A stretch of 64,000 nt of DNA from Kudoa neothunni (Eukaryota; Animalia; Cnidaria), in the NCBI GenBank assembly GCA_964304625.1, contig OZ199838.1, positions 15,055,650 through 15,119,649 on the forward strand, in the 5' to 3' direction. This document shows positions 1 to 64,000 of the stretch, in pieces. Position 1 is the first letter of the stretch. Each line of letters begins with the position of its first letter. Under the pieces are notes generated by a model that was given only the letters and a program-made list of their open reading frames with translations, made no database searches and had not been told where the DNA came from. A program made the position numbers and the translations under genes.

Positions 1-1330
1 GAAATTCTTAATGCCGTAAGTACTCAGAATATAATTTCCTTATTACTTTATCTCAACTTTTAAGATTAACCTTCTAAATCACATGAAAATTTATACCCTC
101 CAAGTATAATTGGGGTTCAATAGACCCCACGGTTTTATTCGATAAAATATTTGATCGATTATATATTCAATAATTTCACAAATGACACCACGTAATATTG
201 TGTGCGCGTGCGCAAATGTTAAAGAAATATTTTAACCACCGGGCAGGGTATGTGTATGTATCACTTTTGAGGTCACATATTTTCTATAAACATAACTCTA
301 AATTCAGTCCACATAACAAAAATTAATTATTTATTTAATTTGCGCTTTAAGTGGCCAAAAACATAATCCTAGCATAGACTATTGTATAAACAGGTAACAT
401 AGATACGCTTAAATGTTCATTAGAGTGGAATCGACGCGTGAGAAACTCACCTGAATACGCCTTGGTTCACGAATATGGAAAAAAATTTCCGAATTATTTT
501 GTATCTCAATATTTTCCACATCATCAAAATGTAAAACTCGCATTATTTGGAGAACTTTATGTGTTGGGGGTAAATCACGATATATCTTTCCTTCTTCCTC
601 TAATCCAGTATCTCTTTAACCGGTTCTCAATTATCCCCGTGAATTCCCATCAGAAATAAACAGCTTACGAACTCATCCAATTCGATCCATTTATCACCAA
701 AAATTTTTCCACCCGATGAACTGAACTGGATATTTAAACATAATCTCATGCATAACAGAATTAGATATTATTCTGAAAATATCAACTGTGTTTGTAACAA
801 AAACGAAGAACCACTAGGATGACTACTGACTACTCATAATATTTACAACACATGTTCTAGATGCCAATGGCGGGCCCGTTGAACGTAACATTCCGTACCT
901 ATTCATTAATGAGTTAAATTGTATATTTGTATCAATATTAAATTTTTCTTAGGATAAATAATCATGAAATGAAGTAAATGAATCTAAGACTCGGTATCAG
1001 TAATTATTATCAAGATCACTTGATCACGTCAACGAAATTAATTATGGTGCACGCGCAATATAGATTAACATATGATATTCATGCAATAAAAGTATATTTA
1101 CTCGATAGAATTTTCTAAAAGTTACCCCAAACATTTAAATCAATATTTTGGATAATCAGATGGAAAAGAAAATGTGGGATCCAAAAGACCCCAATTATAT
1201 TTAAAGGGTTAATGCAATTCTTTTTAAATTATCAATAAAATATATATTCAGTTATTTTTATAACTTTAATCAGAACATTTTTGCTAATTTTTAAAGGGAA
1301 TTTCTTATTGTAAATTATTTAATATTTTTA
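1..1330 (+). repeat. Segmental duplication, copy A (partner 18468-19965; 3' flank of an integrin-alpha-like gene plus an embedded piggyBac relic)
   Basis: GAAATTCTTAATGCCGTAAGTACTCAG at 1 recurs at 18468. Near-identical to about 1195/19655, visibly more diverged over the last ~130 bp. Confidence 0.95.
70..1208 (-). mobile_element. Internally deleted piggyBac element
   Basis: TTAA at 66-69 and 1209-1212. Termini CCTTCTAAAT / ATTTAAAGGG, with GGGGT..GACCCC-type subterminal repeats. Decayed minus-strand coding remnant reads like piggyBac (CLFLMGIH, IMRVLHFDD). Confidence 0.75.
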
Positions 1331-1658
1331 ATAGGCGGTGGCTATTGACACGCTAATGAATTTCTCCAAATTCTTAAATTATTTCAATCTTCACTGTTCA
1401 TTAATTTTTTAATCATAATTTTTCCTAAATGGTCTTTAAATTTCCCGTTAAATACTCATCGTTGAATTTTCCACATGGAAATATTGACATTATCAAGGGA
1501 TATTGGAACGTTAAAGCCTATATAAAGTTAGATAATGTTAACTATAGAAGTTATAATGCTTGAAGATGAAATTTACTTCAAATTTTCAAGGTTAGTTTGT
1601 TAAATTAAATGCGGCCATAGAAACACGTTTTACTAAATTAACTACCACGCGACTAAAT

Positions 1659-3249
1659 GGTTAAAGTTCAGTTCCCCCCTTCGGCGCCCGCCGGTTACCC
1701 GCCATCGGTACTAATGGGGGGTTCCGGCTGTTTACATTTTCCTGAGCATGCTTACTGCAATCTTCACGTACGAAAATTTAGACAACCTAAATTTTGAAGA
1801 CTTATGTTACTTCAAGGATCATCCTGAAGATTTAATTATTTTTTTTTCAGCAACTTGACTTGCTACCCAACATCAATGGTTTGTTCCTGTGGAGGTCAAA
1901 TGAAACTTTCTCTGTATCAAATTTTTAAAGATTTTATATTTTTGGAGCGTGGGAGTGACGGAACAATCTTTCTTAATGAAAGAATGCCGTATCAATTCTT
2001 CCGCCACTATTGTGGTTTGGAAAAATTTTATACGTGACATTTGTTTGAGTCACTTCATTCGTAACCCAAACAAAGTGGGTGGCCCTGGCGTAAAAGTCCA
2101 AATAGACGGAAGTCAAATTTGTAAGAGGAAGTTTGGGGTTGGTAGAATCCTACAAAACCAAAGTCTGTGGATAGTTGGTGGTGTGGATGAGGATGGAAAG
2201 GTTTTTATGGTGGAAACCGAAAAGAGAGACACTCCCACTCTTGAAAATATTATTACTACTCATGTTGAGAGGGGATCTGTTATACATACAGATGGATGGC
2301 CTGCCTATAGTTCACTCACTGAGCTAGTTTATAAATACGGTCATAAGACAGTAATTCATGATATTGAGTTTGTCTCGTCTACAGGAGTCCACACCAATCG
2401 AATTGAGGGACTGTGGAGCGCTTTTAAGCGGAAATATCGTTCGGTGACAAATAAAAAAAGGAAATGATCGCTTCCTATATTGCCGAATAGATATTTAAAA
2501 GACTCCACAGGAAACGTGTTCTTTCTAAACTTTTAGAAGCAATTAAACATATTTATATTTTATTGTAAAAATTTATAATTGTCTTTTTCCAATCGTCAAT
2601 GCATAAATATCTTTGGTAAATTACGGCATTCTTAAGTTTATTTTAATTAGTGTTAACCCATTATTTTTTATAATGATTATATATATATATATATATATAT
2701 TTTATCAAATAATGAAAGTTTTCGTATAAAATAACAAAATCTTCCGAAAATTAAGCTAAAAGACAGATTGTTTTACATTAACTTGGGCTCATTAGGATAC
2801 AATTAAAAAAGAAATGGCATGATATGTGATTTTTATCCATATAAAAACTATTAAAAATTATATTAAGATTCAAATATAATGAGTCGACATATTGTTTTAG
2901 CTTATACATTTTTTAAAAAATAACAAATAAAATCCATAATTAATCCATAATATATATATACCATTAAAAATATTCGTTTATATACAATTCTCAAACTTAA
3001 TAATAAAAACATATATTAACTTATACCATATTATATTTGTTATGCACATAAATTGACACCTTATTTTTTAATTTTTTTAACATTTAAATAATACATATTA
3101 TATTTTTTAATTGATATATTTTGTTTAATTGCGTGTAACTGAAGTAAAATAGATTTTATTGGGTTTATATGTTATGAAACGTGACCCGATTAGTACCGAT
3201 GGTGGGTAACCGGCGGACGCCGAAGGGGGGGAGGAACTGAACTTTAACC
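1659..3249 (+). mobile_element. Merlin (IS1595/ISXO2-like) DNA transposon
   Basis: ~57-bp GC-rich TIRs (GGTTAAAGTTCAGTTCCCCCC...CATCGGTACTAAT and its reverse complement at ~3190-3249). Perfect 9-bp TSD CGACTAAAT at 1650-1658 and 3250-3258. Confidence 0.92.
1748..2567 (+). pseudogene. Merlin/ISXO2 DDE transposase, frameshifted
   Basis: Motifs GGPGVKVQIDGS (canonical IDES), IHTDGWPAY and GVHTNRIEGLWS in ORF 1949-2467. N- and C-terminal parts lie in other frames with stops. Confidence 0.88.
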
Positions 3250-3466
3250 CGACTAAATAATAATGTAAAGTTAATACATGTGCAAGCCGCGCTAGCGGGT
3301 GACATATTGGAGATTTCATTCTCCGAAAGTGGCTCGGTAGCCAGTCCTAGATAATCCAACATGGTTATTATCATAATGAAAAGATAGAAAGTGTTTAGAA
3401 ATTAAGACCTCATGGCTTAAAATCACTGATGTCTGACAAATTAATCTATATGTATATATATATATA

Positions 3467-5028
3467 CAGTATTTCAAGACCTAAATGCAACTGCGTCGGA
3501 TCAAAATGCAACTTTTTAAATAAACAACTTATTTTTTTTAGATTTAATTTATATAAAATTAAGATATTTTTTAACAATATTCTACATGGTTAGTTATGAT
3601 AGAGTGAATAATATTTCGAATTTTATGTGATTAACGAATTGCATCAAATAATTTTTTGTACTCATAGAGTTTATTCATATTTATTTAAATACATAAAGGA
3701 ATTAAATTTTTATTCATTTTTGTCATCGATTTAATCAAGGTGTCATTCTCAATACTTACGCTTCTCAAAAATATACTGTTTCAATGTAAGATTTTACTGC
3801 TTCTTTAATTACCACTTTTAAATTTGTAATCTTCTTGACATGCATAAACAAAAAATGAAATATTAATTGGCACCAAATTAAACTTCATGTTTTTTAGCAC
3901 AACGTAAAATTAATCTAATTGTTAATTTCTTCCGAATTAATACATGCTGCGAAATAGGGTTCCGCATGATTCGCATAATTCTGTAGTTGGTCACAAGAAA
4001 CTCCATCTGAGCTAGTCATAATTGCGTTGATCAATTCCTCCTGATTAGATGGTCCCTTGTTTCTTACAATGGACTTAATTTGATGGAAGAACTCCTCAAT
4101 AGGATTGAGGAACGGAGAGTATGGCGGAAGAAATAATAACGTATGGTTTGTGGAATCTCACATTGTCCATTATTAATAGGGCGTTATCAACTCCATTGCA
4201 GCTTAAGTCGGAAAATAGTTTGTCTATGAAAATAGAAAAAAATTTGTTGGTTGACAGTTCCATTTTCTACGTGGAATGTCCACATCCGTTCCGAGCTTAT
4301 TGCCGCGATTAATGTAATATTTTTAGAGCGAATGCTTTTCACTTTCAGATTCGCTCTTGACCCTGAAAGTGCTCGTCCAAATGTTCTTCTCATTGACAAT
4401 GAAAAGCCCGATTCATCTATATAGATGACCGTAGAATGACAAGGCTTCAGTTCCAGATATTGTATCACGTATTTATTCATTTTTAGCAATTTTTTAAAAT
4501 GATAATAAACCTTTTTCTCGTTTCAATACAATCCTGAGAATTTCTTCCTAGGGGTACAATGGAAATTTTTTTTAAGGTATAATGGAAATCTCTCAAACAA
4601 TTCGCAATTGTTTGACGAGAAACATTAATACCAAAAAATTCTAGAACTTTTTCAGTAATAGAATTTAATGTAATGGTGCAATCCTCCTCTACAAGTTCGC
4701 GGATGTATAATTTATGGGTTTCAGTCAATTTTGACCGTCTGTCACCCCCTTTCCTTTTTGGTGAACTTAATTCAGTAGTCATCGATTTTGTCTTCAAAAT
4801 GCGCCCAATGATTGATTTATGTACACCCATTTTCTCGGCAATGTATTTGTTAGAGTATCCATCCTAGAAATTAATTTGAGATTATACGAAAGAGGTTATG
4901 AACTTCAGCTAGTGAAACTGCCATTTGTTTCATATCATCACTTAAGATAACATATTTCCTTTTCTGGACATTATTGCATGGGGTTGCATTTTGATCGGAC
5001 GCAGTTGCATTTAGGTCTTGAAATACTG
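3467..5028 (-). mobile_element. Tc1/mariner superfamily (IS630-like) transposon inserted in a (TA)n tract
   Basis: 46-bp TIRs CAGTATTTCAAGACCTAAATGCAACTGCGTC(G/C)GATCAAAATGCAAC with 1 mismatch. TA on both sides. Confidence 0.95.
3900..4971 (-). pseudogene. IS630/Tc1-like DDE transposase, frameshifted and partly deleted
   Basis: HTH region (GGDRRSKLTE), IYIDESGF, IMDNVRFH and FLPPYSPFLNPIEEFF split across frames. The D-to-E spacer is shortened by a deletion. Confidence 0.9.
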
Positions 5029-7082
5029 TATATATATATATATATACATTATATAAAGTTCTTATGTCTGTCCGTGTGTGTCAGTTTGCAGTAGTACGCA
5101 TGTGCCACGGAGAAACTTTCTTTAAATATATCTGTAAGTTTGTATTTGAATAGATAACACCATTAATGAAAATAGATCATTCACTTAGAAGTATGAATAT
5201 AATCAATAACATAGTCCGAAGTAAGGAATTTTCTGGTTGTCTTCACAAATAGCAGATTAAAAAACACCTGAATAATATCGATATTTGTTTATTTCTGATT
5301 GATAGACAAATAAAATGAACTTTTACTCGTTATATAGAAAAAAGAATCTCTTATTTATCGTATAGAATATTCTAAAAAATTTTACATATGCCTGTTCGGA
5401 GTACTTTTGAGACAAATAAAACCTATTATCGTCACATTACAAGAGTTGTCGCATTTCCCTTAAAATTTGAAGCATAAACAAGTTATTTGATATGTAATTT
5501 CTCCTTTCGAACGTTATGGATATAGTTAAGCAAAATAGACTATGGTCATTTTAAATAAAACACATAATTTGAGATAATAAGTTGTTACCACGTTGAAATA
5601 ATTCGAGTCTTTATATGTATCCTAATTATTCCTTACCCCCAGACCTTGAGGTTAATATTCAAATCAATATACTGTTTTCTTTATTCTCGCATTAATTTAT
5701 TATGATATAAAAGCTGCATAAAAATACAGTCCCTTCTCAATGCCTGCCATGTAAGTTAATAAGAAATTATCGGTCTGTTCGATCTAACCGATATTTTCAC
5801 AAAGTTTTCGTTAATCTAAGAATAGTTCAGTACGAAGAGATTTTTTTTAGGGCAGTCAAACAGTACGTTAATTTTTAAAAAGGTGCATCCTTCAAGAAAA
5901 CCATTTGATGTTTAAGCATTACTGCAATTTTTCAAACCAAAAACACCTTTACATTTTTGATTTAATCGGATTTTGTTAATTAAATGTGTATATTTTTGAA
6001 CCAATAAGTATTCTTGATAAAAAGTAAGGTTGGATTTATTTATAAATAGGGAAATTTTGTTACAGTAATGAATACGTAAGTTACTGCTCACAGCTTTTCA
6101 AAACATCAATGGCATCATTATAAAATTGCGATAAAAGGAGTAACAATTACTATTTATATTTCCTAGGCATCTTAAGTTTATTTTGTTTTTTTATCGTTTG
6201 TGGACTAATAATAAATTTTATAATTAGAAGGATTAATTTTTATCACAAAATTCTGAAAAGAACTGAAAGTCCTATTTAAGTTGCTTAATGATTTTGTTTC
6301 ATAAATAGCTGAACTTTAATCGCTAATTACATTTCTTTTAAAATTTAGGTCATCATAGTTTTGGTCAATAATTTGTAAGATACAGTTAAAATTACCCATT
6401 AATTTCTCTCCATACCTCTATTTATATTTATATTTGAATGGAAAGTGTGCGCATAATTTCGTTTATCTAAATCATCACATTGCAAAAATAATGACAAGCT
6501 TTAAAATGCAACAATTAAAATAGAAAAATAAAATTAAAATTTTCTGTCACACTGTACCAGGCAAAACTAGGCATTAGCGCTATTTACTTAAAAATCAAAA
6601 AGACTATAATCTGCGCCAGGTGTTAACCTACTTGGCTGGGCAAGGAAGCCTTCGCGAAGAGGGGCTTTTGCGCTAGTTAGTAATACAAACATACAACTCT
6701 GTAATGAAGCAGCGGCACGCGATAAAACCACAATTCGCTAACTAATAATACCTCTCCCGTGGCGACGGCCGATCATAATATTCAAGTTATTATATGATTA
6801 TATAGAGGTCACTACAAATCCAATTTTTAATTTCGTTCATATATCAAATAACTTATTCTGCTTAATGTTTATAAAGTCGTATCTAACAATGTATGACACT
6901 TTATAAGGTTAGTTTTTTCAAATTAATTCATTAACTATCAAGTCAAATGTAAATAATTAGTTCGAAGATAACATGTATAATGGTTTTTGTTATGAATTTA
7001 GGCAAATTACTTAGCTGAAAAGAAATATTTAAGTTGTACACGGATAACTCCTGCGCAAACTAGTGCGATGGAGGATAAACAT

Positions 7083-7900
7083 AGGAACTGACATTTTTGA
7101 AGTGGGTAAAAAAGTTTACCTCATTTAAGCATCTTGAAGATTCCATACAATTATACGAACAGAAGACTTACAACAACCTAATCACGCGAGATTCCAAAAA
7201 ATTAGCAATACCGAGCGAATTCTCATTAAAACATTCAATGAGGATTTAATCTATTAATCAATAAAATATGTATGTCATTTTAGCAATCAATATCGATACC
7301 GATCAACAGGCATAAGACGATGTCAGACTTGAAAAGGAAAACTGTCCGGTTCATGCATCCTTGAGTATTAGTCCCTATGGACAAACACCTGAAGTGAAAT
7401 CTTTGAATTTGGATCATAATCACGAAAGAAATGAAATTTTTTTCAGCTATTTGCCACCACAGCGTAAATTGGATAATAATAAAGATTTAATATCAGAGTT
7501 AGTTTCTTTGGTAGCCAACGAAAAATTGTTGCAATCTAAAATCCAACAGGAGACTGGGAAAAAATTACATTGAAATCAATACACAATTCCAAAATAAATA
7601 TGTCGAATAAAATAAATGATATCAACTATATTTATCAATTGCTCAACGTTGATTATAATTGCGGTGTGAGAATATTGGCTGGCGAAAACAATAAAGTTAA
7701 TGCAATATTATTCCTGGATGAAGAAATGAAGGATTCTTCTCTTTTCCCAGAGATACTTTTAATTGATACAAGCCTACAAAACTACTCGATTCACTATAAT
7801 TTTTACGAATTTTATCTTGTTTTATTTGACCTATTTTTATTAATTTTTTATCTCTTTAAATTGTAGTGCTCTCCTGTATCTAACGGTTTCAGAAGATTCT
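7083..7900 (+). pseudogene. MULE (FAR1/ZSWIM3-like) transposase remnant
   Basis: Fragments FEVGKKFTSFKHLEDSI, DHNHE..FSYLPPQRKL and FPEILLID. Multiple stops. Confidence 0.55.
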
Positions 7901-8143
7901 ATGGGTTTATCTCATGAACGTAGTGCCTGCGGCATGGCGAGTTTTCGCCAGCGACGATAAGTCGCCAGAGGTGCGCGTGCGCGATACATGTGTTATTTCA
8001 CTTGTTTTTTAAGCATTTTTGTAAGTTGGGGTTTTCATTAGGTTTAATTGCACTTTTATCAAATAATTATTTTACTTTTTAAGTATTATTTTTGGTTGTA
8101 ACTCCACGAAACGCCACATGCACCATTAGTAACCAAAGATATA

Positions 8144-9662
8144 ATGGCGGAGTTTATACTTTTGAAAACTATACGAAATAACTACAAAATACTTTATAAG
8201 CAGCATTTTTACGTCACGACAACATCAAATGATGATACACAATATTGGAGGTGTCAGCAAAGAAAATGTCGCGGTAAGTTGCAAACTTCGTTGTTGCCGG
8301 ATATTTGTAGAATTGTGACCGTTGACGAGCATAATCACACCGCTGATGACAATCACAGAAAAAAAGTGTTATTAAATAATGAAGTAAGGACTGTTGCTGA
8401 AGAAACGATATATTCTACGAACAATGTTTACAGCCAATGGACCAACAGAAAACCAATAGAGGAACTCCCAATATTTAACAAAAAAACGGTCTATAAACTG
8501 ATCCAAAGCACGAGAAAAAGGATGAGCATCTCGATTGTAAATGAGACTGTTATGTATTTTGTAAGCAGGCAGTGCAGAGAAAAACACAGATTAAAAATGG
8601 ACCGCGTTCAGATTAGCGGAAGTGTTCAAACTTTCGCGAAGTTTGTGAATACATAAACAAATACTTAACAGAGACCAACTTGTTAAACAATGGAATATTT
8701 ACATTAAGAGGGAAAAAATTCTGTTATTACGATAATGGATCCCTTTGCACAAAAAAGAATGATAATATTTTCTACAGAGGAAAATATAAGTCACTTAAAC
8801 AATTCAAATATTTGGCTCTCCGATGGAACGTTTTAAGGTTGTACCCAAAGGGTTCTATCAACTTTATGTTATCCATGGTGTAATTTTTAACAGGGTATTT
8901 CCATTAGTATTTATTTTAATGCCTGGAAAAACTGAAGAGGATTATAACCTTATGATCAACATAATGAAAGAAACCCTACATATTAAAATTACCTGATAAT
9001 TTAATAATTGATTTTGAAAAAGCAGTGTATAATGCTTTTAAAAAAGCACCAAAAACAATTAATATCCAATTTTATACCTTCCATTTTGGGCAAGCAGTTT
9101 GGAGGAAAATTAAAAAAATAGGTTTATTACAAGATGCACAAAAGAACATTGAGCTTCGATGCCTATTCAAATGGTCACATCGTTATCATTTGTACCTCCT
9201 AATTTTCGTCCAAAAAGAATTTGAAAAATTGAAAAAAATATTCAAACAATTTCAATAATGAAAAAAATTGGAATATTTTTTAAATATTTCATCGAAACAT
9301 ATATAGAAAATTCAAAATTTCCTCCTACTTTTTGGAACTCGTTTGAACGAGTGATGAAAAATATTCCATTGACAACAAATAGTTGTGAAAGCTTCAATCG
9401 ACATTTCTTCGACCGCTTTGATCAATCACACGCTGGGCTTGATTGTTTGATAGACAAATTAAAGCAAGCGCAAAGTTCAATTGAGCAAGATATCGAGTTT
9501 CAGTTAACAAATCCAAATAATAATAATAATAATAATAACCAACCTATGAAACAGCAAGAAAAAATGGATTCAATCAAAGCTATGTGCGATAATTATCCGT
9601 CTTATTACGATCTGTTCTATTTAAGAGCAATTAGTAAATTATATAACTGGAACTTTGAATAG
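8144..9662 (+). pseudogene. FLYWCH-domain MULE/Mutator transposase, frameshifted
   Basis: FLYWCH finger (YWRCQQRKCRGKL...HNH), then WLSDGTFKVVPKGFYQLYVIHG, IDFEKAV, FHFGQAVWRKI and TTNSCESFN. GC-rich subterminal tracts at ~7920-7985 and ~9720-9808. Confidence 0.88.
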
Positions 9663-9851
9663 AATAGATTTTAAAAATATAAACACTATATATTCGCACT
9701 TTTCTATGTAAAACTCACACGCATGCGCGCAGATGGCGACATCTCGCCATCTGCTCACAACGCATACATCGTTGTTGACCTATGCCGTCATTATGAAACG
9801 CCACTAGTTCTTACTATTAGTATTTAACCCTTCATTATTATTTCTTTATAT

Positions 9852-12284
9852 CAGGGGTCTCCAAACTTTTCGAGGCTAGGGTCACATTGGGTTGTTGATA
9901 TTATTCCGAGGGGTCGCATTAAAAATTTAAACAAAAAAAACTTGAAAATCTAAATAAGTGCGCATGCAAAAATTTCTAGAGGCGAAATAATAAATAAATA
10001 AAACAGGAACAATAATACGTTTATTTTCCTTTGTGTGAAGAGTGAAGTTGTTTCAGATCTGATATAATAATATCCCATTGTGGTGTGAACTTTGACGTCC
10101 CATCATCAATATTGAATTTAAGTGACCGTCAGACAACCAGTGTTCTGTATGCGGATTTCACATATTTCATTTTGGAAAATGTTTTCTCGCACAAATAAGT
10201 TGTGGAAAATATTGAAATATATTTACTAGCAAAAGATACAAGATTCGGAAAATCACGACGAGGCAAAAGCTTATAAAACTGTAATAAATTATTTTCATTA
10301 TATTTACGTTTGTATATTTCATTCGCTTGAAGGTCAATGACTTCCATTTGCAGCTCCGCAGGTAATTGGCAGATGTGACATCCAAAAGGATTTTCGAATA
10401 TTAAAATATTCGAGGAAAATGTCTCAATATCGTTGAAACGCTCATCAAACTGCTGCATTAAATTGGAAAGAGCGTTTTGGACGACAACAGTTGGAAAAGA
10501 TACATTACTTTGTTGGGCGTACTTTTTCACAACGTGAAAAATGGTTTGAAACAATTATTATTTAATTGTGAATTAAATGAAATCAATTTCTGTCGAAACG
10601 CTTTCACTAATGAATAAACATCGTTTATTTAACAATGTTTCGCCTTGCAATTTAAGAATGAAATTGTTCAGGTGTACTGTCAAATCTGCAAAAAAAGCCA
10701 ATTTCCAGAGCCAATCATCATTTTTTAACAAATTTGGAGGATTATTATGTTCGGTAAGAAAAAAAAACTAATTTCTGCCCTTAAGCCAAAGAATCGACTT
10801 AAAACCTTTCCACAGCTAAGTCACCTCACATTTGTGTAATACGGCAAATCCAAGTATTCTGCATTTGAATCTTTTAAAAATTCTTTAAATTGTCTATAAT
10901 GGAGTCCATATGACCGGATAAAATTAACAGTGGAAACAACGGGATTTAACACTGATGACAGGTCCTTATTCTTTCCACAGAGAGCTTGTTGATGAAATAA
11001 TTCATTGAAGAGCCAAAGGTTTTTGTACACCGGGGTTTTCGACCGCTTTATATATTTGTCCAACCAAGCCTTTTGTGTTCTCACTCATATTTCTACCCCC
11101 ATCAGTAGTGATGCATATAAGTTTAATCCAGTCTAGGTTGAAATTTTGGAATGACTTTTTAATCTCGTTAAATAGATCGAGACCCCTTGTAGTTCCATGC
11201 ATGTTATGTACGGAGAGGAGTTCCTCTGTAACTTCCAGTTCGATATTTACCCCTCTAATGAAAAATAAAAGTTGAGAGGTGTTTGAAATATCAGTGAATT
11301 CACCCAGGGCGATAGAAAAGCAAACAAATTTCTCTATTTTGTCTCGTAATTGCGAAATAATATTTTCACCAATATTTTCCACTCTACGACTTATTGTGTT
11401 AGCCGAAAGACTTACCTCAGAAAATGAGCCGGCTTTTTCAGGATATACTTCGTTCACCATGTCCTTTAGAGCTTCCTTGAAAATTTCATCATCCGAAAAT
11501 GGTTTCCCCTTTTTGGCTAACAAATAGGCCACGCAAAAACTAGCTCTTGTGGCCGCTTCATTTTCATGGGAAATTTTTTTGAAGATCAGTTGTCTCGACA
11601 AAAAAATTATTTTTTAATGTTCTGAACTTCTCGGTACGAACAATTCCATTGTATTTTGAATACTCCGACGAGTGTTTTGTCTCGTAATATCTGCGAATAT
11701 TAAATTCTTTCAGTACTGTGATAGTGTTGTCACAAATAACGCTTATTGCTTTGCTGCCCGATTTAGTAACAAAGTACTCTGTGTTCCACTTATCGTTAAA
11801 CATTCGACACTCAAGGTCAATTTTTCTCTTTCGTCCATAATCCGCCATCTCCACATGATAAATCAAAGAGATGCAGCACGTGAAAACGAACACAGATAAG
11901 CGAGAATGATTGAAAACCCTTGTTGTTATACGTGCCATTAAACTATTATTTAACCAATAAAAATATTCTATATATAAATCAATATTTGGAAGTTTCCTGA
12001 AAAAAATTACGATTTTTGTATAAATATATCTTTAAATATCCTGATATTTGTAATATGAATAAAGGATAATATTACTATACGAGCACCGAGAATGCAAAAT
12101 TTCCAATGTTTATGATTAAGTTTGATAATAACGATAACGATTATTCTGAAAGAACTTAACTTATGTATCTAACAAGACAATTTTTACGCGCGTTGTGTAC
12201 CATTCAGTAGCATAGTAACACTGATTAACCATATTTTACATGTCATTATGGGAACGTCCGGGGGCCGTAGTTTGGAGACCCCTG
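9852..12284 (-). mobile_element. hAT transposon, SPIN/Charlie (GTF2IRD2-like) group
   Basis: Perfect 16-bp TIR CAGGGGTCTCCAAACT. 8-bp TSD CTTTATAT / CTCTATAT (1 mismatch). Confidence 0.93.
10020..11848 (-). pseudogene. SPIN/GTF2IRD2-like hAT transposase, fragmented
   Basis: RKRKIDLECRMFNDKW, SLSANTISRRV, ITTDGG, VNFIRS.GLHYRQF, LQMEVIDLQ and FSTTYLCEKTFSKM across four or more frames. Confidence 0.9.
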
Positions 12285-14014
12285 CTCTATATCATCACAT
12301 TTCACCTGTTTTATATTCATGTGCACGTCGCAAGACGATTCGACAATCTGGATGTTATGATCCTTTGCAATAGCCACGTTCTTTTTATGTATAAATGTAG
12401 GGTTGATGTTTAAACTAACTAGGATTTTTAATCCGATAATGCGGCCTTATTCTAAAGTTTTCAATTAAATTTTACTTTAACTCCAAAATTGCTAAAAACT
12501 GAATAATGCAGCTGTCGAAAACGTAAAAATTCAAATTCAATATAAATAAGCTTCTCAATCAACCTTTTCTTATGGAAAGCACCTAAAAGTTAATTTTTTA
12601 GCGAATTCATTTCAGGATTATCTTATGGCCCTCATAAATATTAAATTAGTTATATATAATGGAGTATGTTAAAAACACACTCATTTTAATATTATTTGAT
12701 ATTATCAGTAATATTTACGAGGAAATAGATAGAACTGATATGAAGAACGGATTGATACACTTTGTAAAATCCGTCCATTTATATTTTCATTAAATAGATA
12801 GGATATCTTAATTTAGGCTATAGTCCACAAGACTCTGATTAAGATTCATTCAATGACATTTTGACTGGAATGTTATTTTTTTCTCTTGACAAAGGTTAAT
12901 GATATTAGAAAGGATTATAGTTTGAAGTTTGGTCGTGTTCATATTTACTACTATTCATGTAATTTTTATTCCCTAATTTACTACGGAATTTGTACAAAGA
13001 CACAAACTAATGACGCGGATATTTTTAATCTTAAGTGACGCCCACAATTGCGTAGTGTCCATTTTAACTACTAGCAATTCCTATTAATAATTGACTTGTA
13101 GAGTGTATTTTCTAAGAATCTATTGTAATCTGTGATTTCTAGCCTATTGTTATTGTCCTCGGGGGCTAATAATAGTTATTTACAATCAAACCACACTTAA
13201 CTTGATATTATTATTATTCGTGTCACTGGCCACTTCCTTTAAAAAAATCCGTTGACTTTATGCAGTATATGTGGGGTTGGACGTTATTTTAATGGTTCCA
13301 ATTTTGGCGCAAATGCTTGTATATATCAGAAGATTAACGTTGTCATAGAAACTAACGATCCATTGGAAATCTATTGCTGAGTATTACTAGAAATACAAAA
13401 CAACATGGATATTTTAAGGTTAAAGTTTAATTTTGTGCGTAATAACTTTTTTTGGTTACTGATTGAAAAACACGGGTTGCTTCAAATGTCTCACAACTGT
13501 TAGCGAGATAATTAATATTGTAAGGACGACTTAACATTTTCATCATCCCGGCCAACTAAAGAATATTATTGGATGGTTTTAGGTTATTAGAATCGGTAGT
13601 GTTATCATTTTACAAAGGTTTTATCGTATTTAATATTGCGATAATCTTGAATTATGATAAGAAATTTGAAGGTTGATTCGGATTGTTTACTTTGATAACT
13701 AAAAATATTTGTTGGATTTTTGTTCAAAATTTATATTTGATTGAGCAGTATAAAAGAATAAAAAATTCATTAAACCTAATGTTTATTATTTGATATTCAT
13801 AAATAAATTTGCGGTCAAATGAACTAATAAACATCTTTTTATTCACAAATAAGTTTAGCTCGAACCAATCTACTATAAATACCAATAATCGATTCAGCCT
13901 TAAAATTACGACGTGGGCTTAGAAAATTACAATATCATGACATTATTGTTGATGATAATAATAGAGTAAAATTGTAGATAACGACCACCAACAACTCACG
14001 ATAGGATTTATTTT

Positions 14015-17000
14015 ATGTTTGTTGGGTTTGGAATGTTCAAGTTGATATATTTATCTATCTGCTACATTTTTTGTCTTCAGCGCGCATTTTCACTGAGTGG
14101 AAACAGTTTTCTGTTGCAAGATTTTGAATTGACCGGATTAAGCGTTGATAACAATGAGGTTACTGAAACCTCTCTTTTTGGCTATTCGGTGGCTACATTT
14201 GGTGACTAGTATGATAGTTTGTCAGCTAGAATTAATGTCCACACTAACTTTATTATTAATTAGTATATATATTTCGGCACCCTTAGCTAGAACTTCTCGT
14301 TCAGGAACCCAGTTTTCTACAGGAAGGATATACAAATGTTGGTTTTCGCACTTGACGTCACCAACAAATTGTAGCCCTTTGACCGAATTAGGTATGATTT
14401 ATTATATAAATTTTTCCAACAACTTATACAATTGTCTTAGATGAATATAGTAATTCAAAACCTTTTGACCTTTTGATGGGTTACACTTTGTCAAAATATC
14501 TGGACGACCGAATTTATGTGATTACACCTTTTAAAATACAAAATTAATAAATTTTTCATCGAAAATAGATTTGTGCTCCTAATGCTTTCCTACAGCATGA
14601 TGATACATTAACTAACAATTGCATGTTTTTCAACCCTTTAAATGATGGTGTTGAGCTTAATACTGACCTGCACGGTATTTTCGAACTTTGATATTGTCTC
14701 ACTTCAACTATTAGTTTCACAAAGTGATATTGGTTTATTTATGGATCATGATATTGATAGTGGTTGTTTGGTTGTTGGAAGGTGATCTGAGTTGATTTTG
14801 AATGTTCTAATTAGGTTTTAGCTCAAAAACCTACTCCAATTTTAATTATAGACTGACTTGCGGGACACCACCTAATTATGTCTATAAGAATTATGCGAAT
14901 AGACGAGACACAACCTCGTTTCCTTGTATTGAGTTCTATTATCAGCATTATGAAATACGTTTTCTAGATCACACTGGTGTCGTTGTTTTTGGAGAAGATA
15001 CTAATAGTAAATATGTTGGTTAATCTTTGGTTATTATCGAAAACATTTTTAGTTGTGACGGTGGTGTATGTGCTACCAAAAGATGGGAATGCAGTGACTA
15101 TAGTACGATTTATGTCCAAACGTCTACAGCATAATAATTTTTTTATTTAGTATTACGACAGATATACCAAATCTAATCTGCAAGAGATGGCACATGACCA
15201 AAATGGAAACAAATTTGTCCCGAGTTATGAAGTAAGCGATTACGAATATTTGAGTTGCACATTAAAGCATGTATGTGTGTAGATGAATGATGGTTTGGGT
15301 AGTCAAATTCTAAAGTACAAATTGTCTGGGTAGATTTTTAATTTTGTGGCTGGTATTATGTTATCTAACTAAAATTTCTTCCGTGTGTCTATAGCGATGT
15401 TATATTGCTAATAATGACAGCACCTCTCCGATTTTTCGGTCATGGGTCGGTCGTCATATTTAACTATGGGAGTAAAGTGTTATCGCATCAAATTTTTGGT
15501 CGTGATTATGGCGAAATGTTCGGTTATTCAATATGTTTTGTCCAATATTCGGTTCAAAAAAGTTTTTGTTCTTTTTTGTAATGTAAAATTAATCGTTATT
15601 AACTAGGGTTGGCAATATTGGCTCCTCATGGCGGAGCTGATAAGATGGGTTACGTCATTATCCGAATGTTTAATGAACAGGGGAAATTTGAGGGTTCTGT
15701 AAGACGAAAATTTTGTTGCTTACGAAATTTAAATGTTTAAGGCAACAACATATGATTTAAATCAATACATCGCCAACCTGAATGACGAAGTCTTTGCTTA
15801 TAGACTACATCCTGACGTATACGATGTAACGGAACAACAAGGTAATTAATGTATGATAGTTTTGATTAAGAATGAGTCTGTGTAGGAGCTGCTCACGCCG
15901 GTGGATTTTTACTATCTGTCAATTCAAATCCCGGGAAAATTTATAGGTTCACGTATTTTCGAGGCTGTAATAATTTTGTTTTAATTTTGAACGTTTAGTG
16001 AACAGAATGTCAGAGAGAGTACTACTACAGTTTTGCCTGAATATAGTTTGGGAAATGATGAGATAATTGGATTGGATAAGAGTTCAGAATTCTATCAGTA
16101 ATTTGCCATATTATTTTCGAATAAATTTTTTAAACCACAGTATAGCTTTTCTATCGCACAAAAAATTACATTAGAAGCCGAACATACTATTGAGATTGAA
16201 AAATTTTTAACCAACTCAAGTACACTTTCGCATTAAAAATATTAGTGATTAATATTTATGTTTATTTAGACAATAAATGGGGTGTAGAGTTAGATCCTCT
16301 TAGTCTGCATAACTTTATTAAATTTGATAGCGAAGACTTTGGTCGATTGCTGATAAGGCCGACACGATACATTAAACACTCCGAACATGATAATAAATAT
16401 GAATTTACTGCCATCATTGAAATGAATATAAGAAAAACTATAGATTTAAGCTTAGTGGAAGGTTTTAATTTGAAACTTAAATGTGGTCCATTGAGACATC
16501 TCACTGATGCAAGTTATTTTCTCAATGTTCAAAGGGATACACTCGAAGTTGATCTACCGGTTAAACTCGATATACTTAAAATCGCGGATGTTTCCTCTCA
16601 TCAACCTCAAGGAGGACGAATGGTTATTAACCCAGGGGATACATTTCAGTAATTTACTGCGATGTCCTCCTATTATCGATATCTTTACAATTAGCCATAT
16701 CGACACACATCGACACACACACATATATGAGTCAGTGGTTGTTGATATAAGTAATAATATAAATGCAATATTGGGCTCAACATTGGTTGTAAAATATCCC
16801 GAGAAAAAGAAACTCTTGGCTTGTCTTACAACTCTTTATGGGGTACGTTATCTTATGCTAGATAATTTCGTGAAGATTCTTCCTTGCTCAACTTAATGAT
16901 TAGGAATTGAAGGCTGAAACGGAAATTATTACCGGTAAAAGAGTGTCTAAAATTGGTGTTAATAACATACCACTGGAAGGGGTAATTATTCATTTTCGGT

Positions 17001-18292
17001 TACATTAAAAACATATTTGGAATTTTCTGCTTAGATGGAGTTTTCGCTAAGATTCAGCCAAGAATATGATGACGAGGAGGGATTTCTAGCAGTCTCACAT
17101 GAATGGACGCTTGAGGTCGAACTGTAATTCTTTATTTATAACGGCGTTAACTATAAAAGAATATAGATTGGATGAAGGTGAAGATGCGTACTATACACAA
17201 TCTCATAAATTTACTCCATTTGCGGGAATCGTTGAGTACAAAATTAGTGGGTATTTTATTATATCGATATTCATTATTTTTTGTGCTACGGTGTATTTGT
17301 GACTTTAAAAATATTTTTTCTCTATTTGTATGTTTAAATCTAATGAAGTAGCATGAGGTGAAAATTTAAAAATTACAACAGATTACAATCTTATTCAATT
17401 CCTTCAATTCATTACATAAATTTTTAAAAATATATTAATATCATTTATAGACTTAAAGACAGAGTGTTTTATACACACCCCAAGACCTGGACTGAGCAAA
17501 TATTTTCAAACTCTTTACTGGTTCGTACCTATTTATTGGGCTGGTGGTTAGTTACATTTATTAACCTTAACAGATTAATGTGAAAGGTTTGCATCATAAT
17601 TTTCCACTCGTAATAAAAATCACCAAGATTGATGTCCAAAATTTTCAAAATATTAGGATCTTAAGTGTTGACGTATGTACACATCACATCGTTATATCTA
17701 TGAAGTTGTTGGTGTAAATTATTTTAGTGTCAGCGAACAGAGTATTTAAACGACCAAGGAGATAATATGGGTAGCTGTGGTAGTAACAACGATGAAACCT
17801 GCCTTAACAGTTGTCACTCTTTATTATGTACCACAACCCCTTCAACACTTGTGAAAAACGACTATGTTGCTATTCATTATAAAACTGCTTTGGAAGTGGT
17901 AGGCTACCTGATCGTCAATTTGTAGTGATTATTTTTTCTTTCTAACAGGCAGAAAATATAACGATTACATTTGAGGCCGACTTGCATAGTGCTGACGATA
18001 TTCAAAAGGATGGAACTCCATTTCGAGTAGATTTGTATGGTTCGCTTATTAATCTGGCATAATCGTGAAGGTGACTTCCACTATTTACCCACTATCCACC
18101 AAAATAAAAACATATGAGATTGTTATGTGTGTTGTCTTTCCAGTAGGTTTCTATATGGTTATTGTTTTGATCTTAAAACAGGTATTCAATGTTGTATTTT
18201 GTCTTTCTATTTCTACGTCAATTTAGACTGGCATATTAAACAGAATATCAAATAGAATTGGAGGACACATCATCAAGGAGAACGCACTATAA
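14015..18292 (+). CDS. Divergent integrin alpha-like type I membrane protein, paralogue 1 (multi-exon; outer bounds given)
   Basis: Signal peptide, then FG-GAP-like repeats (SLFGYSV, IYISAP..GRIYKC, IYICAP, MTAP..GSV, EMFGYSI, LAILAP). Cys-containing calf-like segment, TM helix IVMCVVFPVGFYMVIVLIL, tail KQTGILNRISNRIGGHIIKENAL ending at TAA 18290-18292. Many short GT-AG introns. Confidence 0.78.
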
Positions 18293-18467
18293 CTACGTTA
18301 CAAGTATTACCAGTTGGTCACAATTATTCTCAAGAATTATAAATGATTACTACTGCCATCTATATTCTTTTTCTGTCTTCAATACTTAGTTTTTCGATTT
18401 TTTATGAGCAATTTCGGTAATAATTTTTCTTGTTGAATACATTTTTATTGGATTGAGGGGTTTTATT

Positions 18468-19965
18468 GAAATTCTTAATGCCGTAAGTACTCAGAATATA
18501 ATTTCCTTATTACTTTATCTCAACTTTTAAGATTAACCTTCTAAATCACATGAAAATTTATACCCTCCAAGTATAATTGGGGTTCAATAGACCCCACGGT
18601 TTTATTCGATAAAATATTTGATCGATTATATATTCAATAATTTCACAAATGACACCACGTAATATTGTGTGCGCGTGCGCAAATGTTAAAGAAATATTTT
18701 AACCACCGGGCAGGGTATGTGTATGTATCACTTTTGAGGTCACATATTTTCTATAAACATAACTCTAAATTCAGTCCACATAACAAAATTAATTATTTAT
18801 TTAATTTGCGCTTTAAGTGGCCAAAAACATAATCCTAGCATAGACTATTGTATAAACAGGTAACATAGATACGCTTAAATGTTCATTAGAGTGGAATCGA
18901 CGCGTGAGAAACTCACCTGAATACGCCTTGGTTCACGAATATGGAAAAAATTTCCGAATTATTTTGTATCTCAATATTTTCCACATCATCAAAATGTAAA
19001 ACTCGCATTATTTGGAGAACTTTATGTGTTGGGGGTAAATCACGATATATCTTTCCTTCTTCCTCTAATCCAATATCTCTTTAACCGGTTCTCGATTATC
19101 CCCGTGAATTCCCATCAGAAATAAACAGCTTACGAACTCATCCAATTCGATCCATTTATCACCAAAAATTTTTCCACCGATGAACTGGATATTTAAACAT
19201 AATCTCATGCATAACAGAATTAGATATTATTCTGAAAATATCAACTGTGTTTGTAACAAAAACGAAGAACCACTAGGATGACTACTGACTACTCATAATA
19301 TTTACAACACATGTTCTAGATGCCAATGGCGGGCCCGTTGAACGTAACATTCCGTACCTATTCATTAATGAGTTAAATTGTATATTTGTATCAATATTAA
19401 ATTTTTCTTAGGATAAATAATCATGAAATGAAGTAAATGAATCTAAGACTCGGTATCAGTAATTATTATCAAGATCACTTGATCACGTCAACGAAATTAA
19501 TTATGGTGCACGCGCAATATAGATTAACATATGATATTCATGCAATAAAAATATATTTACTCGATAGAATTTTCTAAAAGTTACTCCAAACATTTAAATC
19601 AATATTTTGGATAATCAGATGGAAAAGAAAACGTGGGATCCAAAAGACCCCAATTTTACTTGGAGGATGTTTTTGCATTAACTTTTTTTCTAAGAAATTA
19701 AAGTTTTTTAATTAATATAATTTTAGTACATAACATTTTAGAAGAATAGACTGACTGCCAACAATTTATCACAAGTTAATGTAGTAGAAAATTGATAACT
19801 AATGTAGCAAGCGGTCCAAAAGACCCCAATTATATTTAGAGGGTTAATGCAATTCTTTTAAAATTATCAATAAAATGTATATTCAGTTAATTTTTATAAC
19901 TTTCAGCAGAACATGATTGCCAATTTTTTAACGAATTTTTTAGATGAAATTTCTTAATATTTTTA
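18468..19965 (+). repeat. Segmental duplication, copy B (partner 1-1330)
   Basis: Direct near-identity to 1-1330. Carries an extra ~175 bp between two CCAAAAGACCCCAATT repeats. Confidence 0.95.
18537..19843 (-). mobile_element. Internally deleted piggyBac element (duplicate of 70-1208)
   Basis: TTAA-CCTTCTAAAT ... ATTTAGAGGG-TTAA. Confidence 0.78.
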
Positions 19966-20092
19966 GTATAGTGGAACCTCGATTATCTGAATTTTTATTA
20001 ATTGATAATCGCGCTGTCCGAACCACATTTTAAAACTTAATTTAAATCTACATACATTTTTAATATCAAAAATTTCGATTAACCGATACAAC

Positions 20093-23000
20093 CAGGGATC
20101 ATCAAAAATTAATTTTTACGTTTGCAATCAATTTTCTTCTTTACAATCAATTAATTGTATTTTCGGATCTCTGCAATCAATTATTTCAATTAATTGCAAT
20201 AATTGCAATGTATTTATTAGCGCACATAATTATCCATAGTAGAATATTATATTTTTTTTGAGTTACACGTGTAGTTAATTTAATTTTTAATTATTTTAAA
20301 GTTATTCCTAAAATTATAGATTCAAAAATTTAATGTAACCCAAGAATTTTAAGAAAAGGTTAAGGTTTGACTTAAATAGTTTCTTCTACAGAATTCTTTT
20401 TATGGGCAGCTTTATACGAATGAATACTAAATCGCCTTAACAGGATTTCAGCTTGAAAAAATTTAATTTTTAATTTTTAAATATATAAAGAACTGAACTA
20501 ATTTAAATAAGAGAAAATGATTCATTTATCAAAATATCCTGATGAAACTTGCATATTCTTCAAACCTTGGTATTTAATGCTTATTTCTGCTAACGATAAA
20601 CAACCTAACATCAACTTAATAAATTACTAACGTGAAAATCTGACGTTTCCTAGTAATATGTGTGTAGTGGCAATAAATCTCGGCGGAAGCTTATAATCTA
20701 ATCATTTCTAATAAGGAAAGGCATTGTTACTCTCTCCCACATTGTCACTGATAATTTTTTAAATCTTTCTGAATAACGACTTTTATAATTGTAAATCTCT
20801 AAATCGATTATTATTTTCAAACCTTTTAATATTGTTATAATAAGGGCTGTTTTAAGCTTAAAAAGGGGAGTTAGTAATCAGTAATTAGTTTAATGTCATT
20901 GGTAATTAATGAAAAGGTATGTTTTATTTCTTGACATTGTTTAAATCTTTATTTAAACGTCTAAACGAAATTCTATTACAATCACAATGTAGCGAACTGA
21001 CTTATTGTAGTCAATTATATATGGGTGCAAAAGCCCAACAGCTACTTATTGGCCAGTATTAATGATAGTGATTAGGAATTAAGTAATTACCTAATAATTA
21101 CAGCCAACTTTGATCAATATCCTCCTTTATAAGGCCAAAGTAATATATATTAGATACTCAAAAAAAACTGATAAAATCTAATTTACATTAAATCTTAAAA
21201 ACCTCAAATATACGCCATAATAAGAAAAATTTTTCTTACACATGTGCACTTAAGATCACACATATACCGACAGTTGACTCATATACATACATAGATTGAT
21301 ACCAGTAATTATTTTGTACGATATTTAATTCACAACTAATAGATCAACACAAAAACACACACAAAATATGTTTAGAATAATGTTTTGTAACATAAGATAT
21401 TACTTCGCTTCATCAATTTAATGAAGCTATTTTTGAAATAATTTTTTCATTCCAAAAACGTTTGTTGAATTTTAAGAACAACTGCATCTCGAGATTAATT
21501 GGGGATAACCTTTGCCTTATATCGTCATAAGTGTATCCCGCGGTTGAGAAAAATCTTTCCACCAAATTAGACGTTGGAAGGATAAAATTTGTGGTTTCAT
21601 ACAATTTTCTATTCTGAGACATCGCTATTTTTCGCTTTCGCAGTATATTGTGAGCAAAATCATCAGATTTAGTAATTTCTACATCATTAACCATCTCCAT
21701 CGAATTAAGTTTCAGGATTCGAACCTCCCGTTGTTCATCCCATGTCAGTTCTTGTTCCTTACTTTGTTGAATTTTAGACAGAGCCGCTTCGAATATCGTA
21801 CATTCTCCGATATTCGAAGCGGCTCGTATATATTTAGCCATTGAAGGATATTCTTTAATTAATTCATCAAACAAATATCGACAATCAGCAATACTGATTG
21901 ATGGATTTTGCAACGCCAAAGTAACCGAGTTTAGCTTTTTCAATATCTCACTTAGAGATTCTATTTCAGCATTTTCTCTTGGAGTTGGAAAAAAATCCAG
22001 TAGGCATTTTTCTTTCGTAAAAAGAGGCTCGGCCAATATTAACTTTAATCGATCATAACGATCTACCATATTCGCTATACTTGACCATCTTGTATCATTT
22101 TTTTGAATTGGCCTTAGTGGCGTAAACTGTCTTAAAAGCCCTGACATTTTCAAACTTTTCATTTTTCCCATCAATAAATTTATTTTATCAATCAACAATT
22201 CGTAAGACTTTAGTAAGTCCATAGCAGCTAAATTAAAACGGTGGGAGGCGCAGCCAACCAATGGCAAATTACATCGACTCGCCAACGCTTTATTTACTGG
22301 AGCGTTGTCACCACAAATCGCCACGACATTATCAAGAGATTTCTCATATATTTTCAAAATATATTCAATTAATTCATAATGATTGTCGGCAGTGAATCCT
22401 GTTTCTTTCAGCATTGGCGAAAATGATAAAAGGACGGTCTCATAATTCAATGAATCATTTACGTTGTACGCAGCAAAAACAGCTACAAAGTGGGTCGATT
22501 TTTTGGTCCAACCATCAAGAATGATACAAAACTTTGAAGGTAAAAGGTCAGAAATTTTTTTTTCCACTGCCCTTGTTGTTAAGTCCATATACTTTTTGAA
22601 TGTGTTTACCGAAACTGGGGAAAGGCTAGTATACATCCTCGTAAGATCATCTTCAATAAAGCTAAATGGTTTTAGTCCATAACAGATCCAATTTAGCCAA
22701 TCATAGATAGTTTTCCCCTTATTCGTCGTTTTAAAAGTACTAGAAAAATCTTCCAGAGTTAAAGGTGCTCTTATCATTTGTTTATATTCTAAGTGCTGTG
22801 ACTTTATGTGGTTAAAAAGATTCGTCCAACCAGTATTCTTTTTTTGTGCTAACTCTTTGCCGCATTTACACTTCCACCTTGATTTTTCTGAATCTGTTTC
22901 AGTAAAAAACATTTTCACAATTTCTTTTGTATCGTGGCTCATTTTGAAACAACAACAACAACACGAGGAGTTGGGATCAAAACATAGTTAGTAAATTTAG

Positions 23001-25838
23001 TTTCTTGATCCTACTTTTATCTTATATATTGTTTTTTATGTCGTCATTATATAGATTTATTGTGATTTCATTACTTTAAACTATTTTATACTAGCGTTTT
23101 TAAGCACACATAGATCAATTCATGATAAATAAAATCTCATCATCTAACATTAACATTGGGGAGTAGCATAATGCTGTCAAATAGGGGTTAATCGTAGTAT
23201 TTTCATAAAAAGGAATTAATCCATCAAGTATTGAAACTTTTTGTAAATTTAACTTTTAACACCGTCATTCTTCTATTCGACATTGAACTTGATTGGCAAA
23301 CAATGTTAGAATATTTGAGTTACAAAGCATTTGCATTTGCAATAAAACACAATATAAGAACAATAATAAATAAATAAGCGCCCACGCTCTGAACGTTAAT
23401 CATTTATAAATCTCTGGTATTGGGGGTCTCATTCAAAAGATTAAGAATTGTCAACAAACAGTATTTACCGAGCCATTTTTGTGCATGCATAATGATAAAG
23501 CATGATATTTACCTTTAATTATTGCATCTACATTAATCTATGTTGATCCTAATTGGACTATATGACTCATTTCTCTAGTTTTTACTATATAAAGTTAAGC
23601 TTTAAAACACTTGAAGTCAAGAGAATTTGACTAATCTACAGTATTTGTGTACGGTCTTCAGTCAATCTCGGCATGTAATCGGAATCACATGTAATTTACA
23701 TTTTATTTATAAACGGTTAAAATTCTCTTACTTTATGTCTTAAAGTTATTTATATAAACTCCAACAATTTATTTGTAACGAATAATATAGATTTATCAAA
23801 TAACTCATTGGTTGCCACGTCTTATATCTTAGTGGATCGTATATTCACATACCATATTTTGATATTTTATAACAAAAATCTAACTATAAAATGTTTATTT
23901 TTAGATTCTATATTATTATAAAATTGTTAAGATGAATGGTTTTAAATAATGCTCTTAACATACACGATTTTTATTTGACGATTACTTTATTTTAAAATGT
24001 ATTTTACTTAACAAATACTCGTTAAATATTTTTTTACGAGTTAAGCAATCTAATTAAATGAGAATATAACTAAAAAAACAAATTAAAAATTCTAATGTTT
24101 GAATTTTGGAACAAATATTATCATAATTTTTTTACCAAGAATAAATTACCAAAAAAAATTTTTAAACTAAAAAATTTACTGGAAAATGCAATAAATAAAT
24201 TTAAAGATATTCTCCTAATTGTGAATAGAATAAATCAGAAAGTCCTGTTTTTAAAATACAAAGTCACAAGATTGGACCTTGACACACTTGTTACTAACAG
24301 ATACAAATGAAAAAAAATCGATGAACGATTATTGAATAAGAATAATTTTAAAATTATGGAAAAATATAAATTTTTTTGATGTATTTCTCGACAACATGAA
24401 GACTTCAATGCATCCGAATGTGCTCGACTTATGATTTATTTCCGGTTTACAAATTAATTTTAATTGGTCTAAAATTTGGTAAGACTCAATTATTTTTTTG
24501 GGGGGGGGGGGGTGATAAGAACAAAAATGAAAGAAATGTTGAAAAGAAATGAGTTAACATGACGAATTGTAGGAAACGACTTTATTTCTGATTGTATTCC
24601 CGACGTCACCCGAACTTCGTACACAGGTACTGTAGTTTAGCCGAGAAAATTTATAAGTATTTTAAATTTTGAGTAAACCTTTCTAATATTATCGTATAAA
24701 TTAAATTTTTTGTTAAATAAATTAGAATAATTCGGTAGTGTATTCCAGGGATAAATAAAAGTAAGGTGATAATTTAATAATGTATGTGAAATAAACAGCG
24801 TGTTTATAACATTGTAAATCTATTACCAGTATTTTCAATGTTTCTTAGGCCTCCAAAATTATGCTGTTACATCCCTAGTCACACAAGAAGAATATTAAGT
24901 GTTTAACCAAAAAATAGAGTATAATTTGAATTAAAAATACTTATTAATCAAGTTAATATCTCATAGGATAAAAGTTATAAATATCGGGACAATACCATGG
25001 GATGTGTCACCGAAAGACACCATTTTGTGCATCGATTCCGCGCCGATTTCTTCGTGATTATTCAAAGGAAAATAAAAGAATACCGATAGCGCGCTTGAAA
25101 TCGTCGTTTAAGTTTCAATAACCGCTAAAACTCACTTAATTTCTCATATATAATTTATTAAAATTTTTTCCTGTTGAAATTTTATCACTGACTCGTTTAA
25201 ATAAGCTCCACATGTCCTCTTAAAATTTGACCCACTCTATTGGTTTTCATTATTGACTATGATCTAAAAAAATATACAAAAAAATCGAGAAATATTGAGT
25301 TTATTTTATGTATTTTTTAACTAATTAATTCTTATTATAATAATAGTTACAGTGAAATTATCATAATAATTTGTCCACCAATTTTCTCATAATGGTAATA
25401 TAGCCCATCTTACGACAAAAGTATGTGTAACAAGTGCAAAAAAAATTTGAACAATTAATTTTTTATCAAGAAAATTTTTACAAAGTAAAAAAGTGTCATA
25501 AAAATACAATCTAGTGATACTTTATTTAATATACACTTATTAATTTAACCGATATTTTAGTAAAGATTGGTCTTTAAATGTTATGTCCGCCTTTTTAAAA
25601 TATTTCGTTTATTGAAAATAATGTAATATAGCTAGATTAAATTAAAAAATAAAACAATATAGGTTAAAAAAATTAATTTAATTATAGCTCACACCGTTTG
25701 AATGACAATATAGGATTTTAGGAAAGATACATAAAAAACACATAATTGCAATTAATTGCAGTTTTACCAATCAATTATTGCAATAAAAAAAATTTAAAAA
25801 TCAATTAATTGCTACCAATTAATTTTTGATGACCCCTG
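20093..25838 (-). mobile_element. Full-length hAT transposon (5746 bp)
   Basis: 22-bp TIRs CAGGG(A/G)TCATCAAAAATTAATT. Perfect 8-bp TSD GATACAAC at 20085-20092 and 25839-25846. CAATTAATTG-type subterminal repeats at both ends. Confidence 0.95.
21413..22942 (-). CDS. Intact hAT transposase, 509 aa (BED finger plus RNase H-like DDE core)
   Basis: Uninterrupted ORF. WKCKCG...NLFNHIKSQH, ILDGWT, CGDNA, GCASHRFNL, TRWSS and PTSNLVERFFS. Confidence 0.93.
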   Translation of the reverse strand: MSHDTKEIVKMFFTETDSEKSRWKCKCGKELAQKKNTGWTNLFNHIKSQHLEYKQMIRAPLTLEDFSSTFKTTNKGKTIYDWLNWICYGLKPFSFIEDDLTRMYTSLSPVSVNTFKKYMDLTTRAVEKKISDLLPSKFCIILDGWTKKSTHFVAVFAAYNVNDSLNYETVLLSFSPMLKETGFTADNHYELIEYILKIYEKSLDNVVAICGDNAPVNKALASRCNLPLVGCASHRFNLAAMDLLKSYELLIDKINLLMGKMKSLKMSGLLRQFTPLRPIQKNDTRWSSIANMVDRYDRLKLILAEPLFTKEKCLLDFFPTPRENAEIESLSEILKKLNSVTLALQNPSISIADCRYLFDELIKEYPSMAKYIRAASNIGECTIFEAALSKIQQSKEQELTWDEQREVRILKLNSMEMVNDVEITKSDDFAHNILRKRKIAMSQNRKLYETTNFILPTSNLVERFFSTAGYTYDDIRQRLSPINLEMQLFLKFNKRFWNEKIISKIASLN

Positions 25839-26049
25839 GATACAACGCTTTATTCGAATCTAATAAAGTACATATAACTGATATGTAAATTGAGTTAAAC
25901 TATCGCGTATATTAAAATGCATAATATGTTTCATTTCTTAATTGGTTCTTTTCGATTATTATCTGAGTTAAAAATAACAAAATATAAATAGAACCATAAA
26001 GTTGCTCTATTTACAATTTAGTCTAAAATTATTCCGTGGGTTTGGAATA

Positions 26050-26260
26050 CAGTGGGTAATGGGTATTTGATAGTCATGGAATATATAATTAAATTAATTA
26101 ATTTAGAAAACGAAAATTTAGAAAGAATTTTTATAATAAATTTCACAATTTATACGATTTAAGCACAGCTAAAAAATATAAACAGTTTTTCAAGCGTTGA
26201 GGAGTATTTGGCACTTTCTCCACGTTTTTATAGGTATTACGTAATACCTGTCACCCACTG
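26050..26260. mobile_element. Small MITE (Tc1/mariner-like ends)
   Basis: TA|CAGTGGGTAATGGGTATT versus reverse complement of the right end CAGTGGGTGACAGGTATT (15/18 match). Confidence 0.5.
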
Positions 26261-26689
26261 CATCCAAATAACTCGTGTTACGTGATTTTGATAATTAAAA
26301 CAATGCAAAATAAAAAAAGTTTCAGAATTGTGCTTAAATCATTCGGTGAGGGATACATATGCAAACTAAAAATGAATAACCCTCGAATGACGTCATCTGA
26401 ATTATCAGAGATCGTTTATAAACAAAACGGGCGCTAAAACAGGATTTAACACTATCGATGATATTTTTCGTGATTCTTAAAAATAGATGATATTAGAATC
26501 TTCGAATCGTATAACCTCCAATGGTAGGAAATATGTTCAACTAGAAAAAGCTCTTTATATGTGAATTAACAAATCTAATTCAAATACATATTGTATTATT
26601 GAATGTAATATCATTGAAAAAGAAAAGGAGTTTGCATGAAAATTAATTATAGAAGGACTTCCGATTTCATCTGGCTGTCTTCGTCCATT

Positions 26690-27905
26690 CACTTGCCTCC
26701 AGTTTCCCTTCATACGAGGATATCTGCAATGATGAGCAACTTGTTGCTTTTAGAGTTCGCTGTAAGCTCAGACAATATATGCCTGTGAAGCCTGCCAACT
26801 GTAGAATTTAATTTTTTTGTTGGTGGTTTCATTATCAACTCACCTATCCAATATACGTGTATATCCAGGAAGGCGTAGCGGCGAAGCTGTAAGCACTACC
26901 GATGTAAGCGAAGACACCGTGCTACATTTGATAGAATTCTTTAGTGATTTGGGAGAAATTCGATACACGACAATTTTTTTACTTTAGCCGAATTGGCAAA
27001 TACATTACTAAAAACAAATCCCAATGTTAGGAACCATGCGTTCCAATAAAAAAGAGATTCCACCTTATTTGAGACCAATTAGAACAAGCTTAATTAATTG
27101 GTCTCATTTTTAACAGCAAAAATGTTATGCTGACGTATTTGACAAAGGAAAACCAACATGATAATATGCTTTTTTCTTGTTCATCAAATACAAATATAGC
27201 CAATGAATCACCTCATACGCCAGAAGTTTAACTTGTTACAACGCAGTCAGGGATGGAGTTAACACTATCGCAGGAATGTTGACCTCTTGTATTTTTCAAT
27301 ATAATGAACATTTCGTTAATCAATACGTTTTTCATTTTCAAGGATATATTTAATTCAGGGGATCTGCTGAGCAGCGATTTCATTAACAATGGTCGATATA
27401 TTAATAACCCCTGATTTCTAAAAATTCTCCGAGTGTACTTAATGTTTCGCGAATTTAAAGGGGGACGTGATTAGACAAAACAACAGAAATAACGAAAGGT
27501 GGCAACGTAAAAACTGTCCAGAAATGAGACGCTTATTTGATCTTTTGCAGTCAAAATGTTTTTGACATGTTGTAAGAAATGACACTGTTTTCCATTATTA
27601 TCGTTGTTCTGTATGTAAATAATACATTTATTAATGCAAAATAAACCAAAATTTTTATACAAGTAGCGAGCATTTTAACTTCTAAAACGAATATTGGATA
27701 TTGATACGATGTATTTAAATTATCAAAAATTAAGTAACTTTTAATGCAAAATAATTTTAGCACAAGAAAATCAATGGTAACTTTCTAAACCATTTTATAC
27801 TTGTAGGATGTAACTTTTTGGGTGATTTAAGGAGTTGAATAATTTTGTGGGAGAATAATATTTACAATTCTGAAGAAAAAAAGCCTATTTTTCCGCCTTG
27901 GCTAA
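26690..27905 (+). pseudogene. piggyBac (PGBD4-like) transposase fragment nested in the pogo relic; boundaries approximate
   Basis: DEQLVAFRVRCKLRQYMPVKPA, DNFF, LGTMRSNKKEIP and YNAVRDGVNT, plus a decayed C-terminal Cys region. Confidence 0.75.
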
Positions 27906-29587
27906 AGAAAACACTCTCAAGCCTTCATAGATCAGAAATTAAAAATTCGATTGACCGAAGAACAATATTATTTCGTGCAGATGCGACTAGAACACATAAA
28001 CTAAAAACCTCCAGTATTTAATGTCGGCGAAACCACGATGGTTTAAAAATGTTGACCCCACACGCTATGCCGCATATTACACAAAAAGAACACAGTGAAT
28101 TCCAACCCTAGTTTTTTAAAGAATTATTAGAGAAACGGAATTCCGAAATAAAGACTGAAATAAAAATATTCTTGGAATTCTGGATAATGCAACCGGCCAC
28201 ACAAACAATTGGACTAATCACACATCAAAATCTTTAACTTATTCAAAGCTAAATACAAAGTTTTAGTCACAAAACACTTCATTATGCAAATGAAGAATAA
28301 CAATTCCTTCCGAGTAACCCTTAAAGATGCTGTATGTTTTACCCATAAATCATGGGACCTTGCCATCCAAGAAATCATTATTAATTGTCGTATGCATACA
28401 GGTATAGTTCTCGGAGATGAACCTATTTCTTCTAATTTCGACAATGTTGATTTATTCAATGCCTTGTTAAAATCGTTGCTAAATTTTTGCTATCATAATG
28501 CCAATTAATACATCGATTGTGATGAATACCTGGAAACCGGATAACCTATTAAGTTTGACGAGATAATAAAAATTCTAGATAAAAGTTAAGGTGATGATTG
28601 CGAAACGTTTGAAAAGTCGGGAGACGAAATTGCAACTAATGATCAAGATGGTCTTGCATCAATTGCACTAACCATCAAATATCTTGAGAAACCTGATCTA
28701 CATACAAGATTTTGATAAGAAAATTGTATTAAATGAGGAGTAAATAAAATTCTTTAGCAGATAAAAAGTAAAAGATGAATCCTCTAGATTGAAAAAGTAA
28801 AACAATCACTTATAATTCAGACATTTAAGAAAAATAATTTAAATAATTTCCTCATGTTCGTTTTATTTATTTATCTGGAAAGAGTGTTTGTTTCAATCCT
28901 ATATGTTCGTCGGCTTTATATGAATATCTAACGTTTCTTTTAGAACAAAATAGAGGTGGTAAAATTAAAAAAAACAAGGTATTTAATTGAGACAAATAAT
29001 CCTTTCGAACATATGAAAATGACAAACTTAATTTAATCGTACCTTGAGTAATCAAAAGTAAATTAGCCGGTCCTAAATTATTCGAATAATTAGGGTATCA
29101 TTGTATTTCCACCCTTAAATTATGACACTGGTTATTGCTACGGATCCGTATAATCCGCATGCGGTGGTTGTCTATTGCAAAGTGAAAGAATAACTCCAAA
29201 TTTAAGAACCTTGTTAAAATTTGGAATTCACATTTGTAATTAATGATTTTTGGTCTAACATAATTAATTGTTTTGGACAAAATTTGAGCTATTGAAAGTT
29301 CTATTATTGCGACTATAAATTTCGTGTTTTATGTTTTATTATGATTTACATTAAATACATATTTTAATTTTCTATTAATAAAGGTTTCTTTAATTAAAAA
29401 ATCAAATATCAGGCATTGTGTTCTATGCATAAAAACGTCTATCTTATTGCCTCTGATTGTACCTAATACGTTTAATCTAGCTTAGCTAATGTATTCTATC
29501 AAAATATGCTTAACTGTGTTTTTATAAAATGATATAAATGTATTTGCTATAAAAATATTTTATTTATAGATTATATTTATGTCTTTA

Positions 29588-30275
29588 CAAGCGCAAAAGC
29601 CCCGCTTAGCATGGGCCTCCTTACCCAGCCAAGTAGACTAAAGCCTGAGTAGGCCAAGGTCATTTGAAGTCCAAAGTAAATTAAGAGTATTTAGATAAAT
29701 AGTACAAAGATTACCCAATTAACGGATATATTTAACTAATTTGACGCATGAACCTTACTTAACATTGTAAAAACGAATAAACACTACTGAGCGTTTAAAA
29801 TTTCCTCTTTAGAGCTCCTAAAATACCGATTTTTTCCTTGTAGTTTGCAGTAACCTATAAATCATACCATATGAATAGGACTAATCTTGTTAAACACCAA
29901 CAGGTGAATTTCATATTAATGCTTGGCTACATAACCTAATATTACCCTCCTTAATTGAACTAATTCAATTATTAAATTACTTTTCAATAATTTTAAATTA
30001 AAATAAACACTATGGTACATTTAAAATTAACTTTTTATAACTTTAACGAAATGACCTATATGTTAGCATAAATCCTAAAATCATACCACTCATATCACGT
30101 AAAAATGTTTTTAGTCATTTTGCAGGAAAAAAACCTTATAATTTTTTACGTATTTTTCTGCGTTAAAATAAAATTTTATCTTTCCATATGTGTGCTCAAA
30201 TGGGGAGATATATCTCTCTATCAAGAATGAAAAATGCGTACACACACGGATTACCGGTTTGCTTTATATAGCAGA
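29588..30275 (-). mobile_element. Short non-autonomous Helitron-like element (same family as 3445-6676)
   Basis: On the minus strand: A|TCTGCTATATAAAG...TCCGTGTGTGT at the 5' end and CTACTTGGCTGGGTAAGGAGGCCC...GGGGCTTTTGCGCTTG|T at the 3' end. Confidence 0.6.
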
Positions 30276-33200
30276 TTATTACATATCTACAAATTATATT
30301 AAATATTACCGCTATTCACGGGGAACAATTAGAGCATTCTATGTAGTGAATTCAATAAATCATTAAAGTAAGTATATTTAGAGAAATATTTAATTTTATA
30401 GTTAAAATCAATATAAAAGCTGACTGTTTGCATTTTATTACCGGTGAGCATGATTCTATCTTCTTAAATGTTATTGCTACAAATATAGATAACTTATTAA
30501 TTTTGACAAAATAAAAATTTAAAAAACTTAAATTTTACTCTGATGCGTTATCTGAAATTAATGTCCACAATAGATGGAAACACGTTTTGTATTCATGATT
30601 ACAATAACATGTGTGGGAATCTAAGTTTTCACTGTATCGTCATTTGTACGGTGGAATCCTCTCCTAGATTGAAAGCTGATTTATATAACTGATTAACAAG
30701 TCATATTAATGGTTATGAACATCTTTTTCCGGCAAATTAAAAATGAGGGAATTGCGAAAAATACAAAATTCCCAATCTAATATTCTAAAACAATTTAATT
30801 AAGTTTTAATTTACTACAAAATAACGTTTGTATTCTTTTCAACTCTCTATAAAAAAGAAAACTTATAGGTAACAAAAATCGTCAACATATAGAGGTAAAT
30901 ACCTCTCTAGTATTACTTTTTGAGCTCGTAACGATATGGAAAATTTTTCATTATCGTTTTCTTGAACTAGTGGGAACTGTCCAGCGTTGTTTGGGGAAAA
31001 TTTCGCCCAACGACGTTTTTTAATAGCATTCAAAAAATATATTAAAGTTTTGAATTAACTCATAGAAACAAAATAACTAAATATTTTTAAGTAACATACT
31101 TTAACGATTTGTATTTGCGAAATTTAAATTATGATCATTTCTGTGAAGGAAAGTATCAATCCCGGCGTTCATTTAAAAATTTCGTGGCCCGCATTAACGC
31201 TAAACAATTTATTGTCAGAGTCGTATTTTTTTGTATTCCTGAATTATTTAAATCCCGTTAAAATGTTACCTAAAAGTTATTTATGCCCCGGATCAGAAAG
31301 TTTGTGCTTCACTGCTTACGGGAGACAAATAAACAGTAAAAGATATACAGTCAGAAGAAAATAGACGAAAATTAATTATTATTGCTCAAATTAATATCCC
31401 CTGGCCCGGCAAGAGCTCAACGCACTTTTTCTCATAAACAGCCACAAATCGCGTCAACCTCAACATAAACAATTTGAATAATCGGATGGAGTAACAGTAC
31501 AACCATCTACATTGAATTTAGTCACGGAAAGTTCAACTTAGCGGACGATTTCAATGAAATCTACGGACACAGTATTTCCATTATAATGCTTCAATCAATG
31601 TAATTTTAACGTTCTTTGCCAATTCGGTATTCATGGAACACATATAGATTTTTTATCACATCGGAAACCATTAATAGAACCTTAAAAATGTGTTTATCAA
31701 GTCAAATACGTTAAAATTCCGCAAATAAGGAGTGTACCTGCGCGAACGCCTACATTTACACACTAAATTTATATACAAAGCCAGATAGCAGCAGGTAATA
31801 AGCACACGTTAATCCTATTATTGAACTCAAGTAATCCGATAAACAAACTTTGAATCGACAAAATCACTATTTAATAAACACTCTTGGGAACATTTGATAC
31901 CGTGAAAATGATTTAAACATTTTTCGAAACATTGTGATTTTTAAAAGATATGGTAAAGTTTTTCCAAAACCAGCGAAGGCGTGGAGCGGAAATAATATTG
32001 AAAATTACGCCAATATTGGTCATTTTATAAGTGACGATAACTGGAACAAAGACGACAAATTTCATAAATTTGATGACATAGGACAATGAATTATTCCATT
32101 CAAAATTTACCCACTCTTATTTATCTGATAAAGGCATTACTTGAAATATCATAGTTTAAATAGTAATAAACATCAAACGGATATTGAACGGGAAGTACAC
32201 AATATAATTGTCAGAAAATTTAAAAATGATACTAAAACTGAGAAATTTACCTCAAAAAGAATTTTCTTTATAGTTGATTTATAGGATTGTATCCTCCTTA
32301 ATACCGTGCGCAACCTTAGAAATTACGAACGAGTGGTCACCCACTGTATATATCTTATATTTTAATAAATTCCTACGTTTACTTACCACAATTTTTAAAA
32401 GGATGATATTATACAAACATTTTTATTTTAATCCGACTGGTTGATTGGCAGGATTAAAATATTTTTTAAGGCGGTGACTATAGTTAGGCGTAAATTTAGT
32501 TGTGACAACTCATATTCAAAGCAGTTATACATAGATAATATTTTAGAATCCATTATATTTAATTATTCCTGACCCTATGGTCGTAATGATGAGTCAGAAA
32601 TAAAATACAGAAACAAGTTAATTTTTTCTGAATATTATTTTTGTAACTATAGCAACATCTTTTTTACATCAACAAAAATTTTATACAAACTTTTCAGTTA
32701 GATTGTTTAAATTAAGCAGAGTTTGAATACCATTATTTTTTCTTAAAAATGCCAATTATAAATATTAGGCTAAAGTTATTAAAATCATATTAGGAGGTCA
32801 GGTTTTTACTCATGTAAACACGAACATTAATAAATATGGTAAAATAATTTTCACATAATGAATATGAACACAATAAAATCATTAAAAATATTGGGCTAAC
32901 AAACTTCAATATTCAATAAGGATAATTTTTTACCTCAGAAAACATTTCTCGCCATTTTGAAATCACATATTAAATAGTTTATGACAGTGACAAATAAAGA
33001 ACGGCGGATGAAAACACCGAAGTCAGCACATGACAACTTACATTAGCGAGGAACCTTTTTAGTGTTGTTAATTAATATTGGCCTCTCGGTTGCGTTACTC
33101 GACCTTAAATGTAAAGAGCTATTAAAGCTGATAATCAAAGTTAATATAAGAATGTATAGATTCTTCAGGTTGAAGCCTACGCGAAGATTTGTATTGAAAC

Positions 33201-33733
33201 AAGATTAATTACCAACTGGAGGGTGCTTATTGGAGGGGCTGTTCATAATTCGCATGAGTTTTCAGCCCAATATTATAAATAATGACGACTTTTTGGTGTG
33301 AACTGTTTAATTATTATTCCAATAAGTACTATGTCTTATTGATTATTATCTTTACTATTATGCGTTAGAAATTTCCTGCTTTTATTAGATTCTATGTGGT
33401 AGAAATTGCAATGTTAGATTGAACTGCATTATTTTTACAATCTTATTAAATATATTTAGAACTGTCTATTTAAATAATTTTTTCGTAGGTGAGTATTTTA
33501 ATATATATCACAATTATTTTTAATGGATTAGAGAATAAATAATTCCAAATTGAGTTATGCACCCACGAAAGGTGCTACCCTAAATAAAAATTACTTCCAA
33601 AATATTTAAAGCTTTAATTAAAGGTAAGACACAAGATACTCGTCTTATCATTAGCGATTAAAGATATTTATAGCTTGCACATCCCTATAACCGCCGATAT
33701 ACGACGTGAATCTATATTTCTTAGTTTGAAAAG

Positions 33734-36700
33734 ATGTTAAGCCAGATCTGCTTATCTACCTACATTTTATTACTGAGAATTGTTTTTTCACAAGATCTCA
33801 ATAATATTCTTATTAAAGATTTTGAGTTAAGTATTGACGCCGTTGATGGAAATTCAATAACGGGAACCTCTCTTTTTGGATATTCTTTAGTTGTCCAAGA
33901 TGATGCGTATGACTGGACACAAAATATTTTTATTTATATTAATTAGTGTATATGTATCGGCACCCTTAGCTAATGTTGGGGGTAAGAATCGCCAATTCTC
34001 ATCTGGAATGATATACAACTGCCTGCTTCCATCTTCTGGACCTCCAACAAATTGCAAATCGCTGTCTAAACTAAGTAATAATTTTTTGGTATTTATTTTA
34101 ATGTAACTTTGGTGGAGATTCTTACACAGCAGAGAAATCCTTTGACCTTCTAATGGGTTTCACCGTATCAAGTTTTCTTGGAAATCAAATTTATGTGAAT
34201 GACTAATTTCACAATAAAACATAAAAACTTCACTTAAATAGATTTGTGCCCCGAATGCGTTCTTGGATATTGGGGGTGAATTAAACTCAAACTGTATGTT
34301 CTATGATCCTGCTACCGATAATGTTGAACTTGATAATTCACTGACAAGTATATTTGAATGTTTGAATATTCGTTCCAAAATCACTTGAATCATTAGGTTC
34401 AGAGTCTGACATCGGTATAATTATGGATCATGACCCCAAAAGTGAATGTTTTGTTATTGGAAGGTTGTTGTGTGGTTTTGAATTTTTTATTAATCTTTGT
34501 ATTAGTTCAAAATCGTACTCTAATTTTAGTTACAGATTAACTTGCAAACTGGGCTCTAACATGTACAGCGTGAATCATGTGAATGATAGAGCCAGTACCC
34601 CCAATTCCTTGTATGAATTGTACATTCGGGCATAATAAAAGTAATATCTTAGATCACACAAGCATTGCAGTTTACGTAAAGTCTTCTTCAAGTATAATAA
34701 ATGTTTTAAATGCTTATACACGTTTATACTACATAGTTTTGGTAATCTATGTGCTGCCAATCGGTGATGAAGATGTTGCGATAGTATAACTATTAGCTTT
34801 AATTCTAGAAGCACTCGGGAAATTTTTAGTTTTGGGATATATACAAAATTCCAAGTTTTGCTATAAACTCCAAACCAAGTGAAATACATTCACGGGTATC
34901 ACATTATAAGGTAGAGAAACATTAATTCAACGAAATATAATGAGAGTGTAGATAGGGGATTGCATGGGCAATCAAATTCTGAAATACACTCCAACCGAGT
35001 ATATTTTAGTTATTTACGTTACATTTGTTGGTTGTATAATATAACTTCACTTGAAATTTTTGAGGTCAACAATATTCTTAATTATATCGGCACCCCTCAC
35101 AAACGAGAGCATAGGAGCCGTTGTTATATTTAATATTAAAGATGGAGAAATCTCAGACACTGTAATGGGAAAACAAAAAGAGGCTAGATTTGGATACTCA
35201 ATATGCATGATACGATACGATAATTTAAAAAGTGAGTTATGTTAAATTTTCACTAAACTAAGTGTTGTTATTTAGAGTTAGCAATATTAGCTCCACATGG
35301 TGGAGCTGAACGAATCGGAGTTATTATCCTAAAAACAATGCAAGGTAATGGTACTTTTGGATCATCAGTAACTACTACTTTACAATGATCATCAATAATT
35401 TATCACTTCAGGATATTATATATGAATTGAGTGAATACATCGCCAACCTAGATGAGAATACGTTTGTGTATAAAATACATCCTGACATATACGATGATGA
35501 ATCCAATGTTGGTGGTAATAAAAATAAATAATTTAAAGATTTCATTTATTATTAAAAATAAAGAAACTGTTCATTCCTCTGGGTTCCTTCTAGCTGTTAA
35601 CTCAAACCCAGGAAAATTATACAGATATAGGTATTTTTGAGCTAGAATATTATGATTTTAATTTAATGGTATAGCATGCATAATATTTCTGAAAATATTA
35701 TACCAGAATCACATCCATATGAACTCAACGAGAATAATTTAGTCGGTTTTAATATTGACTCTGAAAACTTTGTGTGAGTTTCCGTTAAACATTATTCAGC
35801 CATGCATGCTAGGTTAGGTTTAATTTTGAACATAAAATTACAGTAAATCTTGTAAAAAGTGTTGAAATTGAAACGTTTCTAACCCAATCACGTACCTCTT
35901 ATTATAATTAGTTGATTTATTGTAATATTTTATGATTATAGGAAATAATTGGGGTCTTGAACTGCAACCTATGGATCTGCACGGCTTTATAAAGTTTAAC
36001 AATGATGATTATAATCATCTGTTTCTGGGTCCAGTGCACTACATTACGAGTAAGGTCAAAGATCATCAATATGAATTTAACGCAAGATTTCAAATGCATA
36101 TAACCAAAATTGTCAATTTGGCAACTATCGAAAATTTCAATGTAATGTTAAAGTGTGGTCCCATCAAATATTTCTCCGACGCAAATTATTCTATCAATGT
36201 TCAAAAGAACACTGTTACCAAACCAATCAATGTCAAAATAAAAATACCGAAAACATCAAATGTTTCCTCCAATAATAGTCATTATAAGGGGCGAATTAAC
36301 ATTTCATTGGTGGATATTTTCCAGTGATATCTAATGTTTATGCTCAAAATCATAAATAAAATTACATAGTTACGTTGATGAAAACGGCCATGTTCATATA
36401 TACGAGGCATTGAATATGGATATAGTTGAAAATATCCAAGCGTTATTAAACACAGTTTTAACTTTAAAATATCCAAAGAAAAAAAAACTGCTAGCTCTTT
36501 TTTCTAACATTTATGGAGTAGGTTCTTAAGTAGTATGATTGTGGTCAATCAAAATTATTATTATTATTATTATTATAAATTGTAATATATAGGCTTTCAA
36601 CGATTTTGCTACTTCGAACGAAGGGGAAATTAAACGATCAGAAATTAATATTGATAATTTCCCATATGGAGGGGTACGATACTTTTTAATGTAAAACATC

Positions 36701-38002
36701 AGTGAACCTTTTATTTTCTTTGTTTAGTTAAAATTTTCGATGAGATTTTCTCAGGAATTCGACGACGAAGCAAGTTTTGTTGGATCTTTGCACGAGTGGG
36801 AAATTGAAGCCAGTTTGTAACATTTTTTTGCTACTTTGATGTAGACTGGGAGAAAATTTAGGGAGGACAAAGGTGGAGCAAGCTTCTACAAAAAGAAACA
36901 AAAATTAAGACCCCTCAAAGACTCGATTCAGTATAAAATCAACGGGTAACTGAGTTAGATTAATATATAATAATCTAAATTAAATCTAATACAAAAAAAT
37001 GCTTGATATTTGTTCGCGCTTATTGAAAAAATTTAATTAAATATGTAACAAATGCATTAATACTTGATTGAATTTTATTGAATGTATGGATTAATGATAA
37101 TTTGGAATATGAATATTTTTACCGCGCGGAATTTTAGATCCTATTTGAAAATTATTTTTTGTATAGTACCAACAATTTTTAGATCTTTGAAAAGTGTCTT
37201 TTTCGTACATCCAAATACTTGGAAAAATCAATTTTATTCTAATTCATTCATGGTTCTTTCAATATTTTGAATAATATATTAAATCGCATATATGTAGATA
37301 AATGTACGAGGTTGGCATTATAATTTTCCATTCATTTTAAAAATCACGAAGAATCATACCGAGAGTTTCAAAAATATCAAAATTACAAAAATTGACGTAG
37401 ATTCTGATTGGATAGTGGTAATTTTGTTACTTAGCACTTTCGTAGTGCCAAATATCAGAATTTTTCGACCAAATGGACAAAAAGCTGTCCTGTAAGGATG
37501 TCGACTGCCTCAATAGTTTTCATTCACTGTTATGCACTACAAACGTCACAACATATGTGAAGAATGATTATATCGTCATACATTATACAACTATTTCCGA
37601 AGTGGTATGTACTTATAATAATTGGATTTTATATTGTAATATTTTATACCAACAGGAAGAAAACATAACTATTGGATTTACAGCCGATTTAGTTAAGATT
37701 TCAGATACCCACATGATTGGAAAATCTCACTATGTAGTTGTCTATATAATGTGTTTATTCAGCCAAATCTAATTGCGTTTAGTTTGTTTCAACCATTCAT
37801 CCATTGGACACCAGAATAAAATCATGGGAAATTGCATTATGTATCGTCTTGCCGATAATTTTATACATTCCCCTTGTTCTAATATTTTACAAGGTTTTTA
37901 AAAATATAAATATTGTTTTAATTGTTTCTTGATTAGACAGGGGCAATAAATAAACTATCAAACAAACTTGGCCGAAGTACTTCAAAGGACACCTTATTGT
38001 GA
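33734..38002 (+). CDS. Divergent integrin alpha-like type I membrane protein, paralogue 2 (multi-exon; outer bounds given)
   Basis: Collinear with paralogue 1: signal peptide, TSLFGYSL, VYVSAP..GMIYNC, ICAPNAFL, IISAP..GAV, ARFGYSI, LAILAPHGGA. TM IALCIVLPIILYISLVLIFY, tail KTGAINKLSNKLGRSTSKDTLL ending at TGA 38000-38002. Confidence 0.78.
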
Positions 38003-40505
38003 CCTCCTCGAACTAGCAGCTGCTATTATACGGAACTACTTTTAGATGGCTAATTTTATCTAATAAATAACACTAGCTCTATGAAATTATTTTTTCCCTA
38101 AAACGACCGTTTTAGTTATTATATGAATTATTTACTTATGAATTTTTATATTTTATATAGGCGTGTTGACATTATTTTCTTGTAACTAATTAGTATTCAT
38201 CATTTAAAATAACTTTTCTTTAAAGAATTATTTGTAAGGAATTAAAAAATTTATATAAAAATTATGCTTATAGATTTTACTATTTTTATGATCCCAAAGG
38301 ATATTATTTACTAGGGGCCTACATTATCACACCCAAACGGCAGGGCGTGCTGATATCCTTAATTATTAATTGTTAATCAGTTATCGTTAATCTAATTAAT
38401 ATGACCGGGTTAACTCTTATTTACCAATACGGCCATTACCATTTCAAATTCAATTATATTATTCGTTAATATATAGGTTTCTATTTTTTTCTCGATAATA
38501 ACAATTATAAAGTCAAACCTCGATTATTCGGAAAATTTGGGACTAGCGATTTTCTTTCCAATTAGCGAACAACGAGATTCCGGTTAATTGAAAATATACA
38601 ATGTCACGGGCACACATTTTTTGGAATTTCTACTTAAATGAATGTTTACTTGATTCATAAATAATTTTTACTATTTATTGCGTAGAATAGTTAAAATATT
38701 ACAACTTGACTTAAAAATATTGACATATCTAGTAACTAGGGTTGCCCCCATACCAACTTTGGAGCAGTACACGGTACTCGCCAAAAGGTACCGATACTTA
38801 AAATCGATACCAATAAAATTTCGTTTTTTAAAACCAATATAGAATAAAGAATAATGTGTCAAATCACATTAAATTGTATCAATATATCTTTTAATTGGCT
38901 CTTTAAAATTATTCTTACATTTTTGTACATCTTTACACATTCCACAATTGAGTAGTACAAAAAACATATTAGGTTTGCAATATTCATTAGGCCTGTCAAT
39001 AAAATATCGGGCAGCGGTAAAGTATGCGACACCTAAAAAAGGTCCTCTTGCGCACGTTCTTTCGCATTTAGTGATAGATAATAAAATAATATGGAGAGCA
39101 AAAATTCAGCTCAAAATAATAACTTGAAAATTTTTCATCCGAACGCGGTCGGATACACGTGTAATCTCCATCTTTTTTCAATAAACATTGAATTGATCTC
39201 TAATTTGTTTTGATAAACATTCATAAATTTGTTCTATTTCATATTTTTACCATATAAATATAAATTTTACAATATCAAATTTAATTATACAGGTTTTAAG
39301 CATGTATAGTTTAAAAGCGAGAAGACAACCACGTGCTCTCAAAATATATTTTCTTAATTTTCTTTGAGCTGATTAGTTTTTTTAATAATTAATCAACGTC
39401 ATATTTTAGATCAACATTTAATTTCAATAGGGAAATAACTTATGATAGATTATAGGAAGTTATTACTTTTTTAGAGAGAATTCTTAAATGCGTGTTTAGT
39501 ATAGCATTCGATAAACGAATAAGTTATTTCTATAAAATTATTAGTTTTAATGAATTATATATGTACCGATAAAAATAATCCCCTTAATAAACATATTGTG
39601 TTTGCTACTTGAAATATTCATCATTAGTATATTTGGCTGAATTTGTTGTTAGGAAATTTTGGCATATAAAAAATTTATAACCAATAAAAATATAGTTAGA
39701 ATCATTTTTTCAATGTTTTACACGTACGCAAAGGTAAAAAAATTAATATACTCATTTTTAATGATAAAAACTGAATAATTTTTTAATTTCTAACAAAAAA
39801 TATAATAAAATAAATTTTACTACATTAATACCTGTACTTAAATGTTCAAAAAGTATTTTTTTATAGTGCAAAATGAGATGTTTATGTGAAATTTGCAAAA
39901 AGTTTGTTTTTAAAGTTAGTTTATATAAACATTTTATATATAAATAGTAAAAATTCTAAATGGTAATAATAAATAATTTTCGAGTAATACAAATTAATTT
40001 TCTAGTGCTTTCTTTATCTCTATTACTTTTTATATTTTTTTACCCCTTAGAAGTTTGCGGTGCACACATTTCCCGAGCCGCTCCAGAATTCGACTTTAAA
40101 AATCCCCCGGGCCTAAAAAAACGTTTTAGATTGCATTATGAGAGAGTTCAAATAATTCGGCATCGAAAATAAATATGACACCATACTTAAATTATTTAGC
40201 ATCGGTGCCGGGACAAGAAATTGTTAATTAAAAACCAAGATTGACACACTCCTGCACAGAAATGACCATGATTTAAATTTCGAAATCAAAATCGACACAG
40301 TACGATGCTTAAAAAAATTTAGTTTGACTGCTTCTATAAATAAATTTGAAATATAGTATTTATTTGAATGTTGTAAAGAAACGTCTCTATGCGAAATCTT
40401 CCCCAAGCAACGCTGGGCATTTCACTCTAACATCTTATAAATACATGGCAAGCGAACAATTTAATGATCTGATAAAATATATTACTCGATGGCGTCTATT
40501 TGCAC

Positions 40506-41083
40506 CAGGGCTGCCAGCGGGATTTTAGAAAAAACCCAAGGTCGAGAAAAACGCTAGTCTAAAGTACAACAAAAAATAGAATCATTTCTATTAAAGGTTT
40601 TAATCATCTTCCGAGTCTTCAAATACGTCTACAGATATTAAATTTAAATTTATCGTCGTATTATTGCAATTTATTGGCGCGAACACTCATTCAAACTTAA
40701 TGTCTAGTATAGACCAATATGCTCACAATAAATTAATTCATTAATTCATAGTTCAAGACATATTTTGAAATAACGTTAAATTTTCTAATAATGTGCGACA
40801 ATGTTAACTGAACAATTGTGCGATCGTGTCACGTTAAACGATCTATTGTGCTGTCGTTTGATATCGTAAATGTTTAAACCTTGCACGATATAATGTGAGT
40901 AGGATACGTTATTAAAAATATAAATATTAATGTCGCGCATAATAAAATTTGTGTTATTATTCAATGTTTACAGGTTTTCAATAAAAAACCAAGATTTTAA
41001 AGAAAAATGAAAAAAACCATGAACCCAAGGTGACCACAAAAATCCCAAGATCTTGGGGAAAAACCCAAACAGTGGACATCCTG
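40506..41083. mobile_element. hAT-type MITE
   Basis: CAGGGCTGCCA / TGGACATCCTG termini, 8-bp TSD ATTTGCAC / ATTGGCAC, repeated AA(A)CCCAAG subterminal motifs. Confidence 0.6.
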
Positions 41084-41231
41084 ATTGGCACTCTTTTGCT
41101 GCATGCGCGGAGGATTAAGGCATTACCTCTATACGTGTTTTTTCTCTTATATTAGTTGTTGCAGAAAAACACTAATAGCCAAAAACGATAAATAATATTT
41201 TTTCTACTTTTTAATAACCAACACAACTTTT

Positions 41232-42300
41232 TTATTGTTTTAATCTTCCTTTTACTTTAATGGAACAAAAATTGAACTTATACGAGTTGGAATTTTTTTC
41301 ATTTGGTTGATTTGTGGAAAATGTGGTTTTATTCTCGTACTGATCTTTTAAGTTTTTTAGGCTCTTGTAAAATTCGTTGTATTGACTAGCATTAAATATA
41401 TTTAATTGATCCAATACTTCAGAACATAAATATTTTCTGTTTTTAAACTTTGGTTTTAAATGAATATTGGTTGGTAAAACATTCAAGCCGATATTTTGTG
41501 AATCAATACGGGGGGAGTTTATAGTCGTTGAAATATCGTCGTCTGTTATATTGCACACTATTATCGAGGAATATATCATTGATTATACAAACCACCTTCC
41601 AATGCGCAAGGAATTGGAAGTCAGAATTAAAGATTTTATCATTACAACTAAATGTTTTCATGGGAGAGAATGTTGTTGAAAAATGTACAATCAAACTTGT
41701 ATATATTATTTTGAAACGTAACCATTGCTGAACAAGATCAATGTGAACAGAGAACATGTTTTTTAAATTCCAAATTGATACTAATTTCATATTTGGAGTC
41801 TCTAATTTGATTTTATCAGCAGAAAAACTGGACAAACGATTTATTATTGCCAAAATATCATCATCACCAACATCATCAATTTTGTTCTTCATGAAAATCA
41901 GATCATTTTTTTATAAATCATCACAATGGATGGTCTTACAGTAATTGAGTAGTGAATTGATTTGGCGAATTAACGATGATTTTGGCATAAATTCACTATC
42001 TTGCCATGCACTAGTTCAATTCTTTTATTTGTATTTGAGCAAAATGTCCGAGCATCGAGACGATGAAAATGAGCCAAAATATTTTAAATTTTAATCCAGT
42101 TTTTTCCAAGTATTGAAAATACATTGAATTTGTCGAATATATTTTATTCAAAATGAAGTAAAATGAGTCGACACTTTCAGAATATATTAAACTTGTTGAT
42201 AGTTATTTATTAGATTTTTTAAATTATCGGATGAACAGAATCGTTTGTTGAATAAATCGCGGCCTTCTGAACTCATTACGCCCAAAACTAATAAATCGCT
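41232..42300 (-). pseudogene. MULE transposase 3' remnant with decayed SWIM finger
   Basis: Minus-strand CTFFQQHSLP*KH (CxC...LPCKH SWIM-like), followed by F...HW and a basic C-terminal KVKGR.K. Confidence 0.45.
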
Positions 42301-44189
42301 CAACGGTGTATTCATATATGTCTTCCTCTAACGTAGATATATTACATTAAAAATAATGATAATAACGATTTATTAACTAATATACAACAATAATCCATAC
42401 ATAACATATTTTAATGGATATTTTTAAACTATAGCGAATTATATTTTAACAAAAATATTCCACGCAATAAATTACGATTATTTCAAAAACGAATTAATTT
42501 GTTTTAAATCTCTCTAGTTTAAATTTTTTAAATGTGTATTCTCATGTTATAATTCATTAAAATTATTTACAATCCGCGTTAAATATATAACAATTACTAT
42601 AAGATTTTAAAGCTATTGAATCAATTATTCAAAATAGAACGCCACGGAGATGCATTAATCTCTCTTGTTCATTTAAAATTTAATTGAACTTTCGGCATGA
42701 AAGAGTTAACGATTGCGCCCAAAACCACCTTGTACGTTAAAATTGATACTGTTTTCTCGTTAAATTTTATCATAAAGCTTTATATTATCTAGTGTCAATC
42801 TCAAAAACTTATAATTCCTATTTCCCTCAAAAATACGTAAATTCCTTCTTTAGATCGGCATAAACGAATAGGGAGGTGATAAATTAATTTCGGGGGTAGA
42901 GAGTGAACAATTATTAAGAGATCGTCGTTAGGTTAAATATTACTAGGTGATAGGAGGATATATTAACGTTATATCTTGTTTAACTAACGTAAAATCAACT
43001 CTAGTTTGTAGTAGATGATTGGTTATTTTTAAATGGAGTTATAAACTCAATAATCTTATTTTCTTCTGCTTAAGATTTATTTTCAATTTTGTACAGTTGA
43101 TTTCGGGTATTTTGCATCCTGTTATTACTTACTTTGTTTAATAACTGCAAAACTTGAAATTATACCTAGTAAAGATTTCCTTATAAGCATTAAAAATGTG
43201 TGATAAATACATTTGAAAAATCGTGCAAAAATATTTTTATTTTTTGTATAATTAACGATTATTATTATTTTCTCAATTCATTTTTATTACGAACCAATAT
43301 TTTGACGAAAAAAGTTTGAAAATTATCAGTCTTGCACACGTAAATAATATAAAATTATTGTAATTCATCTTTCAATAACCTATTTGCAATAAATTTTACA
43401 TAAATACATTTTAGTTCATTTACTTATAAAATAAACTTTAATTATTTAAAAAATAATCATAGTTTATTTAATAAAACGGAATATAATTTCAACCAGTTTT
43501 AGTCTGTGTTATTTGTATTTTTAACCAATTATCACGCTTAAAATAATAATAGAAAAGTATAAATGGAATTTTTTGATGAGTAATATAATTATTATATTTA
43601 CAGTTATAAGCAATCAATTGGCCTTAATTATTTAGCACTATGATTTATATAAATAAATCTATGGTTTCTACTAATAATTAGTTGTTGCAAAAACTCTAGA
43701 TTAGACAGAATTTAGCTGCTAGTCAATCATAAGTAACAGTACTGTCATCAACAGCATGTACCAGGCTAGTTTTACCCTTAATCCCAAGATGAACTCCCGT
43801 AAGCAACTGGTCTCAAAAACTAGGTATATTAAAATTTATTGTCCATAATCTAATTTGTCATTATAAATTCTGTCTAACTAAATACCTAATATAATAAATT
43901 ATTATGGAAGTATAAAAATAAAGCGTAATTTTTATAGGTAATGCATCAAATAAATCTCATTTATGCTTCTTTTGATTTTTAAAAAAGCATACAATTACTC
44001 ATCGAAATACCCAATTTTTATTTTCTAATATTTAAAAATATGAGAAATACAAATAAACTTTTTGAATGAAATGATCAGATAAAAAATGTGATTAAATTTA
44101 TTTAGAATTATATAAAATAACAAAAATTTCTTTATTCAAATAAAAAATGGTGATTTAAAAAAATCAGTATTTAATTCAAAAATAAAAAG

Positions 44190-45112
44190 CTATTTGACAG
44201 AGGTAAAAAATTGTTGGTTGACTTTATTTCTATCAAGATTATCAAAATATTTGAAGCCGGTAAATTCTTCCAATGTTTCCAATCTACATAGGTAACTTTC
44301 CAAGTTTATCATCTTGTTGTTGTGGTGGGGAAATAGAAAAGTCTAAATCATAACTGACATTGAAGTTTTGACGAAAATTACGTTCAGCACATAATAATCA
44401 GCTTCATTAGGCTTATATAGAACAATCTTATAATAATGACTTGGTATGTAAAAAGATACATTGTTCTATTTCCAAACTATTTATCATACAAAAAATCTTA
44501 ATTACTGTTTCATCATGTATCTTTTTAGAATTCCTAAGTTAAATTATTATTTTAATTACTGAAGTCATACAATCAGAGCACCCACCAACTTAAAACCGGA
44601 CCAGAAACCACGTACACTTGATCAAACTTGAATAAATGTTTCAAAATCAACCTTTCTAATCGAAGCCATACTCCACAATTGAAATTTTCTTAAAATTATG
44701 TTTAAAAAAGATTATAATCCAGCAATATATAATACTATATTGCGGAACAATATTAATATAATTATTAACTTCATGTTGAAGGGTGGAATTCCCTTTTTGA
44801 TTCATGACAGCAGCTAGATGTCCTCTGTTGAGTCCACTAAATAATCCCCGAAAAATTAGTAAAGAATGTACCACTCACGTATTACTATCTGTTGTAGAAA
44901 TTAAACTGTAACTGCGATGGCACACCGATCCCAGAATGATAATAAGATTTTCTCTTTTTAGGCTTATTTCCCTCTTCAGTATAATCTAATTTCTTTAGAT
45001 TAATCAAAATAAAAAACCCCCAGGAAATGAAATACTTCCATCACCCATAGTGGACTGCAAATATCATGGTTATAAAAAACACTAAAAGCCAAGAAATGAT
45101 GTATAACTCCAT
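44190..45112 (-). CDS. Secreted DNA/RNA non-specific endonuclease (His-Me finger, NucA/EndoG family), multi-exon
   Basis: Hydrophobic N-terminus MELYIISWLLVFFITMIFA. Active-site GLNRGHLAA, NIVPQ, FNCGVWLRLE, VYVVSGPV, IPSHYYKIVL and LEEFTGFKYF. Stop at 44190-44192. Confidence 0.82.
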
Positions 45113-47180
45113 TACTCCAACTTTGATTTTTGTTTTCCAACTCTACACGAAAATATTCTCAATAAGATTTCAAGGGGTAGTTTATCTCACTAGGTATTCC
45201 ATATATGAAGCGACTTCTTATCTGATCAAAATCAACTAATATATTACAATAAGTAGATTTATTCCTTATTTTAAATTTTTCTGGTGATATTTTGGTTAAA
45301 ATTTTCAACATTTTCTCCCATCAACAAAGCCCCATTTAATGAATAGCAAATAAGATGAATTTATGAATGGAAATCGTAATAGATTATATACTCATGTGAA
45401 TTCTATTTACAAATTGCGTAATTGAACAAAGTTAAACAATAGCAATTGAGAAAAAAGAATTTCACCAAAAATATAAAATAACCTCTCTTAAAACCACAAA
45501 TCTACTAGTTTGTCTAAATGAATCTTTTCTACATGGTTCATTATTTTATTTTTAAATTTGAATAATTCCATGTTTTCTATGCTTTTTTTGGAAGTTTTAT
45601 TATTAGCTTTCAAAAATACAAAATTTTTTACACTACAGTCGCACGCACATTTCAGCGAAATGTACTTGTCATGGCTTAGCAGTAACCGTAATGAGCAATC
45701 AGCTCACATAGATACCAAAAATTTAACCCTTTTAATTGTAGATATTATAAATGTCTTTAATAATGTGTCTGAATTCAAATTTAGCCATCGTTTTCATGCC
45801 AACAAAAAGATCATCTCTTCATTGATCAAATGATTTACGAATGCCAGTCTAGTTTCCGTAAGGTAGCCATACTAATTGATAATGCATTAATACCGTTGGT
45901 GGGAAACGCAATGGATAATTTGTCCATGTCCGAGGATGATAATATAATAACTGCTGCTGATGGTGAATATTGTTGTTTGTACAGACTAGAGTAATGTGAT
46001 ATCTTAAGTCTACTTGTCCGCCACCAATCTTATGGTGATTCAACTCAGATCAGATGTGTTTGAAAAAAAGGAAGCCATATTCCTAATGTCATTGTGCAAA
46101 TGGATCGAAGAATCAGTGTTTAAAAATGTTGTTGTTGTCACATCAGCATCAAAAATGGCACTCCCATTAGCTGTCAAGTGAAACATATTAACTTGATAGA
46201 TTTTCAGACGTCTAAAAATACCTTTTATCTTAGGCCTCAATATATGCTTATAACTCCGAAGCCAAACAATAATGACCATGAAACCACCTCTCACTATCCC
46301 TCAAATGAACATGTTGCCCATGATACTTTTGATTTTGATAACACGAACATATTTGATGGTTTATTATATTTAAAAGTAGGCTACATATTATTTATTGAAT
46401 TTTAGACACTTTTCAAGGATTCCTTGGATCTGGATATTCGTTTCCATTGGCACAACTACTGTATTGATCATTATTATTTAATATAGCTCTGCCAACAACC
46501 ATATAACTGAGTCCATCCATCCATCCAACTCACTCATTTTTTATTTCCTAGAGTAAAGAGGTCACATCGAAATGTGTCCATTTTCGTTGTTTTTAATGAG
46601 CCGGATTCTATGATCACAGATTACACCACTGGTGTCCAATATTTTGCAACATTGTTCTCACTGAAATTTAACCAAAAAAATAGTTACTTATTTCGATTAT
46701 GGGAACGCATTTTTATTGCTCTGATTTTAGGTCATATTTTGACTTTTATAGGCGGCGAAAGAAATAATGATTATCCTCAACAACTGTTTTAACTATAAAT
46801 TTCGCATCATTATTCCCTTAGATATTAACTGTTATAGTGATCATGAGCTCATGAATTTTTATTGATTTCTAACGAGTGTTTGCTTTTGTGCTTCTAAATA
46901 TGACAAATTTTTCGTTCATTTATTCGGTTAGAATTTCCCATATGATTAGTGATTTCAGTTTTATATGTTGCATATCTTGAAGTTTCGGTTAAGTTGTACG
47001 CAATGTTTCATCCAATCGATTATAACAATATTATCTTGGGAATTACTTATTACGATTCCCATCAAGTATTTGTCAGCATTGATACCTCAATTTTGCAATG
47101 TTTTACTTCAGTTACCATGGGAATATTCCCATTTTCGTTTAAAAATCACTTTATTGCATATAATATAACAACCAACAAAA

Positions 47181-47405
47181 ATGTCTGACCAACAATGCCA
47201 ACAAAAGTGTCCAGTAAAGCAATGCCCACAAAAAACCGAGCAATGTGTCTCACCTCCATGCAAAGAACCATGTAAAGATCCTTGCAAGGACCCATGCAAA
47301 GATCCCTGCAAGGATCCATGCAAAGACCCTTGCAAAACTAGACCTCAACAGCAGCAACAACAGCAACAGCAACAACGCACTAGCTCATCATGCTCGTCTG
47401 ATTAA
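47181..47405 (+). CDS. 74-aa Cys/Pro/Gln/Lys-rich repeat protein (SPRR/cornifin-like composition)
   Basis: AAAAATG start context. Seven PCK(D/E/T) units encoded by synonymously varied codons, a poly-Q tract, 12 Cys. GC content above the flanks. Confidence 0.75.
   Translation: MSDQQCQQKCPVKQCPQKTEQCVSPPCKEPCKDPCKDPCKDPCKDPCKDPCKTRPQQQQQQQQQQRTSSSCSSD
47256..47339 (+). repeat. 7 x 12-bp coding tandem repeat (CCNTGYAARGAN)
   Basis: Units differ almost only at third codon positions. Confidence 0.9.
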
Positions 47406-47617
47406 TTGGTTTTTGAACCAGAATAATAATCAATTGGTTTATTTATTAACATGGTAGTTAATAGCTATTATTTATATAGTGATTTTCTGTTATTAGTATA
47501 ATTCCTTTATTTATTGAGCTGTAATATTTCTGTATTCTGGCGTGGTAGTAAAATTAATGAGGAGTATATATGAATCAAATAAGTATCTAAAGATGGAACC
47601 CCTTGTTCACGGGATAG

Positions 47618-47699
47618 GCAGTGATGGCCGAGTGGTTAAGGCGTTAGACTAGAAATCTAATGGGTTCATCCCGCGTAGGTTCAAATCCTGCTCACTGCG
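47618..47699 (+). tRNA. tRNA-Ser(AGA), 82 nt
   Basis: Acceptor stem GCAGTGA/TCACTGC plus G discriminator. A box TGGCCGAGTGG. Anticodon stem TTAGA/TCTAA with loop CT-AGA-AA. Long variable arm GGG-TTCAT-CCC. B box GGTTCAAATCC. Confidence 0.97.
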
Positions 47700-47704
47700 T
47701 GTAG

Positions 47705-47717
47705 TTTTTGATTTTTT
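47705..47717 (+). terminator. RNA polymerase III terminator (T5-GA-T6)
   Basis: Oligo-T runs starting 6 nt after the tRNA discriminator. Confidence 0.8.
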
Positions 47718-47758
47718 GACCTACCTAAGCTGAATAACTTTTTGTGCTGATTCTAACG

Positions 47759-50700
47759 ATGTCACTTTCATCTTCCTGTGACATCGATAAGTTGGAGTTT
47801 TACTCGTCGAGCCTGGGCGACGTTGTGTTCCACTATTATTCGCTATATTTGCAAGCCAAGGGCAAAGTGAGGAAGTTGCCCTTGGTTATTAAGACAGTAG
47901 CAAACTTTGTAAGGAAGTTTGTTGCATATTTTGAGAGTTCTCGAGAAAGTTTTGATAACATCATGGCGACACCGAATGGCGCCGACATTTTGAGGAGCGT
48001 TATTTCTCTAATATATCCAGAACGAATATCTGATTCTAATACATCTGAAAATATGGAAGAAGTGCCTTCTATTGATACCTTGAAAGCTGATGGAAAACTA
48101 ACGCTTCGGAACATGTGGTTGGTTATTTCTCGCTCGATGAAAAAATCTCCCAAACTTCTATTAGAAAGACGTCAACGATATATGAAAGCCTTGGAGGAGT
48201 TCAAGCAAGCATTATTAGATGAATTGATTCGTTTGTATGCTGAAGAAAATAATTTCCAAAGTGTATGTGAGGCGACTCTGATTCCGCCATTACCCCAGAA
48301 GAAAAGCAAATCTACCCAATATTCTGTTGATACCACGTTTCCTGAGCTTTTAATTCCTCCTGATGGAGTGATTAGAGTGACGGAAGCTGTTTCTATCAAC
48401 CCTGACGATTATTTGCCTGCAAATGCACGTCCCACTACAATTACCACTCCTATGATTCACTCAAAATCCCAATCTACTATTGAAGAAACTCTCACTCAAA
48501 CATCTGGCGATAACAAGAATGATAATGATGGAGTTTGTCCGAAAAACCTTTCCGCCACCACCACGCAACAATCTAATTCAAATTTGATGTTGAAAAACTC
48601 ACCGAACAAATTTGAATCGAACGAATTTAATCAATTGGATTCAGTCGAACTCGAACTCAATTTGAAATTGGTCGAGTTGGCTTCCAAAATCGCAACTGAT
48701 TCCAAACCTTGTCAAACCCCAATTATTGAATGCCCACCAACCTCCTCCACTTCAATTTGCGTCAACAAATCTACTCCAAAATTGGACAGATCACTCCCAT
48801 CAATCACCAACAAATCACCAGAGATTTCCACCAATAATGTATCCTCCAATACCCCACCTGAATGGTTTAATGAAGCAATTCTTGATATTTCACAAGAAAC
48901 CCATGACAGAAACTTGGCTGATTTCTTGAACAATTACCAAACTCCAAACGATCTAACCAACAACCCATTCACCATTTTCCTCCATGATGAAGATTATACT
49001 TCAATCACATCCCCATCTCAAAACAATAGCCAAGATGTGATTGTAGTAGATTCAAACATAAACTTGGACAATACACCTACAATTCTCGACCAAGGATTTG
49101 TGGAAATTATTGATGAGAACCCGTCCCCTATCAAACCTACTACAATTAACAATCCTATCATCGTTCCCTCTTCACCTAGTTCGCCCAATAAACCTATCAG
49201 TGCTAATTCTTCTTCCATTTCCTTTGAAGATATTGATGCAACACAATATTATTCCTGTCTTAATGAAACTATGATCGAAAAATCAATGCTCAAGCCTACC
49301 CAAACCAATCCAAAATCCACTAGAACTATTAAGACAACATCAAACTCCATCCCAACCATTACTTCTCAAGATATTACTGATTTTGTGTCAAATATCAAAA
49401 CCTCAACTAATCAATCTAAACCCAAAAAACCCACCACTGCCACTGAACCTAGGAAATCTCTTTCCACAATAAAACCAAAAGCACACTTGCAACCTAAAAT
49501 TCCTACTACTCTTCAATGCACTGGCTATTCAACTATTCAAATTCCTCAAACTCAACATTCACTTACACCACAATCTCAAATTCCAGGTCCCTCACGCCTG
49601 CATTTTCCACCTGAACCTACAGCGGATACAACACCAACTATTCTCACCCAATCATCACAACTTCAATCTCAATCTCAATTGAATGATAACCCATCCACTA
49701 GTCAACCTCAAGGCGGCACTAACGACTTTGCCGCCAAACAAACTCGACGAAAACAGGAACGCAAGGACCTGTTTGAAAAAGCGTCGACCGAATTAATCCA
49801 ACTGGTCAACACCCATAACAACAGAGACGAACCAGTTGAAGAATTCTATGGGAAGTTCATAGCTACAGCAAAGTCTCATGCTAAAGCTCTTGGTCTTCAC
49901 TACGTACCCAACTTTGCACCAAAATCGGCTCCAAATAAACCCCAATTCCCTCAACAAGTCCAAGAACCACCAACGGATATTAATATGGACAAAAATAAAA
50001 TCAAACGCCTTCGTGCTATGTACCGCACCAATCCTAAAAGATGTTTTAGGGAAGTTACAGAAGTAACTCCAAAGTGGTGCACCTCAACCGCCCAAGGAAT
50101 ATTCGAATGCTTGAATAAACCACCACCTCAACCTCTTCAACCACTTCAACCACTTCAACCCCAACCAACTAATATCACAATTCCAAATTCCCAAGAAACT
50201 CAATCTCAAGTCCAATCAAATGTCTACCCAAATTCCAACGATAACGACGCCTTCTTCTGTGTTGATTCAGAAGAAGTAGCGGTCGCATTAAACAGAGCCA
50301 AATCAGACACATCTGCTGGTACTGATGGAATCTCCATTAAATTTTGGAAACATCTTCCTCAAGGAGACCACATCTTATCAACGATCTTTAATAAAATCAT
50401 CAGAACCAGCGATGTACCATCCGAATGGTTGGAAAGTCGTCTGGTTCTCATTCCAAAAACAAAATCCCCACATCAGTCAAACCCATCCGACTACAGGCCG
50501 ATCTCAGTGACACAAACTATCTATCGATTGTTTATGGCCACGTTAAATTTGAAGCTGAGACCCCACATCCAACTCTCACCCTCTCAAAAGGGTTTTACCG
50601 CTAGTGATGGTTGCTCTGAACACACATTTGTGCTACAAGAAATTCTTGATGAGTCAAGAAGATCTGGAAAAGACTTGTGTGTTGTCTGGCTCGATGTCTC

Positions 50701-52675
50701 TAAGGCATTCGACACAATACCTCACTATGCAATCCACTCCAACCTCCAAAGATTCGAATTTCCACCGAATATTCAACAAATATTTAAAAGTTTATATGAT
50801 GGAAGTTACAACCAAATTAAAGATTCTTATGGCTCTTCCATCAATCTATCACTCAACCAACAAGGCGTCCGACAAGGGTGTCCCATGTCTCCCCTTTTGT
50901 TCAACATGGTCATTGATGATCTGTTGGACAAACTGAATGAAACTACGTTTGGCTTCAACCTACACAACCAAAACATTAGCGTCCAAGCATTTGCAGACGA
51001 CCTAGTGTTATTTTCTCATTCACAAAATGATATGCAAAAGCTGCTGTCAATCTGTGATGGATTTATGTCGAATCTTCAAATGAAATTCAATCCCGCGAAA
51101 TGTAATAAACTCACCCTTACCTTCAATCGCAATAAAAAACGATCTATTAATGACCCCTTGTTGGACCGCAACTATCCACTCAAAGTTAATTCCGAAGAAA
51201 TTCCTCCCTTAACCGACTACTATAAATATCTGGGTTCAATGGCGAACCTACAATCTTTCAAATCTCTTCCACCTTGTTTTGAGGAATTCTCTGAAAAAAT
51301 TAACAAATTGGCATCGTCACCTCTTCTACCTTTCATGAAGACGGAGTTGTTAAAAACATATCTTCTTCCCACCCTCGACTTCTCTCTCAAGAATCACACC
51401 TTGAGAGTTGAGCAATTAAAAAAGGTCGACACCGCAATCCTCACATGCGTAAGAAAATGGTTGAACATTCCTCACACCACTTCTACACACTTTTTCCGCA
51501 CTCCCGTACCACTCGGAGGTCTTGGCATCCGAAGTGTACGAGAAGACTATGCAGCGTTGCGCTTAGCGGCTGGATTGAATGTTCTACATTCTTCAGACGA
51601 CAAAGTTCGAGTTGTTGCCATCCAATCCATCATCAACATAGTCAACTCTAGAACCAAGTCTACCAAAACGGTTCCAGAATACGTCAACCTTGATGCTGAG
51701 GTCAAATCCATCCACGACGTCAGGTCGCTTCTATCCTCAATAAGACTCCATAGAAAAGCGCTTGGCGTCACCATCAAACAACTAAATCAATCCAATTCCT
51801 CCACGTCCCCAATAATCGACCTTGACCCAGCATCCCTCAAAAATCCACCCACTTCCCGTTTCCAACACCTTCAACAAGAACCAACCCGAATCCGTCTTTT
51901 GCGAAGACACATCCAACAGCAACACCTCGAATCATGGTCTAATCAACCTGACCAAGGTAAGTTGGTGCCTGTTTTCAGTTGGTATCCACCCTCCAACAAA
52001 TGGCTTCGATCTTGCAATATGCGAATCGCCACTCACCGCTTCGCAATCATGGCAAGATTGAATGTCCTTCCCACCAAAACTCACCTCCATCGTATGAAGA
52101 TGTCACCGGACGTTATCGGTCGACACTGTCCTTGTGGTGTAGAAACCCTTGGACATGTGTTAGGCGGATGCAAACGTGGCGAAGCCTTGAGACAGCTTCG
52201 ACATAACCACGTCGTCCAGCTCATCACCACCCAAATTTCAAAGCGCTTCCAACGAAATAATATTCATCAATGGAAGTTGTCCGAAGACAGAATAATTCCA
52301 CTCTCCAGTTCCAATCGACGGCCTGACATTGTCCTGTGGAATGAGAAGAAGAAGTTGGTCCATGTCATTGAAGTTGCTGTCAGCTACGAAAATGGCATGG
52401 AACGACTTGATCAAGTGCTCCAACATAAAAGGGAGAAGTACGCCTCAGAGTGTCAAACACTAGGGCAAATTGGGTACACTGTACTTCAATCTGCTCTGGT
52501 GTTTGGTGCACTGGGGTCGCACCATCCATCAACCGCCGAAACACTTGGTCAATGTTGCCTCATCAAAGCACGGGCATGTCAGAAGAAGTTAATGAAGGAT
52601 ATTACTCACTCTGTCCTTGAGGATTCCAGACTTGTCTGGAATAACCATGTGCAGAGTCGAGTGGTTCCTCATTAA
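47759..52675 (+). CDS. Reverse transcriptase plus CCHC-like knuckle and PD-(D/E)xK restriction-like endonuclease polyprotein, 1638 aa from the first ATG
   Basis: Uninterrupted ORF. GTDGI, RLVLIPK, YRPIS, QKGF, WLDVSKAFDTIPH, GVRQGCPMSPLLFN, AFADDL, YKYLG, GGLGI, ARLNVLPT, C..ETLGHVLGGC, RHN, RRPDIV, IEV..SYE, KREKY and FGALG. Confidence 0.97.
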   Translation: MSLSSSCDIDKLEFYSSSLGDVVFHYYSLYLQAKGKVRKLPLVIKTVANFVRKFVAYFESSRESFDNIMATPNGADILRSVISLIYPERISDSNTSENMEEVPSIDTLKADGKLTLRNMWLVISRSMKKSPKLLLERRQRYMKALEEFKQALLDELIRLYAEENNFQSVCEATLIPPLPQKKSKSTQYSVDTTFPELLIPPDGVIRVTEAVSINPDDYLPANARPTTITTPMIHSKSQSTIEETLTQTSGDNKNDNDGVCPKNLSATTTQQSNSNLMLKNSPNKFESNEFNQLDSVELELNLKLVELASKIATDSKPCQTPIIECPPTSSTSICVNKSTPKLDRSLPSITNKSPEISTNNVSSNTPPEWFNEAILDISQETHDRNLADFLNNYQTPNDLTNNPFTIFLHDEDYTSITSPSQNNSQDVIVVDSNINLDNTPTILDQGFVEIIDENPSPIKPTTINNPIIVPSSPSSPNKPISANSSSISFEDIDATQYYSCLNETMIEKSMLKPTQTNPKSTRTIKTTSNSIPTITSQDITDFVSNIKTSTNQSKPKKPTTATEPRKSLSTIKPKAHLQPKIPTTLQCTGYSTIQIPQTQHSLTPQSQIPGPSRLHFPPEPTADTTPTILTQSSQLQSQSQLNDNPSTSQPQGGTNDFAAKQTRRKQERKDLFEKASTELIQLVNTHNNRDEPVEEFYGKFIATAKSHAKALGLHYVPNFAPKSAPNKPQFPQQVQEPPTDINMDKNKIKRLRAMYRTNPKRCFREVTEVTPKWCTSTAQGIFECLNKPPPQPLQPLQPLQPQPTNITIPNSQETQSQVQSNVYPNSNDNDAFFCVDSEEVAVALNRAKSDTSAGTDGISIKFWKHLPQGDHILSTIFNKIIRTSDVPSEWLESRLVLIPKTKSPHQSNPSDYRPISVTQTIYRLFMATLNLKLRPHIQLSPSQKGFTASDGCSEHTFVLQEILDESRRSGKDLCVVWLDVSKAFDTIPHYAIHSNLQRFEFPPNIQQIFKSLYDGSYNQIKDSYGSSINLSLNQQGVRQGCPMSPLLFNMVIDDLLDKLNETTFGFNLHNQNISVQAFADDLVLFSHSQNDMQKLLSICDGFMSNLQMKFNPAKCNKLTLTFNRNKKRSINDPLLDRNYPLKVNSEEIPPLTDYYKYLGSMANLQSFKSLPPCFEEFSEKINKLASSPLLPFMKTELLKTYLLPTLDFSLKNHTLRVEQLKKVDTAILTCVRKWLNIPHTTSTHFFRTPVPLGGLGIRSVREDYAALRLAAGLNVLHSSDDKVRVVAIQSIINIVNSRTKSTKTVPEYVNLDAEVKSIHDVRSLLSSIRLHRKALGVTIKQLNQSNSSTSPIIDLDPASLKNPPTSRFQHLQQEPTRIRLLRRHIQQQHLESWSNQPDQGKLVPVFSWYPPSNKWLRSCNMRIATHRFAIMARLNVLPTKTHLHRMKMSPDVIGRHCPCGVETLGHVLGGCKRGEALRQLRHNHVVQLITTQISKRFQRNNIHQWKLSEDRIIPLSSSNRRPDIVLWNEKKKLVHVIEVAVSYENGMERLDQVLQHKREKYASECQTLGQIGYTVLQSALVFGALGSHHPSTAETLGQCCLIKARACQKKLMKDITHSVLEDSRLVWNNHVQSRVVPH

Positions 52676-52749
52676 CTTGCCATAACTTTTACCTTATATT
52701 AGTTTATTAACTTATTTCTCTGGCCTACGGCCATTTATGTTGTATAATT

Positions 52750-52794
52750 ATCTAATGGGTTCATCCCGCGTAGGTTCAAATCCTGCTCACTGCG
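52750..52794 (+). pseudogene. Duplicated 3' half of tRNA-Ser(AGA) (nt 38 to discriminator)
   Basis: 45 bp identical to 47655-47699. The 5' half and anticodon are absent. Confidence 0.95.
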
Positions 52795-53025
52795 TGTAGT
52801 TTTTGATTTTTGACCTACCTAAGCTGAATAACTTTTTGTGCTGATTCTAACGATGTCACTTTCGTCTTCCTGTGACATCGATAAGTTAGAGTTTTACGCG
52901 TCGAGCCTAGGCGACGTTGTGTATCACTACTACATCTTGTATTTACATTTCAAGGAAAAATGAGGAAGTCGGCTATAGTTCCTAAAACTGGAGCTAACTT
53001 CGTGAGGAAGTTTGTTGAATTTCAG
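52750..53025 (+). mobile_element. 5' relic of a diverged relative of the same retrotransposon, in tandem
   Basis: Same leader and ATG (52853). Translates MSLSSSCDIDKLEFYASSLGDVVYHYYILYLHFK/(frameshift)KMRKSAIVPKTGANFVRKFV versus MSLSSSCDIDKLEFYSSSLGDVVFHYYSLYLQAKGKVRKLPLVIKTVANFVRKFV. Homology ends at about 53025. Confidence 0.88.
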
Positions 53026-55066
53026 AAGTTATTAACTGCAAATGATTATTGCTCAGAGCACTTTTTCTTCCTTCATGAAATTCTAGGCCAATCGAGCTGA
53101 TCTGGAAAAGACTAGTGTTTCTTGGCACAGCTTACACAAAATTCTCAAAACTATCTCCCATCACACCATTCTTGAATAAGTTAAAAATCCGATTCATCAT
53201 GCTAAAACAAGCTTTTTCAGACAAAAATAGAATAACAAAAACTTCATACAAGAGTTTAGTAGAAATAATTTCGATATCCACTCAAAAGAAACGAACATTA
53301 GTCAGGGTTTCACATATCTTCTCAAATATTTAATAAATTGATTTTTTTTCAAATCTAATTATCTAAGAAATTGGGACCAGCCATTATAAATAGTGTTTAT
53401 TACAAAACAGCATTATCTAACGGAACCGGACAGAAAAATTTTATATGGGAGAACATAACGCAATTTCTATTTATAGTTTAATCCACGTGACATAGATGAT
53501 TCAACACGTTTTACAAATATCAATTTAAAATTTAAACCAACAAATACAAAAAATATAAACAAAATAAATGAATAAAAAATATACAAATTAACTAGTATTA
53601 AAAAGAATGGAAATATACAAAACAAAAATAACACATAAGATAACGAATTAAGTAAAGACTGGCGTGAAAATACGTTCAAACCCTTATCTTTTCCCCCTAC
53701 GATGTAGAAATCAATAGCAACATCTGAATCGGTTAAAACTATTATGTTAGATTTTGCTTGCATCATACTCACGTATCACTGCGTCAACGGTATTGTGGAA
53801 GTTGTTATAGATTACGCTGGAGTGACAGATTCACGGAACATCATAAAACTAGACTAAAATAAATTCAAAGATATTTGTAAAATAACGCAACAATCCGCAC
53901 AGGAGATGCTACGTTTAAACATACACAAACCAACTATAAACAATGGAATCAACCATTAAAGCCGAACTCAATATAAAAAGAATTGCGGCAAGAAAAAATA
54001 TCCGCATGAAAATTCATGAATGAAGAAAATTATCAATGATTTATATGCTTATAAACAGACGGTCTACGTAAAATTTCGTTTTGTTGAAACAAGTCCCTAA
54101 TAGTTGACTCCTATATTTACAAATGAATTTATTCGTAAGCACTACTTTCTCCATATTTTTGTTCATAAAGCAATGTACAAGATAAAAAAAGATTCTAACA
54201 CTTAATTTCTCAACTGTAGGATGTTGTAAGGCGGCTATCACAGGAAATGAACAGTCTTTATTTCGATAGAATTCTTTTCTACAAGTAAAGGAACCTTAAT
54301 AAAGAAGTATTTAAGGGGATTAAAATTATTATAATATACTCTTCTAACAAGAAATTTAAAGGCAATTATTTAAATTAAACACAGCCAACTTAAAATGGTA
54401 TTCCACCTCTCCCAATCGTCGATGCTGGAGTTTTCCAACTGAACATGAAGACAGTGAAGAGAATACATTCCCCAGGGAAATTATAGTTTATTTAAAAAAT
54501 TGAAACATAATAGCAGAAAGTCACACAATATGGATTAAAATGTGTTCTTTGGCGAAACAAAGTATTTTTTAGCCAACGATATATTTGACGGGGTAACGAA
54601 AATCGATTGAAGACAAATTGTAGATTATTATTTCATGAATTGATTTTTTTATTTTTCATCCCACCACAATCACAATATTAAGAAATTTTGGTAAACTGGT
54701 ATTTAACGTGGAACGGGTGACCTTTGGTATTGCCATGACCCGCGCATGCGAACAATAATAAAATAGACGAAGGCTTTCCGGTTCTAGATGCACGTTCGTC
54801 CACTTTGGTTTACTGCAGAAGAATATTTAAAAATTAATCTTTCATTCCGTACATTTTTTGAAAACAATAGATTAAAGTTATTGTTCTACATTCTTCCTGG
54901 TGTATTATTCGATGATCATCGTTTAATTAATTGTTCAAAAACTTTTATTTAAAGTAGGCGAACACTTGTTGGTAATCGCGACGGGGATATTAATTATTAT
55001 CGCGGTAAATAATATATTCGATAATAAAATGAATATTAAAATTCACGATTGATATAAATTGCATTA

Positions 55067-56933
55067 CAGTTGTGACTCAATACTGCGTAATTTAGTTTCA
55101 TAAGCATTATTTGCTTTAATTCACTAAATAAAACATAAAAATCATATTCAGTATTCTTTAATGGATGATTATATGAAAAAACAAAAATTTTGAACAAGCG
55201 GATATAAAGCAAATTAGGAAAAATCTTGTGTCTCGTGATTGCGTAACTCATTTTTTGATTTTGATCCCATTAATCTAATGGATACACTATAAAAAGCATT
55301 GCAAGTTCTCAAATAACTAATGAAGATATAATAAAAATAATTGATTACTATAATTTTTTGAAGTCTATATCAGATGCTAATGATATTACTGTAAAACGTT
55401 TCAATTTACCAATTTATAATAACTTCAATATTTTCGATAATTTAAAATTGGTCTCCTAAATCTTGATAAAAGTTTGTCTAAACAAGACATAATCGTAAAT
55501 TCGCACATTTCAAAATTTTGAAAAATATTTAAACCCCGAAAATATAAAGATATTAAAATAATTTTTACAATTGGATAGTTTCAATGCGAGAAAAAAAACT
55601 GTTATCTAGTTTTTAATGCTCGAATAATGTTGTATCCTTGCCAAAGATACTTGAATAACAGCTTTTAGCGGAAGTGAGGATTAGTTTAATAATTGCAGAA
55701 GGCGTTACGGTCTGAAAAACTCAAATCGCACGGAGAAGAAGAGCGCTGATTTTAAATATATTTATCTATGGATGAGAAATTTTTAAGAGATATTTTTAAG
55801 GTACAATCCCCAATATATATTAAATTTGGATGAGGCGGCCCATTTTTACGAACTGATGATACAGCGTACGTCCACTATTAAAAATTAGCATAATGTAAGG
55901 GCGTAAAACAATTCAGAACCGTGCTACGATATTTATCACTTCTACAATGACCGAAGAAAAATTTTAATTACACATAATATTAAAATTTTATGAAAAATCG
56001 CCATGTTAGGGGAATTAAAGAGCTTTCAGTTTAGTGTCATTCGCAAATGAGTGTGTGATTATCTTCATCTATGTTTTATCAGGTCTTCAAAGATATGAAC
56101 CAGAGATTCTTTAAAGAAAATAGAACGGTTTTGTTTTATTATAACAGTGCTCATATTGTCCTTGATCGATCGGTTATTTCAAAAACATCCAGCTCCTACT
56201 TCAATCAAAAATACTGCTTGTTTGGTGAAACCAATTTATCTGGGAATAATTCACCGCTTAAAAGTCAATCAGAGAAAAATATTATGCATAAATGGGCTTT
56301 TCTGGGAGATGAATCCAAAAATATTTAAATTTAAACGTATTCGATTACTTAAATACGTTTAAATTGGTTCGGGAATGATTACTGTTAAAAAATTAGTAAT
56401 TGAGTTAATATGCCGCCTATTTCCAGACAAAAATAAATTAATTTTTTATTAATTTTTAGTGAAAAATTACTAAGATAAAACTTTAAAGTAATATGATAGT
56501 GAAATAGCATTATAAAGTAATTAACAGAAAAATTTTAATGTTCATATGTGTAGATATAATATGCAATGATGTTATTTTGTCGGAAAAAAATAAAATTATA
56601 GATTTAAATTAAAATTAAAATTAAAATAATCAAGGTGGATTTTCTTTTTTGAGTAAAGATCCTGATCTCATACACAACGATGAAACCCTTACAACGCTTC
56701 AAATATAAAATCTTATAAATCCGCGAAAAAACGTGTCATTGAGAATCCTAATGAATTATTTTCTTTACATCAATTTAAGGATGCCTTATGCGAAATTATC
56801 AATAAATTTATAAAGTGGATGAGTTATCTTGTAAGAAATGTTAAATTAAACGTTATTGTGCGTGCGCAGATGATTCGATATTGCGTAACTTTTCCCCGGT
56901 CTCAAAATATCACGCAATATCGAGACACGACTG
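55067..56933 (+). mobile_element. Decayed pogo/Tigger transposon
   Basis: TA-flanked TIRs CAGTTGTGACTCAATACTGCGTAAT versus CAGTCGTGTCTCGATATTGCGTGAT (20/25). Remnants NLDEAAHFYEL and GIIHRLKVN. Confidence 0.7.
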
Positions 56934-57801
56934 TATTTCAGTTTAAATAGTTAATAATTTTTTTATTTTAATATAATGCATTTTTTCCTCGAATGAACGA
57001 ATTTTAAAATATTGGTTTGTCCTTTTTTTTGCTTGTTAAAATAACATTTTATATTTGATCAACATTTCACCGTTTCTTGTCATGTGGTTGTTATAACTGT
57101 GCCACATTCAACTCTATGGGAAACAATGTACTCAAATGAACTGCTAACTGATTTCCTTATGATATCGGCCTCGGTATTTTCGAAAATGTTGATGATGTCT
57201 TCTTCCTTGATCATTTCCATTATTTTATCCGTTAATAGACTTGAATTATAATTCTGATTGTAAATTATGCATTCGTCACATTCTTACCTATTTTTTCCGG
57301 AATTTGCAGAACGAAAATCTCCCTTTTTAATCAAGTTTTAATTGTATCTTTGCTTGGATTATTATATGCTTCTTTAATCATCAATGTTGTTTCAAGCATG
57401 TCTGGAACTCTAGATGTCCCAACAGGTTAAATAGATGTAAACTATTTAATCAATTTTGTTTATAATGTCATTCAAAAGTATGAATGTTGTCCTGGTCTAA
57501 TGGATGAAGTATATTAGTTGTATTTTTAGGGAAATATATTAATTGAATATTTGAAAGGTTTAAGGAAATATGGCAGGTATTATTGTTGAGAAATATTGCA
57601 ATAGTTTTTTATTGCTAATGAAATATAAATTCAGTTCAACCATATAAGATATAAGATTCGAAAATTTTATTGGACATCCAAGCCTTTTATTATCATTATA
57701 GGGTGATGGTGATTTAACGTTTTTGAATCGTCTTTTCTTGAGTCGTTGAATTATCCAGTAATTAAACTCACTAGGTTTTCACCGGTAAACGATGAGCTTA
57801 A

Positions 57802-58428
57802 CCTTCCGAGCGCTTTGGAAACATATAAGACCCGGAGCATATTGTGATATATTTTTAATGTATTACTTGTAGTACACAATAAATGTTATTACTTCTATTC
57901 TCCCAAGAACAAATGCTTAGTGTAATGCAATAAAAAAGTTATATTTATTTATATTAATAAAAGATATACGTACTTTTTATACGTAATGCTTCTGGGACCA
58001 TGTGTGACCCCAAGTTTTTCCCCATTAAATAATGCGGAAAAATTGTAATCACCATAATCCAAAGTTATATAGAATTCTACCGACACAATAAAGAGAAAAT
58101 GAGGAAAAACCTTTCCCGAATTCATGTGAATGACAACGGAGCGGATTAGTTCGAAAGACGGGCAATTTGGGCGAGGAATATTCAACAGATTTTAAGAGTG
58201 ACTATGGTGAAATTTTCAATTCTTCTCAATATAGTGATTCTGAGTTAGGTTCATCAGATTCTACTTCTAATAAATTGTAGCTATTGAAACTTTACATTAC
58301 CACAAATATAATGCAGTATGGACTGCAGAGAAATCCAAATCGTATAGGGCCATGTTTCCGAACATAAGAAACACGACCCACCAATGATATGTGGAAGAAA
58401 TTTTGTCGGAATGGAAATTTTTTAATAC
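57802..58428 (+). mobile_element. Truncated piggyBac 5' end, same family as 58433-61038 but opposite orientation
   Basis: TTAA|CCTTCCGAGCGC start. 57802-~58340 is a diverged reverse complement of ~60500-61038. Confidence 0.8.
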
Positions 58429-58432
58429 TTAA

Positions 58433-61038
58433 CCTTCCGAGCGCTCCAAAAATTACTGTACACTTTGTGCTTTTGGGGTCATATATGACCCCACAATTTT
58501 CTTGTATATTTTTAATTAGAAAATATTTATAAACTTGTTAATAAAATTTAAAAGAAATCTATCGACGAATTCATACCGAATTTCGAAAAAACGTATAAAG
58601 CGAGGAAATACGATTAGGTCCGATCTGGAATACAAGGTCGGTTTGTTTATTAATATTTCAATTTTTGATCATTTCCATTTTATTTTGTTATTTTTTAACG
58701 CCCATTGGCTAATATATAAATAAACCTATATTTTATATAGGTAGTTGTAATGTCATCTTGGTAAAATTAAGTTTTTAGCAATGCAGTAAATAATGCTTCA
58801 ATTGTTTGGATCCAATGATTGTAAAAGGATCAGCCGTAGAATAAGACATTTAAAAAACGATCAAGTTAAAATTATATGACTAGCAGTACATGAACAAATT
58901 AAAGAAATAACAAATAGCAAAAAACATACGTATATCATATCAGAGAAAAAGTTTATATTAATAACCATGGAAGTCTATTTTTTAAGTTCCGATGAACATT
59001 CATGGCAAACAGTCAATGAATGTTGCTTACAGATATGTTTCATAAACGAAGCACATGAAATTCCAACTTTGATATCAATATGTCTGGGACATTTGAAACA
59101 TCTTTTTCGGGTCTTTATGATAGAGATGTGATGGTTTATTGTAACTGGTCGATTAGGATTTGAAAATTGTTTGCTTGAAATGCTGTAGATAACAATCATA
59201 CTATAAAGATTATTAACCTATATACAATATTATGAGGGGTATTTTTAGGGCACGATGCCCAACGATAGACAATTGTCAAAAGTGTTTCTTTAAGCGTGTT
59301 GGGGAAACATTGCATGAAAGAAATGGTTGAACAAGTATGTCAGCAAGTTTTTCTAAGAATTGGGATCGCTTGATTCTGTTATTATTAAATACAATTTTAT
59401 ACAAACAATAGGCATTAATAAGACTAATATCGAGAATGTTGAAGAACACCACTGTCGGCCAACGTTTCGTATATCTTTTGACGCTAGTTGACGCAATTAT
59501 TCGATCAACCGTATCGACACCTCCTTTAGTTTTATTGTAGAATTTGATAATGTCCGGTTTTTTCTGACGAAGTAACTAATAATGGGACGGCCTTATTTTT
59601 CTTGGTTACATAAGAATCTAACATCTTTCCATTGAAGAGAAAGAGAGAACTATATACCTCCCTGGATTTATTCGCCTTCATCAATTCAGGAATGTCCCGT
59701 TTGTTAGCCCGTATTGTTCCAACTATAGTTAGTCCTTGATTTAGTAATTTCTCAGCAAGGGGTACTGAGGTAAAATAATTGTCAAACACAATGTTTCTTC
59801 CAGTTGATTTCAAGTGAGATACAAGGTCTAACACAACAGTTTCACCCAGACATTTAGCCCTTTGATCGTTAACTTTTCCAAATAGACGGAGATGTTATGG
59901 AAAAAATTCGTTATTATATCCACCAATAAAAAAAATTTGATTCCATAAACAGCCGGTTTTTATGGCATATATAGCTTAAAAAGGCATTTACCCCTAAAAG
60001 CAACTAATTGCTCATCAACGGTCAGGTCAGAATGTGGTATCAAACATTTTGAAAGCACCTCTTTCCAATTCCCAAAAATTTCGCGAATGGGGAAAAGTTT
60101 ATCACGTTCTCTCCTTGCAAGTCTGGTGTTATAGTCGTCAAAATGAAGTGCTTTGGTAATTTCAATAAACCTTCTGATAGGCATTATTTGACGAAATATG
60201 ATATGTCCCTACCCTTATCTAGACTCCACAACGACTTTAACGGTTCCAATTTTGATTTGAATATCGCCATATGTACAAGAATACCTATATAGGCTCTAAA
60301 TTCTATTTTTGATAACTCTTTCCAGCATTCTTTAAATGATGTCCACCAAATTTATTTGTGTACATTACAACGGTTTCATAAAAATTTCATTGATAAATAT
60401 GTGGAGGCAATCCATTAATTCAGATATTCTATGTGTTTTGAACGCGGTAACGCCTGGAGCTTTATCCATGATATTATCCTTGCATATTCTGGATGATTTG
60501 GGCATCTCTGTAGTCCATACTGCATTATTTTTGTCGTAATGCAAAGTCGAATTAACGACACTTTTATCTGAATTAGAATCTGATGAATCGGACCCAGGAT
60601 CACTATATTGGATGGTATCAAAAATTTCGCTACAGTCACTCCCAAAGTTGGTAGAATATTCTTTGTCAAAACCAATCATCATTCTAAACTAACCCGCTTC
60701 GCCTTTACTCTCATGAATTCGGGGATGGTTTTTTCTAGTTTCCTCTTTATTTTAACGATAGAATTCTCTATAACTTTGGATTATGATACTTACAATTTTT
60801 TCGCATTATTTATGAAAAAAAACCTGGGGTCATATAGGACCCCAAAAGCACAAAGTGTATAAAGTACGCATATCTTCTTATTAATTTTGATAATTAAAAA
60901 CTTATTTCTCAAATTATTTTGAGCGTTTGTTTTTTGGAGAATAGACGTAATACCAGACATTTCTGACTATAAAAAAGATATTAATATCATGTTGAAATAT
61001 GCTCTGGGGTCATATATGACCCCAACGCGCTCGGAAGG
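58433..61038 (-). mobile_element. Full-length piggyBac transposon
   Basis: TTAA TSDs (58429-58432 and 61039-61042), TIR CCTTCCGAGCGC, GGGGTCATATATGACCCC palindromes near both ends. Confidence 0.95.
58975..60714 (-). pseudogene. piggyBac (PGBD4-like) transposase, frameshifted
   Basis: Acidic N-terminus, ALHFDD, LTVDEQLVAFRGKC, VFDNYFTS, GTIRANKRDIP, KGGVDTVD and a C-terminal Cys-rich domain (RKRCFKC...CKQH..C..C). Confidence 0.92.
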
Positions 61039-64000
61039 TTAATAAGCAGCTTTAACGGGATGTCGATAATCTTGAGCATTGATGTGACATGGATAATGGT
61101 GAAATAATTGGATGGTGTGGGACACAGTGAAATCGATACCTCGATTTTTGATAAAAATTATTTTTAAATGACAATGAACATCATAAGACAATACCAAACG
61201 TAACCAACAATAATATAAATAATAACATTTAATGTGGTCTCTATCCCAAAAGAATCGAAATGGTTTTAATCTCAACCTTTCCCCATTTATAATCTCAATC
61301 TCACCTGTTGTTGATTTAACCTATTGTAGTATTAATCATTTTCTATCTAGATTATTTATTTTCAATTTATAAGCTCCATATACATCAATGTTTTGCTTGA
61401 TGTGGGTTGGATTATCAATAGATTCATTCCGCGCTATTTTTGACGAAGTGAAGAATTAAAAGTTAATTTTTAAGGTCAATCGATAAATTAAGTTAGATCT
61501 AATCTAAAAATTTTTAATTTTAATGGGAAAAGAAGTATACAATGTAACCTCAAACTTCGACCATAATCCATTCTAGAAGTGTGTTCGACTTGAGGATCAA
61601 TTTTTCCCGTGTAGCACAATGAAAATTAGTTTAATCCGTACCTCTCATCAAATAAATGACTATATTTATTCGTATTTGTTCAAAAACAAGCGTTCCCCGT
61701 GTTTATAAAATATAACAAATAAATATTAAATACAATAATAAAAATTCGGTATACGATGTAACACAAGCTCCGAGTTGGTATTCGAACCTGTATCGTTAGC
61801 ATTAAAAGGATTAAAAGGCGGTGGTACCATACCGCTCTTCTCTTGATCGTCCATATGATTGGTGGATTACAACCTTTATAATCCACATGTTACATAGGAT
61901 AAATATTTGTTGGTAGTCATACGATAGATCGGCGGTTCTTAACCTAGGGTCCGAAAAAGACTCCAAGGGAGTCCATGAGTAATCTAAATAAAACCTGAAT
62001 TCAATTTTATCATTATACATTCATTATAATTAGGTATTTTTAAACGTTAGCGTAATTATTAAACATTTGAAATATACCTTTGCGTTATTGTATCATAAAT
62101 TTTTTATATTTATTACACAATTTCCTTGTGTTATAATTAATTCTGTAAAAAAACTATAAAAAAGTTATTCAGTAGGTTTTTTGATAGAAACTAAAAATTC
62201 CCAAACAAAATTTCTTAATGATGCAGATTATACAATTAGAATGACTATTCCTTTTATAACAGCTTATTGTTGAGAAACTAGATTTCCACGTTGGTTACCA
62301 TAAAAACTAAGTCACGAAATTGCTCATATGTGTGTTGCTTTTTCGAATATTTTGTCAGAATTCTGTGAACTTATTGATAAAAATCAACCACCAAAATCCC
62401 ATTAAATATTTTTTAATATCTATTACTTATAAAAAAAGTAGGACTTTTGCAGTAACCCTTAATCGATACCCATAACAGAGGCCATTAAAGTACGGTCCGC
62501 AGTGTTCCCCTTAAAACTCAAATTTGCATGTGATAAGTCCTAATTTCAGGTACGCCTGTGGAATTAATAGGGCGACCTGGAACCAATGTCAGGTTTGGTT
62601 TATGCTAACAAAAAATTATCATTTTATGCAAAATACACAAATAAATCGATATATCTATATTAAATAAATGAAAAACTATGTTTATAGGAATGTTTTATTT
62701 CTTGTTGTACCCTAACGCCACAGGCCTGATTTATTTGGTACCTCACAAGAAAAAACCCTTATCTTACATCGATCAATTCTATGTTTCACGCTCAAAAAAA
62801 TCCATAATTTTGTTATATTTATATAATTTTCGTTTCATTTTTATAATTGTTTGGTTTCCGCCAAAATTTTTCATCCAGATTCGAAGCTTAGGAAAATCAA
62901 AAATACGTCCCGCTAGTCCAAAACTTTGGTGACCCTTGATACAAAATGATATTTACGCATGCGCAGCCGTCATTGTTATTAACAATTGGTTAATCTCTAA
63001 AACTCTCATTTATAACACATAACCATTTCAATCCTATAATGTATTATATTTAAAAATATAATAAGCGATAACTTTATATGATGAAATAATAATAATAATT
63101 TATTGTTATCAATAAAAATTCCAAATTTATTGTTTATTCTTGTATAAATTTTACAATTATCGTTAAAAATTTGATAAAAAAATGTAATTATCATAATATA
63201 TGGATTTTATTAATTTTCAACTAGATACTATGAATAATAAACATGCAGGGCATGCGCGAGCGTATAAACAATGTCAGGGGCCAGACGCTCCTTTGGATTT
63301 GGAGGATTTCGTTTTGATAGCTATGGTGGGCCAAAGTCAGAATCTAGAATGAGAGCCATTAAACCAGACGATCAAGATACATCTGGGGTATTTAATTGTG
63401 ATTAAGATAGAACTATAATTTTTGGATTTAGCCACCAGTTGCTACTTGCTATCCAACATTGAACCTTTTAGGTGAATCATCTATCGGCGAGAATCTTTCG
63501 CTTCTTCAATCCTATGCCATTAAATATAATCCCACGATAGTTATTGGTATGAGATAAACACAAATAGTTATATAAATATGAAATTAATTGATATTCGAAT
63601 TAGACAAACGTATTTTGCCGTTTGAGCTTAAGAAATATAGCAATTTTAAGGGTGAATAATTTTTATAAAATTTGTTGTACTGATTCTATTGATCGGTTAG
63701 TCTCCAAATTCAAACCTAATATTTATTCGGCTAAGGACCGTCGTCCCCCTAAATTCTCATCGAAGAAATCTCTTTTAGCTGATGAAGATAATAAATTGGT
63801 ATGCCGTGTTTAATCTCCTCGGCCATTTTATACATAAAACACTCATTAAATCACAGGATCTTAACGAGGTTGATGTGGGCGAAGGGAATGACCCAATAAA
63901 ACCGAACAATGCTGATGAAGAAAATGCTAATAATAGTACTGAATCATCAGAAGTTGAAGAAGAGGATTTTTATGAAAATAACGAAGCCGAAGAAGAAGTT

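What the first reader, a model, noticed from the sequence alone, without database searches (positions are those of the whole stretch)
47618..52794. tRNA-Ser(AGA)-targeting R2/NeSL-type retrotransposon that inserts in the anticodon loop yet leaves the tRNA gene intact
Seen: an intact 1638-aa RT-RLE ORF starts 59 bp after a complete tRNA-Ser(AGA). The element's 3' end, which has no poly(A), joins directly to a second copy of the tRNA 3' half beginning at nt 38 (or 39), followed by the same terminator and leader. Established: RLE non-LTR elements (R2, R4, NeSL, Utopia) prime reverse transcription at a sequence-specific nick, so the 3' junction marks the cut, here the anticodon loop. Inference: insertion regenerates a functional tRNA upstream, either because the element carries the tRNA 3' half plus terminator at its 5' end (analogous to prokaryotic tRNA-integrating islands) or because a widely staggered second cut makes a TSD of at least 45 bp. 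Either way the insertion would be near-neutral for the host and the target reusable. I recall tRNA-associated NeSL-group families in other invertebrates but none for tRNA-Ser with target restoration; novelty needs checking.
Basis: partly seen in the sequence, partly recalled or inferred. Interest (0 to 1): 0.92.

Follow-up and report, generated by a model that had tools for sequence, protein, structure and literature searches.

The report
Retrotransposon that rebuilds its tRNA-Ser target
An intact R2-like jumping gene sits inside the anticodon loop of this small genome's only tRNA-Ser(AGA) gene, yet a complete copy of the gene stands in front of it. It belongs to a distinct group that has done the same at about 16 other tRNA genes, which shows how a selfish element can occupy essential single-copy genes without breaking them.

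Summary
An intact tRNA-Ser(AGA) gene (47618-47699) is followed after 59 bp by an open 1638-aa ORF with RT, CCHC and restriction-like endonuclease (RLE) motifs. The element has no poly(A) and ends directly on an exact copy of tRNA nt 38-82 (52750-52794).

- **Correction:** the "same terminator and leader" after that half is the 5' end of a second, older, internally deleted and diverged copy. The locus is therefore a two-unit stack.
- **Single-copy target:** the tRNA-Ser(AGA) gene is the only one detected in the 40-Mb assembly.
- **Family pattern:** related families sit the same way, with the 3' junction at 37|38, behind Thr(TGT), Lys(CTT), Ile(AAT) and a Lys-like tRNA. Three foreign contigs show the same unit structure. 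Of 38 tRNA genes listed in this genome, 16 carry such an element.
- **Phylogeny:** the tRNA-linked proteins form their own clade among RLE elements and have no N-terminal zinc fingers.
- **Shared 5' block:** the head element and the next unit share an identical block that starts at nt 38 and has a variable length of 115, 220 or 690 nt. This argues against a fixed staggered cut and for homology-guided 5' joining.
- **Open question:** whether the RNA itself carries the tRNA half is not settled.

This scan found the same phenomenon earlier at other tRNA loci of this genome. I rate it a new variant of a known kind.

The parts
47618..47699 (+). Complete tRNA-Ser(AGA) gene at the head of the stack. 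It is the only copy detected in the genome.
   Evidence: ARAGORN. Rfam tRNA 62.9 bits. The whole-genome DNA and pattern searches find only this gene and a Ser(CGA) paralogue.
47618..47654 (+). tRNA nt 1-37, the unduplicated 5' part that lies upstream of the inferred nick at 37|38.
   Evidence: The repeat starts at 47655, which is nt 38.
47655..47769 (+). Upstream copy of the duplicated block: tRNA nt 38-82, two T-runs, the leader and the first 11 nt of the ORF. It equals 52750-52863 except for one T in a T-run.
   Evidence: Difference profile.
47700..47758 (+). Trailer and leader with two Pol III terminator-like T-runs (T5 at 47705, T6 at 47712). The sister Thr(AGT) family shares TTTTTGATTTT here.
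   Evidence: Sequence, T-run list, Thr(AGT) head.
47759..52675 (+). Single open ORF of 1638 aa (stop codon included in the coordinates).
   Evidence: It is full length in one unitig at single-copy depth.
47759..48253 (+). N-terminal region conserved among the families (22-36% identity to the Ser ORF in the aligned rows). It is predicted helical, has no zinc finger and no known domain. I take it as the candidate target-recognition part (inference).
   Evidence: Alignment A2. No Pfam or PDB match. The AF2 model has pLDDT 55.
50450..51136 (+). Reverse transcriptase domain, with the FADD motif at 50990-51001.
   Evidence: Pfam RVT_1, E 5.9e-37. R2Tg and R2Bm match at E 1e-54 to 1e-68.
52127..52441 (+). 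CCHC knuckle (aa 1457-1471) and restriction-like endonuclease motifs RRPD (aa 1520), VIEVAV (aa 1536) and KREKY (aa 1557).
   Evidence: Residue-by-residue alignment to the R2Tg ORF, E 1e-11. Motif positions.
52676..52749 (+). 3' UTR without poly(A). It has a small hairpin GGCC-TAC-GGCC at 52722-52732 and a terminal TATGTTGTAT motif shared with sister families.
   Evidence: Junction line-up and alignment. In relatives the stem reads GATC/GATC and GGTC/GACC.
52750..52794 (+). Second copy of tRNA nt 38-82, 45/45 identical. It marks the 3' junction of the intact element.
52795..53124 (+). Remnant of an older, diverged relative. It comprises the trailer, the leader, codons 1-57, and then directly a fragment matching aa 943-976 of the RT. 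No further tRNA half lies downstream in the window.
   Evidence: tblastn, alignment, short-query search.

Best explanation
Firm: this is a site-specific non-LTR retrotransposon with an R2-type RT-CCHC-RLE protein. Its lineage is dedicated to the tRNA-Ser(AGA) gene. It belongs to a distinct clade in which each family occupies one tRNA gene. Inferred from the R2 paradigm: the endonuclease nicks the antisense strand between tRNA positions 37 and 38 and primes reverse transcription there, which sets the precise, poly(A)-less 3' junction. My reading of the 5' side: the new copy is joined by homology rather than by a second cut at a fixed distance. The end of the cDNA pairs with target sequence lying downstream of the nick. 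The sense strand of the target, from nt 38 up to the crossover point, then primes second-strand synthesis and so ends up on both sides of the element. At an occupied site the homology is the resident element's 5' region, which gives duplicated blocks of 115 to about 690 nt. At an unoccupied gene the only possible homology is the tRNA 3' part itself. The template RNA therefore probably carries it, for example as a co-transcript with the preceding tRNA or unit, as R2 does with 28S. The two T-runs that terminate the rebuilt tRNA travel with the element. The outcome is that the essential single-copy gene stays whole, stays a target, and collects a head-to-tail stack in which the newest copy is next to the gene.
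For: RT and RLE identity. Junction at 37|38 in six further families of this genome and in foreign contigs L034-L036. Single-copy target. Genome-wide link: 16 of 38 listed tRNA genes have an RT-RLE match 1.7-5 kb downstream on the same strand, and 16 of 19 RT loci have a listed tRNA at their head. Variable duplicated block: no substitutions over 115 nt (Ser) and 220 nt (Thr-TGT), and 3 over 690 nt (Lys-CTT). Each block starts at nt 38 and is followed by about 35% divergence. Minimal duplication at the single-element Ile locus: the tRNA part plus (G/A)TTTTT only. T-runs inherited with the lineage: the sister Ser and Thr(AGT) families share TTTTTGATTTT at different loci. The unoccupied Ser(CGA) gene has only GTTTTG. 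In L036 two families share the tRNA part 35/35 but the trailer only 19/22. None of about 18 units seen is 5'-truncated. The clade is monophyletic with SH-aLRT 99.
Against: There is no RNA evidence at all. The RNA runs with this species label hold none of the organism's reads, so the 5' end of the template is unknown. No empty site from a related strain or species was available. Shared 5' blocks could instead come from later gene conversion or from RT switching between two RNAs. In the Lys(CTT) stack the shared block is more diverged (about 0.4-1%) than the two X-type bodies are from each other (0.2%), and unequal crossing-over has clearly reshaped that stack. Only one unoccupied tRNA trailer could be read. 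The nick itself is inferred from R2, not shown.
Confidence: 0.6

Rival explanations
1. Classical target-site duplication. The endonuclease makes the second, sense-strand cut at a set place just beyond the tRNA 3' end, 38-50 bp from the first nick. The tRNA 3' part is duplicated from the target, and the RNA carries none of it.
For: Long duplications are known in RLE elements: 126 bp for R9 (cited in PMC13580325), 20 bp for reptile Utopia (PMC4640811), and a 20-bp one seen here in L038. The Ile locus and L034 duplicate only the tRNA part plus 6-9 nt. Different families in one stack share the first 16-22 nt of trailer.
Against: The duplicated blocks at Ser, Thr(TGT) and Lys(CTT) are 115, 220 and 690 nt, so no fixed cut fits. 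The required stagger would vary between close relatives, because the tRNA part is 45 nt for Ser and 36-37 nt for the others. Harmless 5'-truncated insertions would be expected, but none of about 18 units is truncated. In L036 the trailer differs while the tRNA part is identical.
Confidence: 0.15
2. Purely element-borne half. The unit RNA runs from tRNA nt 38 to the end of the 3' UTR and is inserted at a near-blunt break at 37|38. The identical 5' blocks shared with the next unit arose later by gene conversion or unequal exchange between tandem units.
For: The tRNA part is kept perfect in front of live elements, and the T-runs are lineage-specific. Unequal exchange is evident in the Lys(CTT) stack, where a 13.6-kb higher-order repeat has units 99.6-99.9% alike.
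Against: In three independent loci the shared block starts exactly at nt 38 and ends abruptly. Beyond the block the neighbours are only about 65% identical. That is a poor substrate for conversion, and conversion tracts would not be expected to share one fixed end. No promoter or processing signal that would give an RNA starting at nt 38 was found, and Rfam finds no ribozyme.
Confidence: 0.2
3. The element does not enter the tRNA at all. It inserts just downstream of the gene, as Pol III-directed elements do, and carries a tRNA-derived tail at its own 3' end.
For: The linear order tRNA-element-half-flank is formally the same. The Ile locus fits it.
Against: The identical blocks run without a break from the half through the trailer into the next unit's ORF. 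In this model that would span two different elements. The first insertion at a gene would have no source for the tail. RLE relatives define their 3' junction by the nick.
Confidence: 0.04
4. Assembly artefact or an ordinary tandem duplication unrelated to retrotransposition.
For: The repeat is short and collapses in short-read graphs. No single read spanning both copies was seen.
Against: The same architecture is found at 16 tRNA genes of this assembly and in contigs from two other samples. Unitig depth is single-copy for the element and doubled for the repeat.
Confidence: 0.01

Closest known systems
R2 elements (R2Bm, R2Tg; 28S rDNA-specific RLE non-LTR retrotransposons)
   Same: Single ORF with RT, a CCHC knuckle and a PD-(D/E)XK endonuclease. 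Best solved-structure matches are E 1e-54 to 1e-68, and the RLE motifs align. The 3' junction is precise with no poly(A), and the element is strictly site-specific. R2's use of target-homologous sequence in a co-transcript for 5' joining is the model I borrow.
   Different: The target is a single-copy tRNA gene, not multicopy rDNA. The target gene is rebuilt, not inactivated. No N-terminal zinc finger or Myb domain was found. Rfam detects no 5' ribozyme. The clade is separate in the tree.
R9 of bdelloid rotifers (Gladyshev and Arkhipova 2009, cited in PMC13580325)
   Same: An R2-group element that makes an exceptionally long duplication of its target (126 bp). It shows that RLE elements can duplicate tens to hundreds of bp.
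   Different: R9 sits in 28S and its duplication has a fixed length. Here the block is variable, starts at one fixed point, and restores a whole small gene. I know R9 only from the citation and from memory and did not compare sequences.
tRNA-specific NeSL-related families NeSL-1_TV (tRNA-Pro), LIN15_SM (tRNA-Arg) and LIN25_SM (tRNA-Glu) (Kojima and Jurka 2015, PMC4640811)
   Same: RLE non-LTR retrotransposons that insert specifically into tRNA genes.
   Different: They are reported as insertions into multicopy tRNA gene families. The text I could read mentions no restoration of the gene, and the supplementary figure was not available.
Utopia (U2 snRNA-specific, NeSL-related)
   Same: RLE element in a small RNA gene with a variable 5' side and a 0-20 bp TSD. 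A representative found here (P0085 in L038) shows U2 flanks and a 20-bp duplication and about 31% identity to the RT-RLE part.
   Different: It has N-terminal C2H2 fingers and a different target, and it falls in another clade of the tree.
Prokaryotic phages and islands that integrate into tRNA genes
   Same: The mobile element carries or recreates the 3' part of the tRNA gene, often from the anticodon loop on, so that the gene stays functional and reusable.
   Different: Those use tyrosine integrases and DNA recombination between attP and attB. Here the machinery is reverse transcription primed at a nick. The resemblance is convergent logic only.
Dada DNA transposons (PMC8869645), and Ty3 and Dictyostelium TRE elements
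   Same: Mobile elements that use tRNA genes as safe or recognisable landing sites. Some Dada families also hit the anticodon region.
   Different: Dada disrupts one member of a multicopy family. Ty3 and TRE land beside the gene, not in it. None rebuilds the gene.

Membership tests
RLE-bearing non-LTR retrotransposons (R2 group in the broad sense) | Reverse transcriptase domain of LINE type | tested here: met
   Pfam RVT_1, E 5.9e-37. R2 and L1 ORF2 structures match.
RLE-bearing non-LTR retrotransposons (R2 group in the broad sense) | C-terminal CCHC motif followed by a PD-(D/E)XK restriction-like endonuclease, and no APE domain | tested here: met
   CPCGVETLGHVLGGC, RRPD, VIEVAV and KREKY align to the same motifs of R2Tg. 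No Exo_endo_phos hit.
RLE-bearing non-LTR retrotransposons (R2 group in the broad sense) | Sequence-specific insertion with a precise 3' junction | tested here: met
   All families examined end at tRNA position 37|38, give or take 1-2 nt.
R2 clade proper | Insertion at the R2 site of 28S rDNA | tested here: not met
   The target is tRNA-Ser(AGA).
R2 clade proper | N-terminal zinc finger(s) and Myb DNA-binding motifs | tested here: not met
   No C2H2 or CCHH pattern in aa 1-830. No Pfam hit at E up to 5. No PDB sequence match.
R2 clade proper | Phylogenetic nesting within R2 | tested here: inconclusive
   The quick tree puts the tRNA clade beside a long-branched group of proteins that NCBI names R2 (SH-aLRT 95), and another R2-named protein falls elsewhere. 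No curated reference set was available.
NeSL / Utopia group | N-terminal C2H2 fingers (plus a Ulp1-like protease in NeSL-1) | tested here: not met
   None found.
NeSL / Utopia group | Phylogenetic nesting with NeSL or Utopia references | tested here: inconclusive
   The one Utopia representative identified by its U2 flanks (P0085) lies in a different, well-supported clade.
tRNA-integrating islands and phages (working analogy only) | Tyrosine or serine recombinase and an att core | tested here: not met
   The only enzymatic domains found are RT and RLE.

The most novel reading that the evidence does not exclude
The tRNA 3' part carried in the template RNA would be more than cargo. It would serve as a homology arm that positions both priming and 5' joining, so part of the target choice would be written in nucleic acid rather than in the protein. 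That would explain how close relatives (about 60% identical in RT-RLE) have moved between Ser, Thr and Lys genes, and how one clade came to occupy 16 or more different tRNA genes. It would also make the system a naturally re-addressable, gene-preserving inserter that spreads by retrohoming into the unoccupied allele of a single-copy gene.
Probability: 0.2. Interest if true: 0.92.

Novelty: new variant of a known kind. Interest (0 to 1): 0.78.

Why it matters
Site-specific retrotransposons are thought to survive by hitting multicopy targets such as rDNA, snRNA genes and tRNA families, where losing one copy is cheap. Here the targets are essential genes present once per genome, and the element gets away with it by leaving a complete gene behind.

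- **A third strategy.** This shows a strategy besides "hit a repeat" and "land beside a gene". It parallels what phages and islands do in bacteria, but works by reverse transcription.
- **Consequences for the host.** About two in five of the tRNA genes listed in this compact genome now depend on element-supplied terminators and probably on element-copied 3' parts. The host's translation apparatus and the parasite are therefore physically interlocked.
- **Spread.** A single-copy target implies spread by copying into the homologous chromosome, which is a drive-like mode.
- **Possible use.** A family of R2-like enzymes with many natural specificities, which insert several kilobases without destroying the landing gene, is of clear interest to groups developing R2 for transgene insertion.

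Tried and rejected
1. Expression and RNA 5' ends. The one read-laying run showed no reads of this organism in two RNA runs or in one DNA run with the same species label. No verdict is possible.
2. Pol III read-through as the source of the template. I rejected this because the sense strand has 21 runs of T4 or more.
3. A 5' ribozyme or another known RNA. Rfam at E up to 1 finds only the tRNA.
4. Fold of the N-terminal domain. AF2 on a 5-row alignment gave pLDDT 55, and Foldseek against the PDB gave nothing below E 1. Sequence searches of the PDB and Pfam were also blank.
5. More loci from this genome. The heads and far ends of several stacks, and the trailers of unoccupied tRNA genes, therefore remain unread.
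6. Close kin in metagenome contigs. The best hits were 30-35% identical, and none had the tRNA architecture. L044 has a tRNA-like head but is a different kind of LINE.
7. Naming the organism. The only long ORF besides the element is a hAT transposase, which says nothing about taxonomy.
8. The supplementary figure on published tRNA-specific NeSL relatives is not held.
9. A third tRNA half further downstream in the window. None was found.
Full report
**What is there.**
The window holds one tRNA gene, tRNA-Ser(AGA), at 47618-47699 on the + strand. Rfam scores it at 62.9 bits, far above the cut-off. An ATG at 47759, 59 bp later, opens a frame of 1638 codons with no stop. The window is only 31% G+C, so a frame of this length cannot be chance.

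The protein carries a LINE-type reverse transcriptase (Pfam RVT_1, E 6e-37). Its last 300 residues align to solved R2 proteins. The CCHC knuckle (CPCGVETLGHVLGGC) and the nuclease motifs RRPD, VIEVAV and KREKY lie opposite the corresponding motifs of R2Tg. There is no apurinic-type endonuclease and no LTR.

After the stop codon comes a 74-nt UTR with no A-run. It is followed directly by 45 nt identical to tRNA positions 38-82.

**A correction to the anatomy.**
The similarity does not end with the terminator and leader. It runs for 271 bp into a second start codon and 57 codons of a related ORF. These are followed at once by a 34-codon piece matching aa 943-976 of the RT, and then by unrelated sequence. 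The locus therefore reads: tRNA, intact element, tRNA 3' part, stump of an older and strongly diverged relative. No third half lies further downstream in the window.

Unitigs from a public run cover the whole element in one piece at the depth of the flanks, and the repeat has raised depth. This fits the assembly but does not prove the order.

**The target is a single-copy gene.**
A DNA search of the whole 40.26-Mb assembly with the 82-nt gene returns only three matches: the gene itself, the downstream half, and a tRNA-Ser(CGA) at 93% identity. A pattern search for the anticodon arm with up to three mismatches gives the same two genes. The intact element is also unique. All other matches in the genome are 64-73% identical at the DNA level.

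**The pattern is a property of a whole clade.**
I fetched six regions with related ORFs. In each, the ORF starts 50-100 bp after a complete tRNA gene on the same strand. The tRNAs are Thr(AGT), Thr(TGT), Lys(CTT) and Ile(AAT), plus a Lys-like tRNA whose head lies outside the fetched piece.

- **3' junctions.** Wherever the 3' end is preserved, the element ends on the 3' part of that same tRNA, beginning at position 38 or within one or two bases of it.
- **Other samples.** Contigs from two other public samples, which encode proteins 45-59% identical in the RT-RLE part, show the same units separated by tRNA 3' parts.
- **Genome-wide link.** An RT-RLE protein search gives 62 matches in 19 loci. 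A tRNA model search lists 38 genes. By coordinates, 16 of the 38 tRNA genes have an RT-RLE match 1.7-5 kb downstream on the same strand, and 16 of the 19 loci have a listed tRNA at their head. Chance would give well under one. The tRNA list is a lower bound, because only 63 of 2556 candidates were scored.

**Where the family stands.**
In a library of 1.8 billion representatives, only six proteins are 43-59% identical. The next tier drops to about 30%.

- One protein of that next tier sits between U2 snRNA sequences with a 20-bp duplication, so it is a Utopia element.
- In a quick maximum-likelihood tree, the eight tRNA-linked proteins form one clade (SH-aLRT 99). This clade is separate from the Utopia representative and from proteins that NCBI names R2. 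Its deeper position is not reliable, and no curated references were available.
- Within the clade, Ser is sister to Thr(TGT) plus the Lys-like family, so close relatives use different tRNAs.
- The N-terminal 830 residues have no zinc finger, no Pfam domain and no match to solved structures. Only the first 165 or so residues are conserved among families. The model was too poor for a fold search to mean anything.
- Published work already records NeSL-related families specific for tRNA-Pro, tRNA-Arg and tRNA-Glu (PMC4640811). tRNA targeting by RLE elements is therefore not new in itself.

**How the gene is rebuilt: what the sequences say.**
This locus alone cannot decide between them, because the downstream flank is another element. 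Five observations from the wider set bear on the question.

- **Variable duplicated block.** The head element and the next unit share a block that begins exactly at tRNA nt 38 and then stops.
  - At Ser there is no substitution over 115 nt (47655-47769 against 52750-52863, with one T lost in a T-run). About 7% differences follow for 60 nt, and about 35% after that.
  - At Thr(TGT) there is none over 220 nt, then about 35%.
  - At Lys(CTT) there are three substitutions over 690 nt, then an abrupt break.
  - Beyond the block the neighbours belong to different families. A cut at a set distance cannot give 115, 220 and 690 nt. The block looks like target DNA copied up to a crossover inside the resident element.
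- **Minimal duplication.** Where there is no resident (the single, old element at Ile), the duplication shrinks to the tRNA part plus (G/A)TTTTT. The two neighbouring elements in L034 do not share a leader, and there the duplication is the tRNA part plus about 9 nt.
- **T-runs travel with the element.** The two T-runs that follow every rebuilt tRNA appear to be inherited with the element, not with the locus.
  - The sister families at Ser and Thr(AGT) share TTTTTGATTTT a few bases after two different tRNAs.
  - The one unoccupied tRNA I could read has only GTTTTG.
  - The native flank at Ile has a single T5.
- **L036 trailers.** In L036 two unrelated families share the tRNA part 35/35 but the next 22 nt only 19/22.
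- **No 5' truncation.** None of about 18 units is 5'-truncated. Truncated copies are common in R2 and would be harmless if the target alone supplied the duplicate.

**The mechanism I favour.**
The steps are marked as shown or inferred.

- **Shown:** the architecture, the junction position, the variable block, and the single-copy status.
- **Inferred from R2 biochemistry:** an antisense-strand nick at 37|38 that primes reverse transcription.
- **Inferred from the blocks:** the 5' end is joined when the cDNA pairs with target sequence downstream of the nick. The sense strand up to the crossover then primes second-strand synthesis and is duplicated.
- **Further inference:** at a virgin gene the only homology available is the tRNA 3' part. 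The template RNA therefore probably includes it, most simply as a co-transcript with the preceding tRNA or unit, in the way that R2 uses 28S sequence.

I put 0.6 on this package. I give 0.15 to a plain staggered cut, and 0.2 to a purely element-borne half with the blocks made later by conversion. The remaining two rivals get very little. These are insertion beside the gene with a tRNA-derived tail, and an artefact. The Lys(CTT) stack has clearly also been reshaped by unequal exchange, so post-insertion events are real and weaken the argument.

**Consequences.**
Each insertion leaves a working gene at the head, so the gene can be hit again. Stacks then grow with the newest copy next to the gene. 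This fits the intact ORF here and at Thr(TGT) lying in front of decayed remnants. A family with a single-copy target can spread only into the same site on the sister or homologous chromosome, which is retrohoming.

**Relation to earlier notes of this scan.**
After forming my reading I looked up the scan's notes. Other agents had reported the same phenomenon at the Cys, Gln, Trp, Lys(CUU), Lys(UUU) and Asn genes of this genome. One note names the organism as a myxozoan. I re-derived the Lys(CUU) and Lys-like cases myself. I did not test the others or the organism's name.

**Limits.**
There are no RNA data, no empty sites, no long reads and no labelled reference set. 

Noticed in passing
window 52722-52749, and the equivalent places in L022, L025 and L030: Four close families share a small 3' UTR hairpin about 15 nt before the junction, with paired changes in the stem (GGCC/GGCC, GATC/GATC, GGTC/GACC). 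It is followed by a conserved TAT(G/A)TTGTAT motif and is probably the RT's recognition site. More distant families lack the hairpin.
   Followed up: partly
window 21413-22942 (-): An intact 509-aa hAT-type transposase ORF (zf-BED and hAT dimerisation domains in its relatives). Its closest relatives are in metagenomes, octopus and oomycetes.
   Followed up: partly
G000:C3:3348000-3381999 (L024, L031, L025, L032): The tRNA-Lys(CTT) stack is a higher-order repeat. Units 2+3 and 4+5 are 99.6-99.9% alike with a 13.6-kb period, as expected from unequal exchange between two X-type bodies. Unit 3 contains a 200-N assembly gap.
   Followed up: partly
G000:C2:1010000-1029999 (L023, L030): Several units of the Lys-like stack have the coding region in two long overlapping frames of about 930-985 codons each, in two different families. 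This could be decay or a programmed frameshift.
   Followed up: no
L037:3500-3924: In a foreign contig, one ORF stop is followed within about 85 nt by the start codon of the next element, with no tRNA part in between. This could be a deletion, a different family habit, or a spliced transcript if the assembly is from RNA.
   Followed up: no
L034:100-160 and 5150-5195: The leaders of both foreign elements contain what looks like a short intron (GTAAGT ... TTTTTTAG) ending just before the start codon. If real, the template RNA is unspliced.
   Followed up: no
L038 (JGI metagenome contig): A Utopia-type element flanked by U2 snRNA sequence, with a 20-bp duplication (TCTGTTCTTATCAGCTTAAC) and N-terminal C2H2 fingers. 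It served as a labelled outgroup.
   Followed up: partly
G000:C1:1681700-1682300 (C1_1668k reverse-complement 13720-14300): The 3' end of the Thr(AGT) element is replaced by G+C-rich foreign sequence, probably another insertion. Its junction with the tRNA half is therefore lost.
   Followed up: no
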